Assembly (NCBI RefSeq): GCF_003334355.1
Contig: NZ_QOWP01000001.1
Reading direction: 5' to 3' (one strand)
DNA: 64,000 nt
Origin: Escherichia coli
GTDB taxonomy: Bacteria; Pseudomonadota; Gammaproteobacteria; Enterobacterales; Enterobacteriaceae
Part shown: one piece after another, positions 1-64,000 of the stretch
Numbering within the stretch: the first letter of the stretch is position 1
How the letters are laid out: the number at the start of each line of letters is the position of its first letter
The notes under the pieces: model-generated
The model's database searches: none
Told to the model about the DNA's origin: nothing
What the model saw: the letters and a program-made list of their open reading frames with translations, nothing else
Position numbers and translations under genes: made by a program

Positions 1-2
1 CT

Positions 3-854
3 TATTACCCCGTTACGATGTTCAGCCAGGTACGCACCCTCCCCCGTGGTTCTGCCGAAGCGCAATACTGCGAACTGGATGTGGTGCCAGGCGACCTGAA
101 CCGCTTTACGCTGACGGGATGCCTGCCACAACGTTCTGAGCCGCTCCCGTTGGCTTTTGCCGTGCAGGATGGAGCCAGCTATGCCGGTGCAATTCTGAAA
201 GATGAGTTAAAACAGGCGGGTATCACCTGGAGCGGAACACTGCTGCGCCAGACTCAGGTTAACGAACCTGGAACGGTAGTTGCCAGTAAACAGTCGGCCC
301 CGCTGCACGATCTGCTTAAGATTATGCTGAAAAAGTCGGACAACATGATCGCCGATACGGTTTTCCGCATGATAGGCCATGCGCGCTTCAATGTGCCTGG
401 AACATGGCGGGCCGGGTCGGACGCCGTGCGTCAGATCCTGCGCCAGCAAGCCGGTGTCGATATTGGAAACACCATTATTGCCGATGGTTCAGGGCTTTCG
501 CGGCATAACCTGATTGCCCCCGCCACCATGATGCAGGTGCTGCAATACATTGCCCAACACGACAATGAACTTAACTTTATCTCCATGCTGCCGCTGGCGG
601 GCTATGACGGCTCTTTGCAGTACCGTGCAGGTCTGCATCAGGCGGGCGTGGATGGAAAAGTCTCAGCGAAAACCGGTTCGTTGCAGGGGGTATATAACCT
701 GGCGGGATTCATTACCACAGCGAGCGGGCAACGAATGGCGTTTGTGCAATATCTTTCTGGCTATGCAGTAGAACCTGCGGATCAGCGTAATCGCCGTATT
801 CCGTTAGTGCGTTTTGAAAGCCGTTTGTATAAAGATATTTATCAGAACAATTAG
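3..854 (+). CDS. dacB: D-alanyl-D-alanine carboxypeptidase/endopeptidase PBP4, C-terminal part (5' end lies outside the window)
   Basis: Open frame runs from the window edge to TAG at 852-854; translation ends ...RFESRLYKDIYQNN, matching the remembered PBP4 C-terminus. Track ORF 18..854 is only the first in-frame Met. Confidence 0.9.
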   Translation, partial: YYPVTMFSQVRTLPRGSAEAQYCELDVVPGDLNRFTLTGCLPQRSEPLPLAFAVQDGASYAGAILKDELKQAGITWSGTLLRQTQVNEPGTVVASKQSAPLHDLLKIMLKKSDNMIADTVFRMIGHARFNVPGTWRAGSDAVRQILRQQAGVDIGNTIIADGSGLSRHNLIAPATMMQVLQYIAQHDNELNFISMLPLAGYDGSLQYRAGLHQAGVDGKVSAKTGSLQGVYNLAGFITTASGQRMAFVQYLSGYAVEPADQRNRRIPLVRFESRLYKDIYQNN

Positions 855-865
855 TCAAAAAGAAA

Positions 866-890
866 CCCCGGCACATGGCCGGGGCTTCAG
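866..890. terminator. GC-rich hairpin (ccccggc/gccgggg) between convergent dacB and obgE; T-run on the minus-strand side
   Basis: Inverted repeat aaaccccggcacatggccggggctt; reverse strand reads hairpin followed by tttcttttt. Confidence 0.5.
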
Positions 891-917
891 ATTATTGACA
901 AAGTGCGCTTTGTTTAT

Positions 918-1015
<98 letters not shown>

Positions 1016-1039
1016 TGATTTGGCGTTTATCATCAGTGA

Positions 1040-2227
<1,188 letters not shown>

Positions 2228-3193
2228 TCATTCGCCTGCGCGGGGTTGCGATACCACCGTTGTATGCTTACGTAATCCGCCCCAAATACGATGACCAATG
2301 GCGGAATACATCGCGCCCGCAACCACGACAAACGCACCGAGATAACCTAAAAGGTTTAACATCGGTCTGGCGAAGAAATCGGGCCAGGCCAGTGATAAAA
2401 GATCTGAAAAAAACAGCGTAAACAGTGGGGTGAGCGTGATGATCGCGCTCACCTGCGCTGCCTGCCAGCGAACCATCGCTTCCGCCAGGGCGCCATATCC
2501 TACCAATGTATTCAGTCCGCAAAAAATTAAACATGCGAGCTGCCAGTGGCTAAGCTGCGCTATCACTCCAGGCTTTGCCAGAGGGAAGAGCGCAATTGTA
2601 CATAAAGTGTACAGTAAAAACAGGATCTGCGGTGAGGCCAGCCGACGCAATAAAACCTTTTGCGCCACGCCATAACTCACCCAAACCGTCGCAGCACCGA
2701 CCCCAAAGATAACTCCCCAGGTGTAATCGGTGAGCTTTGTAAATATCTCGACCAGACTGGTGTTAAAAAACATCACCAGGCCGCTCAGGAGCATCAATGC
2801 CCCTACAACCTGAGTGCTGCGCATTTTCTCTTTCAGGATAAATACGCTGGCAACCATCATGCCAACTGGCGAGAGTTGCCCAATCACCTGCGAAGCGGTC
2901 GGACTCAGGTATTGCAAGGATGAGCTGAACAGGATGAAGTTCCCAAACAGCCCGGCGGTCGCCACTGCCAACAAAATCAACCAGCGTGGCTTACGAAACA
3001 CGCGTAATGGCGGCAACCTCTTCTTCACCGCAAGAATGGCACCCAGGCCAATACTCGCCATCAAGAAACGGTAAAACACGATTGTCGGAGGTTCCATCAC
3101 CTCCAGCACCTGCTTCATTGCGATTGGCAACGCCCCCCAGCAAATTGCTGTGGTGAGCGCCAAAAGAATGCCAATGCCTGCCTGCTGCTTCAT
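2228..3193 (-). CDS. yhbE: EamA/DMT-family inner membrane transporter
   Basis: 321-aa polytopic membrane ORF directly upstream of obgE, the position of yhbE in the rplU-rpmA-yhbE-obgE cluster. Confidence 0.85.
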   Translation of the reverse strand: MKQQAGIGILLALTTAICWGALPIAMKQVLEVMEPPTIVFYRFLMASIGLGAILAVKKRLPPLRVFRKPRWLILLAVATAGLFGNFILFSSSLQYLSPTASQVIGQLSPVGMMVASVFILKEKMRSTQVVGALMLLSGLVMFFNTSLVEIFTKLTDYTWGVIFGVGAATVWVSYGVAQKVLLRRLASPQILFLLYTLCTIALFPLAKPGVIAQLSHWQLACLIFCGLNTLVGYGALAEAMVRWQAAQVSAIITLTPLFTLFFSDLLSLAWPDFFARPMLNLLGYLGAFVVVAGAMYSAIGHRIWGGLRKHTTVVSQPRAGE

Positions 3194-3266
3194 ACCGTAT
3201 TCCCTGCAAAGCGCATTTGCGGATTAACGTCGCACCATGCTCATTTTTACCGGTTATCGAATGTAA

Positions 3267-3299
3267 AAAGCCCCGCAACGTGTTGCGGGGCTTTCATCC
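3267..3299 (-). terminator. Intrinsic terminator downstream of rpmA
   Basis: Hairpin aaagccccgcaacgtgttgcggggcttt; on the minus strand it is followed by TTTTTA. Confidence 0.65.
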
Positions 3300-3319
3300 G
3301 TTACCGGGACGCGAAAAAC

Positions 3320-3945
<626 letters not shown>

Positions 3946-4167
3946 TCAGAGTGCGCTATAAATATTCACAATAGGGCGCGAATATTACGCAAAACGCACG
4001 CCTTTGACAAGTGCTACAGTCAATACACGAAGAAAAAAAACACAACTTGTACGGTAACGTTTATCTGTGCCATTTTTTCAGTACAATCACCCTATATTCC
4101 TAACCATAAACCCTAAGTTGCCTTTGTTCACAGTAAGGTAATCGGGGCGAAAAGCCCGGCTTTTGCG

Positions 4168-5139
4168 ATGAATTTAGAAAAAATCAATGAGTTAACCGCG
4201 CAAGATATGGCGGGTGTTAATGCGGCAATCCTTGAGCAGCTTAATTCCGACGTCCAACTGATCAATCAGTTAGGCTATTACATCGTCAGCGGCGGCGGTA
4301 AACGTATTCGTCCGATGATTGCTGTACTGGCTGCACGAGCTGTTGGCTATGAGGGAAATGCGCATGTCACCATTGCTGCCTTGATCGAGTTTATCCACAC
4401 GGCGACTCTGCTACACGACGACGTTGTGGATGAATCAGATATGCGCAGGGGTAAAGCTACCGCCAACGCCGCATTTGGCAATGCCGCCAGCGTGCTGGTA
4501 GGCGATTTTATTTATACCCGCGCTTTCCAGATGATGACCAGCCTCGGTTCACTCAAAGTGCTGGAAGTCATGTCAGAAGCCGTAAACGTCATCGCAGAAG
4601 GTGAAGTTCTGCAACTGATGAATGTTAACGATCCGGACATCACTGAAGAAAACTACATGCGCGTTATCTATAGCAAAACCGCGCGTCTGTTTGAGGCTGC
4701 CGCGCAGTGTTCCGGAATTCTGGCTGGCTGTACGCCGGAGGAGGAGAAAGGCCTGCAGGATTATGGGCGCTATCTCGGCACTGCTTTCCAGTTGATCGAC
4801 GATTTACTCGATTACAATGCCGATGGCGAACAGTTAGGTAAAAACGTCGGCGACGATCTGAACGAAGGAAAACCGACGCTGCCGCTGCTGCATGCGATGC
4901 ATCATGGCACACCAGAACAGGCACAGATGATCCGTACCGCCATCGAACAGGGTAACGGTCGCCATCTTCTGGAACCGGTTCTGGAAGCAATGAACGCTTG
5001 TGGATCTCTTGAATGGACGCGTCAGCGCGCCGAGGAAGAAGCAGACAAAGCCATCGCAGCGTTACAGGTGCTCCCGGACACCCCTTGGCGAGAAGCACTC
5101 ATCGGCCTCGCGCACATCGCTGTTCAACGCGATCGTTAA
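4168..5139 (+). CDS. ispB: Octaprenyl diphosphate synthase
   Basis: 323-aa ORF with two polyprenyl synthase Asp-rich motifs (LLHDDVVDESDMRRG and FQLIDDLLDY). Confidence 0.95.
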   Translation: MNLEKINELTAQDMAGVNAAILEQLNSDVQLINQLGYYIVSGGGKRIRPMIAVLAARAVGYEGNAHVTIAALIEFIHTATLLHDDVVDESDMRRGKATANAAFGNAASVLVGDFIYTRAFQMMTSLGSLKVLEVMSEAVNVIAEGEVLQLMNVNDPDITEENYMRVIYSKTARLFEAAAQCSGILAGCTPEEEKGLQDYGRYLGTAFQLIDDLLDYNADGEQLGKNVGDDLNEGKPTLPLLHAMHHGTPEQAQMIRTAIEQGNGRHLLEPVLEAMNACGSLEWTRQRAEEEADKAIAALQVLPDTPWREALIGLAHIAVQRDR

Positions 5140-5367
5140 TCCCCTCCCCTCATCCCGCGCAGTGCGCGGGATGATTCCAGTAAACTCCATAAGAATACTT
5201 ATTCAGCGTAATAATGCACTGAAAAACCAGTGTATACATCTTTATATATTCTGAATATTCACACTCTTTACAGGAACTTTTTAGAGCAATCGGCCATCAG
5301 GAGTATAGTGATGCTCGACAGAAGAAGTGTTCTGAATGAAAGCGACTAACTTAAGGAGTGAGGAAAG

Positions 5368-5646
5368 ATGGAAAGTAATTTCATTGACTGGCATCCCGCT
5401 GACATCATTGCGGGTTTGCGCAAGAAGGGAACGTCAATGGCGGCGGAATCTCGCAGAAATGGTTTGAGTTCCTCAACGCTGGCGAATGCATTATCGCGCC
5501 CATGGCCGAAAGGAGAGATGATTATTGCGAAGGCCCTGGGAACTGACCCCTGGGTTATCTGGCCATCACGCTACCATGATCCGCAGACCCATGAGTTTAT
5601 CGACAGAACGCAGTTGATGCGTAGCTACACTAAACCGAAAAAATGA
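5368..5646 (+). CDS. sfsB: Ner-like DNA-binding regulator SfsB/Nlp
   Basis: 92-aa ORF MESNFIDWHPADIIAGLRKKGTSMAAESRRNGLSSSTLANAL..., the Ner/Nlp family. Confidence 0.9.
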   Translation: MESNFIDWHPADIIAGLRKKGTSMAAESRRNGLSSSTLANALSRPWPKGEMIIAKALGTDPWVIWPSRYHDPQTHEFIDRTQLMRSYTKPKK

Positions 5647-5693
5647 GTGGTCTGGCGGTAGCCCCGCGTACGGGGCTGCCAGCTTTCAGACGA

Positions 5694-6953
<1,260 letters not shown>

Positions 6954-7007
6954 TTAGTTTGTTCTCAGTTAACAATTCATATCCGCTACCGGCGAATCGC
7001 CCATAGC

Positions 7008-7262
7008 TCAAAAGCCGTTCAGTTTGCGATCGCGCGCCCACTCCGCAGGGGTATACGCTTTGATCGACACAGCATGAATGCGGTTATCCGCAATATATTC
7101 CATCAGCGGACCATAGACCGTCTGCTGTTTTTTAACCCGACTCATGCCGTCAAACAACTCACCCACGGCAATAACCTGAAAGTGGCTGCCATCGCCGGAA
7201 ACGTGGACTTCCTGGAGGGAGAGAGCGTTCATCAACACGCTCTGAATTTCATTATTTTCCAT
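7008..7262 (-). CDS. ibaG: BolA-family acid-stress protein IbaG (YrbA)
   Basis: Track ORF trimmed to [34 protein letters not shown]... (84 aa); lies immediately downstream of murA on the same strand. Confidence 0.9.
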
Positions 7263-7381
7263 GGGATCTTCAATCATCAGTTAATAAACCAGCGAAACAT
7301 CTTAGAGCAAAGTTGCGCTGGCATAAATAAGCAAAAAGCCTCGCTGATAAATCAGACAAGGCTCGACTTGCAGGCAGGTTT

Positions 7382-7414
7382 GCCGGACAGGCGGTTAACG
7401 CCATATCCGGCCTG
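7382..7414. repeat. Single REP (PU) element between mlaB and ibaG
   Basis: gccggacaggcggttaacgccatatccggcctg resembles the REP consensus. Confidence 0.6.
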
Positions 7415-7421
7415 AAAAAAT

Positions 7422-7714
7422 TTAACGAGGCAGAACATCAGCAGGCAAATTATACAATTTCGCCAGGGTATACACTTTGTCGTTTACCCCCTGAAGCGTC
7501 ACATTGTTGCCCTGCTTTTTCGCCAGATCGATAAGATGGAGCAGCAGTGCCAGTCCCCCCGTATCCACGCGGGAGACACGGCTAAGATCGATGCAGGTAA
7601 TCCCCTTCACCGCTTCCTCACGCATTTCCCAAAGCGGTAGCAAAACGTCCTGATCCAGCTCTCCGGATAACGCCAGCGTGTCACCCGTCTGCATCCAGCT
7701 CAGTGACTCGCTCA

Positions 7715-7715
<1 letters not shown>
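7422..7715 (-). CDS. mlaB: Mla phospholipid transport system STAS-domain protein
   Basis: Track ORF trimmed to MSESLSWMQTGDTLALSGELDQDVL... (97 aa); start overlaps the mlaC stop by 1 nt. Confidence 0.9.
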
Positions 7716-8368
<653 letters not shown>

Positions 8369-8920
8369 TTATTTCGTTGTACCCACAGGTTCAGTGGTTT
8401 CATTATTACCTGGCGCAGCAGCTGGCGCATCGCCACTATTCTTATTGTCATCGCCTTTACTACCGTAAAGGAACTGACCAATGAGATCTTCCAGCACCAT
8501 CGCAGACTTAGTGTCCTGAATTGTATCGCCATCCTTCAGGATAGCAGTCCCCAGTTCCGGGTCTTCAAAACCGACGTTTAATGCCAGATATTGTTCCCCC
8601 AGCAGGCCGGAAGTACGAATGCTCAGCGAACTGGTATCTGGAATGTGGTTATAACGTTGTTCAATTTCCAGCGTTACGCGCGGCAGATAGGTTTTCGGGT
8701 CCAGCGTAATATCCGCCACCCGACCCACAACAACGCCACCAATACTGACCGGAGAGCGCGCTTTCAGGCCGCCAATGTTATCGAACGTCGCATAAAGCGT
8801 GTAGGTCGGTTCAGTACGTATGGACGTCACGTTCGCCGCCTTCAGGCAAACAAACAGCGCCGCCAGCAGTGCTGCTAATAAAAAGATACCCACCCAAATT
8901 TCATTTTTTTTCGTTTGCAT
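8369..8920 (-). CDS. mlaD: Mla MCE-domain inner membrane protein
   Basis: Track ORF trimmed to MQTKKNEIWVGIFLLAALLAALFV... (183 aa) with one N-terminal TM segment and MCE domain. Confidence 0.93.
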   Translation of the reverse strand: MQTKKNEIWVGIFLLAALLAALFVCLKAANVTSIRTEPTYTLYATFDNIGGLKARSPVSIGGVVVGRVADITLDPKTYLPRVTLEIEQRYNHIPDTSSLSIRTSGLLGEQYLALNVGFEDPELGTAILKDGDTIQDTKSAMVLEDLIGQFLYGSKGDDNKNSGDAPAAAPGNNETTEPVGTTK

Positions 8921-8924
8921 GAAC

Positions 8925-10524
<1,600 letters not shown>

Positions 10525-10733
10525 AATTCACCCTTCGTCTTGCGTTGATTTTCTAAGCATGGCGCTCAATTTAACCTTGAACCCAACATATTTACAGAAT
10601 ATTACCCGCCGTGGTTAGCGAAAGCTGGCATTTGTTTTACTTTTTAGCCGCATAAAGTCAAAATTAAGAATCCGTTACGGCTTTCTGAAAATCTTCAGCG
10701 GACCGGCGAGTATACCTGAAGAAAGGACGTTAG

Positions 10734-11711
10734 ATGCTTTTAGCTACGGCACTGTTAATTGTTGGTTTACTTTTGGTCGTTTACAGTGCCGACCGCCTGG
10801 TTTTTGCCGCGTCTATTCTTTGCCGAACCTTTGGCATCCCGCCGCTGATCATCGGCATGACGGTGGTCAGTATTGGTACATCGTTACCAGAAGTCATCGT
10901 CTCGCTTGCCGCGTCTCTGCACGAACAACGCGATTTAGCCGTTGGTACAGCCCTCGGCTCAAACATTATCAATATATTGCTGATCCTCGGTCTGGCTGCG
11001 CTGGTTCGTCCTTTTACCGTCCATTCTGATGTTCTACGCCGTGAATTACCCTTAATGTTGTTGGTCAGCGTGGTGGCCGGTTCCGTACTCTATGACGGAC
11101 AACTTAGTCGCAGCGATGGTATCTTTCTCCTCTTTCTGGCTGTGCTATGGCTGCTGTTCATTGTTAAACTTGCACGTCAGGCTGAACGTCAGGGGACTGA
11201 CAGCCTGACCAGAGAGCAGCTTGCAGAGCTGCCGCGTGACGGCGGATTGCCCGTCGCGTTTTTATGGCTCGGCATTGCGCTTATCATCATGCCAGTGGCC
11301 ACGCGGATGGTGGTTGATAACGCCACGGTGCTGGCGAATTACTTTGCCATCAGCGAGTTGACGATGGGTCTGACGGCAATTGCTATCGGAACCAGCCTGC
11401 CGGAACTGGCAACCGCAATAGCGGGGGTTCGCAAAGGTGAAAACGACATTGCTGTCGGAAATATCATTGGCGCAAACATTTTTAATATTGTCATCGTGTT
11501 GGGTTTACCCGCGCTGATAACGCCAGGAGAGATTGATCCACTGGCGTACAGTCGTGACTACAGCGTGATGTTGCTGGTGAGCATTATTTTTGCGTTGCTG
11601 TGCTGGCGGCGCTCCCCGCAACCGGGCCGTGGTGTAGGGGTATTATTAACTGGCGGATTTATCGTATGGCTGGCGATGTTGTACTGGTTATCGCCAATAC
11701 TCGTTGAATAA
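10734..11711 (+). CDS. yrbG: Inner membrane cation/Ca2+ exchanger-family protein
   Basis: 325-aa polytopic ORF with duplicated GTSLPE motifs typical of the CaCA family; divergent from mlaF. Confidence 0.9.
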   Translation: MLLATALLIVGLLLVVYSADRLVFAASILCRTFGIPPLIIGMTVVSIGTSLPEVIVSLAASLHEQRDLAVGTALGSNIINILLILGLAALVRPFTVHSDVLRRELPLMLLVSVVAGSVLYDGQLSRSDGIFLLFLAVLWLLFIVKLARQAERQGTDSLTREQLAELPRDGGLPVAFLWLGIALIIMPVATRMVVDNATVLANYFAISELTMGLTAIAIGTSLPELATAIAGVRKGENDIAVGNIIGANIFNIVIVLGLPALITPGEIDPLAYSRDYSVMLLVSIIFALLCWRRSPQPGRGVGVLLTGGFIVWLAMLYWLSPILVE

Positions 11712-11724
11712 CTGGAAACGCATT

Positions 11725-12711
11725 ATGTCGCACGTAGAGTTACAACCGGGTTTTGACTTTCAGCAAGCAGGTAAAGAAGTCCTGGCGATTGAACGTGAAT
11801 GCCTGGCGGAGCTTGATCAATACATCAATCAGAATTTCACGCTTGCCTGTGAAAAGATGTTCTGGTGTAAAGGGAAAGTTGTCGTCATGGGGATGGGAAA
11901 ATCGGGGCATATTGGGCGAAAAATGGCGGCAACGTTTGCCAGCACCGGTACACCTTCATTTTTCGTCCATCCTGGTGAAGCCGCGCATGGTGATTTAGGC
12001 ATGGTTACCCCACAGGATGTGGTGATTGCTATCTCTAACTCTGGTGAATCCAGCGAAATCACGGCCTTAATTCCAGTGCTTAAGCGTCTTCACGTACCGT
12101 TAATCTGCATCACCGGTCGCCCGGAGAGCAGCATGGCGCGCGCCGCAGATGTGCATCTGTGTGTTAAAGTAGCGAAAGAAGCCTGTCCGTTAGGGCTGGC
12201 ACCGACCAGCAGCACCACCGCCACGCTGGTTATGGGCGATGCCCTCGCTGTCGCGCTGTTAAAAGCACGCGGCTTTACTGCTGAAGATTTTGCGCTCTCA
12301 CACCCAGGCGGCGCACTGGGTCGTAAACTTCTGCTGCGCGTAAACGATATTATGCATACGGGCGATGAGATCCCGCATGTTAAGAAAACGGCCAGTCTGC
12401 GTGACGCATTGCTGGAAGTTACCCGCAAAAATCTTGGTATGACTGTCATTTGCGATGACAATATGATGATTGAAGGCATCTTTACCGACGGTGATTTACG
12501 CCGTGTCTTCGATATGGGCGTGGATGTTCGTCAGTTAAGTATTGCCGATGTGATGACGCCGGGGGGAATACGTGTGCGCCCTGGCATTCTGGCCGTTGAG
12601 GCACTGAACTTAATGCAGTCCCGCCATATCACCTCCGTGATGGTTGCCGATGGCGACCATTTACTCGGTGTGTTACATATGCATGATTTACTGCGTGCAG
12701 GCGTAGTGTAA
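11725..12711 (+). CDS. kdsD: D-arabinose 5-phosphate isomerase (SIS plus CBS domains)
   Basis: Track ORF trimmed to MSHVELQPGFDFQQAGKEVLAIERE... (328 aa). Confidence 0.93.
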   Translation: MSHVELQPGFDFQQAGKEVLAIERECLAELDQYINQNFTLACEKMFWCKGKVVVMGMGKSGHIGRKMAATFASTGTPSFFVHPGEAAHGDLGMVTPQDVVIAISNSGESSEITALIPVLKRLHVPLICITGRPESSMARAADVHLCVKVAKEACPLGLAPTSSTTATLVMGDALAVALLKARGFTAEDFALSHPGGALGRKLLLRVNDIMHTGDEIPHVKKTASLRDALLEVTRKNLGMTVICDDNMMIEGIFTDGDLRRVFDMGVDVRQLSIADVMTPGGIRVRPGILAVEALNLMQSRHITSVMVADGDHLLGVLHMHDLLRAGVV

Positions 12712-12731
12712 AGATTCAAGGATAAACAACA

Positions 12732-13298
12732 ATGAGCAAAGCAGGTGCGTCGCTTGCGACCTGTTACGGCCCTGTCAGCGCCGACGTTATGGCAAAAGCA
12801 GAGAACATTCGTCTGCTGATCCTCGACGTTGATGGCGTACTGTCAGATGGCCTGATTTATATGGGCAATAACGGCGAAGAGCTGAAAGCGTTCAATGTTC
12901 GTGACGGTTATGGCATTCGTTGTGCGCTCACCTCTGATATTGAAGTCGCTATCATTACCGGGCGAAAGGCTAAACTGGTAGAAGATCGTTGTGCCACATT
13001 GGGGATCACTCACTTGTATCAGGGGCAGTCAAACAAACTGATCGCCTTTAGCGATCTGCTGGAAAAACTGGCGATTGCCCCGGAAAATGTGGCTTATGTC
13101 GGCGATGATCTCATCGACTGGCCGGTAATGGAAAAAGTGGGTTTAAGCGTCGCCGTGGCCGATGCGCATCCACTGTTGATCCCGCGCGCCGATTACGTGA
13201 CGCGCATTGCTGGCGGTCGTGGCGCAGTGCGCGAAGTTTGCGACTTATTACTCCTGGCGCAGGGCAAACTGGATGAAGCCAAAGGGCAATCGATATGA
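12732..13298 (+). CDS. kdsC: KDO 8-phosphate phosphatase
   Basis: 188-aa HAD-family ORF with LLILDVDGVLSDG motif. Confidence 0.93.
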   Translation: MSKAGASLATCYGPVSADVMAKAENIRLLILDVDGVLSDGLIYMGNNGEELKAFNVRDGYGIRCALTSDIEVAIITGRKAKLVEDRCATLGITHLYQGQSNKLIAFSDLLEKLAIAPENVAYVGDDLIDWPVMEKVGLSVAVADAHPLLIPRADYVTRIAGGRGAVREVCDLLLLAQGKLDEAKGQSI

Positions 13299-13870
13299 GT
13301 AAAGCCAGACGTTGGGTTACCATTGTGCTATCACTGGCGGTTCTGGTGATGATCGGCATTAATATGGCCGAAAAAGACGATACCGCCCAGGTGGTCGTCA
13401 ACAACAATGATCCCACCTATAAAAGCGAGCATACGGACACGCTCGTCTATAACCCAGAAGGGGCACTAAGCTATCGATTGATTGCTCAACACGTTGAATA
13501 TTATTCCGATCAGGCCGTTTCGTGGTTTACGCAGCCGGTACTTACCACGTTTGATAAGGATAAAATCCCGACATGGTCCGTAAAAGCAGATAAAGCCAAG
13601 CTGACCAATGACCGGATGCTCTATTTATATGGACACGTTGAAGTCAACGCACTTGTGCCGGACTCTCAACTTCGCAGAATCACGACGGATAACGCGCAGA
13701 TCAATCTGGTGACGCAGGATGTTACCTCTGAAGACCTCGTCACGTTATACGGAACAACATTTAACTCCAGCGGTCTGAAAATGCGCGGCAACTTACGCAG
13801 CAAGAACGCCGAGCTGATTGAAAAGGTTAGAACATCCTATGAAATTCAAAACAAACAAACTCAGCCTTAA
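13295..13870 (+). CDS. lptC: LPS export inner-membrane-anchored protein LptC
   Basis: 191-aa ORF MSKARRWVTIVLSLAVLVMIGINMAEKDD...; start overlaps kdsC stop (ATGA). Confidence 0.93.
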   Translation: MSKARRWVTIVLSLAVLVMIGINMAEKDDTAQVVVNNNDPTYKSEHTDTLVYNPEGALSYRLIAQHVEYYSDQAVSWFTQPVLTTFDKDKIPTWSVKADKAKLTNDRMLYLYGHVEVNALVPDSQLRRITTDNAQINLVTQDVTSEDLVTLYGTTFNSSGLKMRGNLRSKNAELIEKVRTSYEIQNKQTQP

Positions 13871-14396
13871 TCTTGTGCTTGCCAGCTCACTTCTGGCCGC
13901 CAGCATTCCGGCATTTGCCGTAACCGGAGACACTGATCAGCCGATCCACATTGAATCGGACCAGCAATCTCTTGATATGCAAGGCAACGTGGTTACCTTT
14001 ACCGGTAATGTCATCGTCACCCAGGGCACCATCAAAATTAATGCCGACAAAGTGGTCGTTACCCGTCCGGGCGGCGAACAAGGTAAAGAAGTGATTGACG
14101 GCTACGGTAAACCGGCAACGTTCTACCAGATGCAGGACAACGGTAAACCCGTTGAAGGTCACGCTTCCCAGATGCACTACGAACTGGCAAAAGATTTTGT
14201 CGTTCTGACGGGTAATGCTTATCTGCAGCAGGTCGATAGCAACATTAAGGGCGATAAGATCACTTACCTGGTGAAAGAGCAGAAAATGCAGGCTTTCAGC
14301 GACAAAGGCAAGCGCGTAACCACCGTTCTGGTGCCGTCGCAGCTGCAGGATAAAAACAACAAAGGCCAGACCCCGGCACAGAAGAAGGGTAATTAA
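13839..14396 (+). CDS. lptA: LPS export periplasmic protein LptA
   Basis: Track ORF trimmed to MKFKTNKLSLNLVLASSLLAASIPAFA... (185 aa) with signal peptide. Confidence 0.93.
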   Translation: MKFKTNKLSLNLVLASSLLAASIPAFAVTGDTDQPIHIESDQQSLDMQGNVVTFTGNVIVTQGTIKINADKVVVTRPGGEQGKEVIDGYGKPATFYQMQDNGKPVEGHASQMHYELAKDFVVLTGNAYLQQVDSNIKGDKITYLVKEQKMQAFSDKGKRVTTVLVPSQLQDKNNKGQTPAQKKGN

Positions 14397-14402
14397 TTCG
14401 TT

Positions 14403-15128
14403 ATGGCAACATTAACTGCAAAGAACCTTGCAAAAGCCTATAAAGGCCGTCGCGTGGTAGAAGACGTCAGCCTGACCGTCAACTCCGGGGAAATCGTCGG
14501 TCTGCTGGGGCCAAACGGTGCCGGTAAGACCACCACTTTCTACATGGTTGTAGGCATTGTGCCGCGCGATGCGGGCAACATCATTATTGATGATGACGAT
14601 ATCAGTCTGCTGCCACTGCATGCACGCGCGCGCCGCGGTATCGGCTATCTGCCACAGGAAGCCTCCATTTTCCGTCGCCTCAGCGTTTACGATAACCTGA
14701 TGGCGGTACTGCAAATTCGTGACGACTTGTCTGCTGAACAACGTGAAGACCGCGCGAACGAGCTGATGGAAGAGTTTCACATTGAGCACCTGCGTGACAG
14801 CATGGGGCAGTCACTCTCCGGGGGTGAACGTCGCCGTGTAGAAATTGCCCGCGCACTGGCTGCGAATCCGAAATTTATTCTGCTCGACGAACCGTTTGCC
14901 GGGGTTGACCCGATCTCGGTTATCGACATTAAACGCATCATTGAGCACCTGCGCGACAGCGGCCTGGGCGTGCTGATCACTGACCACAACGTGCGTGAAA
15001 CACTGGCGGTTTGTGAACGCGCTTATATCGTCAGTCAGGGGCATTTGATCGCCCACGGCACGCCTACAGAAATCTTACAAGACGAACACGTTAAGCGTGT
15101 ATACCTTGGGGAAGACTTCAGACTCTGA
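14403..15128 (+). CDS. lptB: LPS export ABC transporter ATPase LptB
   Basis: 241-aa ORF with Walker [10 protein letters not shown], signature [14 protein letters not shown], Walker B ILLDEP. Confidence 0.96.
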
Positions 15129-15175
15129 TAGGGTAGAAGTTTGCGACGTTTTAGCAGGAGAGTACGATTCTGAAC

Positions 15176-16609
15176 ATGAAGCAAGGTTTGCAACTCAGGC
15201 TTAGCCAACAACTGGCGATGACGCCACAGCTCCAACAGGCAATTCGTCTGTTGCAGTTGTCGACGCTGGAACTTCAGCAGGAGCTACAGCAGGCGCTGGA
15301 GAGTAATCCGCTGCTTGAGCAAATCGACACTCATGAAGAAATCGACACCCGCGAAACGCAAGACAGTGAAACGCTGGACACCGCCGACGCGCTCGAACAA
15401 AAAGAGATGCCGGAAGAGCTGCCGCTCGATGCCAGTTGGGACACCATTTACACCGCTGGTACACCATCCGGCACCAGCGGTGACTACATTGACGATGAGC
15501 TGCCGGTCTATCAGGGCGAAACGACGCAGACCTTGCAGGATTACCTGATGTGGCAGGTCGAGCTGACACCGTTTTCCGACACTGACCGCGCTATTGCTAC
15601 CTCTATCGTCGATGCCGTTGATGACACCGGTTATCTGACTGTCCCGCTGGAAGATATTCTCGAAAGTATGGGCGATGAAGAGATCGACATCGACGAGGTT
15701 GAAGCCGTCCTTAAGCGGATCCAACGGTTTGATCCGGTCGGTGTAGCGGCAAAAGATCTGCGTGACTGCCTGCTAATCCAACTCTCCCAATTCGATAAAA
15801 CCACGCCGTGGCTGGAAGAGGCCAGATTGATCATTAGCGATCATCTCGATCTGTTAGCCAATCACGACTTCCGCACTTTAATGCGCGTCACGCGTCTGAA
15901 AGAAGATGTGCTGAAAGAAGCCGTCAATCTGATCCAGTCGCTCGATCCGCGCCCCGGGCAGTCGATCCAGACTGGCGAACCTGAGTATGTCATTCCAGAT
16001 GTGCTGGTGCGTAAGCATAACGGTCACTGGACAGTAGAACTCAACAGTGACAGCATTCCGCGTCTGCAAATCAACCAGCACTACGCCTCGATGTGCAATA
16101 ACGCTCGCAATGATGGTGACAGCCAGTTTATCCGCAGCAATCTGCAGGATGCCAAATGGTTGATCAAGAGTCTGGAAAGCCGTAACGATACGCTACTGCG
16201 CGTGAGTCGCTGTATCGTTGAACAGCAGCAAGCCTTCTTTGAGCAAGGCGAAGAATATATGAAACCGATGGTACTGGCCGATATCGCCCAGGCTGTCGAA
16301 ATGCATGAATCGACGATATCTCGCGTGACCACGCAAAAATACCTGCATAGTCCACGAGGCATTTTTGAACTGAAGTATTTCTTTTCCAGTCACGTCAATA
16401 CCGAGGGCGGCGGCGAAGCTTCCTCCACGGCGATTCGTGCGCTGGTGAAGAAATTAATCGCGGCGGAAAACCCAGCGAAACCGTTGAGCGACAGCAAGTT
16501 AACCTCTTTGCTGTCGGAACAAGGTATCATGGTGGCACGCCGCACTGTTGCGAAGTACCGAGAGTCTTTATCCATTCCGCCGTCAAACCAGCGTAAACAA
16601 CTCGTTTGA
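15176..16609 (+). CDS. rpoN: RNA polymerase sigma-54 factor
   Basis: 477-aa ORF with Gln-rich N-terminus [33 protein letters not shown] and C-terminal RpoN box [10 protein letters not shown]. Confidence 0.97.
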
Positions 16610-16631
16610 CCCAACCGATAAGGAAGACACT

Positions 16632-16919
16632 ATGCAGCTCAACATTACCGGAAATAACGTCGAGATCACCGAGGCACTGCGCGAATTTGTTACAGCCAAA
16701 TTTGCCAAACTTGAGCAATATTTTGACCGAATCAACCAGGTCTATGTTGTTCTGAAAGTGGAGAAAGTCACCCACACCTCAGATGCAACACTGCATGTAA
16801 ACGGTGGTGAAATTCATGCCAGCGCGGAAGGTCAGGACATGTACGCTGCCATTGATGGCTTAATTGATAAGCTGGCACGCCAGTTGACCAAACATAAAGA
16901 TAAACTGAAACAACACTAA
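16632..16919 (+). CDS. hpf: Ribosome hibernation promoting factor
   Basis: Track ORF trimmed to MQLNITGNNVEITEALREFVTAKFAKLEQYF... (95 aa). Confidence 0.93.
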   Translation: MQLNITGNNVEITEALREFVTAKFAKLEQYFDRINQVYVVLKVEKVTHTSDATLHVNGGEIHASAEGQDMYAAIDGLIDKLARQLTKHKDKLKQH

Positions 16920-17036
16920 TTGTCCGGGCAATTAGCATGTGCATGGCGGCCTGTTGTGCGGCACAACGGGCCATTTGTACGGTTAATGCTCCGAGCCTGT
17001 TCCACTGTTTGAGTGGGCAGGTTCTTAGGTGAAATT

Positions 17037-17528
17037 ATGACAAATAATGATACAACTCTACAGCTTAGCAGTGTTCTTAACAGGGAATGTACGCGAAGCC
17101 GCGTCCACTGTCAGAGCAAAAAACGCGCCCTGGAAATCATCAGCGAGCTGGCGGCGAAACAACTTAGCCTGCCGCCTCAGGTGGTTTTTGAAGCTATCCT
17201 GACGCGGGAAAAAATGGGCAGTACCGGTATCGGCAATGGTATTGCAATTCCGCATGGCAAACTGGAAGAAGATACTCTGCGTGCCGTTGGCGTTTTCGTT
17301 CAGCTCGAAACGCCTATAGCTTTCGATGCCATCGACAACCAACCGGTGGACTTACTTTTTGCCCTGCTGGTGCCGGCAGACCAAACTAAAACGCACCTGC
17401 ATACTCTGTCGCTGGTGGCGAAACGTCTGGCGGACAAAACCATCTGCCGCCGTTTACGCGCAGCCCAGAGCGATGAAGAGCTATATCAAATCATTACGGA
17501 TACCGAAGGTACTCCGGATGAAGCGTAG
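17037..17528 (+). CDS. ptsN: Nitrogen-related PTS EIIA(Ntr)
   Basis: Track ORF trimmed to MTNNDTTLQLSSVLNRECTRS... (163 aa), PTS EIIA fold with GIAIPHG. Confidence 0.93.
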   Translation: MTNNDTTLQLSSVLNRECTRSRVHCQSKKRALEIISELAAKQLSLPPQVVFEAILTREKMGSTGIGNGIAIPHGKLEEDTLRAVGVFVQLETPIAFDAIDNQPVDLLFALLVPADQTKTHLHTLSLVAKRLADKTICRRLRAAQSDEELYQIITDTEGTPDEA

Positions 17529-17573
17529 TTATTCGGTAATGTCTCTTTTAGACGTTGTGAGGAGAAACAGTAC

Positions 17574-18428
17574 ATGGTACTGATGATCGTCAGCGGACGT
17601 TCAGGTTCAGGTAAATCTGTCGCCCTGCGTGCGCTGGAAGATATGGGTTTTTACTGCGTGGATAACCTTCCCGTAGTGTTGTTACCCGATCTGGCTCGAA
17701 CCCTGGCCGATCGCGAGATTTCTGCCGCCGTCAGCATTGATGTTCGTAATATGCCGGAGTCACCAGAAATATTCGAACAGGCGATGAGTAACCTGCCTGA
17801 CGCTTTCTCACCGCAACTACTGTTCCTGGATGCCGACCGTAATACCTTAATTCGTCGTTACAGTGACACGCGCCGACTGCATCCGCTTTCCAGCAAAAAC
17901 CTGTCGCTGGAAAGTGCTATCGACAAAGAAAGCGATCTGCTGGAGCCTCTGCGTTCGCGAGCGGATCTGATTGTCGATACCTCAGAAATGTCCGTTCACG
18001 AGCTGGCTGAAATGCTGCGTACCCGTCTGCTGGGTAAACGTGAACGCGAACTGACAATGGTCTTTGAGTCTTTCGGCTTCAAACACGGTATCCCTATCGA
18101 TGCAGATTACGTCTTTGACGTGCGCTTCTTGCCGAACCCGCACTGGGATCCGAAACTGCGTCCAATGACAGGTCTTGATAAGCCTGTCGCCGCGTTCCTC
18201 GACCGCCACACAGAAGTACACAATTTTATCTACCAGACGCGAAGCTATCTTGAGCTATGGTTACCTATGCTGGAAACCAACAACCGTAGCTACCTGACGG
18301 TCGCCATTGGTTGTACCGGCGGGAAGCACCGTTCGGTGTATATTGCAGAGCAACTGGCTGACTACTTCCGCTCGCGCGGTAAAAACGTCCAGTCACGCCA
18401 TCGTACGCTGGAAAAACGTAAACCATGA
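17574..18428 (+). CDS. rapZ: RNase adaptor protein RapZ (YhbJ)
   Basis: 284-aa [36 protein letters not shown]... with P-loop. Confidence 0.95.
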
Positions 18429-18697
18429 CCGTCAAGCAAACTGTTGAAATCACAAACAAGCTGGGCATGCATGCCCGGCCTGCAATGAAGCTGTTTGAAT
18501 TAATGCAGGGTTTTGACGCTGAAGTGCTGTTACGTAATGACGAAGGCACCGAGGCTGAAGCCAACAGCGTTATTGCGCTGCTGATGTTGGATTCTGCCAA
18601 AGGACGGCAGATTGAAGTTGAAGCGACCGGTCCACAAGAAGAGGAAGCACTGGCCGCCGTTATCGCCCTCTTTAACTCTGGTTTTGATGAAGATTAA
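18425..18697 (+). CDS. npr: HPr-like phosphocarrier NPr
   Basis: 90-aa [28 protein letters not shown]...; overlaps rapZ stop by 4 nt. Confidence 0.93.
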
Positions 18698-18842
18698 TCT
18701 TCATCACTTTGACATTCAAATCCCTTCAAGCTCCCCCGGCAATAAGAAAAGCGCGTACTGAAATCGTTCTCAATCAACGTCATTTGTACATTTTGTGCGC
18801 TTTTCACTTTCAGAAGAACCTTAAGAAAACCTTAAGAAGCAT

Positions 18843-18859
18843 TGTTTAGGTTTTGTTTA
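18843..18859 (+). promoter_or_regulatory. PhoP box (direct repeat TGTTTA-N5-TGTTTA) upstream of yrbL
   Basis: Read directly: tgtttaggttttgttta, about 50 nt upstream of the yrbL start; yrbL is remembered as a PhoPQ regulon member. Confidence 0.75.
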
Positions 18860-18909
18860 AGTTAATCGACCATACTGGAGATCGTCAGAAAATATTTCCA
18901 GGAGATGGC

Positions 18910-19542
18910 ATGATTCGCTTATCTGAACAAAGTCCCCTGGGCACCGGAAGACATCGGAAATGTTATGCGCATCCGGAAGATGCCCAACGCTGTATCAAGA
19001 TTGTCTACCATCGTGGCGATGGTGGCGATAAAGAGATCCGCCGTGAGTTAAAGTATTACGCGCATCTTGGTCGTCGGTTAAAAGACTGGAGTGGAATACC
19101 GCGCTATCACGGTACCGTTGAGACGGATTGCGGAACCGGTTATGTCTACGATGTGATTGCCGATTTCGACGGCAAGCCCTCCATTACGCTGACCGAATTT
19201 GCTGAACAATGCCGTTACGAAGAAGACGTTGCACAACTGCGCCAGTTACTGAAACAGCTGAAGCGTTATTTGCAGGATAACCGTATCGTGACGATGTCGC
19301 TGAAGCCGCAGAATATCCTCTGTCATCGCATCAGTGAGTCAGAGGTTATCCCCGTCGTCTGCGACAACATTGGTGAAAGCACATTGATTCCACTGGCAAC
19401 CTGGTCGAAGTGGTGTTGTCTGCGTAAGCAAGAGCGGTTATGGAAACGATTTATCGCCCAACCGGCGCTGGCTATTGCCCTGCAGAAAGATCTGCAACCT
19501 CGTGAGAGCAAAACGCTGGCCCTCACTTCGCGCGAAGCTTAA
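18910..19542 (+). CDS. yrbL: PhoP-regulated protein YrbL
   Basis: Track ORF trimmed to [42 protein letters not shown]... (210 aa). Confidence 0.85.
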
Positions 19543-20267
19543 TCCAGCTGGTGTTGTTGCATAAACGGCTCACCGCCTAACTGATACATCTGCCGTAAAA
19601 TCCACGCCTGACGGCTATGCACGTAGCCCGATGGCGCGGAGACTTTGAAACGACGTGGATTAGGTAATACAGCTGCCAGTAATGCAGCTTCCGATCGGGT
19701 AAGTTTGCTCGCGGGTTTGTGGAAATAACGTTGTGCCGCAGCTTCGACGCCAAACACACCGTCGCCAAATTCGGCGATATTCAGGTAAACCGTCAGGATA
19801 CGCTTTTTGCTCCAGACCGTTTCTATCCCCAGCGTTAATCCAGCTTCCAGCCCTTTTCGTACCCAGCTACGCCCATCCCATAAAAAGAGATTTTTGGCTG
19901 TCTGCTGAGAAATCGTTGATGCACCGCGAATACGGTTTTCATTGCGCTCGTTGTGCGCCAGGGCTTTCTCAATGGAAGCGACATCAAAGCCCCAGTGCTC
20001 AGGAAATTTCTGATCTTCTGCGGCAATCACCGCCAGTCCCATCCATGGCGAGATTTGATCCATACTGACCCAGTCAGAATGTGCCACGTAACGAAAATTG
20101 CCATGCAGCCAGGCGCTGACCTGTCGCTCGACCATTACCGCTGAGAAGGGAACAGGCGCAACGCTAAACAACGCGATGCCCCCGCCCCAGAAAACGGCGA
20201 GGACAACCATTAACCGCAAAAGAAAACGGCGAACGAAACTAAACACCGTTAAGCGGCTTTTACTCAT
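19539..20267 (-). CDS. mtgA: Monofunctional peptidoglycan glycosyltransferase
   Basis: 242-aa ORF with N-terminal TM anchor and transglycosylase motifs ([17 protein letters not shown]). Confidence 0.93.
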
Positions 20268-20917
20268 TCAGCCAGAACCAGCACGCGGGATACCAGCTTA
20301 TCAATGCCGCTCGCCGCTTCTGCAATGTTCTGCGCCAGCATATATGCTGGGGTGGTGACAATCTTATTGTCTTCATCAACCACGATATCATCGACAGGAC
20401 AGGGCACATGCTCCGCGCCCATCTCTTCCAGCACTTCTGCGGTATCGATATCAGTACCGATGGTCAAACGCAGCGGGAAATCGAAAATTTTCGGCAGCAT
20501 CGCCGGGGCAATACACATAAAACCAAGCGGTTTTCCGGCCTGATGCATCGCTTGTGCCAGCGCCTTTAATTCACGGTCAACGGTGCATTCGCTACCAAGA
20601 CTGGCAAAATTGCTTAAATTCTTCGCCGCGCCAAACCCCCCCGGCACAATCAACGCATCCAGTTCAGCGGCATCGGCCTGGGCCAGAGGACGGATTTCAC
20701 CGCGCGTTATTCGTGCCGCTTCAATCAGCACATTGCGCGTTTCCGTCATCGCCTCGCCAGTTAAATGGTTGATAACATCAACCTGCTGCTTATCCGGTGC
20801 AAAGCAGACCGCCTGCGCACCGCTGCGTGAAATAGCTAACAACGTCAACACCGCTTCATGAATTTCAGAACCGTCATAGACGCCGCATCCGCTCAGAATT
20901 ACGCCAATTTTCTTCAT
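20264..20917 (-). CDS. elbB: DJ-1/PfpI-family glyoxalase ElbB (YhbL)
   Basis: Track ORF trimmed to [24 protein letters not shown]... (217 aa). Confidence 0.9.
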
Positions 20918-21034
20918 TGTGATCATCCTTTCGCAATTGACTGAAACACATTAATTTTTTTAATAAAAATGGTACGCATCACACATTTAACTGATTCATG
21001 TAACAAATCATTTAAGTTTTGCTATCTTAACTGC

Positions 21035-21155
21035 GTGCGGCCTGAAAAACAGTGCTGTGCCCTTGTAACTCATCATAATAATTTACGGCGCAGCCAAGTT
21101 TTCCCTGGTGTTGGCGCAGTATTCGCGCACCCCGGTCTAGCCGGGGTCATTTTTT
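21035..21155 (+). ncRNA. arcZ: ArcZ small regulatory RNA (SraH/RyhA)
   Basis: Sequence gtgcggcctgaaaaacagtgctgtgccc...ggtgttggcgcagtattcgcgcaccccggtctagccggggtcatttttt matches ArcZ as I remember it, including the 3' seed and the intrinsic terminator; it overlaps the arcB stop convergently. Confidence 0.9.
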
Positions 21156-23483
21156 AGTGGCTTTTGCCACCCACGCTTTCAGCACTTCTACGTCGTGACG
21201 CCACTCTTCTTTCATCTCTTCAATCCATTCACCGACGTTATCTTCCCAGGCCGGAAGGTCAGGAGACTGAATTTGCTGACCCAGCTGTTGCAGATGGCGT
21301 AACCCCACTGACCCCGCCGCACCTTTAATTTTATGTCCTTCCTCAACAATGCCTTTTTTATCCTGCGCCGTCAGATTCGACTCCAGCACGCTGACATAGC
21401 CCGGCATCATCTTCTCAAACACCGCTAACCCGTCGGTGATCAGCTTCGGTCCTACAAGTTCGAGATACTGTTCCAGCATGGGAATATCGAGCAATGCTTC
21501 TGATTTACTGTTCTCTTCTGTCGTCACCGTACTCTCCTCATCATCCAGGGTATCCCAGAATTTCTTGATCATCGCGGTTAGCGCCGGAACAGAAAGCGGC
21601 TTACTCAGCACATCATCCATTCCAGCATTGAGGTACTCTTGTTTGTCTTTCAGCACGTTAGCGGTTAAGGCCACCAGCGGCGGTAAATCCTCGCGCGGAT
21701 AACGTTTCGTCAGTTCACGAGAGATATCCAGCCCGGTCATATCTGGCAACTGAATATCCAGCAACACCAGGTCGTATTCGCCCGGTTTAAACATCTCCAG
21801 CGCCGCCTTGCCGGTCATGGCGACATCAACGCTGTTACCTAATTTTTCCAGCACAGAACGCGCAACAATCACGTTCAGTTCAATGTCTTCCACCAGCAGC
21901 ACATTCAGCGCCGGTAAAGGCATATCGTCTTCATCAAACGCATCATCGACCTCTTCTGCTACCGACGGTGCGTGGATCGTCAACGTAAAGGTTGAACCTT
22001 TGCCCTGTTCGCTGGTAACCGTAATATCGCCGCCCATATTTTTCGCCAGACGACGAGAAACGGCCAGACCAATACCGGTGCCGGTGGCAGGTTTACCGCC
22101 ATGACTGTCTTTCACCTGGTAATACATGGCGAAAATTTTATCCAGCTCATCCTGCGGAATGCCGATACCAGAGTCTTCCACTTCAAAATGCAGCATATCG
22201 CCTTCATCGTAGCGCACGCGCACGGTAACCTGGCCTTGCTGGGTGAATTTGACGGCGTTACTGATGAGGTTCCACAGGATCTGCCGTAAACGCGTCCCGT
22301 CGGTAATGACCTGATGCGGTAATGGCAGCGTCGGCTCCAGGTTAAAGCGCAATCCTTTTTGTTGCGCCTGCAATGCGGAGAGATTTTCCAGATCGGCAAG
22401 GAAGCTGGTGAAATCAACCGGTTGATTATCAAGCTGGACCTTGCGCCGTTCCATCTTATCCATGTCGATAATATCGTTAAAGATATTCCCCAGCGTGACG
22501 GCCGAAACATGGATGGTCTTGAGATATTTTTCCTGCTCGGCGGTGAGTTCGGTATCCAGCAGAATGCGGCTCAGACCGACGATACCGTTCAGCGGTGTAC
22601 GCAATTCGTGACTGATGGTGGAGATAAACGTCGTTTTGTCGCGGCTGGCCCGTTCAAGCGCATCCTGATACCGCTTACGCTCGGTAATGTCGCGACCAAA
22701 GCCCATCAAACCGTGACGTTTACCCACGCGGTCGTAGTACGGCACTTTACGGATTTCAAAGCAGGCTTTGCGCCCGTCCGGGTAATCCAGCCACTGTTCA
22801 TAGGTCAGTGACACATTATGACGGAACACTTTTTCATCGGTTTCAATGACTTTTGCGGCGGCTTCCGGTGAGTAAACATCAGCAGGTTTCAGGTGAATCA
22901 GTTGTTTTTCGCTTTTTCCGGTCAGCAGCTCCATCGCGCGGTTACAGCCGGAAAACTCTTTATCTTCGTTACGATAAAAAACCAGGTCGGGTGAAGCATC
23001 AAGGAAGGAACGTAAGAATGAGGATTGCTGCTCGAGCTGAATTTGTGTCTCTTCGCGCTCTTTGATTTCAATTTTCAGTTGGCCGAAGGTTTCCTGCAGT
23101 TCTGCTTCCGCTTTTTCACGAACGGCAATTTCCTGATTTAGCTGGGCAATATTATCTTTTAACTGAACGTTGAGGCTCAAATCGCGCTCGCGCATCTCCT
23201 CCAGTTTTTGCACCAGCCGTGACAGACGTTGTCGTGACTCCTCCAGTTGCTCGACGACCACCGATAGAAAGTAGACCGCCCACGGCGTAATCAGCAAACC
23301 AAAGAAGATAGAACGAATAACATCAATGCTTTCGACCTGACCATGCAGCACCATGGTTACCGCCATTTGTACCACAATGGCAAGAACGACGAGGGCCAGC
23401 GCCAGCAACATTGAGAAGCGCACCAGACCTAACTTCATCATCAGGTCAACATAATACTGCGCCAGCAGACGAATTTGCTTCAT
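21147..23483 (-). CDS. arcB: Aerobic respiration control sensor kinase ArcB
   Basis: Track ORF trimmed to MKQIRLLAQYYVDLMMKLGLVRF... (778 aa) with PAS, HisKA (SHELRTPLN), receiver and HPt domains. Confidence 0.96.
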   Translation of the reverse strand: MKQIRLLAQYYVDLMMKLGLVRFSMLLALALVVLAIVVQMAVTMVLHGQVESIDVIRSIFFGLLITPWAVYFLSVVVEQLEESRQRLSRLVQKLEEMRERDLSLNVQLKDNIAQLNQEIAVREKAEAELQETFGQLKIEIKEREETQIQLEQQSSFLRSFLDASPDLVFYRNEDKEFSGCNRAMELLTGKSEKQLIHLKPADVYSPEAAAKVIETDEKVFRHNVSLTYEQWLDYPDGRKACFEIRKVPYYDRVGKRHGLMGFGRDITERKRYQDALERASRDKTTFISTISHELRTPLNGIVGLSRILLDTELTAEQEKYLKTIHVSAVTLGNIFNDIIDMDKMERRKVQLDNQPVDFTSFLADLENLSALQAQQKGLRFNLEPTLPLPHQVITDGTRLRQILWNLISNAVKFTQQGQVTVRVRYDEGDMLHFEVEDSGIGIPQDELDKIFAMYYQVKDSHGGKPATGTGIGLAVSRRLAKNMGGDITVTSEQGKGSTFTLTIHAPSVAEEVDDAFDEDDMPLPALNVLLVEDIELNVIVARSVLEKLGNSVDVAMTGKAALEMFKPGEYDLVLLDIQLPDMTGLDISRELTKRYPREDLPPLVALTANVLKDKQEYLNAGMDDVLSKPLSVPALTAMIKKFWDTLDDEESTVTTEENSKSEALLDIPMLEQYLELVGPKLITDGLAVFEKMMPGYVSVLESNLTAQDKKGIVEEGHKIKGAAGSVGLRHLQQLGQQIQSPDLPAWEDNVGEWIEEMKEEWRHDVEVLKAWVAKATKK

Positions 23484-23578
23484 TAGGGAATTCCTTCGCG
23501 ACAACCTCCCCCAATAATACCCAATTCTGACAGTTACGTTATAAATTGTGTGAGAAATGCGGAATTCCCCTCAACGAC

Positions 23579-24508
23579 CTACTCCGTTGGAGGTAGCCAC
23601 GGACGTCCCAGCGCCGATCCCTGTACGCCATGTTCATTCAGATAGCGATCCAGCTCGACCATTCCCGTCCATCGATTTTCGCACCACAGCGGAGCAAGCA
23701 GCGTCGGGCGACGGGCGCTGGCGGAAATGCGGTGGTAGATCACTTCCGGTGGCGTATGGCGAATCATTTCTCCGGCAGTGAGCGTGTAATCCTCCAGTTC
23801 AATACCGTTCAAACGCCCCGCTTCCCAGGCTTTCGCCATAATGCTGCCTTTCACAATATGCAGCGGATGCAGCTTTATGCCGTCCACGCCGGTTTCAACC
23901 ACTCGCTCCAGCGTTTGCAAACATTCAGCCTGCCCTTCGCCAGGCAGGCCGACAATTAAGTGGGAACACACCTTCAGCCCGCGCTGACGTGCCAGCTGGG
24001 TTGTACGCTGATAACAGGCAAAATCATGGCCGCGGTTGATGCGATGCAGTGTTTTGTCGTGGGCGGTTTGTAGCCCCAGCTCCAGCCACACTTCGTAACC
24101 CTGGTCCTTATATTCGCAAAGCAGATCCAGCACCGCATCCGGCACGCAGTCCGGGCGGGTACCAACACACAAACCGACAATATTGGCCTGGCTCACCGCC
24201 TGCTGATACATAGAACGCAGCACCTGAACTTCCGCAAAGGTGCTGGTATACGCCTGAAAGTAGGCCAGATAGCGTTTAGCACGGTTAACTAAATTCGCCT
24301 GGTGCGCCAGTTGCTCGGCAATGGAACGATGCTGCTGCGCTTCATCGGCAAACGAGGCCACATTACAGAATGTGCAGCCACCACGCCCGATGGTACCGTC
24401 ACGGTTAGGGCAGCTAAAACCGCCGTGCAGCGTCAGCTTATGCACCTTTTGCCCATAACGACGGGTGAGATCACCACCAAACATATTGACTAATTTCTGT
24501 AACTGCAT
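23579..24508 (-). CDS. yhcC: Radical SAM protein YhcC
   Basis: Track ORF trimmed to MQLQKLVNMFGGDLTRRYGQKVHKLTLHGGFSCPNRDG... (309 aa). Confidence 0.88.
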   Translation of the reverse strand: MQLQKLVNMFGGDLTRRYGQKVHKLTLHGGFSCPNRDGTIGRGGCTFCNVASFADEAQQHRSIAEQLAHQANLVNRAKRYLAYFQAYTSTFAEVQVLRSMYQQAVSQANIVGLCVGTRPDCVPDAVLDLLCEYKDQGYEVWLELGLQTAHDKTLHRINRGHDFACYQRTTQLARQRGLKVCSHLIVGLPGEGQAECLQTLERVVETGVDGIKLHPLHIVKGSIMAKAWEAGRLNGIELEDYTLTAGEMIRHTPPEVIYHRISASARRPTLLAPLWCENRWTGMVELDRYLNEHGVQGSALGRPWLPPTE

Positions 24509-24599
24509 AATCTGATAGACCGCGCCTTGAAAAGAGGCCAAAGCCTGCCATTTTTAGCTCAATTCGGCGATGACCTGGATCAATCGTCCCGGCCTGCTT

Positions 24600-24962
24600 T
24601 TATCAACTGCATAATCAATCAAAATTACCGAAATTTCATGCATAATCACATAAATCACTTTTGCTTATCTTGTGTCAGATTTTTTTATCTCCTTATGGAT
24701 TTTAGGCAAAAACAGTAGCATGAAACGTCATTACCAATTAAGGCAGTATAAAATGCTGGTTTTGTCGTCAGTTCAAGGCAGGATAAGGGTTAACACGCCT
24801 TTATGACAGTCAGGAATTGACTGTTTCTCTAACGACTTCCCTTTTAGCCTTAAAGATAAAATCTATTTTAATTTCAGTCAGTTAATAAAGAATTTTGCGC
24901 TAAAGCACATTTCTGTACCAATAAGCTTGCTATTTGACCTGTATCAGCTTTCCCGATAAGTT
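24600..24962 (+). promoter_or_regulatory. AT-rich gltBD upstream control region with candidate sigma70 promoter
   Basis: About 360 bp of AT-rich DNA upstream of gltB; TTGACC at 24934-24939 followed by a weak -10 near 24957. The gltBDF promoter is remembered as Lrp/IHF dependent; individual sites are not resolved here. Confidence 0.4.
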
Positions 24963-25089
24963 GGAAATCCGCTGGAAGCTTTCTGGATGAGCAGCCTGCT
25001 CATCATATTTATGCAGTAATTGAGATCCCCTCTTCACCGTATTAACCGATGCGAAAAGGACAACAAGGGGGCGAATGCGAGGCGCGCGT

Positions 25090-28000
25090 ATGACACGCAA
25101 ACCCCGTCGCCACGCTCTTTCTGTGCCCGTGCGCAGCGGTTCGGAAGTGGGGTTCCCGCAGAGCCTGGGGGAGGTTCACGATATGTTGTACGATAAATCC
25201 CTTGAGAGGGATAACTGTGGTTTCGGCCTGATCGCCCACATAGAAGGCGAACCTAGCCACAAGGTAGTGCGTACTGCAATACACGCACTGGCCCGCATGC
25301 AGCACCGTGGCGCGATTCTCGCCGATGGTAAAACCGGTGACGGTTGCGGCTTGCTGTTACAAAAACCGGATCGCTTTTTTCGCATCGTTGCGCAGGAGCG
25401 CGGCTGGCGTTTAGCGAAAAACTACGCCGTCGGGATGCTATTCCTGAATAAAGATCCTGAACTCGCCGCTGCCGCACGCCGCATCGTTGAAGAAGAGCTG
25501 CAACGCGAAACCTTGTCGATTGTGGGCTGGCGTGATGTCCCCACTAACGAAGGCGTGCTGGGTGAAATCGCCCTCTCCTCTCTGCCACGCATTGAGCAAA
25601 TTTTTGTGAACGCCCCGGCAGGCTGGCGTCCACGCGATATGGAGCGCCGTCTGTTTATCGCCCGCCGCCGCATTGAAAAGCGTCTCGAAGCCGACAAAGA
25701 CTTCTACGTCTGTAGCCTGTCGAATCTGGTGAACATCTATAAAGGTCTGTGTATGCCGGCGGATCTGCCGCGCTTTTATCTGGATCTTGCGGACCTGCGT
25801 CTGGAATCGGCCATTTGCCTGTTCCACCAGCGCTTCTCCACTAACACCGTACCGCGCTGGCCGCTGGCGCAACCGTTCCGCTATCTGGCGCATAACGGTG
25901 AAATCAACACCATCACCGGTAACCGCCAATGGGCGCGTGCGCGTACCTATAAATTCCAGACGCCGCTTATCCCTGATCTGCACGACGCCGCACCGTTCGT
26001 CAACGAAACCGGCTCTGACTCCAGTTCCATGGATAACATGCTGGAACTGCTGCTGGCAGGCGGGATGGATATCATCCGCGCCATGCGTCTATTAGTACCA
26101 CCCGCCTGGCAGAACAACCCGGATATGGACCCGGAACTGCGTGCCTTCTTTGACTTTAACTCCATGCATATGGAGCCGTGGGATGGCCCGGCGGGCATCG
26201 TGATGTCCGACGGTCGTTTTGCCGCCTGTAACCTCGACCGTAACGGTCTGCGTCCGGCGCGCTACGTCATCACCAAAGATAAGCTCATCACCTGCGCCTC
26301 TGAAGTCGGTATCTGGGATTACCAGCCTGACGAAGTGGTCGAAAAAGGCCGCGTCGGGCCAGGCGAACTGATGGTTATCGACACCCGCAGTGGGCGTATT
26401 CTGCACTCGGCAGAAACCGATGACGATCTGAAAAGCCGCCATCCATATAAAGAGTGGATGGAGAAAAACGTCCGCCGACTGGTACCGTTTGAAGATCTGC
26501 CCGATGAAGAAGTGGGTAGCCGCGAACTGGACGACGACACGCTTGCCAGCTACCAGAAACAGTTTAACTACAGCGCGGAAGAGCTGGACTCCGTAATTCG
26601 CGTACTGGGCGAAAACGGTCAGGAAGCGGTCGGTTCGATGGGCGATGATACCCCATTCGCCGTGCTCTCCAGTCAGCCGCGCATTATTTACGACTACTTC
26701 CGCCAGCAGTTTGCCCAGGTGACTAACCCGCCAATCGACCCGCTGCGTGAAGCGCATGTTATGTCGCTCGCCACCAGTATCGGTCGTGAAATGAACGTCT
26801 TTTGCGAAGCAGAGGGCCAGGCGCACCGTTTAAGCTTTAAATCGCCGATTCTGCTCTACTCCGATTTCAAACAGCTCACGACGATGAAAGAGGAGCACTA
26901 CCGCGCAGATACGCTGGATATCACCTTTGACGTCACTAAAACCACGCTCGAAGCGACAGTCAAAGAGCTGTGCGACAAAGCCGAAAAAATGGTACGTAGC
27001 GGCACCGTGCTGCTGGTGCTCTCCGACCGGAATATCGCTAAAGATCGCCTGCCGGTTCCAGCCCCGATGGCGGTTGGCGCGATCCAGACCCGTCTGGTCG
27101 ATCAAAGCCTGCGTTGCGATGCCAACATCATCGTCGAAACCGCCAGCGCCCGCGATCCGCACCACTTCGCCGTGTTGCTGGGCTTCGGCGCGACGGCTAT
27201 TTATCCATACCTTGCCTATGAAACGCTGGGCCGCCTGGTAGACACCCATGCGATTGCCAAAGATTATCGTACCGTGATGCTCAACTACCGTAACGGCATC
27301 AACAAAGGCTTGTACAAAATCATGTCCAAAATGGGCATCTCCACCATCGCCTCTTACCGCTGCTCGAAACTGTTTGAAGCGGTCGGTCTACACGATGATG
27401 TAGTGGGCCTGTGCTTCCAGGGGGCGGTCAGCCGCATTGGTGGGGCAAGCTTTGAAGACTTCCAGCAGGATCTGCTGAATCTGTCGAAACGTGCCTGGCT
27501 GGCGCGTAAGCCCATCAGCCAGGGCGGCCTGCTGAAATACGTCCACGGCGGCGAATACCACGCCTACAACCCGGACGTGGTGCGCACGCTGCAACAAGCG
27601 GTACAAAGCGGCGAGTACAGCGACTATCAGGAATACGCGAAGCTGGTTAATGAGCGTCCGGCAACCACGCTGCGCGATCTGCTGGCAATTACGCCGGGTG
27701 AAAACGCGGTCAACATTGCTGATGTTGAACCGGCAAGCGAACTGTTTAAACGCTTTGATACCGCCGCGATGTCTATCGGCGCGTTAAGCCCGGAAGCCCA
27801 CGAGGCGCTGGCGGAAGCGATGAACAGCATCGGCGGTAATTCGAACTCCGGTGAAGGCGGCGAAGACCCGGCGCGCTACGGCACCAACAAAGTGTCGCGC
27901 ATCAAGCAGGTGGCTTCCGGTCGCTTTGGGGTTACTCCGGCGTATCTGGTCAATGCCGACGTCATTCAGATTAAAGTCGCCCAGGGCGCGAAGCCAGGCG

Positions 28001-29643
28001 AAGGCGGTCAGTTGCCGGGTGATAAAGTCACGCCTTACATCGCCAAACTGCGCTATTCGGTGCCCGGAGTGACGCTGATCTCCCCGCCGCCGCACCACGA
28101 TATCTACTCTATCGAGGACTTAGCGCAGCTCATTTTCGACCTCAAGCAGGTTAACCCGAAAGCGATGATCTCCGTGAAGCTGGTTTCCGAACCGGGAGTA
28201 GGCACCATCGCGACTGGCGTGGCAAAAGCTTATGCGGACTTGATCACCATCGCAGGCTATGACGGCGGCACCGGCGCAAGTCCGCTTTCATCGGTGAAAT
28301 ACGCAGGCTGTCCGTGGGAGCTGGGGCTTGTTGAAACCCAGCAGGCGCTGGTTGCTAACGGCTTGCGTCACAAGATCCGTTTGCAGGTCGATGGCGGCCT
28401 GAAAACGGGTGTCGATATCATCAAGGCGGCGATTCTCGGCGCAGAAAGCTTCGGCTTCGGCACTGGCCCGATGGTGGCGCTCGGCTGTAAATATCTACGT
28501 ATTTGCCATCTGAACAACTGCGCAACGGGTGTAGCAACTCAGGATGACAAACTGCGTAAGAACCACTATCACGGCCTGCCATTCAAGGTGACGAATTACT
28601 TTGAGTTTATCGCCCGTGAAACCCGCGAGCTGATGGCACAGCTTGGCGTAACACGTCTGGTGGATCTGATTGGTCGCACCGACCTGCTGAAAGAGCTGGA
28701 CGGTTTCACCGCCAAACAGCAGAAGCTGGCGCTGTCGAAGCTGCTGGAGACTGCCGAACCGCATCCAGGTAAGGCACTCTACTGCACCGAAAACAACCCG
28801 CCGTTTGATAACGGCCTGCTGAACGCGCAGTTGCTGCAACAGGCGAAACCGTTTGTCGATGAGCGCCAGAGCAAAACCTTCTGGTTCGATATTCGCAACA
28901 CCGACCGTTCTGTCGGCGCGTCGCTTTCAGGCTATATCGCCCAGACGCACGGCGATCAGGGGCTGGCAGCCGATCCTATCAAAGCGTACTTCAACGGCAC
29001 CGCAGGCCAGAGCTTCGGCGTGTGGAACGCGGGCGGCGTGGAACTGTACCTGACCGGTGATGCCAACGACTATGTCGGTAAAGGCATGGCGGGCGGCTTA
29101 ATCGCCATTCGTCCTCCGGTTGGTTCCGCCTTCCGCAGCCATGAAGCAAGCATTATCGGCAACACCTGCCTGTATGGCGCGACCGGTGGTCGTCTGTATG
29201 CCGCAGGCCGCGCGGGTGAACGTTTCGGCGTGCGTAACTCCGGTGCTATCACCGTGGTAGAAGGCATTGGCGACAACGGTTGTGAATATATGACGGGTGG
29301 TATCGTCTGCATTCTGGGTAAAACCGGCGTTAACTTCGGTGCGGGCATGACCGGCGGTTTCGCTTACGTTCTCGATGAAAGCGGCGATTTCCGCAAACGC
29401 GTTAACCCGGAACTGGTCGAGGTCTTAAGCGTTGACGCTCTGGCGATCCATGAAGAGCATCTGCGTGGTCTTATCACCGAGCATGTGCAGCATACCGGCT
29501 CTCAGCGCGGTGAAGAGATTCTGGCGAACTGGTCAACCTTCGCCACTAAATTTGCGCTGGTTAAACCGAAGTCCAGTGATGTAAAAGCACTGCTGGGTCA
29601 CCGTAGTCGTAGCGCAGCTGAGTTGCGCGTGCAGGCGCAGTAA
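25090..29643 (+). CDS. gltB: Glutamate synthase (NADPH) large subunit
   Basis: Start taken at [13 protein letters not shown] (1517 aa); the catalytic Cys of the amidotransferase domain lies in ...[12 protein letters not shown], so the N-terminal residues are probably a propeptide and the true start is ambiguous. Confidence 0.95.
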
Positions 29644-31074
<1,431 letters not shown>

Positions 31075-31559
31075 GCTCTGTCCCAGCGCCGCCTCCTCAG
31101 AAAAGAGTCGGCGCTGAAATTCTCCTTTCTTTCTGGAAAGCGCCTCGCATAATCTGAAGAAAACCAATGTAATACGCTCATCTGGATTGTTACCGGTAGA
31201 TGCCCGGCGTATAGCTGATTCCATTATTCAACGCAGCGCCATATAAAGGGACAGATAATGGAATCGCTCTCAGAGAGAACCTCAACAGGCTACCAGCAAA
31301 TCCATGACGGTATTATTCACCTGGTCGATAGCGCCCGGACGGAAACGGTACGTAGCGTTAACGCGCTGATGACCGCGACATACTGGGAAATTGGCCGACG
31401 AATTGTCGAATTTGAACAAGGTGGCGAGGCCAGGGCTGCGTATGGTGCGCAGCTAATCAAGCGACAATCAAAGGATTTAAGTCTAAGGTATAAGCGTGGG
31501 TTCTCTGCAAAAAACTTACGCCAAATGAGGCTTTTTTACCTCTTTTTTCAACATGTTGA

Positions 31560-31663
31560 AATTCGCCAGACAGTGTCTGGCGAATTAACACCATTGGGAA
31601 TTCCGCAGACACCATCTGCAGAATTCCCATCGGCAAAGATTTGGCAGACGCTGTCTGCCAAAT
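31560..31663. repeat. Three tandem palindromic units at a 39-bp period inside the yhcG remnant
   Basis: Read directly: AATTCGCCAGACAGTGTCTGGCGAATT (31560-31586), GGGAATTCCGCAGACACCATCTGCAGAATTCCC (31596-31628, imperfect), ATTTGGCAGACGCTGTCTGCCAAAT (31639-31663). Confidence 0.8.
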
Positions 31664-31697
31664 TGAGAGGCTGTTTGATATTTCCACAGCTTTTGTA

Positions 31698-31726
31698 TTG
31701 CATCTCCTATTTTCGGTTTGTATATT
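31698..31726 (+). promoter_or_regulatory. Near-consensus sigma70 promoter for the orphan ORF (TTGCAT-N17-TATATT)
   Basis: -35 TTGCAT 31698-31703, 17-nt spacer, -10 TATATT 31721-31726; AAGGA Shine-Dalgarno at 31741-31745, 8 nt before the ATG at 31754. Confidence 0.6.
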
Positions 31727-31753
31727 CATGCAAATAAACGAAGGAAAGTTGCC

Positions 31754-32059
31754 ATGATTTACATTGAACAGCTTGAATTAATCCATAAAAGTGGTGATGT
31801 GTTGTATCCAGTAAAAATAACCAGAAAATCATCAGGAAAAACTGCCTTCCACCTTGTTCCATTCGGCTTAAATAAGACTCACGACCTTCTAGAGGTGGAA
31901 GATGCTTCAGAAGCAATTCGGCTGGTGATTGATGAACGTCATTCCATTCGCTGCAGTACACTTACAGCAACTATTACGAATAAAAAGGGCAAGCGAATTA
32001 AGCGGACAGGTATATACAGTATCAAGGGTGTTAACATAAAAGAATACAACGTCAGGTAA
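31754..32059 (+). CDS. Hypothetical protein, 101 aa, no recognised family
   Basis: ORF MIYIEQLELIHKSGDVLYPVKITRKSSGKTAFHLVPFGLNK...KKGKRIKRTGIYSIKGVNIKEYNVR in an AT-rich segment with good promoter and RBS; basic C-terminal tail, no signal peptide or TM segment. Start chosen at the Met with the RBS; the track ORF begins 12 codons upstream. Confidence 0.55.
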   Translation: MIYIEQLELIHKSGDVLYPVKITRKSSGKTAFHLVPFGLNKTHDLLEVEDASEAIRLVIDERHSIRCSTLTATITNKKGKRIKRTGIYSIKGVNIKEYNVR

Positions 32060-32101
32060 TGGCACAGAGCGGTCCGTCAGTTCAGGTTTGGCTCTGTGCC
32101 A
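32060..32101. other. Perfect 11-bp-stem inverted repeat with 20-nt loop immediately after the orphan ORF stop
   Basis: tggcacagagc ... gctctgtgcca; no flanking T-run on either strand, so not a canonical intrinsic terminator. Confidence 0.5.
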
Positions 32102-32134
32102 AAGATGGGTCAGGTCACACCTGATCTAATAAAT

Positions 32135-33467
<1,333 letters not shown>

Positions 33468-33471
<4 letters not shown>

Positions 33472-34157
33472 AGCACCGCCTTTTTCATCGCTGTGTTGTA
33501 CCACTGACAAATGTGTTCAAGACGCGTAATGGCAGAACCGACCGTCACCGCCCACGCGCCGTGGCGCATCGCATCTGCCGCCTGAGCAGGCGTGTTGTAA
33601 CGCCCTTCGGCAATCACCCGACATCCGGCTTCGCTCAACGTTTTCACCAGCGCCAGATCCGGCTCTTCTGGCGTTTCAGGCGTGGTATAGCCAGAAAGCG
33701 TAGTGCCAATAATTTCGGCTCCCAGCTTTTGGCATGCCAGGCCGTCTTCCGGCGTTGAGCAGTCGGTCATCGCCAGTAAACCGTGATGGTGAATACGTGC
33801 CAGCAGCGTTTCAACAGGCACCGGACGCGGGCGGTCGGTGCCGTCAATGGCGATAATGTCCGCGCCCGCCTGCGCCAGCGCATCAACATCTTCAATATAG
33901 GCCGTGATGCGTACCGGAGAATCCTCCAGATCGCGTTTCACAATCCCGATAATTGGCACGCTCACCACCGCACGCGTGGCTTGCAGATTTGCCACACCTT
34001 CAATGCGAATGGCAACCGCGCCCGCCTGTTCTGCCGCTAATGCCATGGCGGCGACGATTTCGGGTTTATCGAGCGGGCTGTCCGGAACCGGCTGGCAGGA
34101 GACAATCAGGCCACCGTTAGCAGCGATTTTTTGATCCAGTTGTGCAAGTAACGACAT
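33468..34157 (-). CDS. nanE: N-acetylmannosamine-6-phosphate 2-epimerase
   Basis: Track ORF trimmed to [35 protein letters not shown]... (229 aa). Confidence 0.93.
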
Positions 34158-34204
34158 ACATCTTCCCTTAGCGAAAGGCCCGGTACATAGACCGGGCAAC
34201 AGGA

Positions 34205-35695
34205 TTAACTTTTGGTTTTGACTAAATCGTTTTTGGCGCTGCCAAACGGCACGGCACCGCTGAATGGTTTACCGTCGATAGCGTCATGAGTACGCAACGC
34301 TTCCGGGCGCAACCAACGCTGAACGCGAGAAGGCATATCCAGCCCAATCAGCAGGATCACCACGAACGTCAGACTGAACGAGAGCGATGCCAGCGCAGTA
34401 CCCAGATCCAGACGTTGAGCGATCAACGCGCCGATGATTGGGGCCAGTGCACCGCCCAATGCGCCAACGTTGTAGGTAAAGCCCAGGCCCGCTGCACGCT
34501 GGTCGGTATCGAAATAACCGCCAATCAGTTTTGGTAAGATCCCGGCGATCCCTTGTCCAAGCATTTGCTGGAAGAACAGTAACAGACCGAGCACCCAGAC
34601 GTTTGCGCCGCCAATCGCAAATACCGGAATAATCAGCAGCTGCGAGGCCAGCAGGCTACAAACGTACGCTTTGCGGGTTCCCAGCCAGTCACCGAGGAAG
34701 CCACCTACGCAGCATCCCACCGCCGCGCCAAAGCCACTAAAGAACAGCACATTGGCTACAGTATGCGGGTTATAAGCCAGATCGGTTTTCAGATACGTTG
34801 GCAGCAGCGCCTGAATCGGCCATGAGTAGAGGAAAGCAAACAACACGACCACCATCAGCATTACGCCCGTTGGCCAGCGTTTGCCTGTACTCTGCACCAT
34901 AAAGCTGATAAAGATTGCGGCGCATAACAGCCCAAGAACAGCGACGATCGCGGCATTTTGCAGGTTACCGGCGAAGCAGAACCACAGCGCAGTAGCCGCC
35001 GCCAGTGTCATTACGATATTGGCAATGCGATGTTCACCACGGTAGAGAATATCCACCATTGTGCGTACTGGTGCTTTACCTGCGTGTTTCTCTTTCCAGT
35101 CTTCCGCTTCCGGGATGTTTTTACGCAGCCAGAGAGCAAAGATGATTGGCAAAATGCCGATAAAGAACAGCGCACGCCAGCCCCAGACCGGAACCACCAG
35201 GCTATAGACCTGAGCGGCAACGACGGCCCCCACAGAGAAGCCTGAAATCAAAAAACCACTGGCTTTGTTACGCAGATTTTTTGGCCAGCTTTCAATGACA
35301 TAGGTGGCGCTGGAACCGTATTCACCCGCCATCCCCATGCCGATGACCAGACGAGCGATAAACATGGTGATGTAGCCTGGCGCAAAGCCGCAGGCCAGCG
35401 TCCCGGCCGAGAAGAGAACGATGCTGGTGACCATTGCCAGACGACGCCCGTAGCGGTCACCCATAGCGCCGAGCATCAGGCCGCCGAACCAGCGAGAGAT
35501 AAAGGCTGCAGAGATCAGACTTGCCGCCTGCACCGTCGTCAGCCCGAATTCACCTTGTACTTCGGTGAGTACCAGGGCGATTAAAACGAAATCAAAACCG
35601 TCAAGCAGATATCCCAACCAGGCAGCGGAAAATGCGCGCCATTGTGCACGGTTGAGATGGCGATACCACGGGATATTCTGGGTTGTAGTACTCAT
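34205..35695 (-). CDS. nanT: Sialic acid:H+ symporter (MFS)
   Basis: Track ORF trimmed to [36 protein letters not shown]... (496 aa). Confidence 0.94.
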
Positions 35696-35763
35696 TGTGA
35701 GTCTCCCGCGGTGGGCGATGCCCACACGCTTTGGTATGAAAATTGTAGGGTACAGATGCGTTT

Positions 35764-35798
35764 ATTTCCCCTCACCCGGTAGGGGCGAGCGAGGGGAA
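35764..35798. repeat. GC-rich palindromic intergenic repeat (Box C-like) between nanT and nanA
   Basis: atttcccctcacccggtaggggcgagcgaggggaa; shares TTCCCCTCACCC...GAGCGAGGGGA with the element at 53611-53650. Family name is uncertain. Confidence 0.5.
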
Positions 35799-35803
35799 AC
35801 AAC

Positions 35804-36697
35804 TCACCCGCGCTCTTGCATCAACTGCTGGGCCAGCGCCTTCAGTTCTGGCAGATATTTTTCATCTACCGGTCCAAACGGTTTGCGGCACAGCGGCACA
35901 GAAACGACATCCATATAATGGAGGACAGTTTTCAGGCCGCGGAATACGCCCGTTTTGATCAGTAAATCAATGACTTTATTGCATTCAGTTTGCAGTTTCT
36001 GCGCGGTCTGGATATCGCCTTCTTTCAGCGCCTTAACGATCCCCTGATAGCGCCAGCCCATGATGTTGTAGGTACTGCCGATACCACCATCAGCGCCCGC
36101 CAGCAGACCAGAGGCGAAGATTTCGTCGTAACCGTTATAGAGCACAAGATCAGGATGTTCACGACGGATCTGCTCCATCTGATAGAGATCGCCAGAGGTC
36201 TGTTTCAGCGCACCTACGCCAGGCAATGTAACAAGTGTGTTGATCTGATCCAGGGTCAGTTTTACCCCACTCAGGGCTGGAATGTTGTACACCACCATCG
36301 GCAAACCATCCGCCGAATCAATAATTGCCCGATAGTGATCGCAGTGTTCTTCAAAGCTGAAAGGATAGTAGAACGGCGTGACGGCGGAGACGGCATCGAA
36401 GCCATAACGTTTAGCCGATGCCGCAAGTTGTTGGCTTTCGGCGGTGCTGACGCAACCGACGTGGGCGATGAGTTTAATCTTACCTTTCGCCTCTTCGGCG
36501 ACGATTTCCAGTACCTGTTCACGCTCGGAAAGGCTTTGTACAAAGGCCTCGCCGGTCGAACCACCCACGTATAAACCGTCGATGCCCTGCTGAATATTGA
36601 ACTGAACCAGGCGACGCAGACTCGCTTTATCCAGTGCTTGTTGTTGGTCAAAAGGAGTCAGGAGTGCAGCCATTACGCCACGTAAATTCGTTGCCAT
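35804..36697 (-). CDS. nanA: N-acetylneuraminate lyase
   Basis: 297-aa [53 protein letters not shown]..., DapA-family aldolase. Confidence 0.96.
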
Positions 36698-36722
36698 AAA
36701 TACCTCTGAAGTGATGCTTGTC

Positions 36723-36745
36723 TGATAAACGATATACCTTTATAC
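36723..36745 (-). promoter_or_regulatory. NanR operator: three GGTATA repeats in the nanA promoter
   Basis: Minus strand reads GGTATAACAGGTATAAAGGTATA, between nanR and the nanA start; matches the remembered NanR operator. Confidence 0.8.
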
Positions 36746-36818
36746 CTGTTATACCAGATCAATTAAGCAACACCCCATACAGAAAGCTTATAATGCGATC
36801 TGCTTCACTAAAGTGGCA

Positions 36819-37610
36819 TTATTTCTTTTTGTTGGTGGTCTGACCGAAAGCGTGCCAGGTAGCAGAGACGCTGTTGAGATGCGATTGCAACGCACGATCG
36901 GCTTCGTCAGGATCATGACGGCGGATCGCATCAACGATCGCAATATGCTGTTGATAACTAACGTTGTTATGTTCGTGCAGTGCCTGATCGGTAACCGTTG
37001 GGCGTGCGGCAATAAGCCAGTCGAGCAGGGCAACGTGGATCGCCATGAAGATTGGGTTACCGGGGATCTCCGCCAGCACGCGGTGGAAATCAACGTCTGA
37101 ACGAATGAATGCCGCGTTGTTATCCAGCGACTGACTGTTGATTTCCAGTGCTTTTGCCAGCAAATCGATTTGCTCATCGGTGGCATGTTCAGCCGCATAG
37201 CGCACCAGACTGGATTCAAAGAACAGACGTAATTGTTCGAAATGGGCAATCCCACCGGGATGAGAAAGGAAATCTTTCGCCATGCCGGAAAGCTCACCGA
37301 TGATAGTGTCCGCAGAAGGACGCGAGACGCGAGCGCGTTCGCCGTTGTTTATTTGCACCAGACCTTTGCGTTTTAACGCTGCCAGCGCTTCACGCACCGA
37401 AGGACGCCCGACGTTAAAGAACGCCATCAGTTCGCGTTCAGACGGTAATTGTTCACCTTCGCCAAATTCACGACGGCGGATCATCTGTTCCAGCTCTTCT
37501 TCCACCATTTCGGAGAGTTTTTTACGCGCCAGCGGGCGGCTACGCAAGTTGCGACCAATTGCAGGTGAAGAATCTTCGGTTTGCGAATCAAATGCGTTCA
37601 TAAGGCCCAT
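36819..37610 (-). CDS. nanR: GntR/FadR-family repressor of sialic acid catabolism
   Basis: 263-aa [47 protein letters not shown]... with N-terminal wHTH. Confidence 0.94.
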
Positions 37611-37989
37611 TCTGTAAGGTCAGTGTGATTAACATCATCAGTGACATCCTATCACAGGATTGAAAGTAGGGGAAAATGGCAGGGTTTTCTCTTTGTGCCT
37701 CATCATTACCATAATTAACGGAATAATTAACTATTGCGAAAAATTAATGTAACGCAGATAAAAACATCCCGTTTGAATTATTTATAAGACTATTCACGAG
37801 CATTATGAATATTATGAATGTGTTCTTACAAAATAATCATAAGCGCATATTTTTTAATGAAAAATCACCTCACCTACAATTAAAAACACGACATCCGCAC
37901 CATAAATAGCCTTGCAAAAAATATAACATCGTTGTTTTCAATCTGCCGTTTATGGGATTGACCGTTTTCTTTTGACACGGAGTTCAACA

Positions 37990-51313: not shown

Positions 51314-52246
51314 TTAACCAAACTCACGCAGGCGATGGGCCATTTTACGGAAGAACGAATCCTGGCTTTCGTCGCGATCTTGTTTGCCAGTGACCACCAC
51401 TGTAGCAGTGGTGCCCGCAGGCCAGATGTTCTCTTGCTGGTTGTCGAGACGAATACGAACCGGAACACGTTGCGCCAAACGCACCCATTCAAGGTTAGAG
51501 TCGATGGTCGCCATCCCTTTGTCGTCACGCGTGCTGCTGGCGTTGGTGACCCCTGCGGCAACACTATCAACAGTCCCTTTCAGCACTTTGTTACTGCCAA
51601 GCGGCGTGATCTCCGCACGATACCCAGGGCGCACCCCTTCCAGCTTAGTTTCTTCCATATAGGCCAGTACATAGAAAGAGTTCTGTTTCACCAGCGCAAC
51701 CGCCGTTGATCCACGAGTAATAAACTCACCGGTATAGACGTTGAGGTTGGTCACCCAGCCATCCGCTGGCGCGCGGATCACCGTGCGTTCAAGATCCAGT
51801 TTTGCCAGATCGCGGGTCGCCTGCGCTTTCGCTAACTGATGCAGAACCGTTTGTAGTACGTTGTTGGCCTGGTCGATCTCTTCGCGAGACATCGCCTGCA
51901 CACCGAGACGGTTACGACGTCCGGCCTCCTGGCGTTTCTCCTGTGCCAGTACCTGATAATAAGCAACATCGGCTTGCGCTTCCTCAAGCGCCTTTTGATA
52001 GCGCGGCTGGTCGATGGTGAACAGTACCTGTCCTTTTTTCACCAGCTGGTTATCATGAACATTCACCTGGGTAATGAGTCCAGAAACGTCCGGCGCGATC
52101 GCAACGACGTCAGCGCTAAAGCGCGCGTCACGCGTCCACGGGGATTCGGTGTAATAGACCCAGGCATTAAAAATTGCGATGAAGGCCAGAATGACTAATA
52201 CGACCGTGATGGCCGTACGGGAGAATTTTCTTATTAGTGTTTTCAC
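51314..52246 (-). CDS. aaeA: p-Hydroxybenzoic acid efflux pump membrane-fusion subunit AaeA
   Basis: 310-aa ORF with N-terminal anchor and HlyD-like coiled coil. Confidence 0.92.
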
Positions 52247-52253
52247 TTCAACC

Positions 52254-52457
52254 TCAAACGAACAGTCGCGATATCAAATAAAACAAGCAGCAATAGAGTG
52301 CGGTGTTGAACAACGCCGGATGCCAGACAAAGTCGTAGATACCTGTTGGCACAAGTACCCGGCGCACCAGCCAGAAAATCGCCAGTGATAAAAGCAATTC
52401 GAAAAATATCGGTGGGAAGGACAGCCCAAACACCACGATAACGGGAAACAGACTCAT
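52254..52457 (-). CDS. aaeX: Small membrane protein AaeX
   Basis: Track ORF trimmed to [35 protein letters not shown]... (67 aa). Confidence 0.85.
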
Positions 52458-52639
52458 GTTGACCTTGGTTGTATAGAGAGAGCAGGCGTTATTATTTTCA
52501 GCATCTGTCGCCGCAGAGAAGGGCATGGAAAGCCGGGCGAGAGCAACATTGCTGTAGATTGATATTTAATATATTAGCGTAACTGTTATGCTGTTATCTA
52601 TATTATGTGATCTAAATCACTTTTAAGTCAGAGTGAATA

Positions 52640-53569
52640 ATGGAACGACTAAAACGCATGTCGGTGTTTGCCAAAGTAGTTGAATTTGGCTCTTTTACCG
52701 CCGCCGCCAGACAGCTACAGATGAGCGTTTCGTCCATCAGTCAGACGGTGTCAAAACTGGAAGATGAGTTACAGGTAAAGCTATTAAACCGTAGTACACG
52801 CAGCATTGGTCTGACTGAAGCCGGCAGAATTTACTACCAGGGCTGCCGTCGGATGCTCCATGAAGTGCAGGATGTTCATGAGCAACTGTATGCCTTCAAT
52901 AACACCCCCATCGGGACGCTGCGCATTGGCTGTTCTTCAACTATGGCACAAAATGTTCTCGCCGGGCTGACAGCAAAAATGCTGAAAGAATACCCAGGTT
53001 TGAGCGTCAATCTGGTTACCGGAATTCCTGCCCCCGACCTGATTGCCGATGGTCTGGATGTGGTAATCCGCGTCGGCGCGTTGCAGGATTCCAGCCTGTT
53101 TTCCCGCCGTCTGGGCGCGATGCCGATGGTGGTGTGCGCCGCGAAAAGCTATCTCACACAATACGGCATACCGGAAAAACCCGCCGATTTGAGTAGTCAT
53201 TCATGGCTTGAATACAGCGTGCGGCCCGACAATGAATTTGAACTGATTGCACCGGAAGGGATCTCGACTCGCCTGATCCCGCAAGGGAGATTTGTGACTA
53301 ATGATCCGATGACGCTGGTGCGCTGGCTAACGGCGGGTGCCGGGATCGCCTATGTGCCGCTGATGTGGGTGATCAACGAGATCAATCGTGGGGAGCTGGA
53401 GATCCTGCTGCCGCGTTATCAGTCAGATCCACGCCCGGTTTATGCGTTATATACCGAAAAAGATAAGCTGCCGCTGAAGGTACAGGTCGTGATCAACTCG
53501 CTGACGGATTATTTTGTTGAGGTCGGTAAATTGTTTCAGGAGATGCACGGGCGCGGGAAAGAGAAGTAA
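52640..53569 (+). CDS. aaeR: LysR-family activator of aaeXAB
   Basis: 309-aa ORF MERLKRMSVFAKVVEFGSFTAAARQLQMSVSSISQTVSKLEDELQVKLLNRSTRS..., LysR HTH; divergent from aaeX. Confidence 0.93.
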   Translation: MERLKRMSVFAKVVEFGSFTAAARQLQMSVSSISQTVSKLEDELQVKLLNRSTRSIGLTEAGRIYYQGCRRMLHEVQDVHEQLYAFNNTPIGTLRIGCSSTMAQNVLAGLTAKMLKEYPGLSVNLVTGIPAPDLIADGLDVVIRVGALQDSSLFSRRLGAMPMVVCAAKSYLTQYGIPEKPADLSSHSWLEYSVRPDNEFELIAPEGISTRLIPQGRFVTNDPMTLVRWLTAGAGIAYVPLMWVINEINRGELEILLPRYQSDPRPVYALYTEKDKLPLKVQVVINSLTDYFVEVGKLFQEMHGRGKEK

Positions 53570-53610
53570 TTCATATTGTACTGTTACGTTGTACAAACCT
53601 GTGCCAACGG

Positions 53611-53650
53611 GTTCCCCTCACCCTAACCCCAGAGGAGCGAGGGGACCGTT
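53611..53650. repeat. GC-rich palindromic intergenic repeat (Box C-like), second copy
   Basis: gttcccctcaccctaaccccagaggagcgaggggaccg between convergent aaeR and tldD; homologous to 35764-35798. Confidence 0.5.
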
Positions 53651-53696
53651 CGTGCACGTAGAAAGATTAATTATCCTTCTGAAAATACTGAAATTA

Positions 53697-55157
<1,461 letters not shown>

Positions 55158-55185
55158 TTAGTTACTGCAGTAGAGGATTTTTTAC

Positions 55186-55412
55186 GGCTGCCGGATGCGG
55201 CGTGAACGCCCTATCCAGCCTACGGTTATGTTCCGGTTTGTAGGCCTGATAAGACGCACAGCGTCGCATCAGGCAACGGCTGTCGGATGCGGCGTAAACG
55301 CCTTATCCGACCTACGGTTATGTTCCGTTTGTAGGCCTGATAAGACGCACAGCGTCGCATCAGGCAACGGCTGCCGGATGCGGCGTGAACGCCCTATCCG
55401 ACCTACGGTTAT
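55186..55412. repeat. BIME: cluster of about five alternating REP (PU) units
   Basis: Repeated gccggatgcggcgtgaacgcc(c/t)tatcc and tgtaggcctgataagacgcacagcgtcgcatcaggc blocks with a roughly 120-bp super-period between yhdP and tldD. Confidence 0.85.
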
Positions 55413-55480
55413 GTTCTGGCTCGTTGGCCTTTGGCAACGATTATCCTATGAGATTGGGGCAATTACGCGCCCTCGTCAAA

Positions 55481-58400
55481 TCATTGCGCTTTTTCTTTAC
55501 GCGGTTGGCGCAACACTTCGTTGATTTGCGGATCGTCCAGCGGACCCGAAATGTGATAGCGCAAAATGGAGACTTTGCTCCACAGCGGCCCCAGCACTTT
55601 ACTGGCGGCAAACACTGCCGCGCCAACAATGGGGTTAACCGCAAAAGCCGCAGCCACGCCCACCGTCGCAGAAATCTCTGGTGCGACAACCGCTTCCATA
55701 TTCAGGTCGCGACGTACCAGATTTACCGACCCTTTCATGGCGATATCCGCCTCCAGGCCATCCACCAGCGTGTCGTCGGTGTGCATAACGCCGTCTTTAA
55801 TCCACGCGGTGCTGCGAATGGAGTCAAAATAGAACCCTTCGCCAAAAGTGTCTCTGAAATCAAAACGCAGCTTACGCATCAGGGCATCTACGCTCAATAA
55901 GCGCAGCAATTGCCCGGCATGTCCGGTATTGATTTCGGTAATTTCGCCTTTACCCAGTTGAGTATGAATGATGCCATTCAACGTCGCCTCATCTGGCTGC
56001 CACGGTGCTTTACGCCAGTGTAAATCGTAATCCACATTAAATGACGACTGCCGTATGGGCGTCGTGACACCAAAAAATTCTGCGGCGGCATCAATTTTCT
56101 GCCCGCGCAGTTTTCCTTTCAGCGAGGTACGTTCATTCCCCGGATTATTAACCCATTCACCATCGGCAGTAAGCCGCGAGAAACCAGTATCAATCAGTCC
56201 ATTGGTCAGCGTTAATGTATCGCCAGAAATGGTGAGATCACTGTCAATACGACCGAATTTTTGCCCCCAGAACCAGCACTCTGCGCATCGTATTTGTGCG
56301 TTCGGCCAGCCACGGAAGTTAATGCGCTCCGTTGTCGGGAAAGGTGATGACGGCGTTGAATCACCACGAGTTTTCGCCACGCTCGGGTTGTAATAAAGAT
56401 ATTTGATATTCGCCAGCCACGGCGCGTTATTACGCATCGCCAGCGTGGCGTTGATTTCACGCCCTTGCGCCTCAACCTGGGTGCCATTTGCCGTCGGTTG
56501 CGAAACAATACTCAGGTTATTCCATTGCTGATTTCCCAGCGACAACATAGGCGTACGTAACGTTATGTGTTGTGGGAAACTCGCTGCACCACCGACACTC
56601 TCCGCCGCACCTTTCTGAAACAGGGCCAGCCACTCGGCACCATTCATCGGCGGCATATTGAGTTCAACACCACTTTGTTCCGGCAACGGCGGGAGCGTTT
56701 TACTGTCTGCCGCCCAAATAGCACGGTCGAGCGTCAGCTTTTGACCGAGCAACCAGCGGCTATTGAAATGGTTATCCGCACCAGCCTGTCCGGTTAAATC
56801 AAAGCTGTTGAGATTGCCATCAACCTTAACGTTTACCGGCAGTGGTTCACCCGCAGGTTTGGCTAACGGTGAAGGTAAGTGACTGCTCACATTCTTCAAA
56901 TCGCCGTTTAGCTCTACGTTATACGTCGCGCCAGCATGATAAGGCAGAACAATGCCCACTTTACCATCCCACGCCACGCTGCCACTCAATGCTTCGTTCA
57001 CCGCTGCAGGCAGAACGCCGGTTTTCGCCGGTTGCCAGTTACCGTTGAGGTTTACCGCTACCTGGTAGGCTTTTGCCCCTTCTTTGGTGGAAAAATCCAC
57101 GTTCAACGGCTGATTAAACCAGCTTGCTGTCAGTGGTTCACTTTGCAGATCGCCATTGATAAAGCTGAATTTACCGCTCAAATTTTTCAGGGTGCTGGCG
57201 AGTGGTTTGATAAACAGACTGTTATTACGCAGCGTCACTTCACCTTTCGCGGTTACCAGCTCGCCGTTCAGCGGGATATCAAGATGTAAGCGAGCATTCA
57301 CATCGCCGTCGAGCTGGAGTTCTTGCAGGGTCGCACCCAGAGAATCTTTCAGCGGTGTCTCATCAAAGTAAGGGCCAACGGCTTTACCCGGACCTTTAAT
57401 GTCAGCGTCAATCAGCAGTTTTTCTTTTGAGTAGTCAGGGATCACTGCGGTAAGATTACTCGCGCGCACGCCGCCCAGATTAACGCCATCGGTTTTCATC
57501 CATAAACCGTCGTTAATAAAGTCCAGTTCAATATCAAGGTTAGTTAATGCAGGCCAGTCCGGCTGGAAGGCAAACTTCGCGTTGCGCAGCGGCACCAGCA
57601 CTTCAAACTGACCTTCGTTGTGTTTATAGGGGAAGAGTTGCGGATTGCCACCATAAACCAGCGTCGCGTTATCCGCTTCACCGCCCTGAATCGCGCCACT
57701 TAAGTAATCAACCAGGTCTTTACCCATCAAGTTTTCCGGGAAATAGCGCCAGGCTTGTGAACCATCATCGGTACTGATGCCAGCCAGAATACCCAGCCAG
57801 GGTTCATCGTTAGCAGGTTGCAGGTAACGAAAACCGCCGCGCGCATGGACGGCTTTGGCTTTAACGTCAATATTACGCCCATCCAGCTGGAAACCTTTGT
57901 TATTGTTCAGCCAGCTTATAGTTGCCTGGCCGTCGGCGATTTCTAGTGGCGCACGGAATACCGTTTCGTAAGGCATCTTTGCCTGCTTCATCGACGCGGT
58001 AAGCAAACCATTTTCAACGCTGCCGGAAAGCGTCCCGGAGAAGTGTTCCGCACCCGGTAATAATTTCCATTGCTTCCAGGCCAGATCGCTCCACGATGCC
58101 TGAAAACGGGTCTTGTCTGCCGCCTGAAGCGGGATATCCAGCGCCAGAGTGTTAATCTTGCCGCTCGGTTGTGTGGAGCGCCAAACATCACCCAGTGCAG
58201 GTGAAAGTTTCGCGGCCAGCGGGCGTATGCCCTCCAGGCCTGCCAGCTCCAGATTACTGGCGCGAATCCGGAGTTCGTCACTGCGTTTATTGTCTTTGCC
58301 GCCAACGTCCTGTTCCGGTATCCAGGCCAGCGTCAATGCTCCGCTCGGCCAGGGTTTGCCGTCCATCGTGATCCGTGTATCGGGAATAGAGAACTGCCAG

Positions 58401-59281
58401 CCCGGATTTTCACGCGTAATATGCGCGGTCAGATTATCCACCGACAGCGTATGCGTTTGCTTCTCGCCCAACCAGCTGGCACCGCCCTGTTTCAGCCAGA
58501 CGTCACCGCCGGTTACATCGCCTTTGTCGATCGTCATCCAGCCTTCAAGGGAGAACTGTGCCGTTTCCAGCGCAATATTGTCCTGCATCCATTTACCGAG
58601 CCACGGCTTCAGGTCGATGTCATCCGCCTGGAGCCAGACGCGACCATTGCTTAACAACCCCTCATCATCGCGCAAATCCATGCGCACCTGCATCACGCCG
58701 TGCTGTCCGGTAAGGCTGGAGAGGCTTACCAGACCTTCCGCACGGTGTCGACGTGGATCGTTCAGCCAGGTGAGTTGTGGGATCGCCAGCTCGGCGCGCT
58801 GACCGGATGGCGTCAGGAAACTGACTTCACTGTCGCGGAGATCGAAATGGTCAAATTGACGAAGAAACAGATCGCTGATGTGGCTGGCTTCCAGACTGTC
58901 ATCGCTACCACCGCTGGTGATAGGAGTGTTGGTGCGAAAGCGCAGCTGCCAGAAAGTGAGATCGCGAAACTGCCAGCGCATATGTAACAGGCTCTGCCAG
59001 ACATCCAGCGCCAGAGTAACGCGTTTAACCGAAAATTCGCCGCCATCTTTTAGTTCTGCACGGATGTCGTGTGCTTCAAGCGTCGGGCCAAAATTCTGCC
59101 AGCTGGCTGAGAGCTGACTGGCTTCAACCGGCATGCCAGTCGCGGATTCTATTTTGTTGAGGATTTCCGGACGCCAGGCGTCAAGATGCGGTAAAGCAAT
59201 ACGCAGGCCGCTAACCAGCAGGGCAGCGATCACAACGAGCGCGGCTCCAGTAAGCAGTAAAATCCCCGGCAATCGCCTCAC
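55481..59281 (-). CDS. yhdP: AsmA-like envelope lipid-transport protein YhdP
   Basis: 1266-aa ORF with N-terminal TM anchor MRRLPGILLLTGAALVVIAALLVSGL and long beta-rich body. Confidence 0.93.
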   Translation of the reverse strand: MRRLPGILLLTGAALVVIAALLVSGLRIALPHLDAWRPEILNKIESATGMPVEASQLSASWQNFGPTLEAHDIRAELKDGGEFSVKRVTLALDVWQSLLHMRWQFRDLTFWQLRFRTNTPITSGGSDDSLEASHISDLFLRQFDHFDLRDSEVSFLTPSGQRAELAIPQLTWLNDPRRHRAEGLVSLSSLTGQHGVMQVRMDLRDDEGLLSNGRVWLQADDIDLKPWLGKWMQDNIALETAQFSLEGWMTIDKGDVTGGDVWLKQGGASWLGEKQTHTLSVDNLTAHITRENPGWQFSIPDTRITMDGKPWPSGALTLAWIPEQDVGGKDNKRSDELRIRASNLELAGLEGIRPLAAKLSPALGDVWRSTQPSGKINTLALDIPLQAADKTRFQASWSDLAWKQWKLLPGAEHFSGTLSGSVENGLLTASMKQAKMPYETVFRAPLEIADGQATISWLNNNKGFQLDGRNIDVKAKAVHARGGFRYLQPANDEPWLGILAGISTDDGSQAWRYFPENLMGKDLVDYLSGAIQGGEADNATLVYGGNPQLFPYKHNEGQFEVLVPLRNAKFAFQPDWPALTNLDIELDFINDGLWMKTDGVNLGGVRASNLTAVIPDYSKEKLLIDADIKGPGKAVGPYFDETPLKDSLGATLQELQLDGDVNARLHLDIPLNGELVTAKGEVTLRNNSLFIKPLASTLKNLSGKFSFINGDLQSEPLTASWFNQPLNVDFSTKEGAKAYQVAVNLNGNWQPAKTGVLPAAVNEALSGSVAWDGKVGIVLPYHAGATYNVELNGDLKNVSSHLPSPLAKPAGEPLPVNVKVDGNLNSFDLTGQAGADNHFNSRWLLGQKLTLDRAIWAADSKTLPPLPEQSGVELNMPPMNGAEWLALFQKGAAESVGGAASFPQHITLRTPMLSLGNQQWNNLSIVSQPTANGTQVEAQGREINATLAMRNNAPWLANIKYLYYNPSVAKTRGDSTPSSPFPTTERINFRGWPNAQIRCAECWFWGQKFGRIDSDLTISGDTLTLTNGLIDTGFSRLTADGEWVNNPGNERTSLKGKLRGQKIDAAAEFFGVTTPIRQSSFNVDYDLHWRKAPWQPDEATLNGIIHTQLGKGEITEINTGHAGQLLRLLSVDALMRKLRFDFRDTFGEGFYFDSIRSTAWIKDGVMHTDDTLVDGLEADIAMKGSVNLVRRDLNMEAVVAPEISATVGVAAAFAVNPIVGAAVFAASKVLGPLWSKVSILRYHISGPLDDPQINEVLRQPRKEKAQ

Positions 59282-59348
59282 CCGTCACTCCTTGTCTGCT
59301 AAAAATGTGACTCAAAAACCCTTTGCCGGATGGCGGCCCAGCATCTGT

Positions 59349-60818
59349 TTACATCATTACGACGTCAAACTGCTCCTGGTTATAGAGCGGTTCAATTTGT
59401 ACTTTAACCTGTTTGCCAACGAAAATTTCCACTTCCGCCAGCGAGTGTGACTCTTCGCCTTTCAAGGCTTCGGCTACTGCCGGAGAAGCATAGACCAGGA
59501 AACGGTCGGAATCGTAAGCATGGTGGACACGAACAATCTCGCGCATGATTTCATAGCATACCGTTTCCACGGTTTTCACCGTTCCGCGACCGTGGCAGGT
59601 TGGGCATTCGTTACACAGTACGTGCTCAATGCTTTCGCGGGTGCGTTTACGCGTCATCTCCACCAGCCCCAGCGCCGAAAAACCATTAACGCTGGTTTTC
59701 ACCCGGTCTTTGCTCAACGCCTGCTCCAGCGAGTGCAGCACGCGGCGGCGGTGATCTTCATTATTCATATCGATGAAATCAATAATGATAATCCCGCCCA
59801 GATTACGCAACCGTAACTGGCGAGCGATAGCCTGCGTCGCTTCAATATTGGTATTGAAAATGGTGTCGTCCAGATTGCGATGACCGACAAACGCTCCGGT
59901 ATTGATGTCCACGGTGGTCATCGCTTCGGTCTGGTCGATAATCAGATAACCACCGGATTTCAGTTCTACTTTGCGTTCCAGCGCTCGCTGGATTTCGTTT
60001 TCGACATCAAAGAGATCGAAAATCGGCTGGCGTCCGGTGTAATGCTCCAGCTTGCTGGTCATCTCGGGAATGTACTCCGAGGTAAACTCCAGCAATGCTT
60101 CGTAAGTCAGGCGTGAGTCAACGCGAATGCGGTCCAGTTCGGCGTCGGCGAAATCACGCAGAACACGCTGCGCCAGCGCCAGTTCGCCGTACAGCTGATA
60201 ACGGGTCTGCGGGCGTTTTTTACGCTCCATAACTTTGGTCCAGACGCGTTTCAGATAAGCGGCATCGGAGGCCAGTTCAGCCTCGCCAACCCCTTCCGCT
60301 GCGGTACGGATGATAAACCCGCCCTGCTCGTCGCAATACTCTGCGACCACTTTTTTCAGGCGTTCACGTTCTGATTCGCTTTCAATACGTTGGGAAACCC
60401 CAACGTGAGAAGCCCCTGGCATAAACACCAGATAGCGAGAAGGCAGCGTGATATCGGTGGTCAGGCGCGCACCTTTAGTGCCAAGCGGATCTTTCACCAC
60501 CTGCACCATCAGATCTTGCCCCTGACGAACCAGTTCCGAGATGTCGCGCACCGTGAATTGCTTTTGTTCTTCACCCGCCACACATTCGGTGTGCGGCATG
60601 ATGTCAGATGCATGAAGAAACGCGGCTTTATCCAGCCCAATATCTACAAAAGCCGCCTGCATACCCGGAAGTACACGACTTACACGACCCTTGTAGATAT
60701 TGCCTACTATTCCGCGTCGCGCCTCACGTTCAATATGAATTTCCTGCAGAATACCGCCATCAATATACGCCACTCGCGTTTCCGAAGGCGTTACGTTTAC
60801 TAACAATTCAGCCGTCAT
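59349..60818 (-). CDS. rng: Ribonuclease G
   Basis: Track ORF trimmed to [52 protein letters not shown]... (489 aa). Confidence 0.96.
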
Positions 60819-61401
60819 GTTTATCCCTTTTCTCACGCAGTGCGTTAAAATTACTTAATAATTCATACGTTTCAACCAGCGGTAAGCCGACTACGGCGTG
60901 ATAGCTGCCATTTATCTTCCTGACAAAACAGCCACCCAGCCCCTGAATACCGTATGCACCTGCTTTATCTAACGGTTCACCGCTGGCGACATAGCCCGCG
61001 ATGTCTTCGTCTGTTAACGTTCTGAAAGTCACATCGGTGACCACCAGGCAATCGAGAATGTGCTGGCTGTCAGCCAACGCCACTGCCGTCATCACCTGAT
61101 GGGTCTGACCCGATAATTTGCGCAACATCTGCGCCGCATGCTCTGCGTCGCGCGGTTTCTCCAGCACTTCTCCGTTCAGGATAACGATAGTATCCGCACC
61201 CAGCACCGGGAGATCCTGCGCCGTTTGCGCGACACCCGCTTGTGCTTTCTCGCGTGCCAGACGCACAACATACTGCTGCGCGCTCTCCTGCGGCTGACGC
61301 TGCTCCTCAATGCCCGTAACAATACGTTCAAAGGTCACGCCAAGTTGCGCAAGTAACTCCTGACGACGCGGAGAACCGGAAGCTAAATACAGAGAAGTCA
61401 T
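60808..61401 (-). CDS. yhdE: Maf-family nucleoside triphosphate pyrophosphatase
   Basis: 197-aa [25 protein letters not shown]...; overlaps the rng start by 11 nt. Confidence 0.94.
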
Positions 61402-61409
61402 AGAAACCT

Positions 61410-63001
<1,592 letters not shown>

Positions 63002-63066
63002 AAGTTATGCGTATTCTCGTATCAGACCAGGCAGGGTAAACAGACGCTTCCCCTGCCTGCATCCGA

Positions 63067-64000
<934 letters not shown>

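What the first reader, a model, noticed from the sequence alone, without database searches (positions are those of the whole stretch)
18843..18859. Perfect PhoP box direct repeat upstream of yrbL
TGTTTA-GGTTT-TGTTTA matches the PhoP-binding direct repeat (hexamer, 5-nt spacer, hexamer) at the position expected for a PhoP-activated promoter. It supports the yrbL call and its Mg2+/PhoPQ regulation.
Basis: partly seen in the sequence, partly recalled or inferred. Interest (0 to 1): 0.25.

Follow-up and report, generated by a model that had tools for sequence, protein, structure and literature searches.

The report
Known PhoP box of yrbL promoter
The repeat is real and is the already published binding site through which the magnesium-sensing regulator PhoP switches on the E. 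coli gene yrbL, so the finding is correct but ordinary.

Summary
The window is E. coli chromosome (rpoN-hpf-ptsN-rapZ-npr | yrbL | mtgA-elbB-arcB). TGTTTA-GGTTT-TGTTTA sits exactly at 18843-18859 on the + strand, 50 nt before the yrbL ATG (18910). It is the only exact match in 64 kb, against 0 of 100 shuffles. A weight matrix built from 37 published Salmonella PhoP boxes, yrbL excluded, ranks it first of about 128,000 positions: 22.8 bits, next hit 16.4, best training site 19.1. Eleven nt downstream lies an invariant -10 hexamer, CATACT, with no usable -35. This is the published "architecture I" (class II) PhoP promoter geometry, described for Salmonella yrbL with S1 start-site mapping. The identical 19-mer in Shigella flexneri was tested there by PhoP-P gel shift and lacZ assay, and yrbL mRNA falls to 0.02x in a phoPQ deletion. 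The box, the -10 and an adjacent PmrA/BasR box (CTTAAG-AAAAC-CTTAAG, 18820-18836, a known repressor site) are conserved islands across several enterobacterial genera. Verdict: observation confirmed, interpretation supported, already known. Minor additions: 62% of 5,426 E. coli genomes carry exactly this 33-nt box region, and two variants with CGTTTA as the second hexamer account for 38%. An invariant 20-bp block (18784-18803) upstream remains unexplained.

The parts
18843..18859 (+). PhoP box: TGTTTA (18843-18848), spacer GGTTT, TGTTTA (18854-18859). It is a direct repeat in the same orientation as yrbL.
   Evidence: unique, 0/100 shuffles; top PWM hit at 22.8 bits; conserved at about -68 from the ATG in Escherichia, Citrobacter and Salmonella. 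Identical 19-mer studied in Shigella (PMC5775216).
18871..18876 (+). -10 hexamer CATACT, 11 nt downstream of the box. The corresponding -35 position (TAGGTT/AGGTTT, inside the box) is poor.
   Evidence: 6/6 columns invariant in 12 genomes. Same hexamer and same 11-nt distance are listed for Salmonella yrbL in PMC3335776 Tables 1-2. The sigma-70 consensus scan found no self-sufficient promoter in 18400-19700.
18879..18884 (+). Inferred transcription start zone. 18879 follows by homology to the S1-mapped Salmonella start, 2 nt after the -10; 18883-18884 follows if the usual 6-7 nt spacing applies.
   Evidence: Inference from PMC3335776 Table 2 and the alignment. Not measured for this sequence.
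18820..18836 (+). PmrA (BasR) box CTTAAG-AAAAC-CTTAAG, 6 nt upstream of the PhoP box. Reported repressor input.
   Evidence: the only match with up to 1 mismatch in the window; 14/17 columns invariant. PmrA box definition CTTAAG-N5-xTTAAT in PMC3973317. PmrA represses yrbL (PMC3335776, PMC4196223, PMC2681069). yrbL is down when basR/eptA/arn are up in iron-adapted E. coli B (PMC13405929).
18784..18803 (+). Invariant upstream block TTGTACATTTTGTGCGCTTT, function unknown. Candidate site for a further regulator.
   Evidence: 18/20 columns invariant against 0.53-0.61 majority fraction in the flanks. Also present in Pluralibacter, Siccibacter and a non-syntenic Enterobacter hormaechei yrbL copy. 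No Rfam match. Single copy in the window.
18900..18905 (+). Shine-Dalgarno AGGAGA, 4 nt before the ATG.
   Evidence: Read directly; conserved.
18910..19542 (+). yrbL coding sequence (210 aa, protein-kinase-like fold family PF10707).
   Evidence: PF10707 is grouped with protein-kinase-like families in PMC9758233.

Best explanation
18843-18859 is the operator for phosphorylated PhoP at the yrbL promoter. When PhoQ phosphorylates PhoP (low Mg2+, antimicrobial peptides, acid pH, osmotic upshift), a PhoP dimer binds the two TGTTTA half-sites head to tail. The site overlaps the place where a -35 hexamer would be, one helical turn (11 nt) upstream of the -10 hexamer CATACT, and so substitutes for the missing -35 by contacting RNA polymerase (class II activation). 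Transcription starts a few nt after the -10 and gives a leader of about 30 nt before the yrbL ATG. A PmrA/BasR box 6 nt upstream (18820-18836) lets the Fe3+/PmrD-activated regulator PmrA damp this activation. Shown here: the sequence, its statistical uniqueness, its matrix score, the geometry and the conservation. Taken from published experiments on orthologous or identical sequences: PhoP binding, PhoP and Mg2+ dependence, start site, PmrA repression. Inferred: the exact E. coli start site, the class II contact (demonstrated only for mgtA), and how PmrA represses.
For: The exact motif is unique in the window, 0/100 shuffles. A PWM from 37 non-yrbL PhoP boxes ranks it first of about 128,000 positions, above every training site. 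CATACT lies 11 nt downstream and is invariant. No consensus sigma-70 promoter is found, consistent with activator dependence. Four conserved islands (upstream block, PmrA box, PhoP box, -10) are separated by variable linkers in 12 genomes. A PhoP-like box with a -10-like hexamer 11 nt downstream is also present in Siccibacter, an Erwinia sp. and a non-syntenic Enterobacter copy. In Salmonella yrbL the box is TCGTTTAGGTTTTGTTTAA, architecture I, -10 CATACT at 11 nt, with a single S1-mapped start that is active in wild type at low Mg2+ and absent in phoP. Shigella has the identical tTGTTTAggtttTGTTTAa, with a PhoP-P gel shift, a lacZ assay and 0.02x expression in a phoPQ deletion. K-12 MG1655 carries the same box, and E. 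coli yrbL reporters respond to PhoP.
Against: None is substantive. The published Salmonella start lies only 2 nt after the -10, which is unusually short, so either the -10 assignment or the mapped 5' end may be slightly off. About 38% of E. coli genomes have CGTTTA rather than TGTTTA in the second half-site, so perfection of the repeat is not required. The E. coli yrbL reporter saturates early and responds weakly to PhoP. I could not open the two primary E. coli papers, Minagawa 2003 and Zwir 2005. Their content is known to me only through citing papers and from memory.
Confidence: 0.95

Rival explanations
1. The repeat is a chance T-rich sequence in an intergenic region with no regulatory role.
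For: A perfect 12-base match is expected roughly once per two E. coli-sized genomes (my arithmetic). Loose matches are at chance level in the window.
Against: It occupies the same position in 12 genomes of three genera while the adjacent linkers vary. It keeps a fixed 11-nt distance to an invariant -10. Published binding and expression data exist for the identical sequence.
Confidence: 0.01
2. The direct repeat is mainly the target of a different OmpR/PhoB-family response regulator that recognises T-rich direct repeats with 11-bp periodicity, and PhoP dependence is indirect.
For: Winged-helix response regulators share the hexamer-N5-hexamer layout; the PmrA box next door has the same layout.
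Against: The half-sites are the PhoP consensus, and the site outscores all known PhoP boxes on a PhoP-only matrix. Purified PhoP-P shifted the Shigella yrbL promoter fragment carrying the identical sequence. The Salmonella box was defined in a study based on DNase footprinting.
Confidence: 0.02
3. The box is a genuine PhoP site, but in E. coli the output is dominated by PmrA/BasR repression and by the unexplained upstream block. PhoP would then be necessary but would contribute little to physiological control.
For: The PmrA box and the 18784-18803 block are at least as conserved as the PhoP box. yrbL is among the most down-regulated genes when basR is up. The E. coli yrbL reporter shows low sensitivity to PhoP level. 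Salmonella yrbL is the earliest but lowest expressed of 20 PhoP targets.
Against: yrbL falls to 0.02x in a Shigella phoPQ deletion, which is a large PhoP effect. This rival modifies rather than replaces the main explanation.
Confidence: 0.15

Closest known systems
Salmonella enterica yrbL promoter (architecture I PhoP-activated promoter; Zwir et al. 2012, PMC3335776)
   Same: Orthologous gene in the same npr-yrbL-mtgA context. Single direct-orientation box, the same spacer GGTTT, the same -10 CATACT and the same 11-nt box-to-(-10) distance. The PmrA box lies about 23-24 bp upstream.
   Different: The first half-site is CGTTTA in the published Salmonella sequence and TGTTTA here. The two Salmonella genomes I fetched have TATTTA as the second half-site. 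The leader sequence differs.
Shigella flexneri 2a 301 yrbL PhoP box (Lin et al. 2018, PMC5775216)
   Same: Identical 19-mer tTGTTTAggtttTGTTTAa, supported there by EMSA with PhoP-P and by a lacZ fusion.
   Different: None at the level of the box.
phoP and mgtA promoters (canonical architecture I PhoP boxes)
   Same: (T/G)GTTTA-N5-(T/G)GTTTA in direct orientation overlapping the -35 region, with a weak -35.
   Different: Those boxes lie 12 nt from the -10 and yrbL lies 11 nt. They have no adjacent PmrA box, and mgtA has a long regulatory leader.
pmrD promoter (PhoP-activated, PmrA-repressed 'bi-fan' motif)
   Same: A PhoP box plus an upstream PmrA box, giving activation by PhoP and repression by PmrA.
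   Different: The PmrA-PhoP box distance is about 38 bp in Salmonella pmrD and 23 bp here. The yrbL product is not known to feed back on PmrA.

Membership tests
PhoP box (binding site of the PhoP response regulator) | Direct repeat (T/G)GTTTA-N5-(T/G)GTTTA | tested here: met
   Exact TGTTTA-GGTTT-TGTTTA at 18843-18859.
PhoP box (binding site of the PhoP response regulator) | Scores like known sites on a matrix built from independent, experimentally defined boxes | tested here: met
   22.8 bits, rank 1 of about 128,000 positions. Training sites range 2.2-19.1 bits; yrbL was excluded from training.
PhoP box (binding site of the PhoP response regulator) | Physical binding of phosphorylated PhoP | not testable with these tools
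   Literature only: EMSA on the Shigella yrbL promoter fragment with the identical 19-mer, and a Salmonella box set defined with DNase footprinting.
PhoP box (binding site of the PhoP response regulator) | Conservation at orthologous promoters | tested here: met
   GTTTA/TTTA cores are invariant or nearly so in 12 genomes, at -68/-69 from the ATG. The box is degenerate in Pluralibacter and Cedecea.
Architecture I / class II PhoP-activated promoter | Single box, direct orientation, 11-12 nt upstream of the -10 hexamer | tested here: met
   Box ends at 18859 and CATACT starts at 18871, a gap of 11 nt, identical to published Salmonella yrbL.
Architecture I / class II PhoP-activated promoter | Box overlaps a poor -35, so the promoter depends on the activator | tested here: met
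   The -35 position reads TAGGTT/AGGTTT. No consensus sigma-70 promoter was found in 18400-19700. Table 2 of PMC3335776 lists 4 mismatches for the Salmonella -35.
Architecture I / class II PhoP-activated promoter | Transcription start downstream of the box, dependent on PhoP and low Mg2+ | not testable with these tools
   S1 mapping exists in Salmonella. The E. coli start site is inferred by homology.
PmrA (BasR) box | CTTAAG-N5-xTTAA(T/G) direct repeat | tested here: met
   CTTAAG-AAAAC-CTTAAG at 18820-18836. Definition in PMC3973317. 14/17 columns invariant.
PmrA (BasR) box | PmrA binding and repression of yrbL | not testable with these tools
   Stated in PMC3335776, PMC4196223 and PMC2681069, all citing Zwir 2005. 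The transcriptome anticorrelation is consistent with it.
YrbL (PF10707 / NF007671) | Full-length match above the curated cutoff, in the npr-yrbL-mtgA context | tested here: met
   398.9 bits against a cutoff of 227, residues 1-210 of 210. Synteny.

The most novel reading that the evidence does not exclude
The invariant 20-bp block TTGTACATTTTGTGCGCTTT (18784-18803) is the operator of a third regulator of yrbL, one not yet described. It lies about 80-95 nt upstream of the start and is more conserved than the PhoP box itself. It travels with yrbL even in a non-syntenic Enterobacter copy. If so, this 'simple' PhoP promoter would be a three-input switch. Separately, the T/C polymorphism in the second half-site, with three alleles at 62/16/22% of E. 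coli genomes, might tune PhoP sensitivity between lineages.
Probability: 0.25. Interest if true: 0.3.

Novelty: already known. Interest (0 to 1): 0.08.

Why it matters
It matters little for discovery. yrbL has been treated as a member of the E. coli Mg2+ stimulon since 2003, and its promoter is a reference example of the simplest PhoP promoter architecture. The check has value as calibration: a tool-free reader correctly identified a real regulatory site from sequence alone. The residual open points are small. What does the kinase-like YrbL protein do? What binds the invariant upstream block? Do the natural box alleles differ in PhoP affinity?

Tried and rejected
1. The loose consensus scan (KGTTTA-N5-KGTTTA, up to 2 mismatches) gave 13 hits against 12.7 expected, so it is uninformative.

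2. The sigma-70 and terminator consensus scan of 18400-19700 found no promoter. I read this as consistent with activator dependence, not as evidence against a promoter.

3. The Rfam scan of 18400-19100 gave only a sub-threshold snoRNA hit (E = 0.29, 20 bits against a gathering score of 45), so there is no RNA element.

4. I tried to read the primary E. coli papers, Minagawa 2003 (PMC161583) and Zwir 2005 (PMC548500). Neither is held. PMC3140997 contains no PmrA box text.

5. For the 18784-18803 block I compared by eye with consensus sites for sigma-70, sigma-54, CRP, FNR, RstA, CpxR, PhoB, EvgA, IHF, Fis and the MarA/SoxS/Rob marbox. None fits. The marbox GCAC...CAAA elements are present on the minus strand but one base too far apart. 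The first half resembles an OmpR a-site (TACATTTTG) but the second half does not. I also considered that the block is the npr terminator. I rejected this because Citrobacter, Siccibacter and Pluralibacter have a clear hairpin plus T-run terminator upstream of the block.

6. The genome-contig scan with the single protein reached only Escherichia, Citrobacter and Salmonella. More distant orthologues had to be fetched through the search for homologous proteins and the look-up of encoding contigs.

7. The roughly 50%-identical homologues lie in a different genomic context and have no PhoP box. They say nothing about this promoter.

Full report
**Observation.** The window reads ...gaagcat TGTTTA GGTTT TGTTTA agttaatcgac CATACT ggagatcgtcagaaaatatttcc AGGAGA tggc ATG.... 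TGTTTANNNNNTGTTTA occurs once in the 64-kb window on both strands, and none of 100 dinucleotide-preserving shuffles produced a match. With the loose consensus and up to two mismatches the window has 13 hits against 12.7 expected, so only the perfect site is informative. By my own arithmetic a perfect 12-base match is expected about 0.008 times in this window but about 0.5 times in a whole E. coli genome. Position and conservation, not the match alone, therefore have to carry the argument.

**Where we are.** Window 18300-19700 is 100% identical to E. coli ATCC 8739 and is found in all 5,426 complete E. coli genomes. The RefSeq annotation gives rpoN, hpf, ptsN, rapZ and npr on the + strand. Next comes yrbL at window 18910-19542, also on the + strand. 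mtgA, elbB and arcB follow on the - strand. The 210-aa product matches the NCBIfam equivalog 'PhoP regulatory network protein YrbL' over its full length (398.9 bits, cutoff 227). Its homologues carry PF10707, a family grouped with protein-kinase-like folds (PMC9758233). The yrbL call is therefore sound independently of the box.

**Is it a PhoP box?** I built a 19-column weight matrix from the 37 PhoP boxes of 22 other Salmonella promoters listed in Table 1 of PMC3335776, leaving yrbL out.
- The site at 18842-18860 scores 22.8 bits and ranks first of about 128,000 positions.
- The runner-up scores 16.4 bits.
- No training site exceeds 19.1 bits.
- A matrix restricted to 16 activating direct-orientation boxes gives the same ranking.

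**Is it where an activating PhoP box should be?**
- Eleven nt after the second half-site lies CATACT (18871-18876).
- The hexamer at the -35 position, TAGGTT/AGGTTT, is poor.
- The consensus scan finds no self-sufficient sigma-70 promoter anywhere in 18400-19700.

This is the geometry published for 'architecture I' PhoP promoters: a single box in direct orientation about one helical turn upstream of the -10, predicted to work by class II activation. yrbL is named there as the member with an 11-nt rather than 12-nt distance, -10 CATACT and -35 TAGGTT (PMC3335776). In that study a single S1-mapped start was found for Salmonella yrbL. It was active in wild type at 10 uM Mg2+ and absent in a phoP mutant. 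Applied to the orthologous promoter, it does not refute. By homology the E. coli start would be near 18879. If the usual 6-7 nt spacing holds it would be 18883-18884. This is inference.

**Direct experimental support on the same sequence.**
- Shigella flexneri 2a 301 carries the identical 19-mer tTGTTTAggtttTGTTTAa.
- The authors report a gel shift of its promoter fragment by PhoP-P and support from a beta-galactosidase assay.
- yrbL mRNA is 0.02x by microarray and 0.07x by qRT-PCR in a phoPQ deletion (PMC5775216).
- K-12 MG1655 has the same box.
- E. coli work treats yrbL as a PhoP regulon member (PMC2789325; PMC5740661), and a yrbL reporter responds to PhoP (PMC13215669).
- From memory, Minagawa et al. 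2003 established yrbL as a direct PhoP target in E. coli by S1, gel shift and footprinting. I could not open that paper or Zwir et al. 2005.

**Phylogenetic footprint.** I aligned the npr-yrbL spacer from six Escherichia lineages, four Citrobacter and one Salmonella with the window. Four conserved islands are separated by variable DNA.

| Segment | Coordinates | Invariant columns | Majority fraction |
|---|---|---|---|
| Upstream block | 18784-18803 | 18/20 | 0.96 |
| PmrA box | 18820-18836 | 14/17 | 0.90-1.00 |
| PhoP half-site 1 | 18843-18848 | 4/6 | 0.90 |
| PhoP half-site 2 | 18854-18859 | 4/6 | 0.89 |
| -10 hexamer | 18871-18876 | 6/6 | 1.00 |
| Linkers and DNA upstream of the block | – | – | 0.53-0.69 |

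More distant orthologues fetched through protein searches extend the picture.
- A PhoP-like box followed after 11 nt by CATACT or CATAAT is present in Siccibacter turicensis, an Erwinia sp. and a non-syntenic yrbL copy in Enterobacter hormaechei.
- In Pluralibacter gergoviae and Cedecea colo the box is degenerate.
- Homologues about 50% identical lie in a different context, directly after dnaE and beside lipopolysaccharide genes, and have no box.

**The neighbouring PmrA box.** CTTAAG-AAAAC-CTTAAG at 18820-18836 is the only match with up to one mismatch in the window. It fits the PmrA box definition, CTTAAG, 5 bp, xTTAAT (PMC3973317). The literature states that PmrA represses yrbL in E. coli and is predicted to do so in Salmonella. 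It also places the PmrA box about 24 bp from the PhoP box; here the start-to-start distance is 23 bp (PMC3335776, PMC2681069, PMC4196223). An independent 2026 transcriptome agrees: in iron-adapted E. coli B with basR, eptA and arn up, yrbL is among the most down-regulated genes (PMC13405929). The promoter is thus a two-input element, activated by PhoP and repressed by PmrA.

**Variation within E. coli.** Only 71 genomes are identical to the window over 18816-18880. Allele-specific 33-mers show three forms of the box:
- TGTTTA-GGTTT-TGTTTA in 3,343 of 5,426 genomes (62%)
- TGTTTA-GGTTT-CGTTTA in 848 (16%)
- TGTTTA-GATTT-CGTTTA in 1,195 (22%)

A C at that position is common in functional boxes, so this does not argue against function. 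It does show that the 'perfect' repeat is an allele, not a requirement. In one strain, 2009C-3133, an IS1 element sits between the box and yrbL, with the break at about 18872 inside the -10.

**Unexplained.** The block TTGTACATTTTGTGCGCTTT (18784-18803) is the most conserved part of the spacer. It lies downstream of the npr terminator that is visible in Citrobacter, Siccibacter and Pluralibacter. It also accompanies yrbL in the non-syntenic Enterobacter copy. It has no Rfam match and no second copy in the window. I found no convincing match to the regulator consensus sequences I know. It may be a site for a further regulator.

**Verdict.** The feature is already known and well characterised in the literature, so interest is low. 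The small additions here are the allele frequencies, the depth of conservation, and the unexplained upstream block.

Noticed in passing
window 18784-18803: TTGTACATTTTGTGCGCTTT is invariant at 18 of 20 columns across Escherichia, Citrobacter and Salmonella, more conserved than the PhoP box. It is also kept in Pluralibacter, Siccibacter and a non-syntenic Enterobacter hormaechei yrbL copy. It lies between the npr terminator and the PmrA box. I found no match to any consensus I know or to Rfam.
   Followed up: partly
window 18820-18836: A perfect CTTAAG-AAAAC-CTTAAG PmrA/BasR box lies 6 nt upstream of the PhoP box. Both half-sites are palindromic, so the site is a direct and an inverted repeat at once. 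In Erwinia sp. and Cedecea the spacer is flipped (GTTTT). It is known from the literature as a repressor input to yrbL.
   Followed up: yes
window 18850 and 18854: The PhoP box is polymorphic within E. coli. The second half-site is TGTTTA in 62% and CGTTTA in 38% of 5,426 genomes, and the spacer is GGTTT or GATTT. The window's exact 65-nt promoter allele (18816-18880) occurs in only 71 genomes.
   Followed up: yes
L014 (E. coli 2009C-3133), equivalent to window ~18872: An IS1A element is inserted between the PhoP box and yrbL, breaking the promoter at the -10 hexamer. It probably uncouples yrbL from PhoP in that strain.
   Followed up: partly
L019, L020, L021 (metagenome contigs), gene at 1501-2100: YrbL homologues about 50% identical sit 14-25 nt after dnaE. 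They lie next to Kdo-kinase-like, glycosyltransferase and Wzy_C (O-antigen ligase-like) genes, and L021 has a second YrbL paralogue. This hints that the kinase-like YrbL family acts on lipopolysaccharide or lipooligosaccharide.
   Followed up: no
L017 (Enterobacter hormaechei), gene at 1501-2079: A second, non-syntenic yrbL copy (61% identity) carries its own PhoP-like box CTGTTTAATGTCCATTTAA, a -10 CATAAT 11 nt downstream, and the upstream conserved block. Its PmrA box is only degenerate. The promoter module appears to have moved with the gene.
   Followed up: partly
window 10752-10770: The second-best PhoP matrix hit, CTGTTAATTGTTGGTTTAC (16.4 bits), lies 18 nt inside the ORF 10734-11711. 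This is next to the divergent intergenic region with the ORF 9715-10524 on the minus strand. It is probably chance.
   Followed up: no
L013 (contig labelled Tannerella forsythia ATCC 43037, 420 bp): A 420-bp contig in a Bacteroidota assembly encodes a fragment 98% identical to E. coli YrbL. This is most likely E. coli contamination of that assembly.
   Followed up: no
window 18870-18876: The -10 hexamer CATACT is preceded by a C at -13 in every genome in the window's group. Such a C is favoured by sigma-S promoters. This was not tested.
   Followed up: no

Follow-up and report, generated by a model that had tools for sequence, protein, structure and literature searches.

We wondered what is encoded in the spacer between elbB and arcB in a 64,000-nucleotide stretch of Escherichia coli DNA (contig NZ_QOWP01000001.1; all of it is referred to as the window), where a mechanical open reading frame list places a 62-codon frame and a preliminary description, made from the letters alone, had placed the small RNA ArcZ. 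The whole window was searched against all Rfam families using cmscan. Positions 21035-21142 of the plus strand matched the ArcZ family RF00081 (gathering score 66) with 118.7 bits and E = 1.5e-26. Model positions 1-106 of 106 are all aligned, and the hit is not truncated. The preliminary description would have been abandoned for want of a significant hit to the ArcZ covariance model; instead the full model was matched at nearly twice its gathering score. The RF00081 model ends inside the terminator and the full bounds of arcZ were taken from the K-12 annotation, which gives arcZ (b4450) as an ncRNA of 121 nt at 3350577-3350697. Alignment projects this gene exactly onto 21035-21155 (plus strand) of the window, the interval for which a comparison with K-12 arcZ had been proposed as a check. 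Only one base of 274 nt differs from K-12 in the elbB-arcB spacer, which rules out a chance match. Within ArcZ 120 of 121 nt are identical to K-12, as are all 108 nt upstream of the start site. We put the probability at about 0.97 that 21035-21155 is arcZ (alias sraH or ryhA) of the E. coli chromosome in the arrangement of the reference strain. ArcZ is thus an already known small RNA in its known place, and an ordinary feature of this DNA.

The neighbouring genes were identified using curated protein models. The elbB coding sequence lies at 20264-20917 on the minus strand, divergent from arcZ, and matches the NCBIfam model NF008747 (ElbB) with 357 bits against a cutoff of 180, in agreement with the K-12 annotation. 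On the other side, arcB occupies 21147-23483 of the minus strand; it encodes 778 amino acids when the K-12 start is used and matches the equivalog model NF008302 over its full length with 1481 bits against a cutoff of 838, again as annotated in K-12. A further upstream neighbour on the minus strand is MtgA which, like ArcB and ElbB, passes the cutoff of a curated NCBIfam equivalog. The mechanical open reading frame list lengthens two of these genes. It extends arcB by 7 codons (23484-23504, with a TTG at 23504) beyond the K-12 start at 23483, and ArcB read from the K-12 start aligns to positions 1-778 of the curated model. It also extends elbB by 3 codons (20918-20926, with an ATG at 20926) beyond the K-12 start at 20917. 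Elsewhere in the window, the minus strand carries two tandem matches to the Rfam family naRNA4 (RF02564) at 55243-55312 and 55334-55403, scoring 77.3 and 71.1 bits against a gathering score of 59.5. Matches of this family are REP/BIME-type repeated extragenic palindromes.

The locus is nearly universal in the species. Using positions 20927-21200 as query, a match was found in 5,417 of 5,426 complete E. coli genomes, and the match is 100% identical in ATCC 8739 and other E. coli. The remaining 9 genomes gave no match to the elbB-arcZ-arcB junction, in 54 genomes under 80% of the query is covered, and in some the query matches at two places. Partial, double or absent matches could reflect inserted, deleted or rearranged DNA at this junction. 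The RNA itself is marked unevenly in sequence records. K-12 has an ncRNA feature for it, ATCC 8739 (NC_010468.1) has none, and a query from within arcZ returned "none" as the annotation under the match in the listed E. coli genomes other than K-12. RefSeq automatic annotation therefore appears to omit ArcZ, at least in those records. The arcZ/arcB pair was also found on 11 PLSDB records labelled as plasmids. Among the 10 of these 11 that were listed, most are multi-megabase or chromosome-sized, for example NZ_OL790696.1 (4.8 Mb), and one is a 60-kb Klebsiella quasipneumoniae record carrying arcB (NZ_CP058863.1). Setting the 60-kb record apart, we rejected plasmid-borne arcZ as a real phenomenon because the records are mostly chromosomes or chromosomal fragments labelled as plasmids.

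How might the gene be transcribed and controlled? The putative arcZ promoter was read by eye at 21000-21028 on the plus strand. It consists of a -35-like GTAACA (21000-21005), a 17-nt spacer and an extended -10 element TGcTATCTT (21020-21028), and a gap of 6 nt separates it from the start site, the first G in GUGCGG (G21035). We make this assignment because the K-12 start site is known from the annotation and was mapped by 5'RACE (cited in PMC11331407), and because the 108 upstream nucleotides are identical. A generic sigma-70 consensus scan left the arcZ promoter uncalled, with 8 of 12 hexamer matches against a threshold of 9. When the 15-bp ArcA-box consensus GTTAATTAAATGTTA was searched with up to 3 mismatches, no match was found in the arcZ promoter. 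The window holds only two matches at this setting, at 46170-46184 (plus strand) and 47639-47653 (minus strand). Shuffled sequence gives a mean of 1.37, so the two occur at chance frequency and are probably chance matches. Likewise, the best TGTTA-N6-TGTTA match in the arcZ promoter reaches 7 of 10 positions, a score that recurs 342 times in the window and hence lies at background level. These searches are uninformative and provide no evidence against control by ArcA. ArcA binding at the arcZ promoter has been reported (PMC11331407), and the promoter in the window is identical to that of K-12.

We next turned to the architecture of the RNA and its conservation. Relatives were collected with a 20-nt pattern from the seed, for which a single genome of each species was scanned; this yielded at least 120 Enterobacterales loci. 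Genera among the matches listed include Yersinia, Photorhabdus, Xenorhabdus, Proteus, Providencia, Morganella, Pantoea and Erwinia as well as Rahnella, Salmonella, Klebsiella, Enterobacter and Citrobacter. Across the Enterobacterales loci listed, the 5' half of ArcZ diverges and carries indels, and the 3' half is essentially invariant. The seed CCCUGGUGUUGGCGCA (CCCTGGTGTTGGCGCA in the DNA; as defined in PMC11331407) lies at 21103-21118 of the plus strand, directly 3' of the processing site, and is the same in all 117 species among the matches listed. Nucleotides 67-99 of ArcZ are invariant in the 117 aligned species among these matches, save for nt 90. For 20 nt of the seed this invariance holds by construction, as the retrieval pattern covered them, but the flanks outside the pattern (nt 67-68 and 89-99) are invariant in the same species as well, again except for nt 90.

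Three helices make up the structure. A 5' stem-loop at 21054-21094 (plus strand) forms the variable half outside the seed and pairs nt 20-27 (GCUGUGCC) with nt 53-60 (GGCGCAGC), as given by the Rfam consensus structure and by covariation. Compensatory changes were seen in 6 of 7 tested pairs of this stem across the 117 species among the matches listed, and 78.5% of its cells are paired, a figure that comes from an alignment that is not structure-aware. RNAalifold did not find the 5' stem on the MAFFT alignment; a direct test of the named pairs showed that the stem is present. The RNAalifold consensus also holds a small invariant hairpin, GCGC with GCGC, at 21114-21128 of the plus strand (nt 80-83 with nt 91-94). 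All four of its pairs are unchanged in 117 of 117 sequences among the matches listed, and covariation speaks neither for nor against it. The third helix belongs to a Rho-independent terminator at 21129-21155 (plus strand), identified by a terminator scan and by covariation. Its hairpin (21129-21147) has an 8-pair stem with 6 G-C pairs and is followed by CATTTTTT, the U-tract lying at 21150-21155; no other terminator-like site occurs in 20850-21300. Two pairs of the stem switch from G-C to A-U in 24-26 of the 117 species among the matches listed. Taken over the 117 distinct sequences among the matches listed, 91.5% of the three-helix positions are paired compared to 30-46% when the partners are slid, and the covariation score is 0.284 compared to at most 0.10 in the slid controls. 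The conserved 3' seed and the terminator that had been described at this locus are thus both present.

The heptamer GGCGCAG occurs twice in ArcZ, at nt 53-59 (21087-21093) in the 3' arm of the 5' stem and at nt 79-85 (21113-21119) inside the seed. Therefore the 5' arm GCUGUGCC can pair with either copy, and in the full-length minimum free energy (MFE) fold it pairs with the copy in the seed. Masking of the seed by the 5' half is the explanation favoured in the literature for why processing is required. Our comparison does not support masking as an evolved trait: there is less pairing between seed and 5' half in the natural sequences than after dinucleotide shuffling of the 5' half (0.41 versus 0.49 over the 117 species among the matches listed), and only 30 of these 117 species exceed their own shuffled mean, a test weakened by the fact that the start sites of the other species were assumed.

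The relation to arcB was examined at the 3' end. The arcB stop codon TGA occupies 21149-21147 on the minus strand, and the G+C stem of the ArcZ terminator begins at 21130, 17 nt from it, in line with the spacing of about 17 nt noted beforehand. The ArcZ U-tract at 21150-21155 is the complement of AAA AAA, the last two arcB codons (Lys-Lys). The 9 nt at 21147-21155 therefore serve on both strands, as the arcB stop and two lysine codons on the minus strand and as the ArcZ tail on the plus strand. The convergent overlap that the preliminary description had seen is hence real, and it has the same 9 nt in K-12 (3350689-3350697, with arcB at 3350689-3353025 on the minus strand).

Because of this overlap, the codons for the C-terminal Lys-Lys of ArcB and the Hfq-binding U-tail of ArcZ are the same DNA. 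An overlap of 9-11 nt was found in 91 of 113 Enterobacterales loci among the matches listed, the exceptions being mostly Pantoea; an arcZ/arcB overlap of some 10 nt has been described as usual (PMC11331407). In all 91 species with such an overlap among the matches listed ArcB ends in Lys-Lys, and the third residue from the end differs between species (E, T, G, R, A, Q, S, D or H). The 22 listed species without the 9-11-nt overlap have unrelated ArcB C-termini. These data suggest, without proving it, that the ArcZ U-tail constrains the last two residues of ArcB.

Shared terminators are common between convergent genes. The hairpin at 21129-21147 might accordingly end transcription in both directions, in which case the arcZ and arcB RNAs would share no more than a few complementary bases and antisense effects in cis would be negligible. 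Indeed, the hairpin is a near-perfect palindrome (CCCCGG/CCGGGG) that abuts the arcB stop, with an A-tract on the side towards arcB. However, the minus strand past the hairpin reads UGCGCGAAU (TGCGCGAAT) and has no U-tract, so by sequence the hairpin is not a bidirectional terminator, and the terminator scan of 20850-21300 called no terminator on the minus strand. Moreover, arcB mRNA is reported in reviews to lower ArcZ, and ArcZ to lower arcB expression, effects that were attributed to antisense pairing (PMC11331407, PMC4152358) and that imply arcB transcripts extending into arcZ. We consider a shared terminator unlikely. Plausibly, arcB transcripts read into arcZ in antisense orientation.

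The preliminary description was borne out in its reading of the locus, but it overlooked the single base by which the window departs from K-12. Alignment places this difference, T for A, at 21099 (ArcZ nt 65). Cleavage of ArcZ in Salmonella was mapped to G-A|U+1-U+2-U+3, with U+2 and U+3 essential and U+1 dispensable (Chao et al., 2017; PMC5222698), and the maturation motif has also been given as R-N|W-U-U (PMC11331407). The corresponding RNase E motif in the window is G-U|U-U-U at 21098-21102 of the plus strand (motif as in PMC5222698 and PMC11331407). From this analogy we infer a cut between 21099 and 21100, immediately 3' of the variant base, which is thus at position -1. The predicted mature form would be the 56-nt RNA at 21100-21155 (plus strand), given its identity with K-12 and Salmonella, where a 56-nt 3' species is the active form (PMC11331407, PMC5222698).

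We wondered how common the variant base is and whether it would matter. Exact matches to a 61-nt core centred on 21099 were counted: of 5,417 E. coli genomes, 74 carry the window allele, ATCC 8739 among them, and 5,307 carry the K-12 allele. No relevant publication on natural variants of ArcZ in E. coli was found in a search of the literature. The rare base might alter maturation: the cut could, for instance, move by one base in the 5' direction (A-G|U-U-U-U), leaving an RNA of 57 nt, or the mature form could be made in a different amount. ArcZ would then function unlike that of K-12. With the variant base, four U stand in a row, so that R-N|W-U-U can be read in a second register as well, and Chao et al. 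(PMC5222698) noted that cleavage by RNase E is frequently displaced by 1 nt in either direction and that runs of U reinforce the site. In addition, the predicted accessibility around nt 68 drops from 0.98 to 0.38 between the K-12 and the window allele, and a natural point mutation in ArcZ of Dickeya solani abolishes processing (PMC11331407). Against this, the variant base is the unconstrained N of the motif, and the essential U+2 and U+3 are intact. Position -1 is the least constrained of the motif across species (A in 59, U in 33, G in 21 and C in 6 among the matches listed), and exactly GUUUU is found naturally in 13 species among these matches, including Photorhabdus, for which a short form of ArcZ has been detected (PMC11331407). 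The global MFE fold is unchanged between the alleles apart from a local register slip (-41.2 versus -42.3 kcal/mol), the three-hairpin structure has -33.2 kcal/mol in both, and the seed is the same. We regard altered maturation as quite unlikely, and the T allele at 21099 is most likely neutral. If the effect were true nonetheless, ArcZ dosage would be changed in a natural lineage of E. coli and, as a consequence, so would the set-points of RpoS, motility or mutagenesis.

This leaves the 62-codon open reading frame at 20969-21157 of the plus strand, which was listed mechanically. The frame begins with an ATG in the promoter region between the divergent elbB and arcZ, 66 nt ahead of the ArcZ start site and outside the mapped transcript; AAUAAAA precedes this ATG, and there is no Shine-Dalgarno sequence. 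The frame is unannotated in K-12 and in ATCC 8739. Neither its start nor its frame is conserved: the ATG is ACG in E. albertii and two other Escherichia lineages, in-frame stops interrupt the frame in Salmonella and Citrobacter, and among 115 species in the matches listed the nearest upstream in-frame stop is found at 32 different positions, mostly 8-23 nt before the seed. The C-terminal part of the conceptual peptide is conserved because a conserved RNA is being read in one frame. The polymorphism at 21099 would be a non-conservative Asp/Val change in this frame. A search of about 15 billion predicted proteins found the peptide of neither allele, and the 62-codon peptide matched no NCBIfam family. 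The expectation that the frame is almost certainly no protein is thus supported by five independent checks. A real small protein, which would make the locus protein-coding or dual-function, is scarcely credible even though the ATG-initiated frame runs uninterrupted in the window and in the GTDB representative of E. coli, and we conclude that the 62-codon open reading frame is not a gene.

What would ArcZ do in this strain? The regulatory steps set out here are drawn from the near-identity to K-12 and from published work on K-12 and Salmonella (PMC11331407, PMC5222698, PMC4152358). A sigma-70 promoter would fire at G21035 under aerobic conditions and in stationary phase, and would be repressed by phosphorylated ArcA at low oxygen. 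The 121-nt precursor would bind Hfq via the U-tail of its terminator, and RNase E would cut after nt 65 to leave a stable 56-nt 3' fragment whose seed CCCUGGUGUUGGCGCA would pair with many mRNAs. In the case of rpoS, pairing at -91 to -63 of the leader is expected to open an inhibitory hairpin, free the ribosome-binding site and block Rho, thereby activating rpoS translation. The repressed targets would include flhDC, mutS, tpx, sdaC and eptB. The ArcZ seed of the window is identical to that of K-12, and RNAduplex placed the best ArcZ-rpoS duplex on the K-12 leader at -88 to -52, overlapping the published site. The duplex has -23.0 kcal/mol, a value that 610 of 1,000 shuffled seeds reach as well in a calculation that ignores accessibility and Hfq. 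Since arcZ and arcB are convergent and overlap, their transcripts are cis-antisense to each other. Mutual negative regulation between ArcZ and ArcB/ArcA has been described as a redox-controlled switch on RpoS levels (PMC11331407, PMC4152358).

ArcZ of the window can be set beside known systems. Compared to K-12 ArcZ (b4450, RF00081) it has the same neighbours, the same 9-nt overlap with arcB, the same seed and the same terminator, and differs at nt 65 only. In ArcZ of Salmonella enterica the 3' half is identical, beginning with the UUU at the cleavage site and reaching as far as the terminator stem, and the convergent overlap with arcB and the position of the 5' stem are shared. The Salmonella 5' half, in contrast, has diverged by numerous substitutions and short indels, with compensation in the stem, and the loop of the terminator also differs. 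The Salmonella precursor has 118 nt, and its maturation by RNase E and Hfq was dissected in that organism (PMC5222698). RprA and DsrA are likewise Hfq-dependent activators of rpoS that act by anti-antisense opening of the leader hairpin, and RprA is also matured by RNase E into a 3' fragment (PMC5222698, PMC4152358). Unlike ArcZ, both RNAs are of unrelated sequence, lie at other loci, answer to other regulators (Rcs, low temperature) and do not belong to RF00081. Nor are they cis-antisense to a sensor kinase that controls them.

A parallel in gene arrangement is found in cis-encoded antisense small RNAs such as GadY/gadX, where the gene of a small RNA converges with a regulator gene and the overlapping 3' ends permit cis-antisense effects, as for arcZ/arcB. 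ArcZ, however, is documented to act mainly in trans, and the seed it uses for this is not part of the 9-nt coding overlap; how far ArcZ engages in antisense pairing depends on read-through of the arcB transcript.

What the locus adds to textbook knowledge is limited to a rare allele, probably neutral, at the processing site, and to the DNA shared between the tail of a small RNA and the C-terminus of ArcB across most of the order. The value of recognising ArcZ is only practical, as it keeps the spurious 62-codon frame from being called as a gene and flags a small RNA that goes unmarked in ATCC 8739 and in the other listed records apart from K-12. ArcZ is a central Hfq-dependent regulator in enterobacteria that connects the redox state of ArcB/ArcA to RpoS, motility, mismatch repair and hundreds of transcripts.

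Follow-up and report, generated by a model that had tools for sequence, protein, structure and literature searches.

The yhcC-gltB locus of E. coli raises two linked questions, namely where gltB translation begins and what the DNA in front of it consists of. The window, i.e., the whole stretch of 64,000 nucleotides analysed here, is E. coli chromosomal DNA, and the region is matched at 95 to 100% in 5417 of 5426 complete E. coli genomes. Over positions 24509 to 25230, it differs from K-12 MG1655 at 5 bases in 722 nt, all upstream of the -35 element, and the core promoter and 5' untranslated region (UTR) contain zero differences. The left border of the intergenic region and the positions of these differences are as follows.

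24506-24508, minus strand: start codon of yhcC, left border of the intergenic region (RefSeq, identical E. coli genome and K-12 MG1655)
24694, 24797, 24864, 24881 and 24931: bases that differ from MG1655; 24864 and 24881 are in or next to the IHF region

The maximal open reading frame of yhcC ends at TTG 24541, whereas the RefSeq start is at 24508. With the RefSeq starts of yhcC (24508) and gltB (25183), the intergenic DNA thus spans 24509 to 25182, which is 674 bp. The original prediction had described about 550 bp of non-coding, mostly AT-rich DNA before gltB; a non-coding stretch does exist, but its length and both of its borders required correction. The AT-rich description applies only to approximately 24590 to 24950 (GC content of 0.28 to 0.45 in 100-nt windows) and not to the 3' part (0.49 to 0.63 at 25000 to 25150), and this GC-richer part is where the earlier reading had put the N-terminal coding sequence. 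The flagged interval is composed of two parts, the divergent yhcC-gltB control region (24509 to 24966) and the first 123 nt of the gltB 5' UTR. With a probability of roughly 0.85, the whole explanation of the interval is a characterised control region followed by a conserved folded leader, with gltB starting at 25183 and encoding an 11-residue propeptide. The promoter architecture at gltB is already published, and the start question is already resolved in the current annotation. What appears to be new here, as judged by comparing sequences, is a conserved, apparently folded, Enterobacterales-specific 216-nt leader, which is a modestly interesting by-product of an ordinary locus.

The features on which the assignment of the gltB start depends are the following.

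25183-25185, plus strand: ATG start codon of gltB, the first of the 11 propeptide codons at 25183-25215 (RefSeq K-12 and identical strain)
25216-25218, plus strand: codon of the catalytic Cys, the N-terminal residue of GltB after maturation; in the alignment, this Cys corresponds to residue 1 of 1LLW and 1EA0/2VDC (mature chains)
25065-25120, plus strand: long hairpin P3, with ATG 25075 in an internal loop and an optional tip at 25086-25098 that carries ATG 25090 in its loop

Translation of gltB very probably starts at ATG 25183, and removal of the 11-residue propeptide would expose the catalytic Cys encoded at 25216. The ATG of the MLYDK sequence at 25183 is invariant in 52 of 52 non-redundant Enterobacterales leaders. 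An in-frame stop is located at most 14 codons upstream of this ATG in 25 of these leaders (7 codons upstream in five Enterobacteriaceae-type genomes, L005 to L009), and 36 of the 52 lack any in-frame ATG in the interval from the nearest upstream in-frame stop to the MLYDK ATG. In the other gamma-proteobacteria sampled, the start is mostly 0 to 4 codons upstream of the equivalent position. Indels upstream of 25183 in the cross-genus alignment are not multiples of three. The Shine-Dalgarno sequence of 25183, GGGGGAGG, is the best of the candidate starts, with -12.0 kcal/mol and a 6-nt spacing; the corresponding values are -10.5 kcal/mol with a 2-nt spacing for 25075 and -5.9 kcal/mol for 25090. 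Furthermore, the alignment to the precursor-length glutamate synthase chains in the PDB begins at the L of MLYDK, and the mature chains in the PDB begin at Cys.

The original prediction had placed the start at 25075 or 25090, both in frame and about 40 residues before the Cys. The frame and the distance were confirmed by counting (47 and 42 codons, respectively, before the Cys codon at 25216), but the choice between the two codons fails, as both are inside the 5' UTR and the third in-frame ATG at 25183 had been overlooked. A start at either codon, with a propeptide of 42 to 47 residues as in the older 1517-amino-acid annotation, is extremely unlikely. It is true that the E. coli frame is open from 25020, that purine-rich sequence is found upstream of both ATGs, that the 1517-amino-acid version is still used in the annotation behind Adams 2021, and that long propeptides occur in relatives, e.g., the Azospirillum brasilense precursor aligns from residue 28. 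However, the extension is not conserved and is interrupted by stops or frame-breaking indels in most genera, ATG 25075 is ACG or ACA in several genera, and the protein homology stops at MLYDK. Both ATGs lie within a covarying RNA hairpin, the tip of which, carrying ATG 25090, is absent in 9 to 10 of 36 leaders. The substitutions also lack third-position bias, with only two of the seven Escherichia-level substitutions in 25075 to 25182 at third positions, and the RefSeq and K-12 curators have shifted the start to 25183. The 36 open codons upstream of 25183 have a GC content of 60% and a rough chance probability of 0.3 to 0.4, and their openness is hence unsurprising. The statement that the start is not settled by sequence alone is correct for a single sequence and incorrect once genera are compared, because that comparison fixes the conserved start at 25183. 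With regard to experiments on the gltB initiation codon, a search of TIS-profiling and N-terminomics papers, including the TRAINSPOTTER data, found no entry on gltB. Because the E. coli frame is open from 25075, minor initiation at that codon may occur in E. coli, and the same mature enzyme would result after propeptide removal.

The GltB propeptide can be compared with the Ntn-type glutamine amidotransferase propeptides of other glutamate synthase large subunits, i.e., A. brasilense GltB, Bacillus subtilis GltA, and Synechocystis Fd-GOGAT, with which it shares an LY...DNC motif just before the Cys. As in E. coli GltB, the catalytic Cys of the mature enzymes of this class must become residue 1. 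The conserved propeptide of E. coli is short (11 residues), and in the precursor-length chains of the PDB, the LYD equivalent begins at residue 12 in B. subtilis and at residue 28 in A. brasilense, which gives propeptides of roughly 20 and 36 residues, respectively. The E. coli propeptide length of 42 in the older literature stems from the superseded gltB start. Fusions to gltB, CRISPRi guides, and proteomics databases should use the start at 25183.

The control region upstream of the leader is described by the following features.

24517-24599, plus strand: small transcript, EcoCyc G0-10702, the Hfq-dependent 'yhcC-gltB' sRNA of Raghavan 2011; 24517 is the start of a hairpin and not a mapped 5' end
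24565-24588, unstranded: FNR site with the core ATGAC-CTGG-ATCAA at 24570-24583, a ChIP-chip target 24-mer of Grainger 2007
24606-24623 and 24627-24644, unstranded: two ARG boxes for ArgR, at -361 to -323 as compared with the published footprint of -361 to -318
24713-24727, 24744-24758, and palindrome 24806-24824, unstranded: Lrp-binding region, mapped centres at -247, -216, and -152
24854-24892 (-113 to -75), unstranded: IHF footprint region, coordinates from Paul 2007 (PMC1784095)
24891-24912 (-76 to -55), unstranded: repressive Crp site, from the published mutagenic primer gltcrp1, centre at -65.5
24934-24939 and 24957-24962, plus strand: core sigma-70 promoter, -35 TTGACC and -10 TAAGTT with a 17-bp spacer
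24967-25182, plus strand: gltB 5' UTR of 216 nt; transcription start site (TSS) from published numbering, identical to K-12

The expectation of a complex, nucleoid-protein-dependent promoter was borne out, as the published FNR, ArgR, Lrp, IHF, and Crp sites, the -35 and -10 elements, and the TSS all map onto the window. The region is the same locus as the E. coli K-12 gltBDF control region, without substantive difference (Ernsting 1993; Wiese 1997; Paul 2001, 2007). Lrp, IHF, Crp, and ArgR act on the gltB promoter (Paul et al. 2007, PMC1784095); in the published model, transcription is activated when IHF bends the DNA and thereby brings Lrp from its distant upstream sites to RNA polymerase, while Crp-cAMP and ArgR lower gltB transcription. 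The FNR 24-mer is listed as a ChIP-chip target for yhcC/gltB in Grainger 2007 (PMC1802558), and the site is nearly invariant in the alignment of Enterobacteriaceae. The two ARG boxes fit the consensus by eye at 13 and 12 of 16 positions. The centres of the Lrp sites have been published at -246, -215, and -152 (Paul 2007, PMC1784095), and the motif scan proposed together with the original prediction recovered only one of the known sites: 24744 to 24758 is one of only two 1-mismatch consensus matches in 64 kb, the site at 24713 to 24727 is a weak consensus match, and the palindrome is centred at 24815. The equivalent scan for IHF found no consensus match with at most 1 mismatch in the footprinted region, and its 60 matches in the window, as compared with 49 expected, are at chance level. 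The best IHF-like core (24872 to 24884) has 2 mismatches and the consensus scan is uninformative here; an ATCA...TTA core recurs in the alignment at the IHF position in other genera.

The TSS is near 24967, to within about 2 nt, as derived from the published numbering via primer and site positions; i.e., the Crp site at 24891 to 24912 with its published centre of -65.5 places +1 at 24967. The distance of 21 bp between the Crp site and the promoter agrees with Paul 2007 (PMC1784095). With +1 at 24967, the centre of the FNR site (24576.5) is at -390.5, whereas the table of Grainger 2007 (PMC1802558) gives -399.5, which implies a TSS 9 bp further downstream. Many gamma-proteobacteria have the pattern TTGACC-N17-TAA(G/C/T)TT in front of gltB. 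A generic promoter scan did not find the gltB promoter, the real -10 element of which is weak. At the upstream end of the control region, the 3' end of G0-10702 at 24599 corresponds to K-12 3354141 (Term-seq, Adams 2021 supplement), and the yhcC-gltB sRNA is mentioned in PMC4070566. The hairpin at 24517 to 24540 is conserved while both of its arms change, and its U-G pairs fit the plus strand only, as judged by eye and uncounted. ECS018, a cis-antisense RNA listed for 'gltBDF', was considered and set aside; it is located in the gltD-gltF spacer, and its sequence does not occur verbatim in the window.

The 5' UTR is conserved across Enterobacterales (117 leaders, 52 of them non-redundant), and this leader is probably a functional RNA. 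From 5' to 3', it consists of P0 and P1, a pyrimidine box, P3, and a hairpin that covers the Shine-Dalgarno sequence; apart from P3, which is listed above, these elements are as follows.

24971-24974, plus strand: GCUG, which possibly pairs with CAGU of the invariant block to form helix P0
24986-25004, plus strand: hairpin P1, arms at 24986-24992 and 24998-25004, identified by covariation
25004-25019, plus strand: invariant block CAUAUUUAUGCAGUAA, which holds the mini-ORF AUG-CAG-UAA at 25011-25019
25025-25034, plus strand: pyrimidine box AUCCCCUCUU (UUCCCUCU in most genera), a candidate anti-Shine-Dalgarno sequence
25115 (K-12 3354657), plus strand: mapped RNA 3' end (Term-seq, Adams 2021 supplement), immediately downstream of P3 and followed by the U-rich CUCUUUCU
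25161-25177, plus strand: Shine-Dalgarno hairpin GAGCCU-GGGGG-AGGUUC, which contains GGGGGAGG at 25167-25174

In P1, six of the seven pairs are changed on both sides and 94% of the cells are paired; in Photorhabdus and L094, a hairpin with a different sequence is kept at the P1 position. A terminator scan calls P1 terminator-like, and no 3' end is reported at P1, so that it was rejected as a terminator. P0 is 100% paired yet almost never varies, so that its pairing is putative. The block CAUAUUUAUGCAGUAA is invariant in the 15 leaders that were found through the protein; in the metagenome set, the block had to be invariant, as it was part of the search pattern. More generally, the metagenome-derived leaders were chosen by a search pattern inside the 5' module, which inflates the apparent invariance of the module.

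The AUG-CAG-UAA of this block might be a translated two-codon mini-ORF that acts as a glutamine-codon sensor or as a ribosome standby site. None of the 15 protein-anchored leaders departs from AUG CAG, and a stop comes next in 13 of them, as it does in 47 of the 52 leaders of the non-redundant set; the surroundings are A/U-rich with a probability of 0.63 that the AUG is unpaired, and glutamine is a substrate of the enzyme. On the other hand, the mini-ORF has no Shine-Dalgarno sequence (+1.2 kcal/mol), UUA replaces the stop in five leaders, and Rosenbergiella has UUC AGU AA, in which the AUG is lost while CAGUAA and its partner ACUG are kept. Translation of these two codons is therefore very unlikely to be the role of the block.

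A covariance model of the 5' module gave a single match in the window, at the gltB leader, and found no copies outside Enterobacterales-type leaders among 66 other gltB loci. A partial resemblance seen by eye in Aeromonas and Vibrio (UUAUGCAG) was considered as a homologue and was unsupported by this model. A scan of 24300 to 25400 against Rfam 15 at E <= 1 returned only SQ1002, with 17 bits against a gathering score of 128, which is a chance match.

For P3, an alignment of 36 sequences (A4) gave 93% of cells paired, as compared with 39 to 56% when the alignment was slid, with 6 pairs changed on both sides; none of 500 shuffles reached the observed score. The tip is missing from the 9 to 10 sequences noted above, and per-sequence folds place a long hairpin at P3 in most leaders across the sampled clades. 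These observations bear on the alternative that the conservation past the TSS reflects DNA-level sites (repressor, roadblock, or promoter-proximal elements) rather than RNA structure. The most invariant blocks, +3 to +12 and +38 to +53, never vary and consequently give no covariation signal; the region lies within a promoter known to bind many proteins; and the thermodynamic z-score is about 0 (z = 0.09), so that shuffling the E. coli leader does not weaken its predicted fold. P1, however, is located between both invariant blocks, changes both of its arms and yet stays paired, and is wholly replaced in two lineages, and P3 behaves likewise, with a dispensable tip. The G-U pairs fit the transcribed strand only, which is expected of RNA and not of protein-binding DNA. 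DNA-level sites in place of RNA structure are thus improbable, although such a site within the invariant blocks could exist alongside the RNA structure.

The mapped 3' end at 25115 was filed as 'internal, 25 nt into gltB' (Adams 2021) because the old start at 25090 was used; the superseded 1517-amino-acid start, which is still in circulation, thus made a published leader 3' end 'ORF-internal'. The leader could be mainly a transcription attenuator, in which release would occur after P3 near 25115 to 25122 and pairing between the pyrimidine box and AGAGGG, by opening the base of P3, would regulate read-through. The 3' end is directly after P3 and before CUCUUUCU, P3 is GC-rich and flanked by A-rich sequence on its 5' side and by U-rich sequence on its 3' side, and 90% of cells keep the pyrimidine box paired with AGAGGG, both partners having changed in 3 of the pairs. 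In partial resemblance to classical attenuators, the gltB leader has a stable hairpin with a U-rich stretch after it and a mapped 3' end. The U-tract, however, is 3 to 4 nt from the stem and interrupted by C, the tract is not U-rich in Yersinia-type leaders, and P3 was not called by the terminator scan. The Term-seq signal is modest, with a single occurrence in the file, and a 3' end at the base of a hairpin arises equally from exonuclease trimming after cleavage or from downstream Rho-dependent termination. The leader also differs from leader-peptide attenuators (trp, his) in that no leader peptide with regulatory codons is present, and the sole conserved AUG opens the two-codon ORF described above. 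Attenuation as the main function is accordingly rather unlikely.

The hairpin over the Shine-Dalgarno sequence has 98% of its cells paired across the 52 leaders, and the few substitutions preserve pairing (G-U becomes A-U or G-C); as the hairpin almost never varies, its pairing is putative. Pairing of the pyrimidine box with the Shine-Dalgarno sequence is maintained in 98% of cells, with slid controls at 50 to 83%, and a slid control for its pairing with AGAGGG at the P3 base reaches 91%. The pyrimidine-box pairings are purine/pyrimidine-rich and statistically indistinguishable from composition effects. A default RNAalifold run on the whole leader recovered no helices other than P0, P1, the Shine-Dalgarno hairpin, and one short helix. 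A ribosum run paired the invariant block over a long range with the start-codon region; this pairing was discarded, as variants of the spacer between the Shine-Dalgarno sequence and AUG (GAAAUG, GUUAUG, and others) break it uncompensated. Like the leaders that sequester the Shine-Dalgarno sequence in translational riboswitches and RNA thermometers, gltB has its Shine-Dalgarno sequence in a conserved hairpin and an upstream pyrimidine box with two possible purine-rich partners. In contrast to riboswitches, the gltB leader has no Rfam family, known ligand, or conserved aptamer-like multi-helix junction. Mutations in the 'Shine-Dalgarno sequences of the untranslated region' of gltBDF were reportedly described by Velazquez et al. 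in 1991 (J Bacteriol 173:3261).

Taken as a conserved folded RNA, the leader would set GOGAT output after transcription initiation. Its own hairpin or the pyrimidine box would keep the Shine-Dalgarno sequence partly paired; trans-acting regulators would land on the 5' module, which carries the invariant GGA/CUGGAAGC, with CsrA (mRNA stability) and/or RyhB (iron sparing) as candidate inputs; and some gltB transcripts would end or be cut at 25115. A tentative extension is that the leader might be an undescribed Enterobacterales riboregulator, in which the pyrimidine box would toggle between a decoy purine tract at the P3 base and the Shine-Dalgarno sequence, thereby setting both read-through at 25115 and initiation, and in which the 5' module (CUGGAAGC, P1, and UUAUGCAGUAA) would sense an input in trans. 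That input would be RyhB (iron), CsrA (carbon), or some other protein or a metabolite. If this is true, the riboregulator would add a post-transcriptional layer to enteric nitrogen assimilation.

The assignment of any one named effector is doubtful. GGA at +9 to +11 is invariant, GGA at +19 to +21 is found in most genera and is CGA in several, and a further GGA is inside GGGGGAGG; the gltB leader therefore shows the sequence pattern of CsrA leaders, which have at least two GGA motifs, usually divided between a hairpin loop and the Shine-Dalgarno sequence. CsrA shields the flhDC leader from RNase E through two sites at its very 5' end, and the gltB leader can be likened to it by the invariant GGA near its own 5' end. 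In E. coli, an earlier study recovered gltB mRNA together with CsrA, and the half-life of this mRNA is shorter in a csrA mutant (4.7 min instead of 7.9 min); CLIP-seq shows no CsrA peak on gltB, and its translation efficiency is unchanged in the mutant. In Vibrio alginolyticus, CsrA binds gltB mRNA and represses it more than 70-fold (PMC12298160), so that the direction of the effect differs, with stabilisation in E. coli and repression in V. alginolyticus. In Vibrionaceae, the gltB leaders present GGA in the loop of a hairpin that precedes the Shine-Dalgarno sequence, and they are not alignable with the enterobacterial leaders.

Upon RyhB induction, the ribosome occupancy of gltB falls about two-fold while its RNA level is unchanged, and OmrA/B lower both GltB and GltD protein. 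The invariant leader sequence CUGGAAGC is complementary to the RyhB core: positions +5 to +13 can form 9 contiguous pairs with the core and 6 more, with 12 in one clade and weaker pairing in Rosenbergiella. The duplex has an energy of -26.6 kcal/mol as compared with -22.7 +/- 2.8 kcal/mol for shuffled sequences, 9% of which do as well, which is within the chance range. The site is approximately 200 nt from the ribosome-binding site, and classic occlusion of the Shine-Dalgarno sequence would hence not apply. FsrA/gltAB in B. subtilis is a case of iron-sparing sRNA control of glutamate synthase, and IsrR/gltB2 in Staphylococcus aureus may be another parallel to the candidate RyhB/gltB pair; GOGAT is an Fe-S enzyme. 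Several global studies, on RyhB, OmrA/B, and CsrA, found that GltB is affected after transcription but mapped no site, and the leader offers a concrete, mutable target for these observations.

The window is E. coli chromosome, and its segment 24400-25300 is found, with 95-100% identity, in 5417 of the 5426 complete E. coli genomes. Over 24509-25230 there are five base differences from K-12 MG1655, all 5' of the -35 hexamer. In RefSeq, for an identical strain and for MG1655 alike, yhcC starts at 24508 on the minus strand and gltB at 25183, so that the non-coding interval is 24509-25182 (674 bp). The original prediction was right about the existence of a non-coding stretch but not about its borders, 24542-25089, which derive from the longest possible yhcC reading frame (TTG at 24541) and the ATG at 25090. 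Its description of the interval as mostly AT-rich applies to approximately 24590-24950 (GC content, 0.28-0.45) and not to 25000-25150 (0.49-0.63); i.e., the AT-richness is confined to the middle of the interval. The observation was thus correct in part, and both of the start codons that it considered for gltB, 25075 and 25090, are wrong, a third ATG having been overlooked. The three in-frame ATGs 5' of the catalytic Cys codon (25216) are as follows.

25075: 47 codons before the Cys codon; Shine-Dalgarno (SD) energy, -10.5 kcal/mol; spacing, 2 nt
25090: 42 codons before the Cys codon; start in the older 1517-aa annotation; SD energy, -5.9 kcal/mol
25183: 11 codons before the Cys codon; SD sequence GGGGGAGG, -12.0 kcal/mol; spacing, 6 nt

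The SD sequence of 25183 is the strongest and best spaced of the three, and we assign the gltB start to this ATG with a probability of roughly 0.93. Loci of gltB were taken from 80 species genomes, and the frame was examined 5' of the position equivalent to 25183. An in-frame stop lies 7 codons upstream of it in five Enterobacteriaceae-type genomes (L005-L009), and the starts in the other gamma-proteobacteria of the sample are mostly 0-4 codons upstream (MA-LYD..., MS-LYH...). When these loci are aligned, indels whose lengths are not divisible by three appear between positions 25040 and 25180. A further 117 leaders came from a metagenome scan, and 52 non-redundant leaders were counted. None of the 52 lacks the ATG of MLYDK, the first residues encoded from 25183; an in-frame stop occurs no more than 14 codons 5' of it in 25, and in 36 no in-frame ATG lies between this codon and the nearest 5' stop. 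In the frame of the upstream ATGs, two of seven substitutions across 25075-25182 in Escherichia-type leaders are at third positions. The Cys aligned with codon 25216 is the first residue of the solved mature glutamate synthases 1LLW and 1EA0/2VDC, and precursor-length chains (B. subtilis and A. brasilense) align from the Leu of MLYDK onward, with no extension upstream of it. Direct initiation-site data for gltB were not found among the published data searched. By comparison of sequences, 25183 is the conserved start; minor initiation at 25075 may occur in E. coli and, owing to removal of the propeptide, would leave no trace in the mature protein.

The reading of the AT-rich region as a nucleoid-protein-dependent promoter is borne out but not new: the locus is already known, and the transcription start and the Lrp, IHF, Crp, ArgR, and FNR sites are taken from published papers. 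Paul et al. 2007 (PMC1784095) gave regulator positions relative to the transcript start; the Crp site combined with its published center of -65.5 sets +1 at 24967. The sites map onto the window as follows.

24565-24588: FNR site (24-mer), a ChIP-chip target for yhcC/gltB (Grainger et al. 2007)
24606-24623 and 24627-24644: two ARG boxes (-361 to -323; published footprint, -361 to -318)
24744-24758: Lrp site, one mismatch to the consensus, center -216 (published, -215)
24806-24824: perfect palindrome ACAGTCA-N5-TGACTGT, center -152, equal to the published Lrp position
24891-24912: Crp site (22-mer), placed by a mutagenic primer of Paul et al. 2007 (PMC1784095)
24934-24939: -35 hexamer TTGACC, starting 21 bp after the Crp site, in agreement with Paul et al. 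2007 (PMC1784095)
17 bp after the -35 hexamer: -10 hexamer TAAGTT

Of the two motif scans proposed, that for Lrp returned 24744-24758 as the best consensus match in the window, and that for IHF was uninformative in this region. TTGACC-N17-TAAnTT recurs 5' of gltB well outside the enterics among the loci compared. The FNR 24-mer is nearly invariant in Enterobacteriaceae, with TGAC-N4-ATCA retained in Yersinia; its center is -390.5 in the numbering of Paul et al. 2007 and -399.5 in the table of Grainger et al. 2007, a 9-bp discrepancy. Since it lies approximately 68 bp from the start codon of yhcC, which encodes a radical SAM protein, it may serve yhcC rather than gltB. At the position of the 24806-24824 palindrome, other Enterobacteriaceae and Yersinia (L002-L012) carry AGTGA-N6-TCACA, a near-consensus Crp-type palindrome, so a replacement of the upstream activator site may have taken place within the Escherichia lineage. 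The block AATCACTTTTGCTTATC at 24653-24670 (-314 to -297), flanked by the ARG boxes and the distal Lrp site, is conserved as far as Yersinia (GATTAnnTTTTCTTAT); the literature examined on the region assigns no factor to it. In S. Typhimurium, MarA ChIP-seq is reported to give a peak in the yhcC-gltB intergenic region, with GCAAACGCTGAAAAA as its marbox.

[quoted passage not shown] The leader, 24967-25182, is non-coding by comparison, matched no family in an Rfam search, and is, as far as could be found, an undescribed part of the locus. Its elements, examined in alignments of the 52 leaders (A2) and of 36 Enterobacteriaceae-type leaders (A4), are as follows.

24986-24992/24998-25004, plus strand: hairpin P1, 94% of cells paired (A2)
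25025-25034, plus strand: pyrimidine box, possible partners being the SD sequence or AGAGGG at the P3 base
25035-25045 (versus A2 columns 79-98): hairpin P2, GCAAGU...ACUUGU, in most genera
25065-25120, plus strand: hairpin P3, 93% paired versus 39-56% for slid (shifted-partner) controls (A4)
25161-25177, plus strand: SD hairpin GAGCCU-GGGG(G)-AGGUUC, near-invariant, 98% paired (52 leaders)

Six of the seven P1 pairs are altered on both sides in A2, and two lineages have a hairpin of unrelated sequence at this position. In P3, six pairs are altered on both sides, and the observed score was reached by none of 500 shuffles (A4). The P3 tip hairpin is missing in 9-10 of the 36 sequences, and when the leaders are folded one by one, most of them, across the sampled clades, form a long hairpin here. 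The few changes in the SD hairpin preserve its pairs. P1 and P3 are thus seen, by comparison, to be maintained as RNA helices; conservation acting purely on the DNA is improbable because of this covariation. The fold of the E. coli leader itself is no better than that of shuffled sequence (z = 0.09). Of the rejected start codons, 25075 lies inside the P3 internal loop, where several genera have ACG or ACA instead, and 25090 belongs to the loop of the tip, which is dispensable. AUG-CAG-UAA as a translated mini-ORF is very improbable, because Rosenbergiella loses the AUG yet keeps its pairing partner.

E. coli and its nearest relatives have lost P2. Their lineage also shows three changes that go together: the pyrimidine box has C in place of U, AGAGGG has become AGGGGG, and the SD sequence has gained a G. 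In E. coli, the box substitution is accompanied by one more G in each of the two purine tracts. Alternation of the box between its two partners is only a lead, because slid controls pair at 83-91%. The invariance of the 5' blocks, which with P1 form the 5' module, is partly by construction in the metagenome set because the search pattern lay inside them; the 15 protein-anchored leaders alone are unbiased in this respect. A covariance model of the module has a single match in the window, at the leader, and none outside Enterobacterales-type leaders among the gltB loci searched. In L126 (metagenome contig Ga0209370_1001872), a deletion removes the SD hairpin and start codon (...GCGCCACGG|TTGTACGATAAA), which is either an assembly artifact or a gltB pseudogene. 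This conserved folded leader, without an Rfam entry or assigned function, is a modestly interesting by-product that can be tested with ease.

With its SD sequence partly sequestered, the leader would modulate mRNA fate and translation initiation, and the 5' module may be the receiver of a trans-acting regulator. Term-seq (Adams et al. 2021) placed a 3' end at K-12 3354657 (window 25115), directly 3' of P3 and ahead of CUCUUUCU; its listing as "internal, 25 nt into gltB" reflects use of the old start. Together with P3, this end makes transcription attenuation a serious, if rather unlikely, rival or complement to this reading. Among candidate effectors, induction of RyhB lowers gltB ribosome occupancy approximately two-fold with RNA unchanged, and the study counts gltB among new, unvalidated targets. 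With a RyhB query checked against E. coli genomes, leader positions +5 to +13 (GCUGGAAGC) form nine contiguous pairs with the RyhB core, plus UGAGCA with UGCUCA, a duplex equaled by 9% of shuffled leaders; the complementarity reaches 12 pairs in one clade. The gltB mRNA copurified with CsrA, and loss of csrA function shortened its half-life from 7.9 min to 4.7 min; gltB has no CsrA CLIP-seq peak, and its translation efficiency is unchanged. In V. alginolyticus, gltB mRNA is bound and strongly repressed by CsrA. A hairpin whose loop contains GGA, CUGUC-(N)GGA(N)-GACAG, is common to the gltB leaders of Vibrionaceae (L017 1459-1473, L018 1459-1473, and L021 1458-1472), where it lies approximately 10-15 nt 5' of an AAGGGAG SD sequence; this classic two-site CsrA arrangement agrees with the reported binding. 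OmrA/B overproduction lowers GltB and GltD protein.

Among neighboring RNAs, ECS018 is a cis-antisense candidate sRNA of the gltD-gltF spacer (downstream of 31074) that was not detected by northern blot; its sequence has no verbatim match in the window, and Term-seq 3' ends lie in that spacer at K-12 3360660 and 3360783. The Term-seq supplement of Adams et al. 2021 also lists a plus-strand 3' end at K-12 3354141 (window 24599), within the EcoCyc gene G0-10702.

24517-24599, plus strand: small transcript, with the 3' end mapped at 24599 and 24517 taken as the hairpin start

By its position, this transcript is presumably the Hfq-dependent "yhcC-gltB" sRNA of Raghavan et al. 2011, as cited in another paper. 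Both arms of its hairpin (24517-24540) vary across genera, and by eye the U-G pairs suit the plus strand only.

What the first reader, a model, noticed from the sequence alone, without database searches (positions are those of the whole stretch)
31075..32134. Strain-variable islet between gltD and yhcH: expected gltF-yhcADEF block absent, DUF1016 gene truncated, replaced by AT-rich DNA with an orphan ORF
Everything else in the window follows the K-12 gene order as I remember it, but only about 1.06 kb separates gltD from yhcH. In K-12 I recall gltF, the yhcADEF fimbrial cluster and a full yhcG here. What remains is a DUF1016/YhcG-like N-terminal fragment that stops after about 135 recognisable residues, then a sharp drop in GC content from about 31664 onward carrying a single small ORF. 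Low GC and a truncated neighbouring gene are the signature of a recombination or replacement junction in accessory DNA. DUF1016 proteins are putative PD-(D/E)xK nucleases, so this could be the remnant of a small defence or mobile-element-associated locus.
Basis: partly seen in the sequence, partly recalled or inferred. Interest (0 to 1): 0.65.

Follow-up and report, generated by a model that had tools for sequence, protein, structure and literature searches.

The report
Phage gene replaces half of yhcG
The 1.06-kb gap between gltD and yhcH is a common E. coli variant in which a small phage-type gene replaced the nuclease half of yhcG, breaking exactly at a DNA palindrome that turns out to be conserved inside this nuclease family across bacteria and archaea.

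Summary
gltD ends at 31074 and nanQ/yhcH starts at 32135. Between them lie 135 codons of yhcG (DUF1016_N only), then 470 bp of AT-rich DNA carrying one 101-codon ORF.

The framing is off. Lack of gltF-yhcADEF is the majority state (3140 of 5426 complete E. coli genomes); K-12 is the minority. This exact arrangement occurs in about 721 genomes (13%), including HS, ATCC 8739, BL21 and O104:H4, and RefSeq already annotates it.

About 405 bp of the AT-rich DNA form a self-contained module found in prophages and integrative elements of Enterobacterales. In lambdoid prophages a relative sits in the lambda sieB slot.

- The ORF is under purifying selection (dN/dS 0.14-0.23).
- It has no transposase features, despite its RefSeq name.
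- It folds confidently into a domain also found fused to HNH nucleases and McrB-type ATPases.

The left breakpoint falls on the last base of the third of three 39-bp palindromic units in yhcG. Unexpectedly, this palindrome is conserved by compensatory change in DUF1016 genes across many phyla, and other rearrangements at this locus also break at it.

The islet is ordinary. The palindrome is the interesting part.

The parts
29656..31074 (+). gltD, the left anchor (core gene)
31077..31129 (+). 53-bp spacer specific to the island-less haplotype. It contains an inverted repeat (31084-31116) that looks like the gltBD terminator. K-12 has a palindrome plus the 7.1-kb gltF-yhcF block in its place.
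31130..31257 (+). yhcG upstream region, homologous to the K-12 yhcF-yhcG spacer.
31258..31662 (+). yhcG codons 1-135 (DUF1016 N-terminal domain). It is a pseudogene fragment whose reading frame runs on into foreign DNA to a stop at 31735-31737.
31560..31663 (.). Three 39-bp in-frame repeat units, each a palindrome (31560-31586, 31599-31625, 31639-31663). Each encodes the peptide I-x-Q-T-x-S-x-E/K.
   Evidence: DNA fold z = -9.1. Unit number varies between alleles.
31664..32133 (+). 470 bp of AT-rich DNA with no K-12 counterpart. It replaces 780 bp of K-12-type sequence: yhcG codons 136-375 plus the 3' spacer with its terminal palindrome.
31668..32072 (+). Portable gene module, 83-85% identical to copies in Yersinia, Enterobacter and other Enterobacterales. 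The right end is sharp at 4-13 bp past the stop codon. In other hosts the left end extends further upstream.
31698..31726 (+). Conserved promoter-like block, TTGCAT-17 nt-TATATT, followed by AAGGAA (31741-31746). This assignment is inferred; the consensus scan did not call it.
   Evidence: Conserved in all contexts. Scan negative.
31754..32059 (+). 101-codon ORF (WP_000639208.1), labelled 'transposase' in RefSeq. It is a real gene of unknown function.
32060..32133 (.). Tail of the foreign DNA. It holds an inverted repeat with 11-bp arms (32060-32070 and 32091-32101) and a second short hairpin. The origin of 32073-32133 was not found.
32135..32599 (-). nanQ (yhcH), the right anchor.

Best explanation
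The gltD-nanQ interval is a recombination hot spot with four common states in E. coli:
- (0) a single 27-bp palindrome only;
- (1) yhcG alone;
- (2) the K-12 state, gltF-yhcADEF plus yhcG, with the block bracketed by two copies of the palindrome;
- (3) this window.

State 3 arose once from state 1. One replacement removed 780 bp (yhcG codons 136-375 and the terminal palindrome) and installed 470 bp of foreign AT-rich DNA. The left breakpoint lies exactly after the last of three palindromic 39-bp repeat units inside yhcG.

The event destroyed the PD-(D/E)XK nuclease domain of YhcG. It also delivered a compact, self-contained gene module of the kind phages carry as 'morons': a conserved upstream block, a ribosome-binding site and a 101-codon ORF.

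Shown here: the junctions, the population frequencies, the portability of the module, purifying selection on the ORF, and its confident fold.

Inferred:
- The ORF is transcribed from its own promoter in the lysogen-like state.
- Its product is a small nucleic-acid-binding or target-recognition type domain, related to modules fused to HNH and McrB-type restriction enzymes. It would act in phage-host or restriction conflict (exclusion, or modulation of restriction).
- The palindromic repeats promoted the breakage.
For: Junctions.

Census of 5426 complete genomes:
- Direct gltD-yhcG junction: 3140.
- AT-rich segment: 726, of which 722 are at least 99% identical; it is at this locus in every record inspected.
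- Empty site with one palindrome: 946.
- yhcG covering at least 80% of the gene: 3349.

Module portability:
- Next to a phage integrase at icd in Yersinia canariae.
- Inside lambdoid or Rac-like prophages in Enterobacter and others.
- A 59%-identical homologue sits convergent with gene N in lambdoid prophages. That is the slot of sieB in lambda.

Real gene: dN/dS is 0.14-0.23 and the 101-102 aa length is conserved. There are 39 cluster representatives among 1.84 billion proteins.

Fold:
- pLDDT 93, pTM 0.82.
- In AFDB50, TM 0.68-0.80 to domains inside HNH endonucleases and McrB/AAA_5 ATPases.
- A distant homologue is translationally coupled to a type I hsdR gene.

Palindromes as breakpoints:
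- A 78-bp (two-unit) length difference between alleles, and an 80-bp frameshifting deletion. yhcG length alleles are an O157 typing marker (LSPA-6, PMC3514354).
- A precise palindrome-to-palindrome deletion in E. albertii.
- The K-12 block is bracketed by palindromes that keep the empty-site flanks.
Against: - No promoter or terminator passed the consensus scans.
- No expression data were examined.
- The right junction (32133/32134) is not at a palindrome, and 32073-32133 has no identified source, so the recombination mechanism is not defined.
- No sequenced phage in the INPHARED collection carries the ORF. The phage link rests on prophage-like contigs.
- The functional inference for the ORF rests on predicted-structure similarity and a single operon context.
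- The direction of change between states 0, 1 and 2 was not rooted on a phylogeny.
Confidence: 0.8

Rival explanations
1. The small ORF is a transposase or an insertion-sequence remnant, as RefSeq and UniProt name it. On this view the islet is the scar of a transposition event.
For: The product name 'transposase' appears in RefSeq and UniRef, and one AFDB entry is named 'putative IS1 encoded protein'.
Against: - No Pfam, NCBIfam, PHROG or PADLOC family matches it.
- No terminal inverted repeats or target duplications flank it.
- It is single-copy (median 1, maximum 2 places per genome) and lies at this locus in every record inspected.
- At 101 aa with a beta-rich fold, it resembles no transposase.
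Confidence: 0.03
2. The arrangement is an intact two-gene unit: a stand-alone DUF1016_N protein plus the small ORF, working together. On this view it is not a truncation.
For: Stand-alone N-terminal ORFs are common enough that PADLOC holds short PDC-S02 profiles and NCBI has a product name for them. The 159-codon frame is open.
Against: - The frame leaves yhcG homology at codon 136 and ends after 24 unrelated codons in foreign DNA.
- In every other host, the module occurs without any DUF1016 neighbour.
- RefSeq marks the fragment as a pseudogene.
Confidence: 0.05
3. The breakpoint at the palindrome is coincidence. On this view the replacement was ordinary illegitimate recombination unrelated to the repeats.
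For: The right junction is not at a palindrome. No homology was found between the donor module and the junction.
Against: The junction falls on the exact last base of a 25-bp palindrome. At least three other independent rearrangements at this locus also use the palindromes.
Confidence: 0.25

Closest known systems
Phage 'morons' and the lambda sieB/ral accessory slot
   Same: It is a compact AT-rich module with its own upstream control region. It sits in prophages between or against early operons, and a 59%-identical homologue is convergent with gene N, exactly where lambda carries sieB.
   Different: There is no sequence or fold relation to SieB. No transmembrane segment is apparent. Here the module sits in the chromosome outside any prophage. 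No terminator was detected.
yhcG length polymorphism used in LSPA-6 typing of E. coli O157:H7
   Same: It involves the same gene and length variation within it. O157:H7 carries one repeat unit (1050-bp intact allele), while K-12 and this window carry three (PMC3514354).
   Different: The typing literature read here treats it as a length marker. The palindromic nature of the units, and their use as breakpoints, is not mentioned there.
K-12 yhc (beta-class chaperone-usher) fimbrial island gltF-yhcADEF
   Same: It occupies the same gltD-nanQ interval.
   Different: It is an accessory island of a minority of strains (PMC5216030) and is not part of this window's lineage.
Target-recognition domains of McrB-type and HNH restriction enzymes
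   Same: The predicted fold of the 101-aa protein superposes (TM 0.68-0.80, probability 1.0) on a domain inside proteins annotated as HNH endonuclease, McrB or AAA_5 ATPase.
   Different: Here the domain stands alone, with no catalytic partner adjacent. The domain's position and role in the fusion proteins were not examined. The idea that such variable domains read DNA is from my general knowledge of McrB and HNH type IV enzymes, and was not tested here.
Palindromic recombination or repeat elements (integron attC sites, REP/BIME, Rickettsia palindromic elements inserted in frame)
   Same: They are short palindromes whose pairing, rather than sequence, is conserved. In this case they sit at gene-cassette boundaries, and in-frame copies lie inside a coding sequence.
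   Different: The palindrome is local to this locus in E. coli and not genome-wide. It sits at one fixed position of one protein family. No integrase or RAYT-type partner is present. Flanking copies are not the rule elsewhere.

Membership tests
DUF1016 / YhcG nuclease family (31258-31662) | N-terminal DUF1016_N domain | tested here: met
   Pfam PF17761, E = 4e-26, residues 19-111. 96% DNA identity to K-12 yhcG codons 1-135.
DUF1016 / YhcG nuclease family (31258-31662) | C-terminal PD-(D/E)XK (YhcG_C) nuclease domain in the same frame | tested here: not met
   No Pfam hit beyond residue 111. Homology stops at codon 135.
PADLOC candidate defence system PDC-S02 | Protein matches PDC-S02 profiles over their full length | tested here: inconclusive
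   Strong hits (E = 3e-32), but only to the N-terminal ~110 positions of the long profiles. The defence activity itself cannot be tested with these tools.
Transposase / insertion sequence (ORF 31754-32059) | Recognisable transposase domain | tested here: not met
   No hit in Pfam, NCBIfam or PHROGs. The fold is unlike any solved structure.
Transposase / insertion sequence (ORF 31754-32059) | Terminal inverted repeats, target duplication, multiple copies | tested here: not met
   No flanking inverted repeats or direct repeats of that kind. Median one place per genome, maximum two.
Phage moron | Carried in prophages as an insert between or against phage operons | tested here: met
   Homologues lie in lambdoid and Rac-like prophage contigs and next to an integrase. 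One sits in the lambda sieB slot.
Phage moron | Own promoter and terminator | tested here: inconclusive
   The upstream block TTGCAT-17-TATATT is conserved in all contexts, but it falls below the scan threshold. No intrinsic terminator was called.
Phage moron | Base composition different from the surroundings | tested here: met
   GC 0.37-0.44, against 0.55-0.60 in gltD upstream.
Structured RNA family in Rfam (for the palindromes) | Match to a curated covariance model | tested here: not met
   No hit better than E = 4.

The most novel reading that the evidence does not exclude
DUF1016/YhcG nuclease genes throughout bacteria and archaea carry a DNA palindrome with a stem of up to 13 bp at a fixed position, six codons before the conserved Trp of the LSW(S/T)H motif, near where the nuclease half begins. 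Its pairing is preserved by compensatory change, while its sequence and the encoded peptide differ between subfamilies. Reading: it is a functional cis-acting DNA element of this nuclease family. It would be either a recognition or regulatory site for the protein, or a recombination site that makes the nuclease half exchangeable. That would explain why rearrangements at the E. coli locus, including the one in this window, break at it. I found no description of it in the papers or Rfam release I could search.
Probability: 0.4. Interest if true: 0.75.

Novelty: new member of a known kind. Interest (0 to 1): 0.45.

Why it matters
The islet itself matters little. It is a frequent, already annotated haplotype, and it corrects a K-12-centred expectation.

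Two by-products are useful.
- A 101-aa protein family labelled 'transposase' in hundreds of genomes is mis-named. It is a selected, phage-borne small gene. Its fold recurs fused to HNH and McrB-type restriction enzymes, which makes it a candidate player in restriction or exclusion conflicts.
- The conserved palindrome inside DUF1016 genes offers a concrete handle on a widespread, uncharacterised nuclease family that is a candidate anti-phage system. It is a defined oligonucleotide to test for binding, cleavage, regulation or recombination.

Tried and rejected
- **First structure prediction.** The alignment held only close homologues, and the model failed (pLDDT 45). It was replaced by a run with distant homologues.
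- **ORF family and structure searches.** Sequence searches against Pfam, NCBIfam, PHROGs, PADLOC and PDB sequences found nothing. Fold searches against solved structures found nothing significant.
- **Collection searches for the ORF.** tblastn against sequenced phages found nothing. Against plasmids it found only two partial Klebsiella copies and one mislabelled chromosome.
- **Fusion proteins.** P0049 and P0060 have no Pfam or PADLOC domain, so they gave no functional clue. A profile search with the word index did not recover the HNH or AAA fusions seen by fold.
- **Signal scans.** Promoter and terminator scans were negative.
- **Palindrome as a genome-wide repeat in E. coli.** Rejected: there are only 2 or 4 places per genome, all at this locus.
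- **DUF1016 genes generally flanked by the palindrome, like a transposon.** Rejected: in the protein-selected sample the family's palindrome is internal, and the upstream hairpins are unrelated terminators.
- **Palindrome as a sense-strand RNA hairpin.** Not supported: G:T and A:C mismatches are equally frequent, 15 against 16.
- **Wasted search.** One literature search was too broad to be useful.

Full report
**What is there.** gltD ends at 31074 and nanQ (yhcH) occupies 32135-32599 on the minus strand, leaving 1060 bp between them. Compared with the K-12 region:
- Identity runs through the gltD stop codon to 31076.
- It is lost for 53 bp.
- It resumes at 31130-31663 with the K-12 yhcG upstream region and codons 1-135 (91%).
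- It is lost again for 31664-32133.
- It resumes at 32134.

The open frame 31258-31737 matches only Pfam DUF1016_N. It leaves yhcG homology at codon 136 and stops after 24 unrelated codons. GC drops to 0.37-0.44 over the non-homologous stretch. That stretch holds one ORF, 31754-32059. RefSeq annotates the same two features in identical DNA of strain HS: a pseudogene 'DUF1016 N-terminal domain-containing protein' and a 'transposase', WP_000639208.1.

**How common it is.** Counts below are among 5426 complete E. coli genomes.
- The direct junction of gltD to the yhcG upstream region, without gltF-yhcADEF, is present in 3140 genomes, including O157:H7 and O145.
- The K-12 type upstream region is seen in about 1134. 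A published survey found the yhc fimbrial locus only in some phylogroup A strains (PMC5216030).
- The AT-rich segment is present in 726 genomes. It is at least 99% identical in 722 of them, with a median of one place per genome, all on chromosomes.
- The whole 31000-32200 arrangement is present in 721, including HS, ATCC 8739, BL21 derivatives and O104:H4.
- A fourth state has gltD and nanQ only 67 bp apart, separated by a single 27-bp palindrome. It occurs in 946 genomes.
- yhcG is also broken independently by IS2, by IS1, by two IS1 copies, and by an 80-bp frameshifting deletion.

The window carries one of four frequent haplotypes.

**The AT-rich DNA is a portable gene module.** Positions 31668-32072 are 83-86% identical to DNA in Yersinia canariae, Enterobacter cloacae and other Enterobacterales. 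Across all contexts the right end of the shared block is sharp, 4-13 bp past the stop codon. The left end extends 85, 110 or about 250 bp upstream, depending on the host. So the E. coli copy is cut within a longer upstream region.

The contexts are mobile:
- next to a phage integrase beside icd in Yersinia;
- inside a lambdoid prophage in Enterobacter;
- after the O and P replication genes of a Rac-like prophage;
- next to a large deaminase-domain protein and an S24 peptidase.

A 59%-identical, 102-aa homologue lies convergent with the N antiterminator gene in four lambdoid prophage contigs. In lambda itself that slot holds sieB, with ral nearby.

The upstream block TTGCAT-17 nt-TATATT plus AAGGAA is conserved in every context, including the distant one. 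It did not reach the threshold of the promoter scan, and no terminator was called. An own promoter is therefore inferred, not shown.

**The ORF is a real gene and not a transposase.**
- Against the Yersinia and Enterobacter copies, dN/dS is 0.14-0.23, and the length is conserved at 101-102 codons.
- It matches no family in Pfam, NCBIfam, PHROGs or PADLOC, and no PDB sequence.
- It has no flanking inverted repeats and is essentially single-copy.
- The family is small: 39 representatives among 1.84 billion clustered proteins, mostly stand-alone proteins of 93-117 aa.

In the AlphaFold database, the same fold (TM 0.68-0.80, probability 1.0) occurs as a domain within proteins annotated as HNH endonucleases, and within McrB-type or AAA_5 ATPases of 700-1000 aa. 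One distant homologue overlaps the stop codon of a type I restriction hsdR gene.

From general knowledge, the variable domains fused to McrB and HNH type IV enzymes are their DNA-reading modules. On that basis I infer that the 101-aa protein is a stand-alone nucleic-acid-binding module used in phage-host or restriction conflict. That step is inference and could be wrong.

**The breakpoint and the palindromes.** yhcG codons 101-135 are three 39-bp units. Each contains a palindrome: 31560-31586, 31599-31625 and 31639-31663. Folded as DNA, the stretch scores z = -9.1 against shuffles. The foreign DNA starts at 31664, the base after the third palindrome.

Other rearrangements at this locus use the same elements:
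- O157:H7 has an intact 1050-bp allele with one unit, against three in K-12. That is a 78-bp in-frame difference. yhcG length alleles are one of the LSPA-6 typing markers (PMC3514354).
- Strain E2865 has an 80-bp frameshifting deletion that removes units 2 and 3.
- The E. albertii type strain has lost everything from an internal palindrome to the terminal one. This leaves a hybrid palindrome followed by the empty-site flank.
- In K-12, the 8.4-kb block from gltF to yhcG is bracketed by two copies. The left copy keeps the left flank of the empty site, and the right copy keeps the right flank.

In E. coli the palindrome is confined to this locus. The right junction of the window's replacement is not at a palindrome, and 32073-32133 has no identified source. 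The exact mechanism therefore remains open.

**An unexpected generality.** I estimate about 35 chance matches across the whole collection. The loci come from many bacterial and archaeal phyla.
- The free triplets were perfectly complementary in 134 of 214 matches (chance is 1 in 64).
- 92 of the 120 loci carry a DUF1016 gene.
- Of the 89 perfect palindromes in loci with a YhcG-like match, 68 lie at nucleotides 200-480 of the gene.

To remove ascertainment bias, I collected 80 DUF1016 loci from viral contigs using peptide patterns from the nuclease domain only.
- Anchored solely on the protein motif W(S/T)H, 28 of 50 unique sequences have at least 8 of 11 Watson-Crick pairs around a fixed centre six codons upstream of the Trp. 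The background rate is 0.4%.
- On the alignment, 76.5% of cells pair, against 53% after shuffling and 30-39% after sliding.
- 147 cells carry changes on both sides, against 59 after shuffling.
- The covariation score is 0.497 against 0.154. None of 500 shuffles reached the observed values for these three measures.
- The stem differs between subfamilies (CCAGAC/GTCTGG, CGTATC/GATACG, CACGC/GCGTG, GTGTCACC/GGTGACAC), and so does the peptide.
- Where the peptide is QTxS, Ser is TCT in 24 of 24 cases (19% of Ser codons elsewhere in these genes). Gln is CAG in 23 of 24.
- G:T and A:C mismatches are equally frequent (15 and 16). This argues for a DNA-level palindrome rather than a sense-strand RNA hairpin, though the sample is small.
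- No Rfam family matches it.
- The papers I could search that mention yhcG or DUF1016 do not describe it.

I cannot say what it does.

**Verdict.** The islet is real but ordinary. It is a frequent haplotype in which a phage-type accessory gene replaced the nuclease half of a candidate defence gene. The most interesting result lies inside the finding's coordinates but was not part of it: the palindromic units at 31560-31663 belong to a structure conserved across the DUF1016 family.

Noticed in passing
window 31560-31663; loci L029-L228: A DNA palindrome with a stem of up to 13 bp (loop ACT/AGT, centred on a Leu/Val codon) sits at a fixed position in DUF1016/YhcG genes of many bacterial and archaeal phyla. 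It is conserved by compensatory change and by forced codon choice (Ser TCT in 24 of 24 cases). The number of units varies from 1 to 4.
   Followed up: partly
L039 3416-3480 (Escherichia albertii NBRC 107761): yhcG is deleted precisely from an internal palindrome to the terminal palindrome. This leaves a hybrid palindrome (AATTGGCAGAC-ACT-GTCTGCAGAATC) followed by the empty-site right flank.
   Followed up: yes
L026 3988-4054 (E. coli JA0265) and 946 genomes: In this 'empty' haplotype, gltD and nanQ are 67 bp apart with a single palindrome between them. K-12 has two copies bracketing the gltF-yhcG block. The direction of change (insertion or palindrome-to-palindrome deletion) is not resolved.
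   Followed up: partly
window 31754-32059: The RefSeq/UniProt product name 'transposase' (WP_000639208.1 and relatives in Enterobacter, Yersinia, Pantoea and Shigella) has no support from any domain, repeat, copy-number or fold evidence.
   Followed up: yes
L014, L015, L016, L025: yhcG is inactivated independently in other E. coli strains: by IS2 insertion, by IS1-associated deletion, by two IS1 copies, and by an 80-bp frameshifting deletion. This suggests the gene is often dispensable or counter-selected.
   Followed up: partly
L229 1-2269: A 36%-identical homologue of the small ORF overlaps the stop codon of a type I restriction hsdR gene (start 1961, hsdR end 1968). This is a single context from a short metagenomic contig.
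   Followed up: partly
L115 1147-1173 and 2333-2359: Two identical palindromes (AATTTGCCAGACAGTGTCTGGCAAATT) lie just upstream of a DUF1016 gene and near its 3' end, in a genome outside Escherichia. This resembles the K-12 bracket, but it is not the general rule.
   Followed up: no
28 loci among L031-L124 (for example L037, L040, L099, L108, L124): Perfect palindromes of the same family occur with no detectable DUF1016 gene nearby. They may be orphan copies or scars. Some may be chance matches or may be cut off by contig ends.
   Followed up: no
K-12 yhcG upstream region (window 31130-31257 equivalent): A paper reports a stationary-phase transcript, G0-10703, divergent from and overlapping the 5' end of yhcG mRNA in K-12 (PMC7967276). 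I did not examine whether it exists in this haplotype, whose upstream region is only about 80% identical.
   Followed up: no

Follow-up and report, generated by a model that had tools for sequence, protein, structure and literature searches.

The remnant of yhcG in the Escherichia coli DNA analysed here carries three palindromes in close succession. The question it raises is whether their self-complementarity is selected as a nucleic acid structure, is kept up by mutation alone, or merely follows from the peptide they encode. The palindromes were characterized in the whole stretch analysed (64,000 nucleotides, hereafter the window) and in intact yhcG/DUF1016 genes.

Three palindromes in a yhcG remnant

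A repeat search located three 27-nt units (31560-31586, 31599-31625 and 31638-31664), spaced 39 and 39 nt from start to start and in frame with the ORF at 31258..31737. The search and the pairing of the arms confirm three in-frame palindromes at an exact 39-bp period (31560-31663), as had been noticed in a first-pass annotation of the sequence. Units 2 and 3 are 74% identical to unit 1, and because the units are only 74% alike the array was not detected by Tandem Repeats Finder. The arms of palindrome 1 are 13 nt long and 100% complementary around a 1-nt centre (31560-31572 / 31574-31586). Those of palindrome 2 are 15 nt long (31595-31609 / 31615-31629) with a single mismatch (31604/31620) and a 5-nt centre, and those of palindrome 3 are perfect over 11 nt in the window around a 3-nt centre (31639-31649 / 31653-31663). 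In intact alleles, pairing in palindrome 3 runs uninterrupted over 15 positions beyond the 3-nt loop, and its arms reach 18 bp in allele L004. The annotation had also described a shared core GCAGAC...GTCTGC and compensatory changes in the arms. A common core does exist, but its true extent is CAGAC...GTCTG, preceded by C or G; the compensatory changes are real as well, but they are located in the three base pairs between this core and the ATT/AAT ends. With one mismatch at most, the core GCAGACNNNGTCTGC occurs only at the array within the 64-kb window, where 0.16 matches are expected. Folding, which had been proposed as a check on the array, showed 31545-31680 to be far more stable than 200 dinucleotide shuffles, both as RNA (−62 versus −32.0±3.5 kcal/mol, z −8.6) and as DNA (−39.3 versus −15.2±2.5, z −9.6); 0 of the 200 shuffles folded as well.

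Table 1. Features of the yhcG locus, in window coordinates.
Feature	Position	Strand	Product or basis
Palindrome 1: AATTCGCCAGACA G TGTCTGGCGAATT	31560..31586		encodes (E)IRQTVSGEL
Palindrome 2: TGGGAATTCCGCAGA CACCA TCTGCAGAATTCCCA	31595..31629		encodes IPQTPSAEF
Palindrome 3: ATTTGGCAGAC GCT GTCTGCCAAAT	31639..31663		encodes IWQTLSAK(L)
yhcG 5' remnant, codons 1-135, DUF1016_N part only	31258..31663	+	identity to intact yhcG; PGAP
Left junction, end of intact-yhcG homology	31663..31664		comparison with intact alleles
Foreign low-GC block, 468 bp	31664..32131	+	junctions from comparison with intact loci
nanQ (yhcH), convergent neighbour	32135..32599	-	homology with intact loci resumes at ~32134

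Intact YhcG (allele L002) shows the domain order of YhcG/DUF1016 proteins, with PF17761 (DUF1016_N) at residues 19-184 (E 1e-41) followed by PF06250 (the YhcG_C PD-(D/E)XK domain) at residues 208-360 (E 2.5e-56). The same allele corresponds to the PADLOC candidate defence gene PDC-S02 (E 3.8e-136). The DUF1016_N family comprises 24,516 cluster representatives at E≤0.001. No sequence homologue of YhcG was found in the PDB, and Foldseek against the PDB returned generic PD-(D/E)XK nucleases only (Card1/Can2, Bax1, EndoMS, XisH), at E 4e-3 or worse. The window copy is labelled 'DUF1016 N-terminal domain-containing protein, missing C-terminus' by PGAP, and its segment 31499-31663 is 100% identical to the intact yhcG of L002.

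Homology to intact yhcG ceases at the final base of palindrome 3, where GCCAAAT is followed by CTTTCC in intact alleles and by TGAGAG in the window. The foreign block that begins here replaces yhcG codons 136-375, the 3' flank and a palindrome that follows the stop codon. Among 5426 E. coli genomes, 717-726 contain it, always as a single copy at the yhcG locus, and blocks next to prophage or integrase genes in Enterobacter and Yersinia match 31668-32072 at 85-86% identity; outside E. coli the block lies at the edge of prophage-like DNA, with yhcG not nearby. Its orphan ORF (31754-32059, 101 aa) is named 'transposase' by PGAP. The ORF has no NCBIfam or Pfam match, and this, together with its one copy at one E. 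coli locus and the prophage-edge setting elsewhere, leaves the label unsupported; a transposase that targets the hairpin was rejected on the same grounds. In the window the element is apparently a relic, yhcG having in all likelihood broken at the outer edge of hairpin 3 and become joined to part of a prophage-like element, and the break site is where an endpoint of hairpin-associated illegitimate recombination would be expected. Of the earlier suggestion that a recombination hotspot created the truncation, the coincidence of the homology end with the edge of palindrome 3 stands, but it is a single event and an association only. A right junction on the post-stop palindrome was rejected, since the junction lies ~15-18 bp beyond it.

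The proposal that the array serves the orphan ORF as a structured leader or protein-binding array does not hold. The array is ancestral yhcG coding sequence, and the orphan ORF brings its own upstream block (31668-32072), which is free of the array in Enterobacter and Yersinia. A simple scan of 31450-32150 found no promoter-like site, although an orphan-ORF promoter had been placed downstream of the array, and no terminator-like site (a GC-rich hairpin with a T run) was found in the same interval. A frameshift signal made up of T TTT TTC upstream of unit 1 and the hairpin was also rejected, as the slippery run is not kept in other genera.

Occurrence in the YhcG family

About 100 YhcG homologues (36-98% identity) contain 1-4 palindromes in the same loop-coding segment. 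They come from Proteobacteria, Acidobacteria, Planctomycetes, Verrucomicrobia, Actinobacteria, Cyanobacteria and phage contigs, and position and codon phase are constant across 80 genome loci plus viral and metagenome loci. The consensus is RATT-NNN-CAGAC-RSY-GTCTG-N'N'N'-AATY, in which the arms span 11-15 bp and the loop 3 nt. The arms are perfect over 10 bp or more in 70 of the 103 loci in which the loop region is covered. A count of perfect palindromes with arms of 11 or longer and a loop of no more than 5 gave 85 in 448 kb of loci, ~70 of them copies of this element. Alignment with intact yhcG/DUF1016 genes, most of which have one copy, shows that the palindromes are ancestral to intact yhcG and not a product of its truncation. 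Escherichia alleles hold 1, 2 or 3 copies and a single copy is the family norm, in agreement with the diverged in-frame multiplication that had been read from the window; the additional tandem copies mostly follow at 39 bp, are confined to particular lineages and decay more quickly. E. coli has three copies. Two members, P0218 and P0134, are without the segment, which is thus dispensable for some proteins. In Escherichia a non-coding copy stands 14 nt past the yhcG stop codon, where it stays perfect while alleles differ by a double compensatory change (CTG/CAG versus CTC/GAG). In the AlphaFold2 model residues ~97-140 are coil with pLDDT 46-51, so the element would encode a loop that is modelled with low confidence and joins two helical portions of the N-terminal domain. 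The palindrome is not mentioned in the literature found on yhcG/DUF1016.

Pairing and the encoded peptide

Codon choice at the motif follows pairing. In 79 unique instances, a set defined by peptide and not by pairing, 866 Watson-Crick pairs are formed, compared with 490±14 (maximum 533) when the same peptides are encoded by synonymous codons drawn from the same ORFs. The serine codon is TCT in 78/79 (background 14%), isoleucine is ATT in 54/56, and the K/E/Q codon is NAA in 64/65 (background 42%). Where CAG became CCG, giving the core CCGAC/GTCGG, the serine codon changed from TCT to TCG. Eight cores were seen, each with a different peptide. Besides CCGAC/GTCGG, the swaps include GAGAC/GTCTC, GAATCA/TGATTC, CAGATG/CATCTG and CGCAA/TTGCG, and two further cores have 14-bp arms, CAATCG/CGATTG encoding AIRQSAIDEL and GAGAAG/CTTCTC encoding PIGEKPSHQL. 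Double-sided changes were found at 10 of 12 stem pairs, and double-change cells numbered 170 compared with 61±5 in shuffles. Paired cells made up 90.8%, versus 23-43% with the partner slid, a percentage biased in the formal covariation set by its pre-selection for at least 9 of 12 pairs. Even within one gene, perfect but different triplets are combined (CGC/GCG with TGG/CCA; GTG/CAC with CTC/GAG; GTG/CAC with TTG/CAA). These alignments show intrastrand complementarity to be the conserved property, with the peptide I-x-Q-T-x-S-[GA]-[EKQ] as its translation. The first-pass annotation had argued for a constraint at the nucleic acid level, and had named intact orthologues with non-palindromic synonymous variants as the observation that would speak against it. 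Its argument is borne out: codon choice tracks pairing, each core base changes together with its partner, and intact orthologues never use non-palindromic synonymous codons at the motif.

Evolution of the arms

The copy-1 arms are under strong purifying constraint, changing 4-50 times more slowly than synonymous (4-fold) sites, and the 3-nt loop is free to change quickly in two of three clades. Pairwise differences in the Paraburkholderia clade (15 loci) are 0.335 at 4-fold sites, 0.006 in copy-1 arms, 0.203 in the loop and 0.053 in copy-2 arms; the corresponding values in the Burkholderia clade (11 loci) are 0.576, 0.030, 0.418 and 0.165. In the Enterobacteriaceae (seven single-copy loci) they are 0.444 at 4-fold sites and 0.100 in the arms, and the loop value of 0.095 is close to that of the arms, so a description as free loop and frozen arms fails in this clade. 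The arms also bear the signature of template switching, which is expected to leave clustered changes that turn one arm into the reverse complement of the other or of its flank. Reverse-complementing the ancestral flank CCAAATCTTT (A-K-S-F) gives the left arm of unit 3, AAAGATTTGG, which arose beside a 27-bp deletion relative to Pseudocitrobacter, and one E. coli allele has arms of 18 bp.

Template switching during replication (quasi-palindrome correction; the Ripley model) is known to keep short inverted repeats perfect, and in Proteobacteria such perfect repeats are conserved (PMC5941160, PMC8794818, PMC8604942). The yhcG element shares with such repeats the concerted arms, the clustered arm-copying changes, growth into the flank, and occurrence in E. 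coli and within coding sequence. It might be functionless, a chance quasi-palindrome in a tolerant loop that perpetuates itself by this established mechanism only, with the core held by protein selection on Q-T-x-S. We consider this unlikely, although several observations fit it. Arm growth into ancestral flanking code looks mutational, not selected, a G·T bias is absent, gene remnants retain near-perfect palindromes, and the peptide alone yields ~6.2 of 13 pairs. Synonymous sites could also be frozen if protein selection on Q-T-x-S, in most lineages, acted together with an efficient reversal of changes by template switching. However, homogenisation alone predicts paired changes near the neutral rate, which agrees neither with the slow copy-1 arms nor with the constrained loop class R-S-Y, on which template switching imposes nothing. 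Correction is evidently not fast, as copy 2 holds the same two mismatches through 8 species, and the palindrome is still found across phyla when protein identity has fallen to 36-40%, including in lineages that have lost Q-T-x-S. Unlike other template-switch inverted repeats, the yhcG element is fixed at one homologous site of one family across phyla, and its arms are far slower than synonymous sites. Slow arms, a constrained loop class and a single site across phyla together argue for selection acting on top of the template-switch mechanism.

Constraint on DNA or on RNA

The annotation had suggested selection on stem-loops or cruciforms. Selection at the nucleic acid level is supported, but RNA is less likely than DNA. 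The loop is purine at its 5' base in 101/102 instances, G or C at its centre in 99/102 and pyrimidine at its 3' base in 100/102; the threonine codon is ACA or ACG in 101/102 (one ACT), compared with 43% for ACC plus ACT elsewhere in the same ORFs. We infer that a DNA hairpin or cruciform is favoured over an mRNA hairpin, because the constraints, including the R-S-Y loop, are strand-symmetric and G·T is tolerated no better than A·C. Mismatches at pair positions k=2-12 were 14 G·T and 17 A·C among 1122 cells, and at k=1 they were 18 G·U versus 25 A·C, statistics that are partly shaped by codon constraints.

A cis-regulatory hairpin in yhcG mRNA that limits translation, sets mRNA half-life or binds YhcG for autoregulation is decidedly unlikely on this evidence. 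The element is invariably transcribed as part of one and the same gene, stable RNA hairpins are predicted, and the stem is constrained while the loop is free in two of three clades. The arrangement can also be likened to type III toxin-antitoxin systems, in which tandem RNA hairpin repeats neutralise nucleases. But an RNA gives no reason for strand symmetry of loop and flanks, many of the covariations are C-G to G-C swaps that are impossible via G·U, and ribosomes would unwind a hairpin in the middle of a CDS. An Rfam 15 scan gave best matches of 10.7-16.1 bits (E 3.4-9.1), far below gathering scores, and neither an Rfam family nor a terminator-like tail was found.

Very improbable, in our assessment, is a hairpin-free palindromic operator, read base by base as duplex by a homodimer with both half-sites fitting the same protein. 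The consensus is strand-symmetric, centre included, the ATT and CAGAC blocks are conserved, and the arms are frozen within clades. An operator of this kind should, however, have independently conserved half-site positions, and the NNN triplets instead differ among the 2-3 copies of a gene, each perfectly symmetric. Such different perfect triplets in one gene mean that sequence read-out by one dimer is not the cause of the symmetry. Enterobacteriaceae relatives ~90% identical in protein also carry different triplets, cores are wholly different in some lineages with symmetry kept, and k=1 lacks covariation, as expected for a 3-nt hairpin loop.

It is scarcely credible that a mobile palindromic element (REP-, MITE- or Rickettsia-palindromic-element-like) was inserted in frame in yhcG. 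In-frame palindromic insertions are known in Rickettsia, and a few 'solo' copies were seen in viral contigs. Yet the element keeps to one site and one codon phase in the whole family, has no further copy in the 64-kb window or in the flanking 2.5 kb at 80 loci, and no dispersed copies with target-site duplications were found. A viral scan gave 38 loci, ~22 in YhcG homologues, 4 in YhcG gene remnants, two that are ordinary terminators and ~9 'solo', too few for a dispersed mobile hairpin family. The background of the scan is low, permuted control patterns giving 12 and 16 loci, of which 2 and 0 were fully complementary, and a BLAST of the 30-nt consensus against cultured phages gave weak chance matches only. 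The chance that palindromy simply follows from I-x-Q-T-x-S-G-E and the common descent of the three units is negligible: the back-translated peptide is partly self-complementary (6.2 of 13 pairs expected) and the window units are paralogues, but 10.96 of 13 pairs are observed, the total of 866 exceeds the null by ~26 SD, the codons used are exclusively rare ones, high-GC genomes included, eight alternative cores have unrelated peptides, and the non-coding copy remains perfect.

Comparison with known elements

PARCELs resemble the yhcG element as tandem in-frame repeats with DNA dyad symmetry in which both strands encode similar peptides, and in variable copy number and horizontal spread. They are 25-residue amphipathic domains forming arrays in membrane or surface proteins, whereas the yhcG unit has 13 residues, is usually single, lies in a nuclease loop and appears unrelated in sequence. 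Rickettsia palindromic elements and in-frame MITEs likewise consist of palindromic DNA that proteins tolerate in translated form, but they occur dispersed at non-homologous sites, in many copies and with presence/absence polymorphism, unlike an element found at the same site and phase in all homologues. REP/BIME sequences, which are intergenic and dispersed in hundreds of copies per genome, are excluded by its position inside a CDS, its single locus in the window and the lack of copies in the flanks of 80 loci. Integron attC sites also show conserved complementarity, conserved outer triplets, variable but paired inner positions and recombination junctions at the element. They are, however, 57-141 bp long, imperfect and non-coding, with extrahelical bases, GTT core sites (R''/R', RYYYAAC / GTTRRRY) and an integron integrase; the yhcG element ends in ATT/AAT, has perfect stems without bulges and totals 25-31 bp, and no integrase gene was among the features within 3 kb on each side of yhcG in E. 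coli. The parS site inside the parB/spo0J coding sequence is likewise a palindromic DNA site that is conserved across phyla and constrains codons, but it is read as duplex by ParB, with positions conserved, not covarying as in the yhcG element. ToxI-like type III toxin-antitoxin repeats are ~36-nt tandem RNA units, similar in length and also tied to a nuclease gene; these are direct repeats upstream of the toxin gene that form RNA pseudoknots and not CDS palindromes, while the yhcG element normally has one copy and evidence favouring DNA. A CRISPR array would consist of non-coding repeats of 23-55 bp with unique spacers of about the same length, whereas the yhcG units are 27 bp long, stand 12 bp apart, are part of the reading frame of a CDS and usually occur in one copy.

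Proposed role and implications

We propose, as the probable explanation, that an ancient self-complementary DNA element occupies one site of yhcG/DUF1016, with a predicted hairpin or cruciform maintained by selection at the nucleic acid level together with template switching. Against it, a cruciform with 12-bp arms is energetically hard to extrude in vivo. Template switching in replication would copy one arm onto the other, giving double changes, and could lengthen the arms at the expense of adjoining coding sequence; the arms would then be frozen by selection for pairing. It is possible, as a guess, that a DNA-structure-binding protein with two-fold symmetry recognises the predicted structure in cis. 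Speculatively, the most economical candidate would be the YhcG dimer itself, whose catalytic domain seems to resemble Holliday-junction resolvases, and the structure would serve either to keep a potentially toxic nuclease under its own control or as a programmed site of breakage and exchange. Quite unlikely in its specific form is that the palindrome is the cognate structure of its own protein, extruding as a cruciform that is bound or cut by dimeric, resolvase-like YhcG or by RuvC. The cruciform would amount to a fixed Holliday junction with the conserved ATT at its branch point. If true, the cognate cruciform would be a built-in self-control switch, or a programmed break driving exchange of N- and C-terminal modules, and a structural signal in the DNA, embedded in coding sequence and conserved from one bacterial phylum to another.

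For annotation, the self-complementary element may account for the length variants of 349, 362 and 375 aa, the truncated pseudogenes labelled 'DUF1016 N-terminal domain-containing' and a mirror-image antisense ORF. It would be a natural case in which selection for nucleic acid structure takes precedence over codon usage and determines the amino acids in one phylum after another, and a test bed for telling template-switch homogenisation from selection. It is also a caution that a short motif conserved in a disordered loop should not be taken as a sign of protein function. The element provides a first concrete, testable handle on YhcG/PDC-S02, a candidate defence nuclease in most E. coli, and for DUF1016_N it suggests that the recognisable peptide motif of a very large family is the translation of a conserved DNA palindrome.

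A conserved palindrome in yhcG

Three tandem in-frame palindromes at a 39-bp spacing, reported in the truncated yhcG by the first-pass annotation, were recovered by a repeat search, and on folding the array segment was 8.6 SD (RNA) and 9.6 SD (DNA) better than dinucleotide shuffles. The core pattern had no other occurrence within the 64-kb window. Intact yhcG alleles, among them L002 (Escherichia) and the K-12-like L003, carry the same three units, so the array is ancestral yhcG sequence. Escherichia alleles encode proteins of 349, 362 and 375 aa, corresponding to one, two and three units, and a single unit is present in Salmonella, Citrobacter and Kluyvera. On the opposite strand a 90-aa ORF repeats the motifs in mirror image (IWQTASAK, ILQMVSAEF, IRQTLSGEF), which follows directly from the DNA being palindromic and is no indication of a gene.

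Coordinates of features in the window and in fetched loci (L handles)
Feature	Sequence	Position	Details
Junction of gltD and yhcG	window	31075-31257	yhcG directly after gltD
yhcG remnant	window	31258..31737	ORF; holds the three palindromes
Antisense ORF	window	31457-31729	minus strand
Upstream helix	window	31504-31557	yhcG codons ~83-100
Unit 1	window	starts 31560	27 nt; 13-nt perfect arms around one base; IRQTVSGEL
Unit 2	window	starts 31599	27 nt; 15-nt arms, one mismatch, around five bases; IPQTPSAEF
Unit 3	window	starts 31638	27 nt; 11-nt perfect arms around three bases; IWQTLSAKL
End of match to full-length yhcG	window	31663	query base 584
Enterobacter/Yersinia homology	window	31668-32072	85-86% identity
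Orphan ORF	window	31754-32059	101 aa
Inverted repeat	window	32061-32100	10-bp arms
Homology to intact loci resumes	window	~32134	just ahead of nanQ
Post-stop palindrome	L002	4321-4347	also L003, L004, L005, L014, L026; missing from window
Repeated YhcG remnant	L113 (viral)	4703-4802, 6025-6124	100 bp, direct repeat
Solo palindrome	L084 (viral)	9938-9985
Solo palindrome	L093 / L104 (viral)	5813-5837 / 1209-1233
Solo palindrome	L095 (viral)	7563-7587
Solo palindrome	L099 (viral)	3424-3448
Solo palindrome	L105 (viral)	8089-8113
Solo palindromes	L106 (viral)	3742-3805	two, 39 bp apart
Solo palindrome	L120 (viral)	3207-3231

The motif falls within the Pfam domain DUF1016_N of YhcG, upstream of the PD-(D/E)XK domain YhcG_C, and YhcG matches the candidate defence family PDC-S02 (PADLOC). 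Eighty loci (40-98% identity) were taken from species-representative genomes of Burkholderiaceae, Acidobacteria, Verrucomicrobia, Planctomycetes, Bifidobacteriaceae, Propionibacteriaceae, Chloroflexota, Cyanobacteria, Flavobacteria and Pasteurellaceae. In all sampled groups the stretch flanked by conserved RGFS and PWS(H/A)Y encodes one to four copies of I-x-Q-T-x-S-[GA]-[KEQ]-[SFL], and the DNA behind each copy is ATT NNN CAGAC(N) N (N)GTCTG N'N'N' AAT. Perfect arms of 10 bp or more were found in 70 of the 103 loci with the region covered, and nearly all the others have a palindrome broken by one or two mismatches; some YhcG family members lack the segment altogether. A count of perfect palindromes over 448 kb of loci (arms ≥11, loop ≤5) gave 85, of which ~70 are the yhcG element, 5 the Escherichia post-stop copy and ~10 background. 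Viral contigs also hold consensus-type perfect palindromes that lack detectable YhcG coding flanks, some of them intergenic; scans with permuted control patterns turned up hardly any perfect ones.

Constraint at the nucleic-acid level

When the peptide was held fixed and synonymous codons were redrawn from the usage of the same ORF (79 unique instances, 1000 draws), 866 Watson-Crick pairs were observed against 490±14 expected and a maximum of 533. Codon choice is correspondingly skewed: Ser is TCT in 78 of 79 instances (14% in the remainder of these ORFs), Ile uses ATT in 54 of 56 although the background is ATC-rich, K/E/Q codons end in A in 64 of 65 (42% elsewhere), and Thr is ACA or ACG in 101 of 102 (one ACT), although 43% of the Thr codons outside the motif are ACC or ACT. 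Free covariation is seen at the three pairs that separate the core from the ends (GTG/CAC, TTC/GAA, CGC/GCG, CCG/CGG, TGG/CCA, TTG/CAA, CTC/GAG, GCG/CGC, TCG/CGA, TGC/GCA). Among 102 distinct 33-mers, double-sided changes occur at 10 of 12 stem pairs, with 170 double-change cells against 61±5 in shuffles; pairing is 90.8%, falling to 23-43% with the partner slid, a percentage biased by the choice of this set for at least 9 of 12 pairs, whereas the 79-instance codon-redraw set is unbiased.

The core itself changes on both sides together, with the peptide altering alongside: CCGAC/GTCGG (Ser TCT to TCG; C-P-T-x-S-G-K; Phycisphaerales L052), GAGAC/GTCTC (I-S-E-T-G-S-R-E; L064), CAATCG/CGATTG with 14-bp arms (AIRQSAIDEL; L150), GAATCA/TGATTC (NSESLIRKS; L151), GAGAAG/CTTCTC with 14-bp arms (PIGEKPSHQL; L153), CAGATG/CATCTG (AISQMASAKF; L155, L059), CGCAA/TTGCG (L067), and GGAATC/GATTCC and CCAATC/GATTGG (L057, L077). 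The L150 palindrome was predicted from its peptide before the DNA was retrieved. The codon-redraw null, codon bias, covariation and core swaps bear out the earlier claim that the palindromy goes beyond the coding of Q-T-x-S; it is not a by-product of coding. In an AlphaFold2 model of YhcG (48-sequence alignment, mean pLDDT 80), helices at 5-54, 61-78 and 84-96 are followed by coil from ~97 to 140 (pLDDT 46-51) and by helices again from 141. The palindrome-encoded motif sits in this coil, and the model suggests that the peptide is a passenger.

DNA or RNA, and the origin of the perfect arms

The structure is probably a DNA hairpin or cruciform rather than RNA. At k=1 G·T (18) and A·C (25) are equally common and do not covary, so the loop is taken as 3 nt. 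It reads 5'-R-S-Y-3' in 99-101 of 102 instances, a class that is its own reverse complement, and the position beyond the stem is R...Y as well. An RNA element would have no reason for strand symmetry and would normally tolerate G·U. The strand-symmetric loop and flank favour DNA, as do the equally rare G·T and A·C stem mismatches (14 and 17 among 1122 cells, a test blurred by codon constraints) and the many covariations that are C-G to G-C swaps.

Template switching between quasi-palindrome arms creates and maintains perfect inverted repeats (PMC5941160, PMC8794818, PMC8604942), and its signature is present in E. coli unit 3, whose left arm AAAGATTTGG (K-I-W) is the ancestral coding flank CCAAATCTTT (A-K-S-F) in reverse complement and arose beside a 27-bp deletion relative to Pseudocitrobacter; one E. 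coli allele has 18-bp arms. Homogenisation of the arms by this process alone does not fit the rates. The arms of copy 1 lie far below the 4-fold site difference in all three clades, and correction of mismatches is not fast, because copy 2 retains the same two mismatches through eight species. Only two of the three clades show the contrast between loop and arms, the Enterobacteriaceae loop being no more variable than the arms.

Mean pairwise differences in three clades (4-fold sites taken outside the loop)
Clade	Loci	4-fold	Arms, copy 1	3-nt loop, copy 1	Arms, copy 2
Paraburkholderia	15	0.335	0.006	0.203	0.053
Burkholderia	11	0.576	0.030	0.418	0.165
Enterobacteriaceae (single copy)	7	0.444	0.100	0.095	

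The rates and the slow correction show purifying constraint on the arms, as would be expected were single mismatches deleterious, and template switching may supply occasional one-step double changes. It is unlikely that one homodimer reads the element as a duplex operator, given two or three perfect copies with differing triplets inside single genes and triplets that differ between close relatives.

The broken allele and recombination at the array

The gene order of the window, which is that of E. coli B, is gltB, gltD, truncated yhcG, a small orphan ORF and then nanQ(yhcH)-nanK-nanE-nanT on the opposite strand. The gltF-yhcA-yhcD-yhcE-yhcF block of K-12 is missing from the window and L002; L003 has yhcD, yhcE and yhcF upstream of yhcG. 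The region is matched by 4328 of 5426 complete E. coli genomes, 720 of which share the truncated arrangement, and in most of the others the match ends within full-length yhcG, where GCCAAAT is followed by CTTTCC in intact genes and by TGAGAG in the window. The replacing block (31664-32131; 468 bp, low GC) is single-copy and found at this locus only. Its counterparts adjoin lambdoid prophage genes in Enterobacter and an integrase at icd in Yersinia, and the homologous DNA there extends further left. From the junctions and this homology, the window allele is yhcG fused with a fragment of a prophage-like element, and hairpin 3's outer end marks one of the endpoints.

The orphan ORF, labelled 'transposase' by PGAP/RefSeq, has no match among the Pfam or NCBIfam models. 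About 720 E. coli genomes carry it, each as one copy at this locus, and ORFs bordering prophage-like DNA in Enterobacter and Yersinia are 82-89% identical to it; the label looks unfounded. Just past its stop lies an inverted repeat, GGCACAGAGC...GCTCTGTGCC, which has no T run; its first half is inside the Enterobacter-shared block and its 3' arm outside.

Intact Escherichia alleles carry a fourth, non-coding palindrome, GAATTCTGCAGACAGTGTCTGCAGAATC, 14 nt past the yhcG stop. Its frame is that of yhcG, and TTTCAGCG stands before it just as in the F-Q-R context inside the gene. Alleles differ in it by a double compensatory change, each agreeing with its own in-gene copy 2, and in one protein cluster (P0023) the reading frame runs on into it.

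The array had also been proposed as a recombination hotspot. The window truncation lies at it, and E. coli alleles diverge by ~33% in a 200-bp patch that stops at the last hairpin's right arm, compared with 3-13% per 60-bp window outside, because the helix just upstream exists in two forms. These differ sharply (NLRQMR.FYL.FQ and NLWQ[FI][KR].FY[IL]CFQ), and both occur in Escherichia, Salmonella and Citrobacter. Unit-number variants have their junctions at hairpin ends. In L113 the repeated remnant (two hairpins plus ...ARNFYEIEA) surrounds a two-gene, 1.3-kb cassette (small genes of 176 and 126 aa) adjoining a tyrosine integrase, which looks like insertion into, or duplication of, the hairpin region. 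Together, the truncation, the allele patch, the unit-number junctions and the viral repeat show the site to be recombinogenic, but not that it exists for recombination.

Relation to known elements and possible function

The palindrome segment matched no Rfam family, and none of the papers searched on yhcG/DUF1016 mentions it. The closest known kinds are inverted repeats maintained by template switching and coding repeats that are palindromic (PARCELs, RPEs). Unlike these, the yhcG palindrome is orthologous across phyla, under strong nucleic-acid-level constraint and bound to one nuclease family. On extrusion a perfect palindrome forms a four-way junction with two-fold symmetry, and the conserved ATT at its base resembles the cleavage preference of RuvC. 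The catalytic domain of YhcG has been predicted to resemble archaeal Holliday-junction resolvases (PMC1189080); our structural model matches generic PD-(D/E)XK nucleases only. If the element has a function, our best guess, a doubtful one, is that a dimeric, structure-specific protein, perhaps YhcG, would recognise the structure in cis.

Follow-up and report, generated by a model that had tools for sequence, protein, structure and literature searches.

Two intergenic sites in a stretch of Escherichia coli DNA of 64 kb (the whole stretch analysed, called the window below) carry short GC-rich palindromes that resemble each other, and the locus raises the question of which repeat family they belong to, how they reached their present form, and whether either of them acts on the genes beside it. 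A search of the 64-kb window with the pattern TTCCCCTCACCC-N(2-25)-GAGCGAGGGGA gave exactly two matches, 35766-35797 and 53612-53645 on the + strand, whereas dinucleotide-preserving shuffles of the window (n = 100) gave 0. Since the pattern occurs twice in the window and in 0 of the 100 shuffles, and since both sites fold, the shared GC-rich imperfect hairpin reported at the two sites in the preliminary description is real. The 9-mer CCCTCACCC or its complement was confined to the two copies within the window, where about 0.8 occurrences are expected from base composition, and the 11-mer TCCCCTCACCC was found four times with at most one mismatch versus 0.66 expected, the two exact occurrences being copy 1 and copy 2. 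We determined the gene context from the open reading frame listing and by BLAST against 5,426 complete E. coli genomes, and the results agreed with the placement first given: copy 1 lies in the nanA-nanT spacer, which is 108 nt long and inside the nanA-nanT-nanE-nanK operon transcript, and copy 2 lies between the convergent genes aaeR and tldD (Table 1). The positions of the two sites had been given correctly, but their extents had not; the copy 1 hairpin is corrected to 35765-35799 and the copy 2 element to 53610-53654. Compared with K-12, the window is identical at the nan site and differs at the aaeR-tldD site. The annotation of NC_000913.3 has a repeat feature at neither site.

Table 1. 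Coordinates in the window of the two copies and their parts, the genes around them and a further hairpin
Feature	Position	Strand	Remark
nanT (sialic acid transporter)	34205..35695	-	downstream of copy 1; ATG 35695-35693
Second conserved hairpin	35708..35729	-	GCG-U-GUGGGC-AUC-GCCCAC-CGC; not BoxC; directly 5' of nanT Shine-Dalgarno sequence (GGGAGA)
Copy 1, two-block BoxC relic	35765..35799	-	14-bp hairpin in the nanA-nanT spacer
Copy 1, 5' arm	35799-35786	-	UUUCCCCUCGCUCG on nan mRNA
Copy 1, loop	35785-35779	-	CCCCUAC
Copy 1, 3' arm	35778-35765	-	CGGGUGAGGGGAAA
nanA (N-acetylneuraminate lyase)	35804..36697	-	upstream of copy 1 in the nan operon; stop codon 35804-35806
aaeR	52640..53569	+	converges on copy 2 from the left
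Copy 2, BoxC type A in C-rich orientation	53610..53654	+	6 bp missing from the middle block
Copy 2, outer block	53614-53623	+	CCCCTCACCC
Copy 2, type A loop	53624-53626	+	TAA
Copy 2, truncated middle block	53627-53630	+	CCCC, 4 of 10 nt kept
Copy 2, loop	53631-53633	+	AGA
Copy 2, G block	53634-53644	+	GGAGCGAGGGG
Copy 2, conserved tail	53645-53654	+	ACCGTTCGTG
tldD	53697..55142	-	converges on copy 2 from the right

BoxC is a small intergenic repeat of E. coli that was described in the 1990s (Bergler 1992; Bachellier 1990s; Hoyne and Maher 2000/2002). The names BoxC, PIT element (of Hoyne and Maher) and TMECO triplex motif denote one element (Holder et al. 2015, PMC4666352), which is built of three G/C-rich blocks, CCCTCGCCCC-TTT-GGGGAGAGGG-(TTA in type A, CCG in type B)-GGGTGAGGGG; we took CCCTC(G/T)CCCC-NNN-GGGGAGAGGG-(TTA type A, CCG type B)-GGGTGAGGGG as its canonical form. 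MG1655 holds 23 TMECO copies, all of them intergenic and without orientation bias, including five cases of inverted type A + type B pairs (PMC4666352). The same work described the collapse of inverted pairs to hairpins as well as mutated or deleted motifs, and found that the elements go with local sequence variability between strains. In another list, file 69 of the supplement to Petrillo et al. 2008 (PMC2267715), there are 22 BoxC sequences from E. coli, of which TGTTCCCCTCACCCTAACCCTCTCCCCAAAGGGGCGAGGGGACTGTCCGTG is typical. An earlier list by Bachellier et al. (1999) reportedly has 32 copies. By BLAST, 57,784 matching places were found in E. coli genomes, 18 of them on plasmids, with a median of 12 places per genome.

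We built a BoxC profile HMM from the 22 sequences of file 69 and searched the 64-kb window with nhmmer. The results showed that copy 2 matched the profile at 53611-53653 (E = 1.4e-9, 33.9 bits) with a 6-column gap in the middle block. Its K-12 orthologue, GGTTCCCCTCACCCTAACCCTCACCCCAAAGGGGCGAGGGGACCGTTCGTG, does have the three-block architecture; it is letter-for-letter the entry eco:13_BoxC, and its reverse complement is TMECO no. 14 (3,390,494-3,390,529, Table 1 of PMC4666352), which makes copy 2 one allele of a BoxC already catalogued. Besides the loss of 6 bp, one G-to-A change distinguishes it. Copy 1 retains the type B CCG loop and then the GGGTGAGGGG block, its sense strand reading CCG-GGTGAGGGG, and its match to the profile (E = 0.024, 10.8 bits in the 64-kb search) would not be significant at genome scale; because of this weak score, its membership of BoxC rests on comparative position. 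It is absent from both published lists, that of 22 copies (PMC2267715) and that of 23 (PMC4666352). A third BoxC fragment, at 43965-43990 (profile E = 1.8), fell inside the degQ coding sequence and was dismissed as chance.

Sequence, loop type and location place the two elements in the BoxC/PIT/TMECO family, and so does, in the case of copy 2, its orthology to a catalogued copy. They share with it the block sequences CCCCTCACCC and GGGGCGAGGGG, the loops that define the types (TAA/TTA in copy 2, CGG/CCG in copy 1) and an intergenic, chromosomal location not tied to mobile elements, and the ways in which they have decayed, namely a mutated or deleted motif and the collapse of a pair to a hairpin, are already on record for the family. 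They differ from an intact member in that neither has three blocks of about 10 nt with loops of about 3 nt: copy 2 has 10 + 4 + 11 nt and copy 1 two blocks, so that "BoxC relic" is the best term for either. The data directly show the identity of the two copies as well as the series of alleles at aaeR-tldD; that both hairpins are decayed BoxC copies, with identity and origin taken jointly, is quite probable. The comparison with Box C, which the preliminary description had rightly named as one to make, was positive (copy 2 at E = 1.4e-9, with its K-12 allele listed), and the notion of an undescribed family falls, the element being catalogued under three names and copy 2 being an allele of a listed copy. 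In sum, this is a known family, and one of the two copies, copy 2, has a K-12 orthologue that the catalogues already list.

What the preliminary description had said of a dispersed small intergenic repeat family distinct from REP holds good, since the REP core is found at neither site and a BoxC match is found instead; the sequence searched for at copy 1 and copy 2 was GCCGGATAAGGCG. REP/PU/BIME elements resemble the two copies as short, GC-rich palindromes of intergenic DNA that are transcribed as parts of operons, and REP occupies the exact nanA-nanT position in Citrobacter, Salmonella, Enterobacter and Lelliottia; however, the window copies have no sequence similarity to the REP core, and the REP-bearing spacers look quite unlike them. 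An Rfam 15 gathering scan of the whole window returned ArcZ and two naRNA4 matches, none at either copy. The naRNA4 (CssrE) matches lie between tldD and yhdP, at 55243-55312 and 55334-55403 on the - strand (77 and 71 bits), and the ArcZ small RNA gene lies at 21035-21142 on the + strand (118.7 bits). As naRNA4 derives from a REP element, the two matches are REP-type repeats unrelated to the BoxC copies. RSA elements, about 152 bp in length, and ERIC/IRU are further dispersed intergenic repeats of E. coli. Both are much longer (127 bp for ERIC, PMC2267715) and are set apart from the window copies by length.

At the aaeR-tldD site, the fold of copy 2 reached -29.6 kcal/mol (z -3.5) on the + strand and -32.6 kcal/mol (z -3.2) on the - strand, and with its middle block truncated the window allele can form a hairpin only. 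Strain HS has the full canonical element here and K-12 the full element with one substitution. The 6-bp deletion, in which TC(A/T)CCC is missing, is shared by EcPF14, the window and TUM1886, the last of which lacks one further base, and strain 5-1 has a 12-bp deletion. In E. coli isolate 538 (NZ_OW967795.1, 1-680), the IS4-like element ISEc13 sits inside the aaeR-tldD BoxC, the IS end abutting it at the junction ...AA/CCCCAGAGGGGCGAGGGG. We measured the aaeR-tldD length in an evenly spaced sample of 40 of the 5426 genomes, and found that about 19 (around half) had 451 bp, the length of the 6-bp-deleted form, 15 (about 37%) had 457 bp, the length of the full form, and 4 (about 10%) had 445 bp. 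The site therefore offers a clean series of BoxC decay within E. coli, from the full element through the 6-bp and the 12-bp deletion to the IS insertion. Since the deleted hexamer is located between the direct repeats ACCC...ACCC, replication slippage would be the simplest cause. Copy 2 would then have started as a type A BoxC and lost 6 bp of its middle block by slippage between the ACCC/ACCC repeats and, having no evident function, it may have been free to decay.

The sequences flanking copy 2, GTGCCAACGG (53601-53610) and CCGTTCGTGCAC (53645-53656), are complementary and lengthen the predicted stem, and its 3' tail ACCGTTCGTG is like the tails of many published BoxC copies. Together, the complementary flanks and the likeness of the tail indicate that the conserved unit may exceed the three blocks.

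For copy 1, we scanned GTDB species genomes with NanA and obtained 80 loci from 80 genomes, mostly Enterobacteriaceae, in all of which nanT lies downstream. The spacers of Pseudocitrobacter faecalis and Enterobacter sp. kpr-6 contain two full inverted BoxC elements (E from 1e-4 to 1e-11), type A in C-rich orientation coming first and type B in G-rich orientation following. The spacer of Pseudocitrobacter vendiensis (3395-3797 of the locus, 403 nt) contains five BoxC elements, four of which are repeated in tandem (period 73 nt, 94% matches); a larger unit that includes BoxC can thus undergo local amplification. Degenerate BoxC was found in the spacers of Kluyvera, REP elements in those of the four genera named above, and unrelated GC-rich hairpins in other genera; two Trabulsiella species have a spacer of 32-33 nt without a hairpin. 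At one orthologous site, Enterobacteriaceae thus carry a full BoxC pair, a collapsed hairpin, REP or nothing. All 11 significant BoxC matches in the 467 kb from the 80 loci fell within nanA-nanT spacers, and the signature 9-mer CCCTCACCC/GGGTGAGGG was found 17 times within the spacers, which add up to 8.5 kb, and a single time in the rest of the 467 kb.

The spacers of Escherichia and Pseudocitrobacter are homologous on both flanks, on the left in GTTTTT after the stop codon and on the right in AAACGCATC...TTCATACCAAAGCG..GTGGGC...GCCCACCGCGGGAGACTCAC before nanT. Between these flanks, the first element is represented in Escherichia by its outermost block on the left, CCCCTCAC/GC.., and the second by its CCG loop and outermost block on the right, CCG-GGTGAGGGG. 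These comparisons across strains and species lead us to infer that copy 1 arose from an inverted type A + type B BoxC pair, of which the outermost block of each element would have survived to make a simple hairpin. The Escherichia hairpin has about 5 nucleotides (CGCCC/CTCG) beyond what a simple junction predicts, and they could be a duplication of CTCG. If the two sites were merely independent hairpins that resemble each other by coincidence, the marginal profile score of copy 1 would be as expected; the pattern of shared 12-mer and 11-mer, seen in 0 of 100 shuffles, the restriction of the signature 9-mer to BoxC contexts, and the full BoxC pairs at the orthologous position in other genera all speak against it. 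The shuffles, the distribution of the 9-mer and the BoxC pairs at the orthologous site refute chance resemblance, which we consider next to impossible.

To our knowledge, no function of BoxC has come to be known since 1992. Folding of the nanT-nanA junction gave a hairpin of -30.0 kcal/mol (z -4.2) on the - strand, which is the sense strand, versus -19.1 kcal/mol (z -1.3) on the + strand; the sense fold is the stronger one because two A·C mismatches of the + strand are G·U pairs in the mRNA. The stem begins 4 nt past the UGA of nanA, a distance fixed in all Escherichia sequences. Among 5409 E. coli genomes, 4419 had the 61-bp element in identical form and the others departed from it at a single position, mostly in the length of an A-run, so that a near-invariant two-block nan copy contrasts with the highly polymorphic three-block locus at aaeR-tldD. 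In seven Escherichia sequences (E. coli, E. albertii, E. whittamii and two further species), 98 of 98 stem cells were paired in the sense RNA, and 84 of 98 on the antisense strand. The stem varies at four positions, all of them exchanges between wobble and Watson-Crick pairs (G-U/A-U or U-G/C-G), and both-sided compensatory changes were found at none of its pairs among the seven sequences. Four wobble-preserving changes are a small number (about p = 1/16 under equal transition rates); all four are C-to-T or A-to-G on the non-template strand, and being strand-biased transitions, they could be explained by mutation bias. A hairpin scan of the 80 spacers found hairpins nearly everywhere and the sense strand favoured in 36 of 80, i.e. 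no sense preference, the scan being a crude one (best hairpin, fixed window lengths, spacers only) that cannot show selection.

Stable GC-rich stem-loops just past stop codons, as both copies have them, recall intrinsic terminators, and the preliminary description had considered an attenuating stem-loop in the nan operon; the hairpins would then act as attenuators or terminators, copy 1 within the operon and copy 2 for the convergent aaeR and tldD. The two copies differ from intrinsic terminators in that a U-tract follows neither stem on either strand, and a terminator scan of both strands at both loci gave 0 terminator-like sites. PIT/BoxC was reported to have neither promoter nor terminator activity (Hoyne and Maher, as cited in PMC4666352). 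Among the ends listed in the Term-seq tables (PMC7815308), none falls at 33904xx or 33905xx, and a Rho-dependent 3' end of K-12 at 3,390,148 on the - strand, antisense to aaeR, is listed about 350 nt beyond the BoxC. Transcription of the - strand in K-12 accordingly continues for about 350 nt past the aaeR-tldD element, most likely as read-through from tldD, in line with the terminator activity reported as lacking. On this evidence, the attenuating stem-loop is not upheld and a terminator role at either site is very improbable. The passage of - strand transcription through the BoxC, taken together with the allelic decay, suggests that the element is under no constraint at aaeR-tldD. The copies might instead act as DNA, namely as intrastrand-triplex motifs that promote local genome instability, as proposed for TMECO. 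The unusual polymorphism of aaeR-tldD, with its 6-bp, 12-bp and 1-bp deletions and its IS insertion, fits the reported variability of TMECO, and an isolated TMECO strand does form a triplex in vitro; in vivo footprinting, however, gave no support for a stable triplex (PMC4666352), the third block is absent or shortened in each window copy, the nan copy with its two blocks varies very little within the population, and slippage between direct repeats accounts for the deletions without a triplex. We therefore regard an action as triplex motifs as unlikely.

REP hairpins in other operons are a barrier to 3' exonucleases and uncouple the levels of mRNA segments. Because neither a U-tract nor a terminator-like site follows the nan stem, an exonuclease barrier is the best guess at a function for copy 1. 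The nan mRNA would carry copy 1 as a stem-loop of about -30 kcal/mol 4 nt past the nanA stop; if it acts at all, it would most likely impede 3'-to-5' exonucleases and shield the nanA segment, and such a barrier would uncouple the mRNA levels of nanA and nanT. This step, with copy 1 as a putative barrier to mRNA decay, is put forward tentatively, and it keeps plausible the transcript-stabilising stem-loop that the preliminary description had suggested for the nan copy. The wider proposal is that the nan copy was co-opted as a selected intercistronic RNA element which shields the nanA mRNA from 3' exonucleases. The complete sense pairing (98/98 versus 84/98), the stronger and more significant sense fold, the near-invariance of the element in 5409 E. 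coli genomes set against the highly polymorphic other BoxC locus, the REP or other hairpins at the same place in most genera, and a second conserved hairpin ahead of the nanT Shine-Dalgarno sequence are consistent with co-option. On the other side, there are just four variable positions, for which strand-biased transitions suffice and which include no both-sided compensation; the hairpin-free spacers of Trabulsiella indicate that a hairpin is not required at nanA-nanT. Among the ends listed in the Term-seq tables (PMC7815308), none lies at the site (33726xx), the nan operon perhaps being poorly expressed there. No general effect of BoxC on gene expression was found, nor any association of TMECO with the function of flanking genes, distance or operon arrangement (PMC4666352), and our literature search found nothing relevant on nan mRNA processing or on a nan intercistronic hairpin. 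Weighing both sides, we hold co-option of the nan copy to be possible but doubtful. A more detailed version, in which a cleavage zone rich in A and U is enclosed between the nan hairpin and the one that precedes the nanT ribosome-binding site, so that nanA and nanT-E-K would decay and be set in level independently, is equally speculative. In evolutionary terms, the relic of a BoxC pair may, with some reservation on our part, have been taken over in Escherichia as a selected RNA stem-loop that sets the relative stability and expression of the lyase and transporter segments of the mRNA. If this is true, the nanA-nanT junction would have independently recruited REP or other hairpins elsewhere, giving a natural series for testing repeats in operons.

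A hairpin so close to a stop codon could also hinder the terminating ribosome and lower the output of NanA. Liang, Rudd and Deutscher are said to have proposed such hindrance in 2015 for REP within about 15 nt of a stop codon. The distance of 4 nt from stop to stem, fixed in Escherichia, and the high stability of the stem as sense RNA would suit this mechanism; the start of the hairpin is variable in other genera, from 0 to more than 20 nt, and hindrance of the ribosome and a barrier to exonucleases could both operate. We consider ribosome hindrance improbable.

Turning to the hairpin next to nanT, it is kept in Escherichia, Pseudocitrobacter, Kluyvera, Raoultella, Leclercia, Siccibacter and Phytobacter and is absent in Citrobacter and Salmonella. 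One of its pairs shows both-sided compensatory changes and several show one-sided ones. For nanT it might serve as a stabiliser at the 5' end or as an element of translation, and if the mRNA is processed as hypothesised it would mark one boundary of the intercistronic segment. At the other end of the region, a strong RNA 3' end of K-12 is listed in Term-seq (PMC7815308) at 3,373,531 on the - strand, corresponding to about 36652 in the window and about 45 nt into the nanA open reading frame; the nan transcript may thus be attenuated or processed at an early point, in its leader or near the start of the coding region. Finally, in E. coli AREA_499 (NZ_CP123328.1) a 12-bp deletion corresponding to about 35691-35702 of the window takes out the region in which nanT usually starts; the nanT annotated in this strain reaches further upstream, and the BoxC relic is unaltered.

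Follow-up and report, generated by a model that had tools for sequence, protein, structure and literature searches.

The 23-bp minus-strand site GGTATAACAGGTATAAAGGTATA, situated between nanR and nanA, is almost certainly the NanR operator of the nanATEK-nanQ (yhcH) operon. It was located by an exact search of a 64,000-nucleotide stretch of Escherichia coli DNA (hereafter the window), and the assignment is built on its sequence, its position, its identity with the K-12 site, an intact cognate repressor and strong conservation, all of which we observed directly. The NanR operator is described as three GGTATA repeats with spacers of 2–3 nt (PMC3658417). At least two direct GGTATA hexamers (three at nanA) would be expected in such a site, and here there are three exact copies separated by 3 nt and 2 nt. 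In context, the minus strand reads TTGATCT, GGTATA, ACA, GGTATA, AA, GGTATA and then TCGTTTATC, and the site falls in the promoter region of the sialic-acid operon, immediately downstream of nanR. An earlier note on this DNA had the string, the minus strand and the location between nanR and nanA right, but it placed the site at 36723-36745. This interval is 10 nt too low, and it takes in repeat 3 and all but one base of repeat 2, with no repeat 1; the true position is given with the other features in Table 1.

Table 1 Position of the NanR operator, its elements and the surrounding genes in the window.
Feature	Position	Strand	Basis
NanR operator, (GGTATA)3 with spacers ACA and AA, GGTATAACAGGTATAAAGGTATA	36733..36755	minus	Unique match, K-12 identity, literature
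GGTATA repeat 1, promoter-proximal, 5' end of operator	36750..36755	minus	
Spacer ACA (3 nt)	36749-36747	minus	
GGTATA repeat 2	36741..36746	minus	
Spacer AA (2 nt)	36740-36739	minus	
GGTATA repeat 3, last base 36 nt upstream of nanA ATG	36733..36738	minus	
Candidate extended -10, TGgTATAAC, overlapping repeat 1	36748..36756	minus	Relaxed hexamer scan
Candidate CRP site AGTGAagcagaTCGCA, centre 36801.5	36794..36809	minus	2 mismatches to TGTGA-N6-TCACA, inferred
nanR, 263 aa, upstream ORF	36819..37610	minus	NCBIfam NanR model NF003011, PDB matches, K-12 identity
nanA, N-acetylneuraminate lyase, 297 aa, first gene of repressed operon	35804..36697	minus	571 bits, nanA equivalog
nanT, sialic acid transporter	34205..35695	minus	Profile match, RefSeq
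nanE, ManNAc-6-P 2-epimerase	33468..34157	minus	Profile match, RefSeq
nanK, ManNAc kinase	32596..33471	minus	Profile match, RefSeq
nanQ (yhcH), N-acetylneuraminate anomerase, last gene of operon	32135..32599	minus	RefSeq

The 23-mer had a single match in the 64-kb window, even when up to three mismatches were allowed, and no match in 100 dinucleotide-preserving shuffles of the window. Pairs of hexamers (GGTATA-N2-4-GGTATA) occurred at the operator only within the window, with 0 expected. Single GGTATA hexamers were common (22 in the window vs. 13.3 expected) and are therefore unremarkable; the signal lies in the tandem arrangement and not in the hexamer alone.

The operator sits inside a 121-bp gap between two minus-strand open reading frames, nanR and nanA. 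The nanR product scored 409 bits against the NCBIfam NanR model NF003011 (cutoff 260) and matched the PDB entries 6ON4, 6WFQ and 6WG7 over residues 1-263 (E = 4e-172), with FadR also among its PDB sequence matches. Since the match spans residues 1-263, the NanR of the window includes the N-terminal extension. The RefSeq annotation of identical DNA gives the same identities for nanR and nanA, and a Shine-Dalgarno sequence for nanA (AGAGG) is found at 36707-36703. An Rfam search of 36500-38100 (E <= 1) returned no RNA family and thus gave no hint that the gap contains an RNA element.

Our site is indistinguishable from its counterpart in E. coli K-12. Specifically, a 301-bp segment around it is 100% identical to MG1655, and direct comparison showed no difference from K-12 in the protein sequences of NanR and NanA, and 1–5 differing residues in each of NanT, NanE, NanK and NanQ. 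When compared with the (GGTATA)3 operator of K-12 nanA (Kalivoda et al. 2003 and 2013; Horne et al. 2021), our site was the same in every base, in both spacers and across the whole gap. Over the 5476-bp nanR-nanQ interval, 53 substitutions separate the window from K-12, but none lies in the nanR-nanA gap and none changes the NanR or NanA protein. The site is therefore identical to the operator that was footprinted experimentally in K-12. The earlier note had read the site as the triple-hexamer NanR operator of the nan operon, within an intact nan regulatory region; it had proposed an alignment with the K-12 nanA promoter as a check and had named altered hexamer spacing as what would count against it. 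The alignment (121/121 positions of the gap) and the unaltered spacers, ACA and AA as in K-12, both favour that reading, which is further supported by the identities of NanR and NanA and by published binding, and the regulatory region is intact in that gap, NanR and NanA all equal their K-12 counterparts. Overall, the window is closest to phylogroup-A-like strains (100.0% identity to PSS-12 and 99.9% to ATCC 8739 over 24 kb).

The operator and its interpretation are already known in full detail, and what we say on stoichiometry, cooperativity and induction is carried over from the literature on the identical K-12 sequence. For that sequence, NanR EMSA and footprint data have reportedly been published, as has the finding that nanA is no longer repressed in a K-12 nanR mutant; in 2003, Kalivoda et al. 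are said to have used S1 analysis to locate the nan start and to have found a NanR footprint of ~30 bp that covers the promoter. Three NanR dimers bind the operator cooperatively, and N-acetylneuraminate weakens this binding (Horne 2021; Vimr 2013). Binding has a Hill coefficient of about 2 and a KD of 20–39 nM; one GGTATA repeat alone is bound poorly, lengthening the spacers by 6 nt attenuates binding, higher-order complexes are lost when NanR lacks residues 1-32, and Neu5Ac makes NanR-DNA binding 28-fold weaker (PMC8012715). The operator is placed within the promoter region, where it blocks transcription (Horne et al., PMC8012715).

By analogy with K-12, dimers of NanR (a GntR/FadR-type regulator encoded just upstream) would load cooperatively when no sialic acid is present, one per GGTATA repeat, with the cooperativity driven by contacts between the 32-residue N-terminal extensions of the dimers. 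This assembly would occupy ~30 bp of the core nanA promoter, preventing transcription. N-acetylneuraminate would bind NanR and lock it in a conformation that binds DNA ~28-fold more weakly, upon which the operon would be induced. The winged helix-turn-helix fold, with major-groove recognition by helix alpha-3, is the same in FadR and other members of the GntR family (FadR-DNA, PDB 1HW2), and the DNA-binding domains of NanR and FadR superpose with an RMSD of 0.98 A (Horne et al.). However, a typical GntR operator is a single palindrome bound by one dimer, whereas that of NanR consists of three direct repeats occupied by three dimers via the N-terminal extension. The strain thus has an intact switch for sialic-acid catabolism, identical to that of K-12, which comprises repressor, operator and probably a CRP site and promoter. 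Irrespective of the rearrangement at its distal end, a nan operon with this switch intact is expected to stay repressed until sialic acid is supplied and to be induced by it.

With regard to the promoter, a strict consensus scan of 36600-37000 for sigma-70 elements and terminators returned nothing. The lack of a strict sigma-70 match fits an activator-dependent promoter, and it means that our placement of the promoter rests on a relaxed hexamer scan and inference. TATAAC (36753-36748) matches TATAAT at five of six positions and is preceded by TG at 36756-36755, while TATAAA (36744-36739), in repeat 2, matches equally well. Repeat 1 probably contains the -10 element TGgTATAAC, a candidate shared by all three K-12 operators and Enterobacter. 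Transcription may then start near 36741-36740, which would put the operator at ~-15 to +8. The candidate CRP site (Table 1) would lie ~61 bp upstream of this putative start, as is typical of class I promoters. Enterobacter retains both half-sites, and activation of the nan operon by CRP has been reported (PMC12562284). We note that a CRP consensus scan gave 14 matches in the window vs. 26.7 expected; the motif is not above chance and is by itself not evidence. Two further matches were seen in passing: a CRP-like sequence (TGTGATTAACATCATC) at 37624-37639, 14 nt upstream of the nanR start codon, and a perfect CRP consensus (TGTGATATGGGTCACA) at 48601-48616, which coordinate transfer from K-12 places in the argR-yhcN intergenic region.

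The earlier note had also suggested a scan for GGTATA repeats elsewhere, and in K-12 this recovered copies upstream of both nanX and nanC. The identical 23-mer is found ~410 bp upstream of nanX (yjhB), and a copy with two mismatches (GGTATAACAGGTATAAAGGTGCA) lies ~420 bp upstream of nanC, thereby reproducing the published three-operon sialoregulon. The operators of nanXY (yjhBC) and nanCMS share with the window site the block TTGATCTGGTATAACAGGTATAAAGGT, which is common to all three K-12 sites (nanA, nanX and nanC). The sites differ in two respects: the third repeat of the nanC copy reads GGTGCA where the window has GGTATA, and the nanX and nanC operators lie ~410-420 bp from their start codons, compared with 36 bp at nanA in the window. 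Neither the nanXY nor the nanCMS locus is in the window.

Of 5426 complete E. coli genomes, 5410 contain the 301-bp region. For a 43-mer with the operator at its centre, 5203 of the 5422 matching E. coli records were exact, with a median of 2 copies per genome (up to 4), a number consistent with additional NanR operators in most strains. The gap was unchanged in IAI39, the most divergent E. coli examined. In two Enterobacter genomes, the 23-mer was likewise invariant (CTGGTATAACAGGTATAAAGGTATATCGT) and in the same position between nanR and nanA, with NanR ~83% identical and the flanking bases diverged. As for natural variants that break the hexamer spacing, none was found in the one indel variant examined, E. 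coli CB6886 (L124, 151-194), in which a single T is added directly 3' of the operator (TCGTTTT vs. TCGTTT) and the hexamers and spacers are intact. A different situation was seen in E. coli EC96 (L126, NZ_CP060748.1), where an IS3-family element (1245-2506) stands in place of nanR, operator and promoter, and similarity to the window begins again just 6 nt ahead of the nanA ATG. The operon of EC96 is predicted to be without NanR control and without its native promoter.

The five-of-six matches to TATAAT in repeats 1 and 2 raise the question of whether the repeats are mainly promoter elements, i.e., redundant -10 boxes and not a repressor site. We consider this very improbable, given that the conserved unit is GGTATA including its GG, with fixed spacers of 2–3 nt, that this unit recurs at two other NanR-controlled operons of K-12, and that direct binding of NanR to the repeats has been published. 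The two roles are in any case compatible, an operator that overlaps the -10 being the expected design for a repressor. Another possibility would be that the site is bound mainly by some other regulator, such as NagC or a NarL-type protein, the heptamer of which bears a loose resemblance to the complement of GGTATA. A single GGTATA does resemble the NarL site at ompW (PMC13058942), but the same study stresses that NanR needs adjacent repeats, and our site has three of them at canonical spacing, beside nanR and identical to the K-12 operator that was bound experimentally; the chance that another regulator is the main ligand is negligible.

Tandem arrays with GGTATA also occur elsewhere, as in Pseudoalteromonas (GGTATAACT) and Shewanella (GGTATAGAA), with no NanR homologue in the 11,390 and 1,570 bases examined around them, which could suggest that the site is a short tandem repeat arisen by chance or slippage, with no regulatory role. 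Such an origin is just as hard to credit as a foreign regulator, considering that shuffled windows gave no match, that thousands of E. coli genomes, and Enterobacter with its diverged flanks, carry the site unchanged, and that it stands 36 nt upstream of nanA beside the gene for its repressor. This chance-repeat reading was already refuted by the conservation and the published binding data, and we retain the NanR operator as the reading of the site.

A degenerate scan (GGTATA-N2-3-GGTATA-N2-3-GGTATA) of the genomes of 100,044 species gave at least 120 loci. Most of the 120 matches listed fell in unrelated tandem arrays or, in AT-rich MAGs, had arisen by chance, and a NanR homologue was nearby in four of them (two Enterobacter, one Sphingomonadales MAG and one Synergistales genome). 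The Sphingomonadales MAG carries GGTATAGTGGTATAACAGGTATA (L067, 1040-1062) and a FadR-type GntR regulator 53% identical to NanR that scored above the NanR cutoff (288.8 bits). In the Synergistales genome, GGTATACTGGTATACTGGTATA (L026, 8520-8541) lies directly upstream of a NanR-like gene of the same type that scored below this cutoff (216 bits). The longest possible open reading frames encode 236 aa in Sphingomonadales and 240 aa in Synergistales, and these regulators therefore have no N-terminal extension of the E. coli type. In addition, two Hungatella MAGs carry GGTATACCGGTATACTGGTATA (L051, 6003-6024; L059, 6788-6809). In the first, the repeat occupies a 94-bp divergent gap between a NanR-like gene for a FadR-type GntR regulator and an operon with a NanA-like aldolase, and in the second the NanA-like aldolase is at the same distance from GGTATACCGGTATACTGGTATA. 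It is conceivable, though we regard it as doubtful, that the tandem GGTATA operator design predates the E. coli sialoregulon and is more widely distributed. If so, assembly of several dimers in Sphingomonadales and Synergistales would need a different mechanism, or else a single dimer binds. These repeats offer a modest lead on operator evolution, and one that concerns related loci and not the window.

The importance of the operator in the window beyond annotation is small. Nonetheless, it can serve as a clean positive control for motif-based operator calls, because tandem hexamers are highly specific at the level of one genome; single GGTATA hexamers are not specific, nor is the degenerate triple pattern at a 300-Gb scale. 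Among the arrays recovered, that of Pseudoalteromonas sp. TB64 (L004, 9135-9221) and that of Shewanella sp. KT0246 (L013, 431-490) are long and made of 9-bp units that contain GGTATA. No NanR homologue was found near them in the 11,390 and 1,570 bases examined, respectively, and both are probably unrelated microsatellite-like repeats.

The window does differ from K-12 at the junction between gltD and nanQ (about 31258-32059). The earlier note had put the regulatory region next to this variable islet, which holds for the operon but not for the operator, as ~4.7 kb lie between the operator and the islet, which borders the distal (nanQ) end of the operon. Between gltD and nanQ there are only a 5' remnant of yhcG (~31258-31662), annotated as a DUF1016 N-terminal pseudogene, and a transposase fragment of 306 bp (~31754-32059). 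In K-12, by contrast, gltF-yhcA-yhcD-yhcE::IS5-yhcF-yhcG lie between these genes, and the gltF-yhcADEF-yhcG fimbrial cluster is absent from the window. The junction seen in the window was present in 720 of 5426 complete E. coli genomes (>=80% coverage).

Follow-up and report, generated by a model that had tools for sequence, protein, structure and literature searches.

The AT-Rich nanR–dcuD Spacer of Escherichia coli: An H-NS-Covered Divergent Promoter Region with an Old, Almost Fixed Tandem Repeat

Introduction

The bgl operon is the textbook H-NS-silenced cryptic catabolic locus of Escherichia coli K-12. The dcuD gene shares several features with loci of this type: its upstream DNA is AT-rich and bound by H-NS, it shows no evident laboratory expression, and IS elements have been found upstream of it (IS1 in strain I3 and IS5 in laboratory evolution). 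However, the dcuD spacer is shared with the active divergent promoter of nanR, and for dcuD H-NS is a probable silencer. The locus also resembles xenogeneically silenced islands, because H-NS lies over an AT-rich stretch and the adjoining dcuD is variably present. In contrast to such islands, only the spacer is AT-rich, dcuD has the average GC content of the genome, and the locus is ancestral and syntenic in Citrobacter.

Short tandem repeats in phase-variable promoters are known as the contingency loci of Haemophilus and Neisseria. The nanR–dcuD spacer likewise contains promoters together with a short tandem repeat whose copy number differs between strains. However, this repeat has one to three units of 9 bp, and more than 99% of the genomes carry two copies. 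Among C4-dicarboxylate carriers, dcuD is akin to the expressed anaerobic paralogues dcuC and dcuB, and it is placed in the DcuC family (TIGR00771, NF007317). The dcuC and dcuB genes are FNR-activated in expression tables, whereas dcuD is not.

Here, we explored this spacer in a 64-kb stretch of E. coli DNA, which we call the window. The spacer proves to be ordinary and already catalogued: it is an AT-rich divergent promoter region covered by H-NS, and two genes, nanR and dcuD, share it as their control region. Much of this was already known: the locus is annotated, its H-NS occupancy stands in genome-wide tables, and the non-expression of dcuD has been reported since 1999. Our analysis makes three modest additions. 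Both dcuD and its AT-rich control region are ancestral, and they are cleanly missing from about one-fifth of complete E. coli genomes. The 9-bp repeat is nearly fixed at two units, with rare slippage variants. A few short conserved blocks, one of them an invariant 14-mer (AAAAATATAACATC), lie upstream of dcuD.

Results and Discussion

The Spacer and Its Neighboring Genes

Positions 37611–37989 comprise all of the DNA that separates the start codon of nanR from the ATG of dcuD (37990), and the two genes are divergent. The same DNA lies at 3374490–3374868 in MG1655 (U00096.3), and window coordinates equal U00096.3 coordinates minus 3336879.

36819–37610, minus strand: nanR (b3226), GntR-family repressor, sialic acid regulon
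37611–37989, no strand: nanR–dcuD divergent intergenic spacer, 379 bp, GC 33.5%
37990–39357, plus strand: dcuD (b3227), DcuC-family C4-dicarboxylate carrier gene, GC 50.9%

In order, the genes are nanT, nanA, nanR, dcuD, sspB, sspA and rpsI, of which dcuD alone is on the plus strand. The DcuD protein matches NCBIfam NF007317 over its full length (1027 bits, cut-off 623) and scores 675 bits against TIGR00771, and NanR matches NCBIfam NF003011.

The DNA of the window is E. coli chromosome, K-12-like but not MG1655, from which it differs at 67 places in the 10 kb compared. The spacer itself is 100% identical to that of K-12 strains. Among the 67 differences, 17 fall in the hairpin that separates dcuD from sspB (39359–39392), a bidirectional terminator, where compensating 1-bp indels in the flanking A/T runs are accompanied by loop substitutions.

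Base Composition and Predicted Curvature

The initial annotation had described about 380 bp of strongly AT-rich DNA upstream of dcuD. Our calculation bears this out: the GC content was 33.5% in the spacer versus 52.0% in the whole window, and just 0.35% of all 379-bp windows were as AT-rich. Of all GC minima in the 64 kb, the one in the spacer is the second lowest, and the GC content of nanR is 52.3%. The TpA frequency in the spacer was twice that of the window, and 18 A/T tracts of at least 4 bp were counted.

Curvature analysis, which had been proposed as a check, points the same way. The mean predicted curvature of the spacer (wedge model) was in the top 0.4% of 379-bp windows, a result that is indicative only. 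The high-affinity H-NS motif TCGATAAATT has one weak match in the spacer (37736–37745, two mismatches), and the density of sites similar to it was about twice that of the window.

The two other deepest AT-rich minima of the window lie at about 48324–48702 (GC 0.31) and about 24598–24976 (GC 0.34). By approximate mapping, the aerobic H-NS ChIP-chip data of Myers et al. (2013) have bound regions over both of them as well.

H-NS Occupancy and dcuD Expression

Myers et al. (2013) reported H-NS ChIP-chip regions for aerobic and anaerobic cells (PMC3688515, Table S3), of which one in each condition covers this locus, at 3371888–3374315 and 3371957–3373402 of U00096.2, respectively. Window coordinates equal U00096.2 coordinates minus 3334903. 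The sspA and rplM peaks of the same source confirmed this numbering, as did the table of sigma54 sites in Bonocora et al. (dcuD 2,253 bp from 3370640).

36985–39412, no strand: published H-NS ChIP-chip region, aerobic (PMC3688515 Table S3)
37054–38499, no strand: published H-NS ChIP-chip region, anaerobic (PMC3688515 Table S3)

The aerobic region spans the 5' two-thirds of nanR, the entire spacer and all of dcuD, and the anaerobic region spans the spacer and reaches 510 bp into dcuD. The whole spacer is thus inside both regions, in agreement with the H-NS binding expected in the initial annotation. Summed from the rows of PMC3688515, H-NS regions occupy approximately 20.6% (aerobic) and 18.7% (anaerobic) of the window. 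Therefore, the overlap with the spacer is supportive but only moderately specific. Because the GC content of dcuD is average (51%), the H-NS coverage of this gene may reflect either spreading or the resolution of the array.

A statement in the literature that cites Janausch and Unden (1999) describes dcuD as not expressed under most tested conditions. This agrees with the earlier remark that dcuD is poorly expressed, and no sigma70 peak was found at the candidate dcuD promoter. The gene is absent from FNR/O2 expression tables that include dcuB and dcuC. No expression value for dcuD in hns or hns-stpA mutants was found in the H-NS transcriptome literature, and the supplements of Srinivasan 2015 and Kim 2012 (TSS) contained no dcuD or nanR entries. 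The initial annotation had compared the composition with that of H-NS-bound silenced promoters. Published occupancy and the dcuD literature support this reading, and from them we infer that H-NS is the cause of dcuD silence.

Promoters and Conserved Blocks

We compared the spacer among Escherichia and Citrobacter species. The conserved footprint consists of the following blocks:

37646–37678, minus strand: nanR-proximal block ATCCTATCACAGGATTGAAAG..GGGGAAAATG
37831–37842, no strand: AAATAATCATAA
37898–37905, plus strand: CACCATAA, at the candidate dcuD −35 position, non-consensus
37917–37930, plus strand: AAAAATATAACATC, 14-mer invariant in 19 of 19 species
37956–37968: GATTGACCGTTTT
37973–37983, plus strand: dcuD ribosome-binding region, GGAG at 37979–37982

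The sigma70 ChIP-seq data of PMC3688515 show a sole sizeable peak in the spacer, at window position 37628 (score 728), which is at the nanR end. The nanR promoter in the spacer is thus occupied by sigma70 RNA polymerase. The nanR-proximal block reads TTCCCC-17 bp-TGTGaTAGGAT on the minus strand, with TTCCCC at −35 (37674..37669), TG at 37654–37653 and the −10 hexamer at 37651..37646. We take this block as the putative nanR promoter, of the extended −10 type (TGnTAGGAT), because it is retained in strains that lack dcuD and the sigma70 peak is only about 25 bp away; it is retained in Citrobacter as well.

At the dcuD end, the same data show no sigma70 peak near 37925, and two weak peaks are located inside dcuD (38124 and 38647). 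The best core-promoter candidate is a −10-like TATAAC at 37922–37927, in which the final T is missing and which has no −35 match. We therefore regard 37898–37930 as a putative weak dcuD core promoter. TATAAC with CACCATAA at −35 would be a poor sigma70 promoter, and this would fit both silence and activator dependence. The block AAATAATCATAA contains on its minus strand a −10-like TATGAT (37841..37836); its partner in the promoter scan was TTTTCA, located 16 bp upstream (37863..37858).

These promoter assignments for nanR and dcuD rest on conservation and consensus. For promoter prediction, another suggested check, a generic sigma70 and terminator scan returned two minus-strand promoter-like sites, no excess over shuffled sequence.

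Conservation across Species and E. coli Strains

In a synteny scan in which each species was represented by a single genome, DcuD orthologues lay between nanR and sspB in 15 species of Citrobacter and in three Escherichia species other than E. coli. In these 18 species, identity to E. coli was 87–98% (amino acids) for DcuD, 89–99% for NanR and 87–98% for SspB. The spacer had a length of 356–387 bp and a GC content of 0.29–0.35 in all of them, and the GC content of dcuD was 0.49–0.55. The shared synteny and low GC content show that dcuD and the AT-rich region were inherited from an ancestor of Escherichia and Citrobacter and are not recent foreign DNA. However, the Citrobacter spacers are just 52–59% identical to that of E. 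coli. Low GC content has thus been maintained through sequence turnover, which argues for a functional or mutational constraint on composition.

One Negativicutes MAG contig (JAGOHU010000210.1, 2,762 bp, GC approximately 0.40) encodes a DcuD that is 75% identical to that of E. coli, while other Negativicutes hits are 42–46% identical. This could be caused by lateral transfer or by a mis-binned contig. Its upstream DNA is unrelated, so it made no contribution to the spacer footprint.

The spacer is present in 4,342 of 5,426 complete E. coli genomes. Another 1,040 have a nearly monomorphic nanR|sspB junction from which one segment is missing:

37675–39355 (approximate), no strand: 1.68-kb segment (distal spacer and all of dcuD) missing from 1,040 genomes

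The dcuD-less genomes include ST131, UTI89, Nissle 1917, ATCC 25922 and APEC O1, and all those sampled that could be placed are of the phylogroup B2 type. The junction was compared between one such locus (L003, 4111–4219) and window positions 37675–39355. The retained 65 bp beside nanR are 56% identical and keep the conserved block, and the first 100 bp or so of nanR are 87% identical; both stretches are unusually diverged. This divergence hints that an allele was imported and that the segment was not simply deleted. In extent, the missing DNA almost matches the part of the aerobic H-NS region on the dcuD side.

Mobile elements have also entered the spacer. In the wastewater strain I3, an IS1 is inserted at 37889–37898 with a target duplication of about 10 bp, and a deletion bounded by IS1 in strain EC190486 extends from a yhcG-like gene across the nan genes and reaches the first dcuD codons. 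According to a bioRxiv preprint on laboratory evolution, IS5 inserted identically into the spacer in two lineages. The authors treat the insertion as a nan-regulation mutation, and their experiment favours derepression of the nan operon. This is consistent with a nanR promoter in the spacer.

The 9-bp Tandem Repeat

The tandem repeat that the initial annotation described is real, but its coordinates (37803–37820) were one base too far to the right. In that register the two units mismatch at the final base, and Tandem Repeats Finder gave an array identical to ours:

37802–37819, plus strand: exact tandem repeat ATTATGAAT, two copies (U00096.3 3374681–3374698); one to three copies among E. coli strains

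When the spacer was shuffled 2,000 times with its dinucleotides preserved, only 4 of the shuffled sequences contained an exact tandem duplication whose unit was at least 9 bp long. The repeat therefore exceeds chance locally. Other exact tandem duplications in the 64 kb are a 9-bp unit, TTAAAGCAT, twice at 47855–47873, and an 11-bp unit, AACCTTAAGAA, twice at 18817–18838.

Strain comparison, also proposed at the outset, gave the following copy numbers of ATTATGAAT for the 4,342 spacer-bearing genomes:

One copy: 27 genomes, 26 with O145:H28-type flanks and 1 with K-12-type flanks
Two copies: approximately 4,300 genomes, the remainder
Three copies: 3 genomes, strains G5, BS15R-A and MEW

The genomes were counted with junction-specific queries that require a 28-nt exact word, and variants with nearby SNPs may be missed. 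Because the one-copy alleles occur on two flank haplotypes, at least two independent losses must have taken place. The exact repeat was not found in the 15 Citrobacter species. They have an imperfect two-unit version of equal length, for example TTTGTGAAA|TTTATGAAT, in which TGAA...GAA.ATG is conserved. The two-unit structure is therefore old and not a recent duplication, and in Escherichia its units simply happen to be identical. In summary of these counts, the ATTATGAAT repeat is an old, almost fixed two-unit structure in which one-unit slippage is rare. Each unit carries a −10-like hexamer, CATAAT, on its minus strand, and no sigma70 peak is found there.

Small ORF, Leader RNA and Other Regulator Sites

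An open reading frame overlaps the repeat:

37805–37909, plus strand: 34-codon ORF (MNIMNVFLQNNHK...), no coding signature

Its start codon occupies one alignment column, followed by at least 16 open codons, in 19 of 19 species, and its length varies from 16 to 34 codons. The pooled pN/pS was 0.98, the first codon position was the most variable, and no third-position periodicity was detected. The Shine-Dalgarno sequence is weak or absent, and an exact-sequence look-up returned only sporadic automatic “hypothetical protein” calls. Given its pN/pS, variable length and missing periodicity, this ORF is probably not a gene, and its conservation is better read as being at the DNA level.

A structured cis-regulatory RNA in the dcuD leader was rejected. 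The Rfam scan of 37300–38300 gave no match at E ≤ 1, and RNAalifold on the leaders of 16 species found no conserved structure (consensus −1.04 kcal/mol, 0 compensatory pairs).

Consensus scans of the spacer for sigma54, NanR (GGTATA), Fur and IHF found no convincing site. Three GGTATA repeats, the known NanR operator, are located at the nanA promoter (36733–36755, minus strand) instead of in the spacer, and NanR autoregulation via the spacer was rejected on this ground. In the presumed nanR leader, TGTGATTAACATCATC (37624–37639) has two mismatches to both the CRP and the FNR consensus, and it is not conserved in Citrobacter. Besides this site near the nanR start, no FNR site within two mismatches was found upstream of dcuD. 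Of the three transcriptome sets of Myers et al. (PMC3688515), one flags nanR as “repressed” by FNR.

How Is dcuD Kept Silent?

We consider it probable that the spacer carries the nanR promoter and that an AT-rich, H-NS-nucleating region upstream of dcuD and a poor core promoter together keep dcuD silent. About 70 bp beside nanR would carry the nanR promoter, and the remaining 310 bp or so, AT-rich, rich in A-tracts and predicted to be curved, would be the upstream region of a cryptic dcuD. This DNA would nucleate H-NS, which would then spread over dcuD. H-NS and an intrinsically poor core promoter (TATAAC, no −35) would silence the gene in laboratory conditions, and the core promoter presumably needs an activator. 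The two-unit ATTATGAAT repeat is old, and replication slippage occasionally adds or removes one of its units.

It is possible, though we think it rather less probable, that dcuD is silent through its weak core promoter and its need of an activator or inducing signal, and that H-NS is a passive occupant of AT-rich untranscribed DNA whose removal would have little effect. The TATAAC element, without its final T or a −35, is yet invariant in 19 species, as would be expected of an activator-dependent promoter; the Myers dataset has broad H-NS regions, and a search of the H-NS transcriptome literature gave no derepression value for dcuD. However, H-NS is present in two conditions, its region being smaller anaerobically yet persisting over the promoter, and AT-richness is conserved despite sequence turnover. 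A horizontally acquired island, made up of the spacer and dcuD and under xenogeneic silencing, could in principle account for the H-NS binding, the absence of the segment from 1,040 of 5,426 genomes and the cataloguing of dcuD as an “extended-core” rather than a strict core gene. We regard this as highly unlikely and reject horizontal acquisition on the grounds of synteny and composition: nanR, dcuD and sspB stay together in three other Escherichia and 15 Citrobacter species with three similarly diverged proteins, and the 51% GC content of dcuD equals the genome average. Mobility genes, tRNA and flanking repeats are all absent at the locus, and the dcuD-less strains look like a clean loss beside a diverged nanR 5' end.

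The repeat raises two further explanations. As a contingency (phase-variation) element, it would switch dcuD or nanR by slippage that alters the geometry of a promoter or the number of binding sites. This is extremely unlikely, because frequent slippage takes much longer tracts than one to three units, almost all spacer-bearing genomes (about 4,300 of 4,342) have two copies, and the Citrobacter version is imperfect, non-slippery and of equal length. The variation in copy number (one copy in 27 genomes on two haplotypes, three in 3) and the CATAAT hexamer in each unit would fit such an element, but sigma70 shows no peak at the repeat. The repeat might also be part of a translated small ORF or leader peptide (37805–37909) that controls dcuD, for its unit is in frame (I-M-N) and the start codon (ATG, GTG or TTG) is column-conserved with at least 16 codons open in 19 species. 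The neutral pN/pS, lack of periodicity, variable length, poor Shine-Dalgarno sequence, sporadic gene calls and lack of a leader RNA structure or Rfam match make this very unlikely. Older RegulonDB lists imply that a sigma54 promoter in the spacer drives dcuD, and the gene appears in a sigma54 promoter list derived from that database. However, the best GG-N10-GC (TGGCAC-N5-TTGCA) matches in the spacer have three to four mismatches of 11. Bonocora et al. (2015) assigned a sole sigma54 ChIP-seq site to dcuD, OA06 (TTGGTATGAAAATTGTA), and it is found in the nanT–nanA spacer at 35731–35747 (plus strand), 2,253 bp upstream of the gene. A sigma54 promoter in the nanR–dcuD spacer is therefore close to refuted. 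OA06 is antisense to the nan genes and points toward dcuD 2.25 kb away, and it may be the source of the RegulonDB listing.

A last alternative keeps H-NS as the default lock and reads the repeat and conserved blocks (TGAA-N5-GAA-N-ATG, AAATAATCATAA, CACCATAA and the invariant AAAAATATAACATC) as the operator of an undiscovered activator, or as a sequence-independent translated uORF, that switches dcuD on under a particular condition. We consider this unlikely as a whole. Within the preferred explanation, silencing of dcuD by H-NS and a poor core promoter, conservation of these blocks, including the invariant 14-mer, suggests that they mark candidate places at which a signal might activate dcuD.

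Follow-up and report, generated by a model that had tools for sequence, protein, structure and literature searches.

A strain-variable BIME-2 array between yhdP and tldD of Escherichia coli, at a published gyrase cleavage hotspot

The DNA analysed here, hereafter the window, is a 64,000-nt stretch of Escherichia coli (RefSeq assembly GCF_003334355.1, contig NZ_QOWP01000001.1), and the locus of interest is the spacer between tldD and yhdP. Both genes run in the same direction on the minus strand and are separated by 338 bp (55143-55480). Their names had already been put forward in an earlier, sequence-only reading of the window, and are correct according to NCBIfam scores and to RefSeq annotation in matching genomes. 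The main features of the locus are the following:

53697-55142, minus strand: tldD, the downstream gene (NCBIfam, 1061 bits; RefSeq annotation in matching genomes)
55190-55406: array of five REP palindromes
55418-55437, minus-strand RNA: small hairpin (GUUGCCAAAGGCCAAC) in unique spacer sequence, between the first REP and the yhdP stop codon
55481-59281, minus strand: yhdP, the upstream gene (NCBIfam, 2171 bits; RefSeq annotation in matching genomes)

The array is entirely extragenic, lying between the ATG of tldD and the stop of yhdP. The distance to the nearest REP is 47 nt from the tldD ATG and 74 nt from the yhdP stop codon (55481-55483). The small hairpin lacks a U-run and has no known role; it is also present in the one-, five- and seven-unit alleles whose spacer was read.

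The array comprises three Y and two Z2 units in the order Y-Z2-Y-Z2-Y, with alternating orientation. A REP-consensus pattern search recovers exactly the five units that the sequence-only reading had counted, the span it had assigned to them (55186-55412) brackets the array, and the alternation it had described is confirmed by the opposite orientation of Y and Z2. In the list below, each REP unit is assigned to the strand that carries GTAG ahead of the stem:

55190-55223, minus strand: REP unit 1, Y type (plus-strand sequence GCCGGATGCGGCGTGAACGCCCTATCCAGCCTAC), two mismatches to the Y consensus
55224-55239: linker of 16 nt between the GTAG ends of Y unit 1 and Z2, GGTTATGTTCCGGTTT
55240-55274, plus strand: REP unit 2, Z2 type (GTAGGCCTGATAAGACGCACAGCGTCGCATCAGGC), aligning to the Z2 half of Rfam naRNA4
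55275-55281: linker of 7 nt between the far ends of Z2 and Y, AACGGCT
55282-55315, minus strand: REP unit 3, Y type (GTCGGATGCGGCGTAAACGCCTTATCCGACCTAC), a Y consensus match
55316-55330: linker of 15 nt between units 3 and 4, GGTTATGTTCCGTTT
55331-55365, plus strand: REP unit 4, Z2 type, identical in sequence to unit 2
55366-55372: linker of 7 nt between units 4 and 5, AACGGCT
55373-55406, minus strand: REP unit 5, Y type (GCCGGATGCGGCGTGAACGCCCTATCCGACCTAC), a Y consensus match

Linker lengths thus run 16, 7, 15 and 7 nt, the long kind reading GGTTATGTTCCG(G)TTT and the short kind AACGGCT. The Y units differ from the 34-nt Y consensus at two to three positions, where shuffled sequence leads one to expect no match at all; in 100 shuffles of the window, neither the Y nor the Z2 pattern occurred. 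The absence of mismatches in the Z2 units is circular, as the Z2 search pattern was derived from the window itself, and their identity therefore rests on the Rfam naRNA4 model and on a published table of BIME-2 elements.

One period of the repeat consists of a Y unit, a linker of 15-16 nt, a Z2 unit and a linker of 7 nt, adding up to 91-92 bp. Tandem Repeats Finder reports a period of 91 with 2.7 copies over 55184-55430, and the start-to-start spacings are 92 and 91 bp; the super-period of roughly 120 bp proposed in the earlier reading is consequently wrong. The repeat search reported no inverted repeats, although the units are palindromic and neighbouring units are inverted, which we take to be an effect of the tool's threshold. 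When a 501-nt query covering the array locus was searched against other genomes, it matched at a median of 8 places per genome, as expected of a highly repeated sequence.

Individual units are 34-35 nt long (n=5) and fold with predicted energies of -14.9 to -20.2 kcal/mol, values equalled by 0-5 of 200 shuffles. A GTAG stands at the foot of all five units: the Y units end in CCTAC on the plus strand (GTAGG on the minus strand) and the Z2 units begin with GTAGG on the plus strand. In each of the ten folds, an internal loop (1x1 or 2x2) separates the outer from the inner stem. These traits are those of REP elements, imperfect palindromes of 30-40 nt whose stem contains a mismatch and has a conserved GTAG at its foot, and which fall into three types, y, z1 and z2 (Ton-Hoang et al., PMC3333891). 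Two kinds of composite are distinguished: BIME-1 is a single y-z1 pair whose long L linker often includes an IHF site, while BIME-2 is a tandem of y and z2 with short linkers and a strain-variable copy number (PMC3333891).

The yhdP-tldD array is a BIME-2, and displays every feature of that class that can be tested on sequence. The assignment follows from the alternation of Y and Z2, linkers of 7 and 15-16 nt, the GTAG motifs, the internal loops and the lack of an IHF site. In line with this, the Z2 halves can be aligned with the corresponding hairpin of Rfam naRNA4, a model built from REP325, which is itself a Y/Z2 BIME-2, and the tldD-yhdP locus is entered under 'BIMEs2' in table DS3 of a genome-wide gyrase study (PMC6379681). 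The BIME call of the sequence-only reading is thus right and can be narrowed to BIME-2 from unit types, linkers and the published table. The same reading had also named the array as an IHF target; IHF binding is, however, a BIME-1 trait, and no match to the IHF consensus WATCAANNNNTTR was found in 55143-55480.

BIME-1 (RIB/RIP) resembles the array in being built from inverted REP palindromes that include a Y unit, and differs in being a single-copy Y plus Z1 with a long L linker, where the array is a tandem of Y and Z2 with short linkers. We discarded a BIME-1 reading of the locus on these grounds: the partner of Y is Z2 (35 nt), the linkers measure 7-16 nt, the IHF consensus is missing and the copies are in tandem. 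An element that looks like BIME-1/RIB on sequence does occur elsewhere in the window, within a second REP cluster, and REP-like matches outside the array begin at 918, 987, 6052 and 24131:

918-1016: second REP cluster, between convergent open reading frames at 18-854 (plus strand) and 1040-2212 (minus strand)
6052-6064, plus strand: match to the REP 5' half (GCCGGATGCGGCG), no mismatch
21035-21142, plus strand: ArcZ sRNA gene (Rfam RF00081, 118.7 bits)
24131-24143, minus strand: match to the REP 5' half (GCCGGATGCGGCG), one mismatch

In the second cluster, a Y unit (918-951) is joined through a linker of 34 nt to a short Z1-like unit at about 985-1016 (minus strand), and this linker contains an IHF-like site, ATTCAACATATTG, one mismatch away from WATCAANNNNTTR. 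The matches at 6052-6064 and 24131-24143 are probably lone REPs. Besides naRNA4, ArcZ is the only Rfam family above threshold in the window. As a side observation, the window contains 9 matches to the IHF core consensus WATCAANNNNTTR where 2.3 would be expected, and no shuffle attained 9; the site at 22412-22427, AATCAACCGGTTGATT, is perfectly palindromic and fits the consensus on either strand.

The BIME class was defined around 1990, and the array described here is an ordinary, already described E. coli BIME-2 at a published locus. A further relationship is that with the REPIN/RAYT system, in which the transposase is TnpA-REP, an IS200/IS605-like Y1 enzyme. In this regard, GTAG and the stem mismatch, both of which TnpA-REP requires in order to bind and cleave, are preserved in all five units; in K-12 the gene for TnpA-REP is located elsewhere in the chromosome (PMC3333891). 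The locus departs from that system in that its changes in copy number are in-register, and slippage or homologous recombination can explain them as well.

The variation in question was followed in 5426 complete E. coli genomes, queried with real or synthetic arrays of 3, 5, 7, 9 and 11 units between identical flanks. Alleles were counted as genomes with at least 80% coverage of the query, together with the spans of the matches listed:

1 unit (a single Y), 155-bp spacer: about 3569 genomes (66%), that is, 3580 minus the 11 with three units
3 units, 410-bp match span: 11 genomes
5 units, 501-bp match span: at least 107 genomes
7 units, 429-bp spacer: about 1670-1680 genomes (31%), including MG1655 and DH1
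9 units, 683-bp match span: about 19 genomes, with an exact nine-unit array

Roughly 40-50 of the 5426 genomes are left unclassified, and the five-unit class includes additional variant alleles, such as that of strain 48. Only odd unit numbers (1, 3, 5, 7 and 9) were seen. No genome with 11 units ranked first with the synthetic 11-unit query, for which heavily overlapping query pieces were not joined. These counts bear out the earlier suggestion that the size of this BIME varies between strains. Alleles differ by whole 91-bp Y-Z2 modules, and synthetic arrays in which one internal 91-bp module was removed or doubled match the real three- and nine-unit alleles at 100% identity. As about 66% of the genomes hold a single Y unit, a multi-unit array is unnecessary for the function of yhdP or tldD.

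K-12 MG1655 and W3110 carry their array at the same locus as the window, with the same flanks, Y and Z2 units and linkers, and differ in carrying seven units in 429 bp, as against five in 338 bp; the window corresponds to their allele minus one internal 91-bp Y-Z2 module. The K-12 strain GM4792 matches the 501-nt query of the window at 100%. A K-12 origin of the window, considered on the strength of that match, was nonetheless rejected, since its flanking genes (aaeA to yhdP) are 98.5-98.8% identical to those of MG1655. The sole genome with a yhdP identical to that of the window, PSS-12, carries seven units; where yhdP is 99.8% identical, 2022CK-00450 has one unit and several others have seven. 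Because identical or nearly identical yhdP alleles go along with different unit numbers, array length evidently changes fast relative to point mutation.

Discord of this kind extends to laboratory strains. Among K-12 assemblies, five units are found in EMG2, WG1, GM4792, MC1061 and 'MG1655-pvir', seven in MG1655 and DH1, and nine in XL1-Blue, TOP10, Stbl4 and Origami2; among B assemblies, BL21(RP) has five units, and BL21(DE3), Rosetta2 and BL21-RIPL have nine. Several of these assemblies bear neighbouring accession numbers and probably share a submitter, and an artefact of the assembly pipeline is as plausible a source of the discord as real instability.

The array gains and loses whole 91-92-bp Y-Z2 modules, likely by slippage or by unequal recombination between direct repeats, of which in-register gain and loss of modules is the signature. 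TnpA-REP is possibly an agent of such change too, given that it recombines BIMEs in vitro (PMC3333891).

At the RNA level, a consensus scan detected no sigma-70-like promoter in 54900-55800, and a terminator scan of the same interval gave one terminator-like site, located inside tldD, with no intrinsic terminator in the spacer. Since both genes lie on the minus strand, only 47 nt separate the array from the tldD ATG and neither promoter nor terminator was found between the genes, the array is most likely transcribed as the 3' region of yhdP or as part of a yhdP-tldD read-through. The minus-strand RNA of the spacer has a predicted folding energy of -144.6 kcal/mol (z = -7.7 against shuffles), and the individual hairpins are predicted at -18.7 to -20.2 kcal/mol each, taking the minus strand for Y: -20.2 for unit 2 (Z2), -18.8 for unit 3, -19.2 for unit 1 (-14.9 on the plus strand) and -18.7 for unit 5 (-15.1 on the plus strand). 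Two variable stem positions of the outer Y units form G-U pairs in the minus-strand RNA and C-A mismatches in the plus-strand RNA, and this gives the hairpins of units 1 and 5 an extra 3.6-4.3 kcal/mol of stability in the transcribed sense. Resting on two positions of a folding model, this bias is a hint that the hairpins may be favoured in the transcribed sense.

Transcription of yhdP would then continue through the array on the minus strand and yield five stable hairpins, which would shield the yhdP mRNA lying upstream against 3'-5' degradation and would partly attenuate read-through into tldD. REP effects on translation termination depend on closeness to the stop codon; as the nearest REP is 74 nt away from that of yhdP, a direct effect on yhdP termination seems unlikely. 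The dual role of stabiliser and attenuator proposed here is modelled on REP325, located between the tandem genes yjdM and yjdN, which acts as a partly Rho-dependent attenuator and as a stabiliser of the upstream message (preprint 10.64898/2026.03.23.713779). According to the same preprint, gene pairs in tandem with a REP between them generally show a bias of expression toward the upstream gene, and REP effects on mRNA depend on context and are not uniform.

The comparison with REP325 also bears on two matches to Rfam naRNA4 within the array and, together with two open reading frames, on how the locus should be annotated:

55243-55312, minus strand: Y-Z2 pair of units 3 and 2, Rfam RF02564 naRNA4, 77.3 bits (gathering score 59.5)
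55334-55403, minus strand: Y-Z2 pair of units 5 and 4, Rfam RF02564 naRNA4, 71.1 bits (gathering score 59.5)
55195-55524, plus strand: open reading frame of 109 amino acids, running through the array and antisense into yhdP
55385-55900, plus strand: open reading frame of 171 amino acids, running through the array and antisense into yhdP

On the plus strand, the naRNA4 scores (55.8 and 50.8) stay below the threshold of 59.5. The tldD-yhdP array and REP325, the yjdM-yjdN BIME-2 that specifies naRNA1-6, have in common a tandem of Y and Z2, co-directional flanking genes and two RNA hairpins per pair; REP325 differs in having six pairs, a Y-Z2 linker of 13 nt, against 7 nt here, and a longer period.

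What the array does at the RNA and DNA level can be explained in other ways, and we consider these against the evidence at hand. It is improbable, in our judgement, that the array is a cluster of naRNA4-like genes, each Y-Z2 pair giving an RNA of about 70 nt that binds HU, bridges DNA cruciforms and condenses the nucleoid. Two pairs do exceed the RF02564 gathering score, both on the strand of the flanking genes (minus), and DNA homologous to REP325 may share its role (Qian et al. 2015, PMC4550694). RF02564 was, however, seeded from REP325, so that a match only restates membership in BIME-2 and is no proof of an sRNA gene, and the linker is here 6 nt shorter than that of the model. Moreover, deletion or overexpression of REP325/naRNA4 does not compact the nucleoid, and REP-REP contacts are absent (preprint 10.64898/2026.03.23.713779); this preprint has an author, Sankar Adhya, in common with the 2015 naRNA4 paper (PMC4550694), and the nucleoid role is disputed even for the founding member. 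More improbable still is a Rho-independent terminator that would end the yhdP transcription unit. Five GC-rich hairpins 3' of a stop codon are suggestive of one, yet none of the five is followed by a U-run, the terminator scan came out empty in the spacer and the array ends only 47 nt short of the tldD ATG, with no promoter-like site in that gap. As for the frames at 55195-55524 and 55385-55900, both are open in the window, and we see next to no chance that either encodes a protein: array length changes in steps of 91-92 bp, no multiple of three, which would shift the frame; most genomes are devoid of most of the sequence, about 66% of all genomes carrying just one of the five units; the seven RefSeq records examined show no CDS at this place; and both frames run antisense into yhdP. 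Non-triplet steps, absence from most genomes and the empty RefSeq records likewise sustain the statement, made from the letters alone, that such frames are artefacts.

A different kind of alternative regards the array as selfish or slippage-prone DNA, neutral in function, whose cleavage and hairpins are by-products with no effect on fitness or on yhdP and tldD expression. The genome survey speaks in its favour, inasmuch as one to nine units occur among otherwise similar genomes, yhdP alleles 100% or 99.8% identical to that of the window come with seven units or one, and two thirds of the genomes manage with a single unit. Against it stand the rank of tldD-yhdP as the strongest gyrase-cleaved BIME-2 of a published map (PMC6379681) and the general observation that REP arrays between tandem genes measurably shift the expression of upstream and downstream genes. 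Neutrality is not a matter that sequence alone can judge, and on this balance we hold it to be possible but rather unlikely.

The gyrase evidence comes from a 2019 genome-wide cleavage map of E. coli W3110 at single-nucleotide resolution (Sutormin et al., PMC6379681), in which the tldD-yhdP BIME-2 houses multiple cleavage sites and is named as a hotspot. Cleavage is much more frequent in Y than in Z2 units, and blocking transcription raises the signal instead of lowering it (PMC6379681). In table DS3 of that study the array measures 307 bp, the seven-unit allele, and among all 263 BIME-2 intervals it accounts for 35 of 104 sites with ciprofloxacin (Cfx), 13 of 56 with rifampicin plus ciprofloxacin (RifCfx), 3 of 8 with microcin B17 (MccB17) and 10 of 55 with oxolinic acid (Oxo), site counts that read mapping within a tandem repeat may distort. 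It is by far the top row of the table, the next Cfx counts being 11 for eco-mqo and 8 for aceA-aceK (PMC6379681). The targeting by gyrase that had been attributed to the array from sequence is accordingly documented for the locus itself, in its seven-unit K-12 allele (PMC6379681). By analogy, the DNA of the five-unit allele, with three Y units against four, would also be a preferred site of gyrase binding and cleavage, mainly at its Y units.

In the same table, the 582-bp BIME-2 interval 4331603-4332185 has no Cfx site (PMC6379681 DS3); we presume it to be REP325, going by length and position alone. As REP325 shares the unit types and nevertheless has no Cfx site, BIME-2 status alone does not make a gyrase hotspot. 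The tldD-yhdP array and the presumed REP325 differ in linker length and period.

Another circumstance of the locus concerns tldD itself. Together with TldE/PmbA, its product acts in the maturation of microcin B17, which poisons gyrase, and breaks down the antidote CcdA. Since tldD encodes part of the protease behind a gyrase poison, its expression could conceivably be linked to gyrase activity at the array. That tldD adjoins the strongest BIME-2 gyrase cleavage site is, as an observation, a coincidence, with no evidence of a functional link.

Together, our findings make it very probable that the yhdP-tldD spacer holds a BIME-2, which probably acts as gyrase-site DNA, as a source of RNA hairpins and as a repeat that changes by modules. 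A bolder idea is that the array is a fast-changing, strain-variable strong gyrase site whose module number tunes local supercoiling and the yhdP:tldD expression ratio; we give it little credence. If it were true, how many gyrase sites and RNA hairpins a strain has at the locus would be set by gain or loss of the 91-bp module.

In practical terms, neither the open reading frames nor the naRNA4 matches across the array merit annotation as genes, and the spacer, whose length varies from 155 to 520 bp, is a polymorphic marker that carries a risk of mis-assembly and may be of use in typing. For the biology of BIME-2 elements in E. coli, the locus raises the question of why one third of BIME-2 cleavage with Cfx takes place at tldD-yhdP and almost none at REP325.
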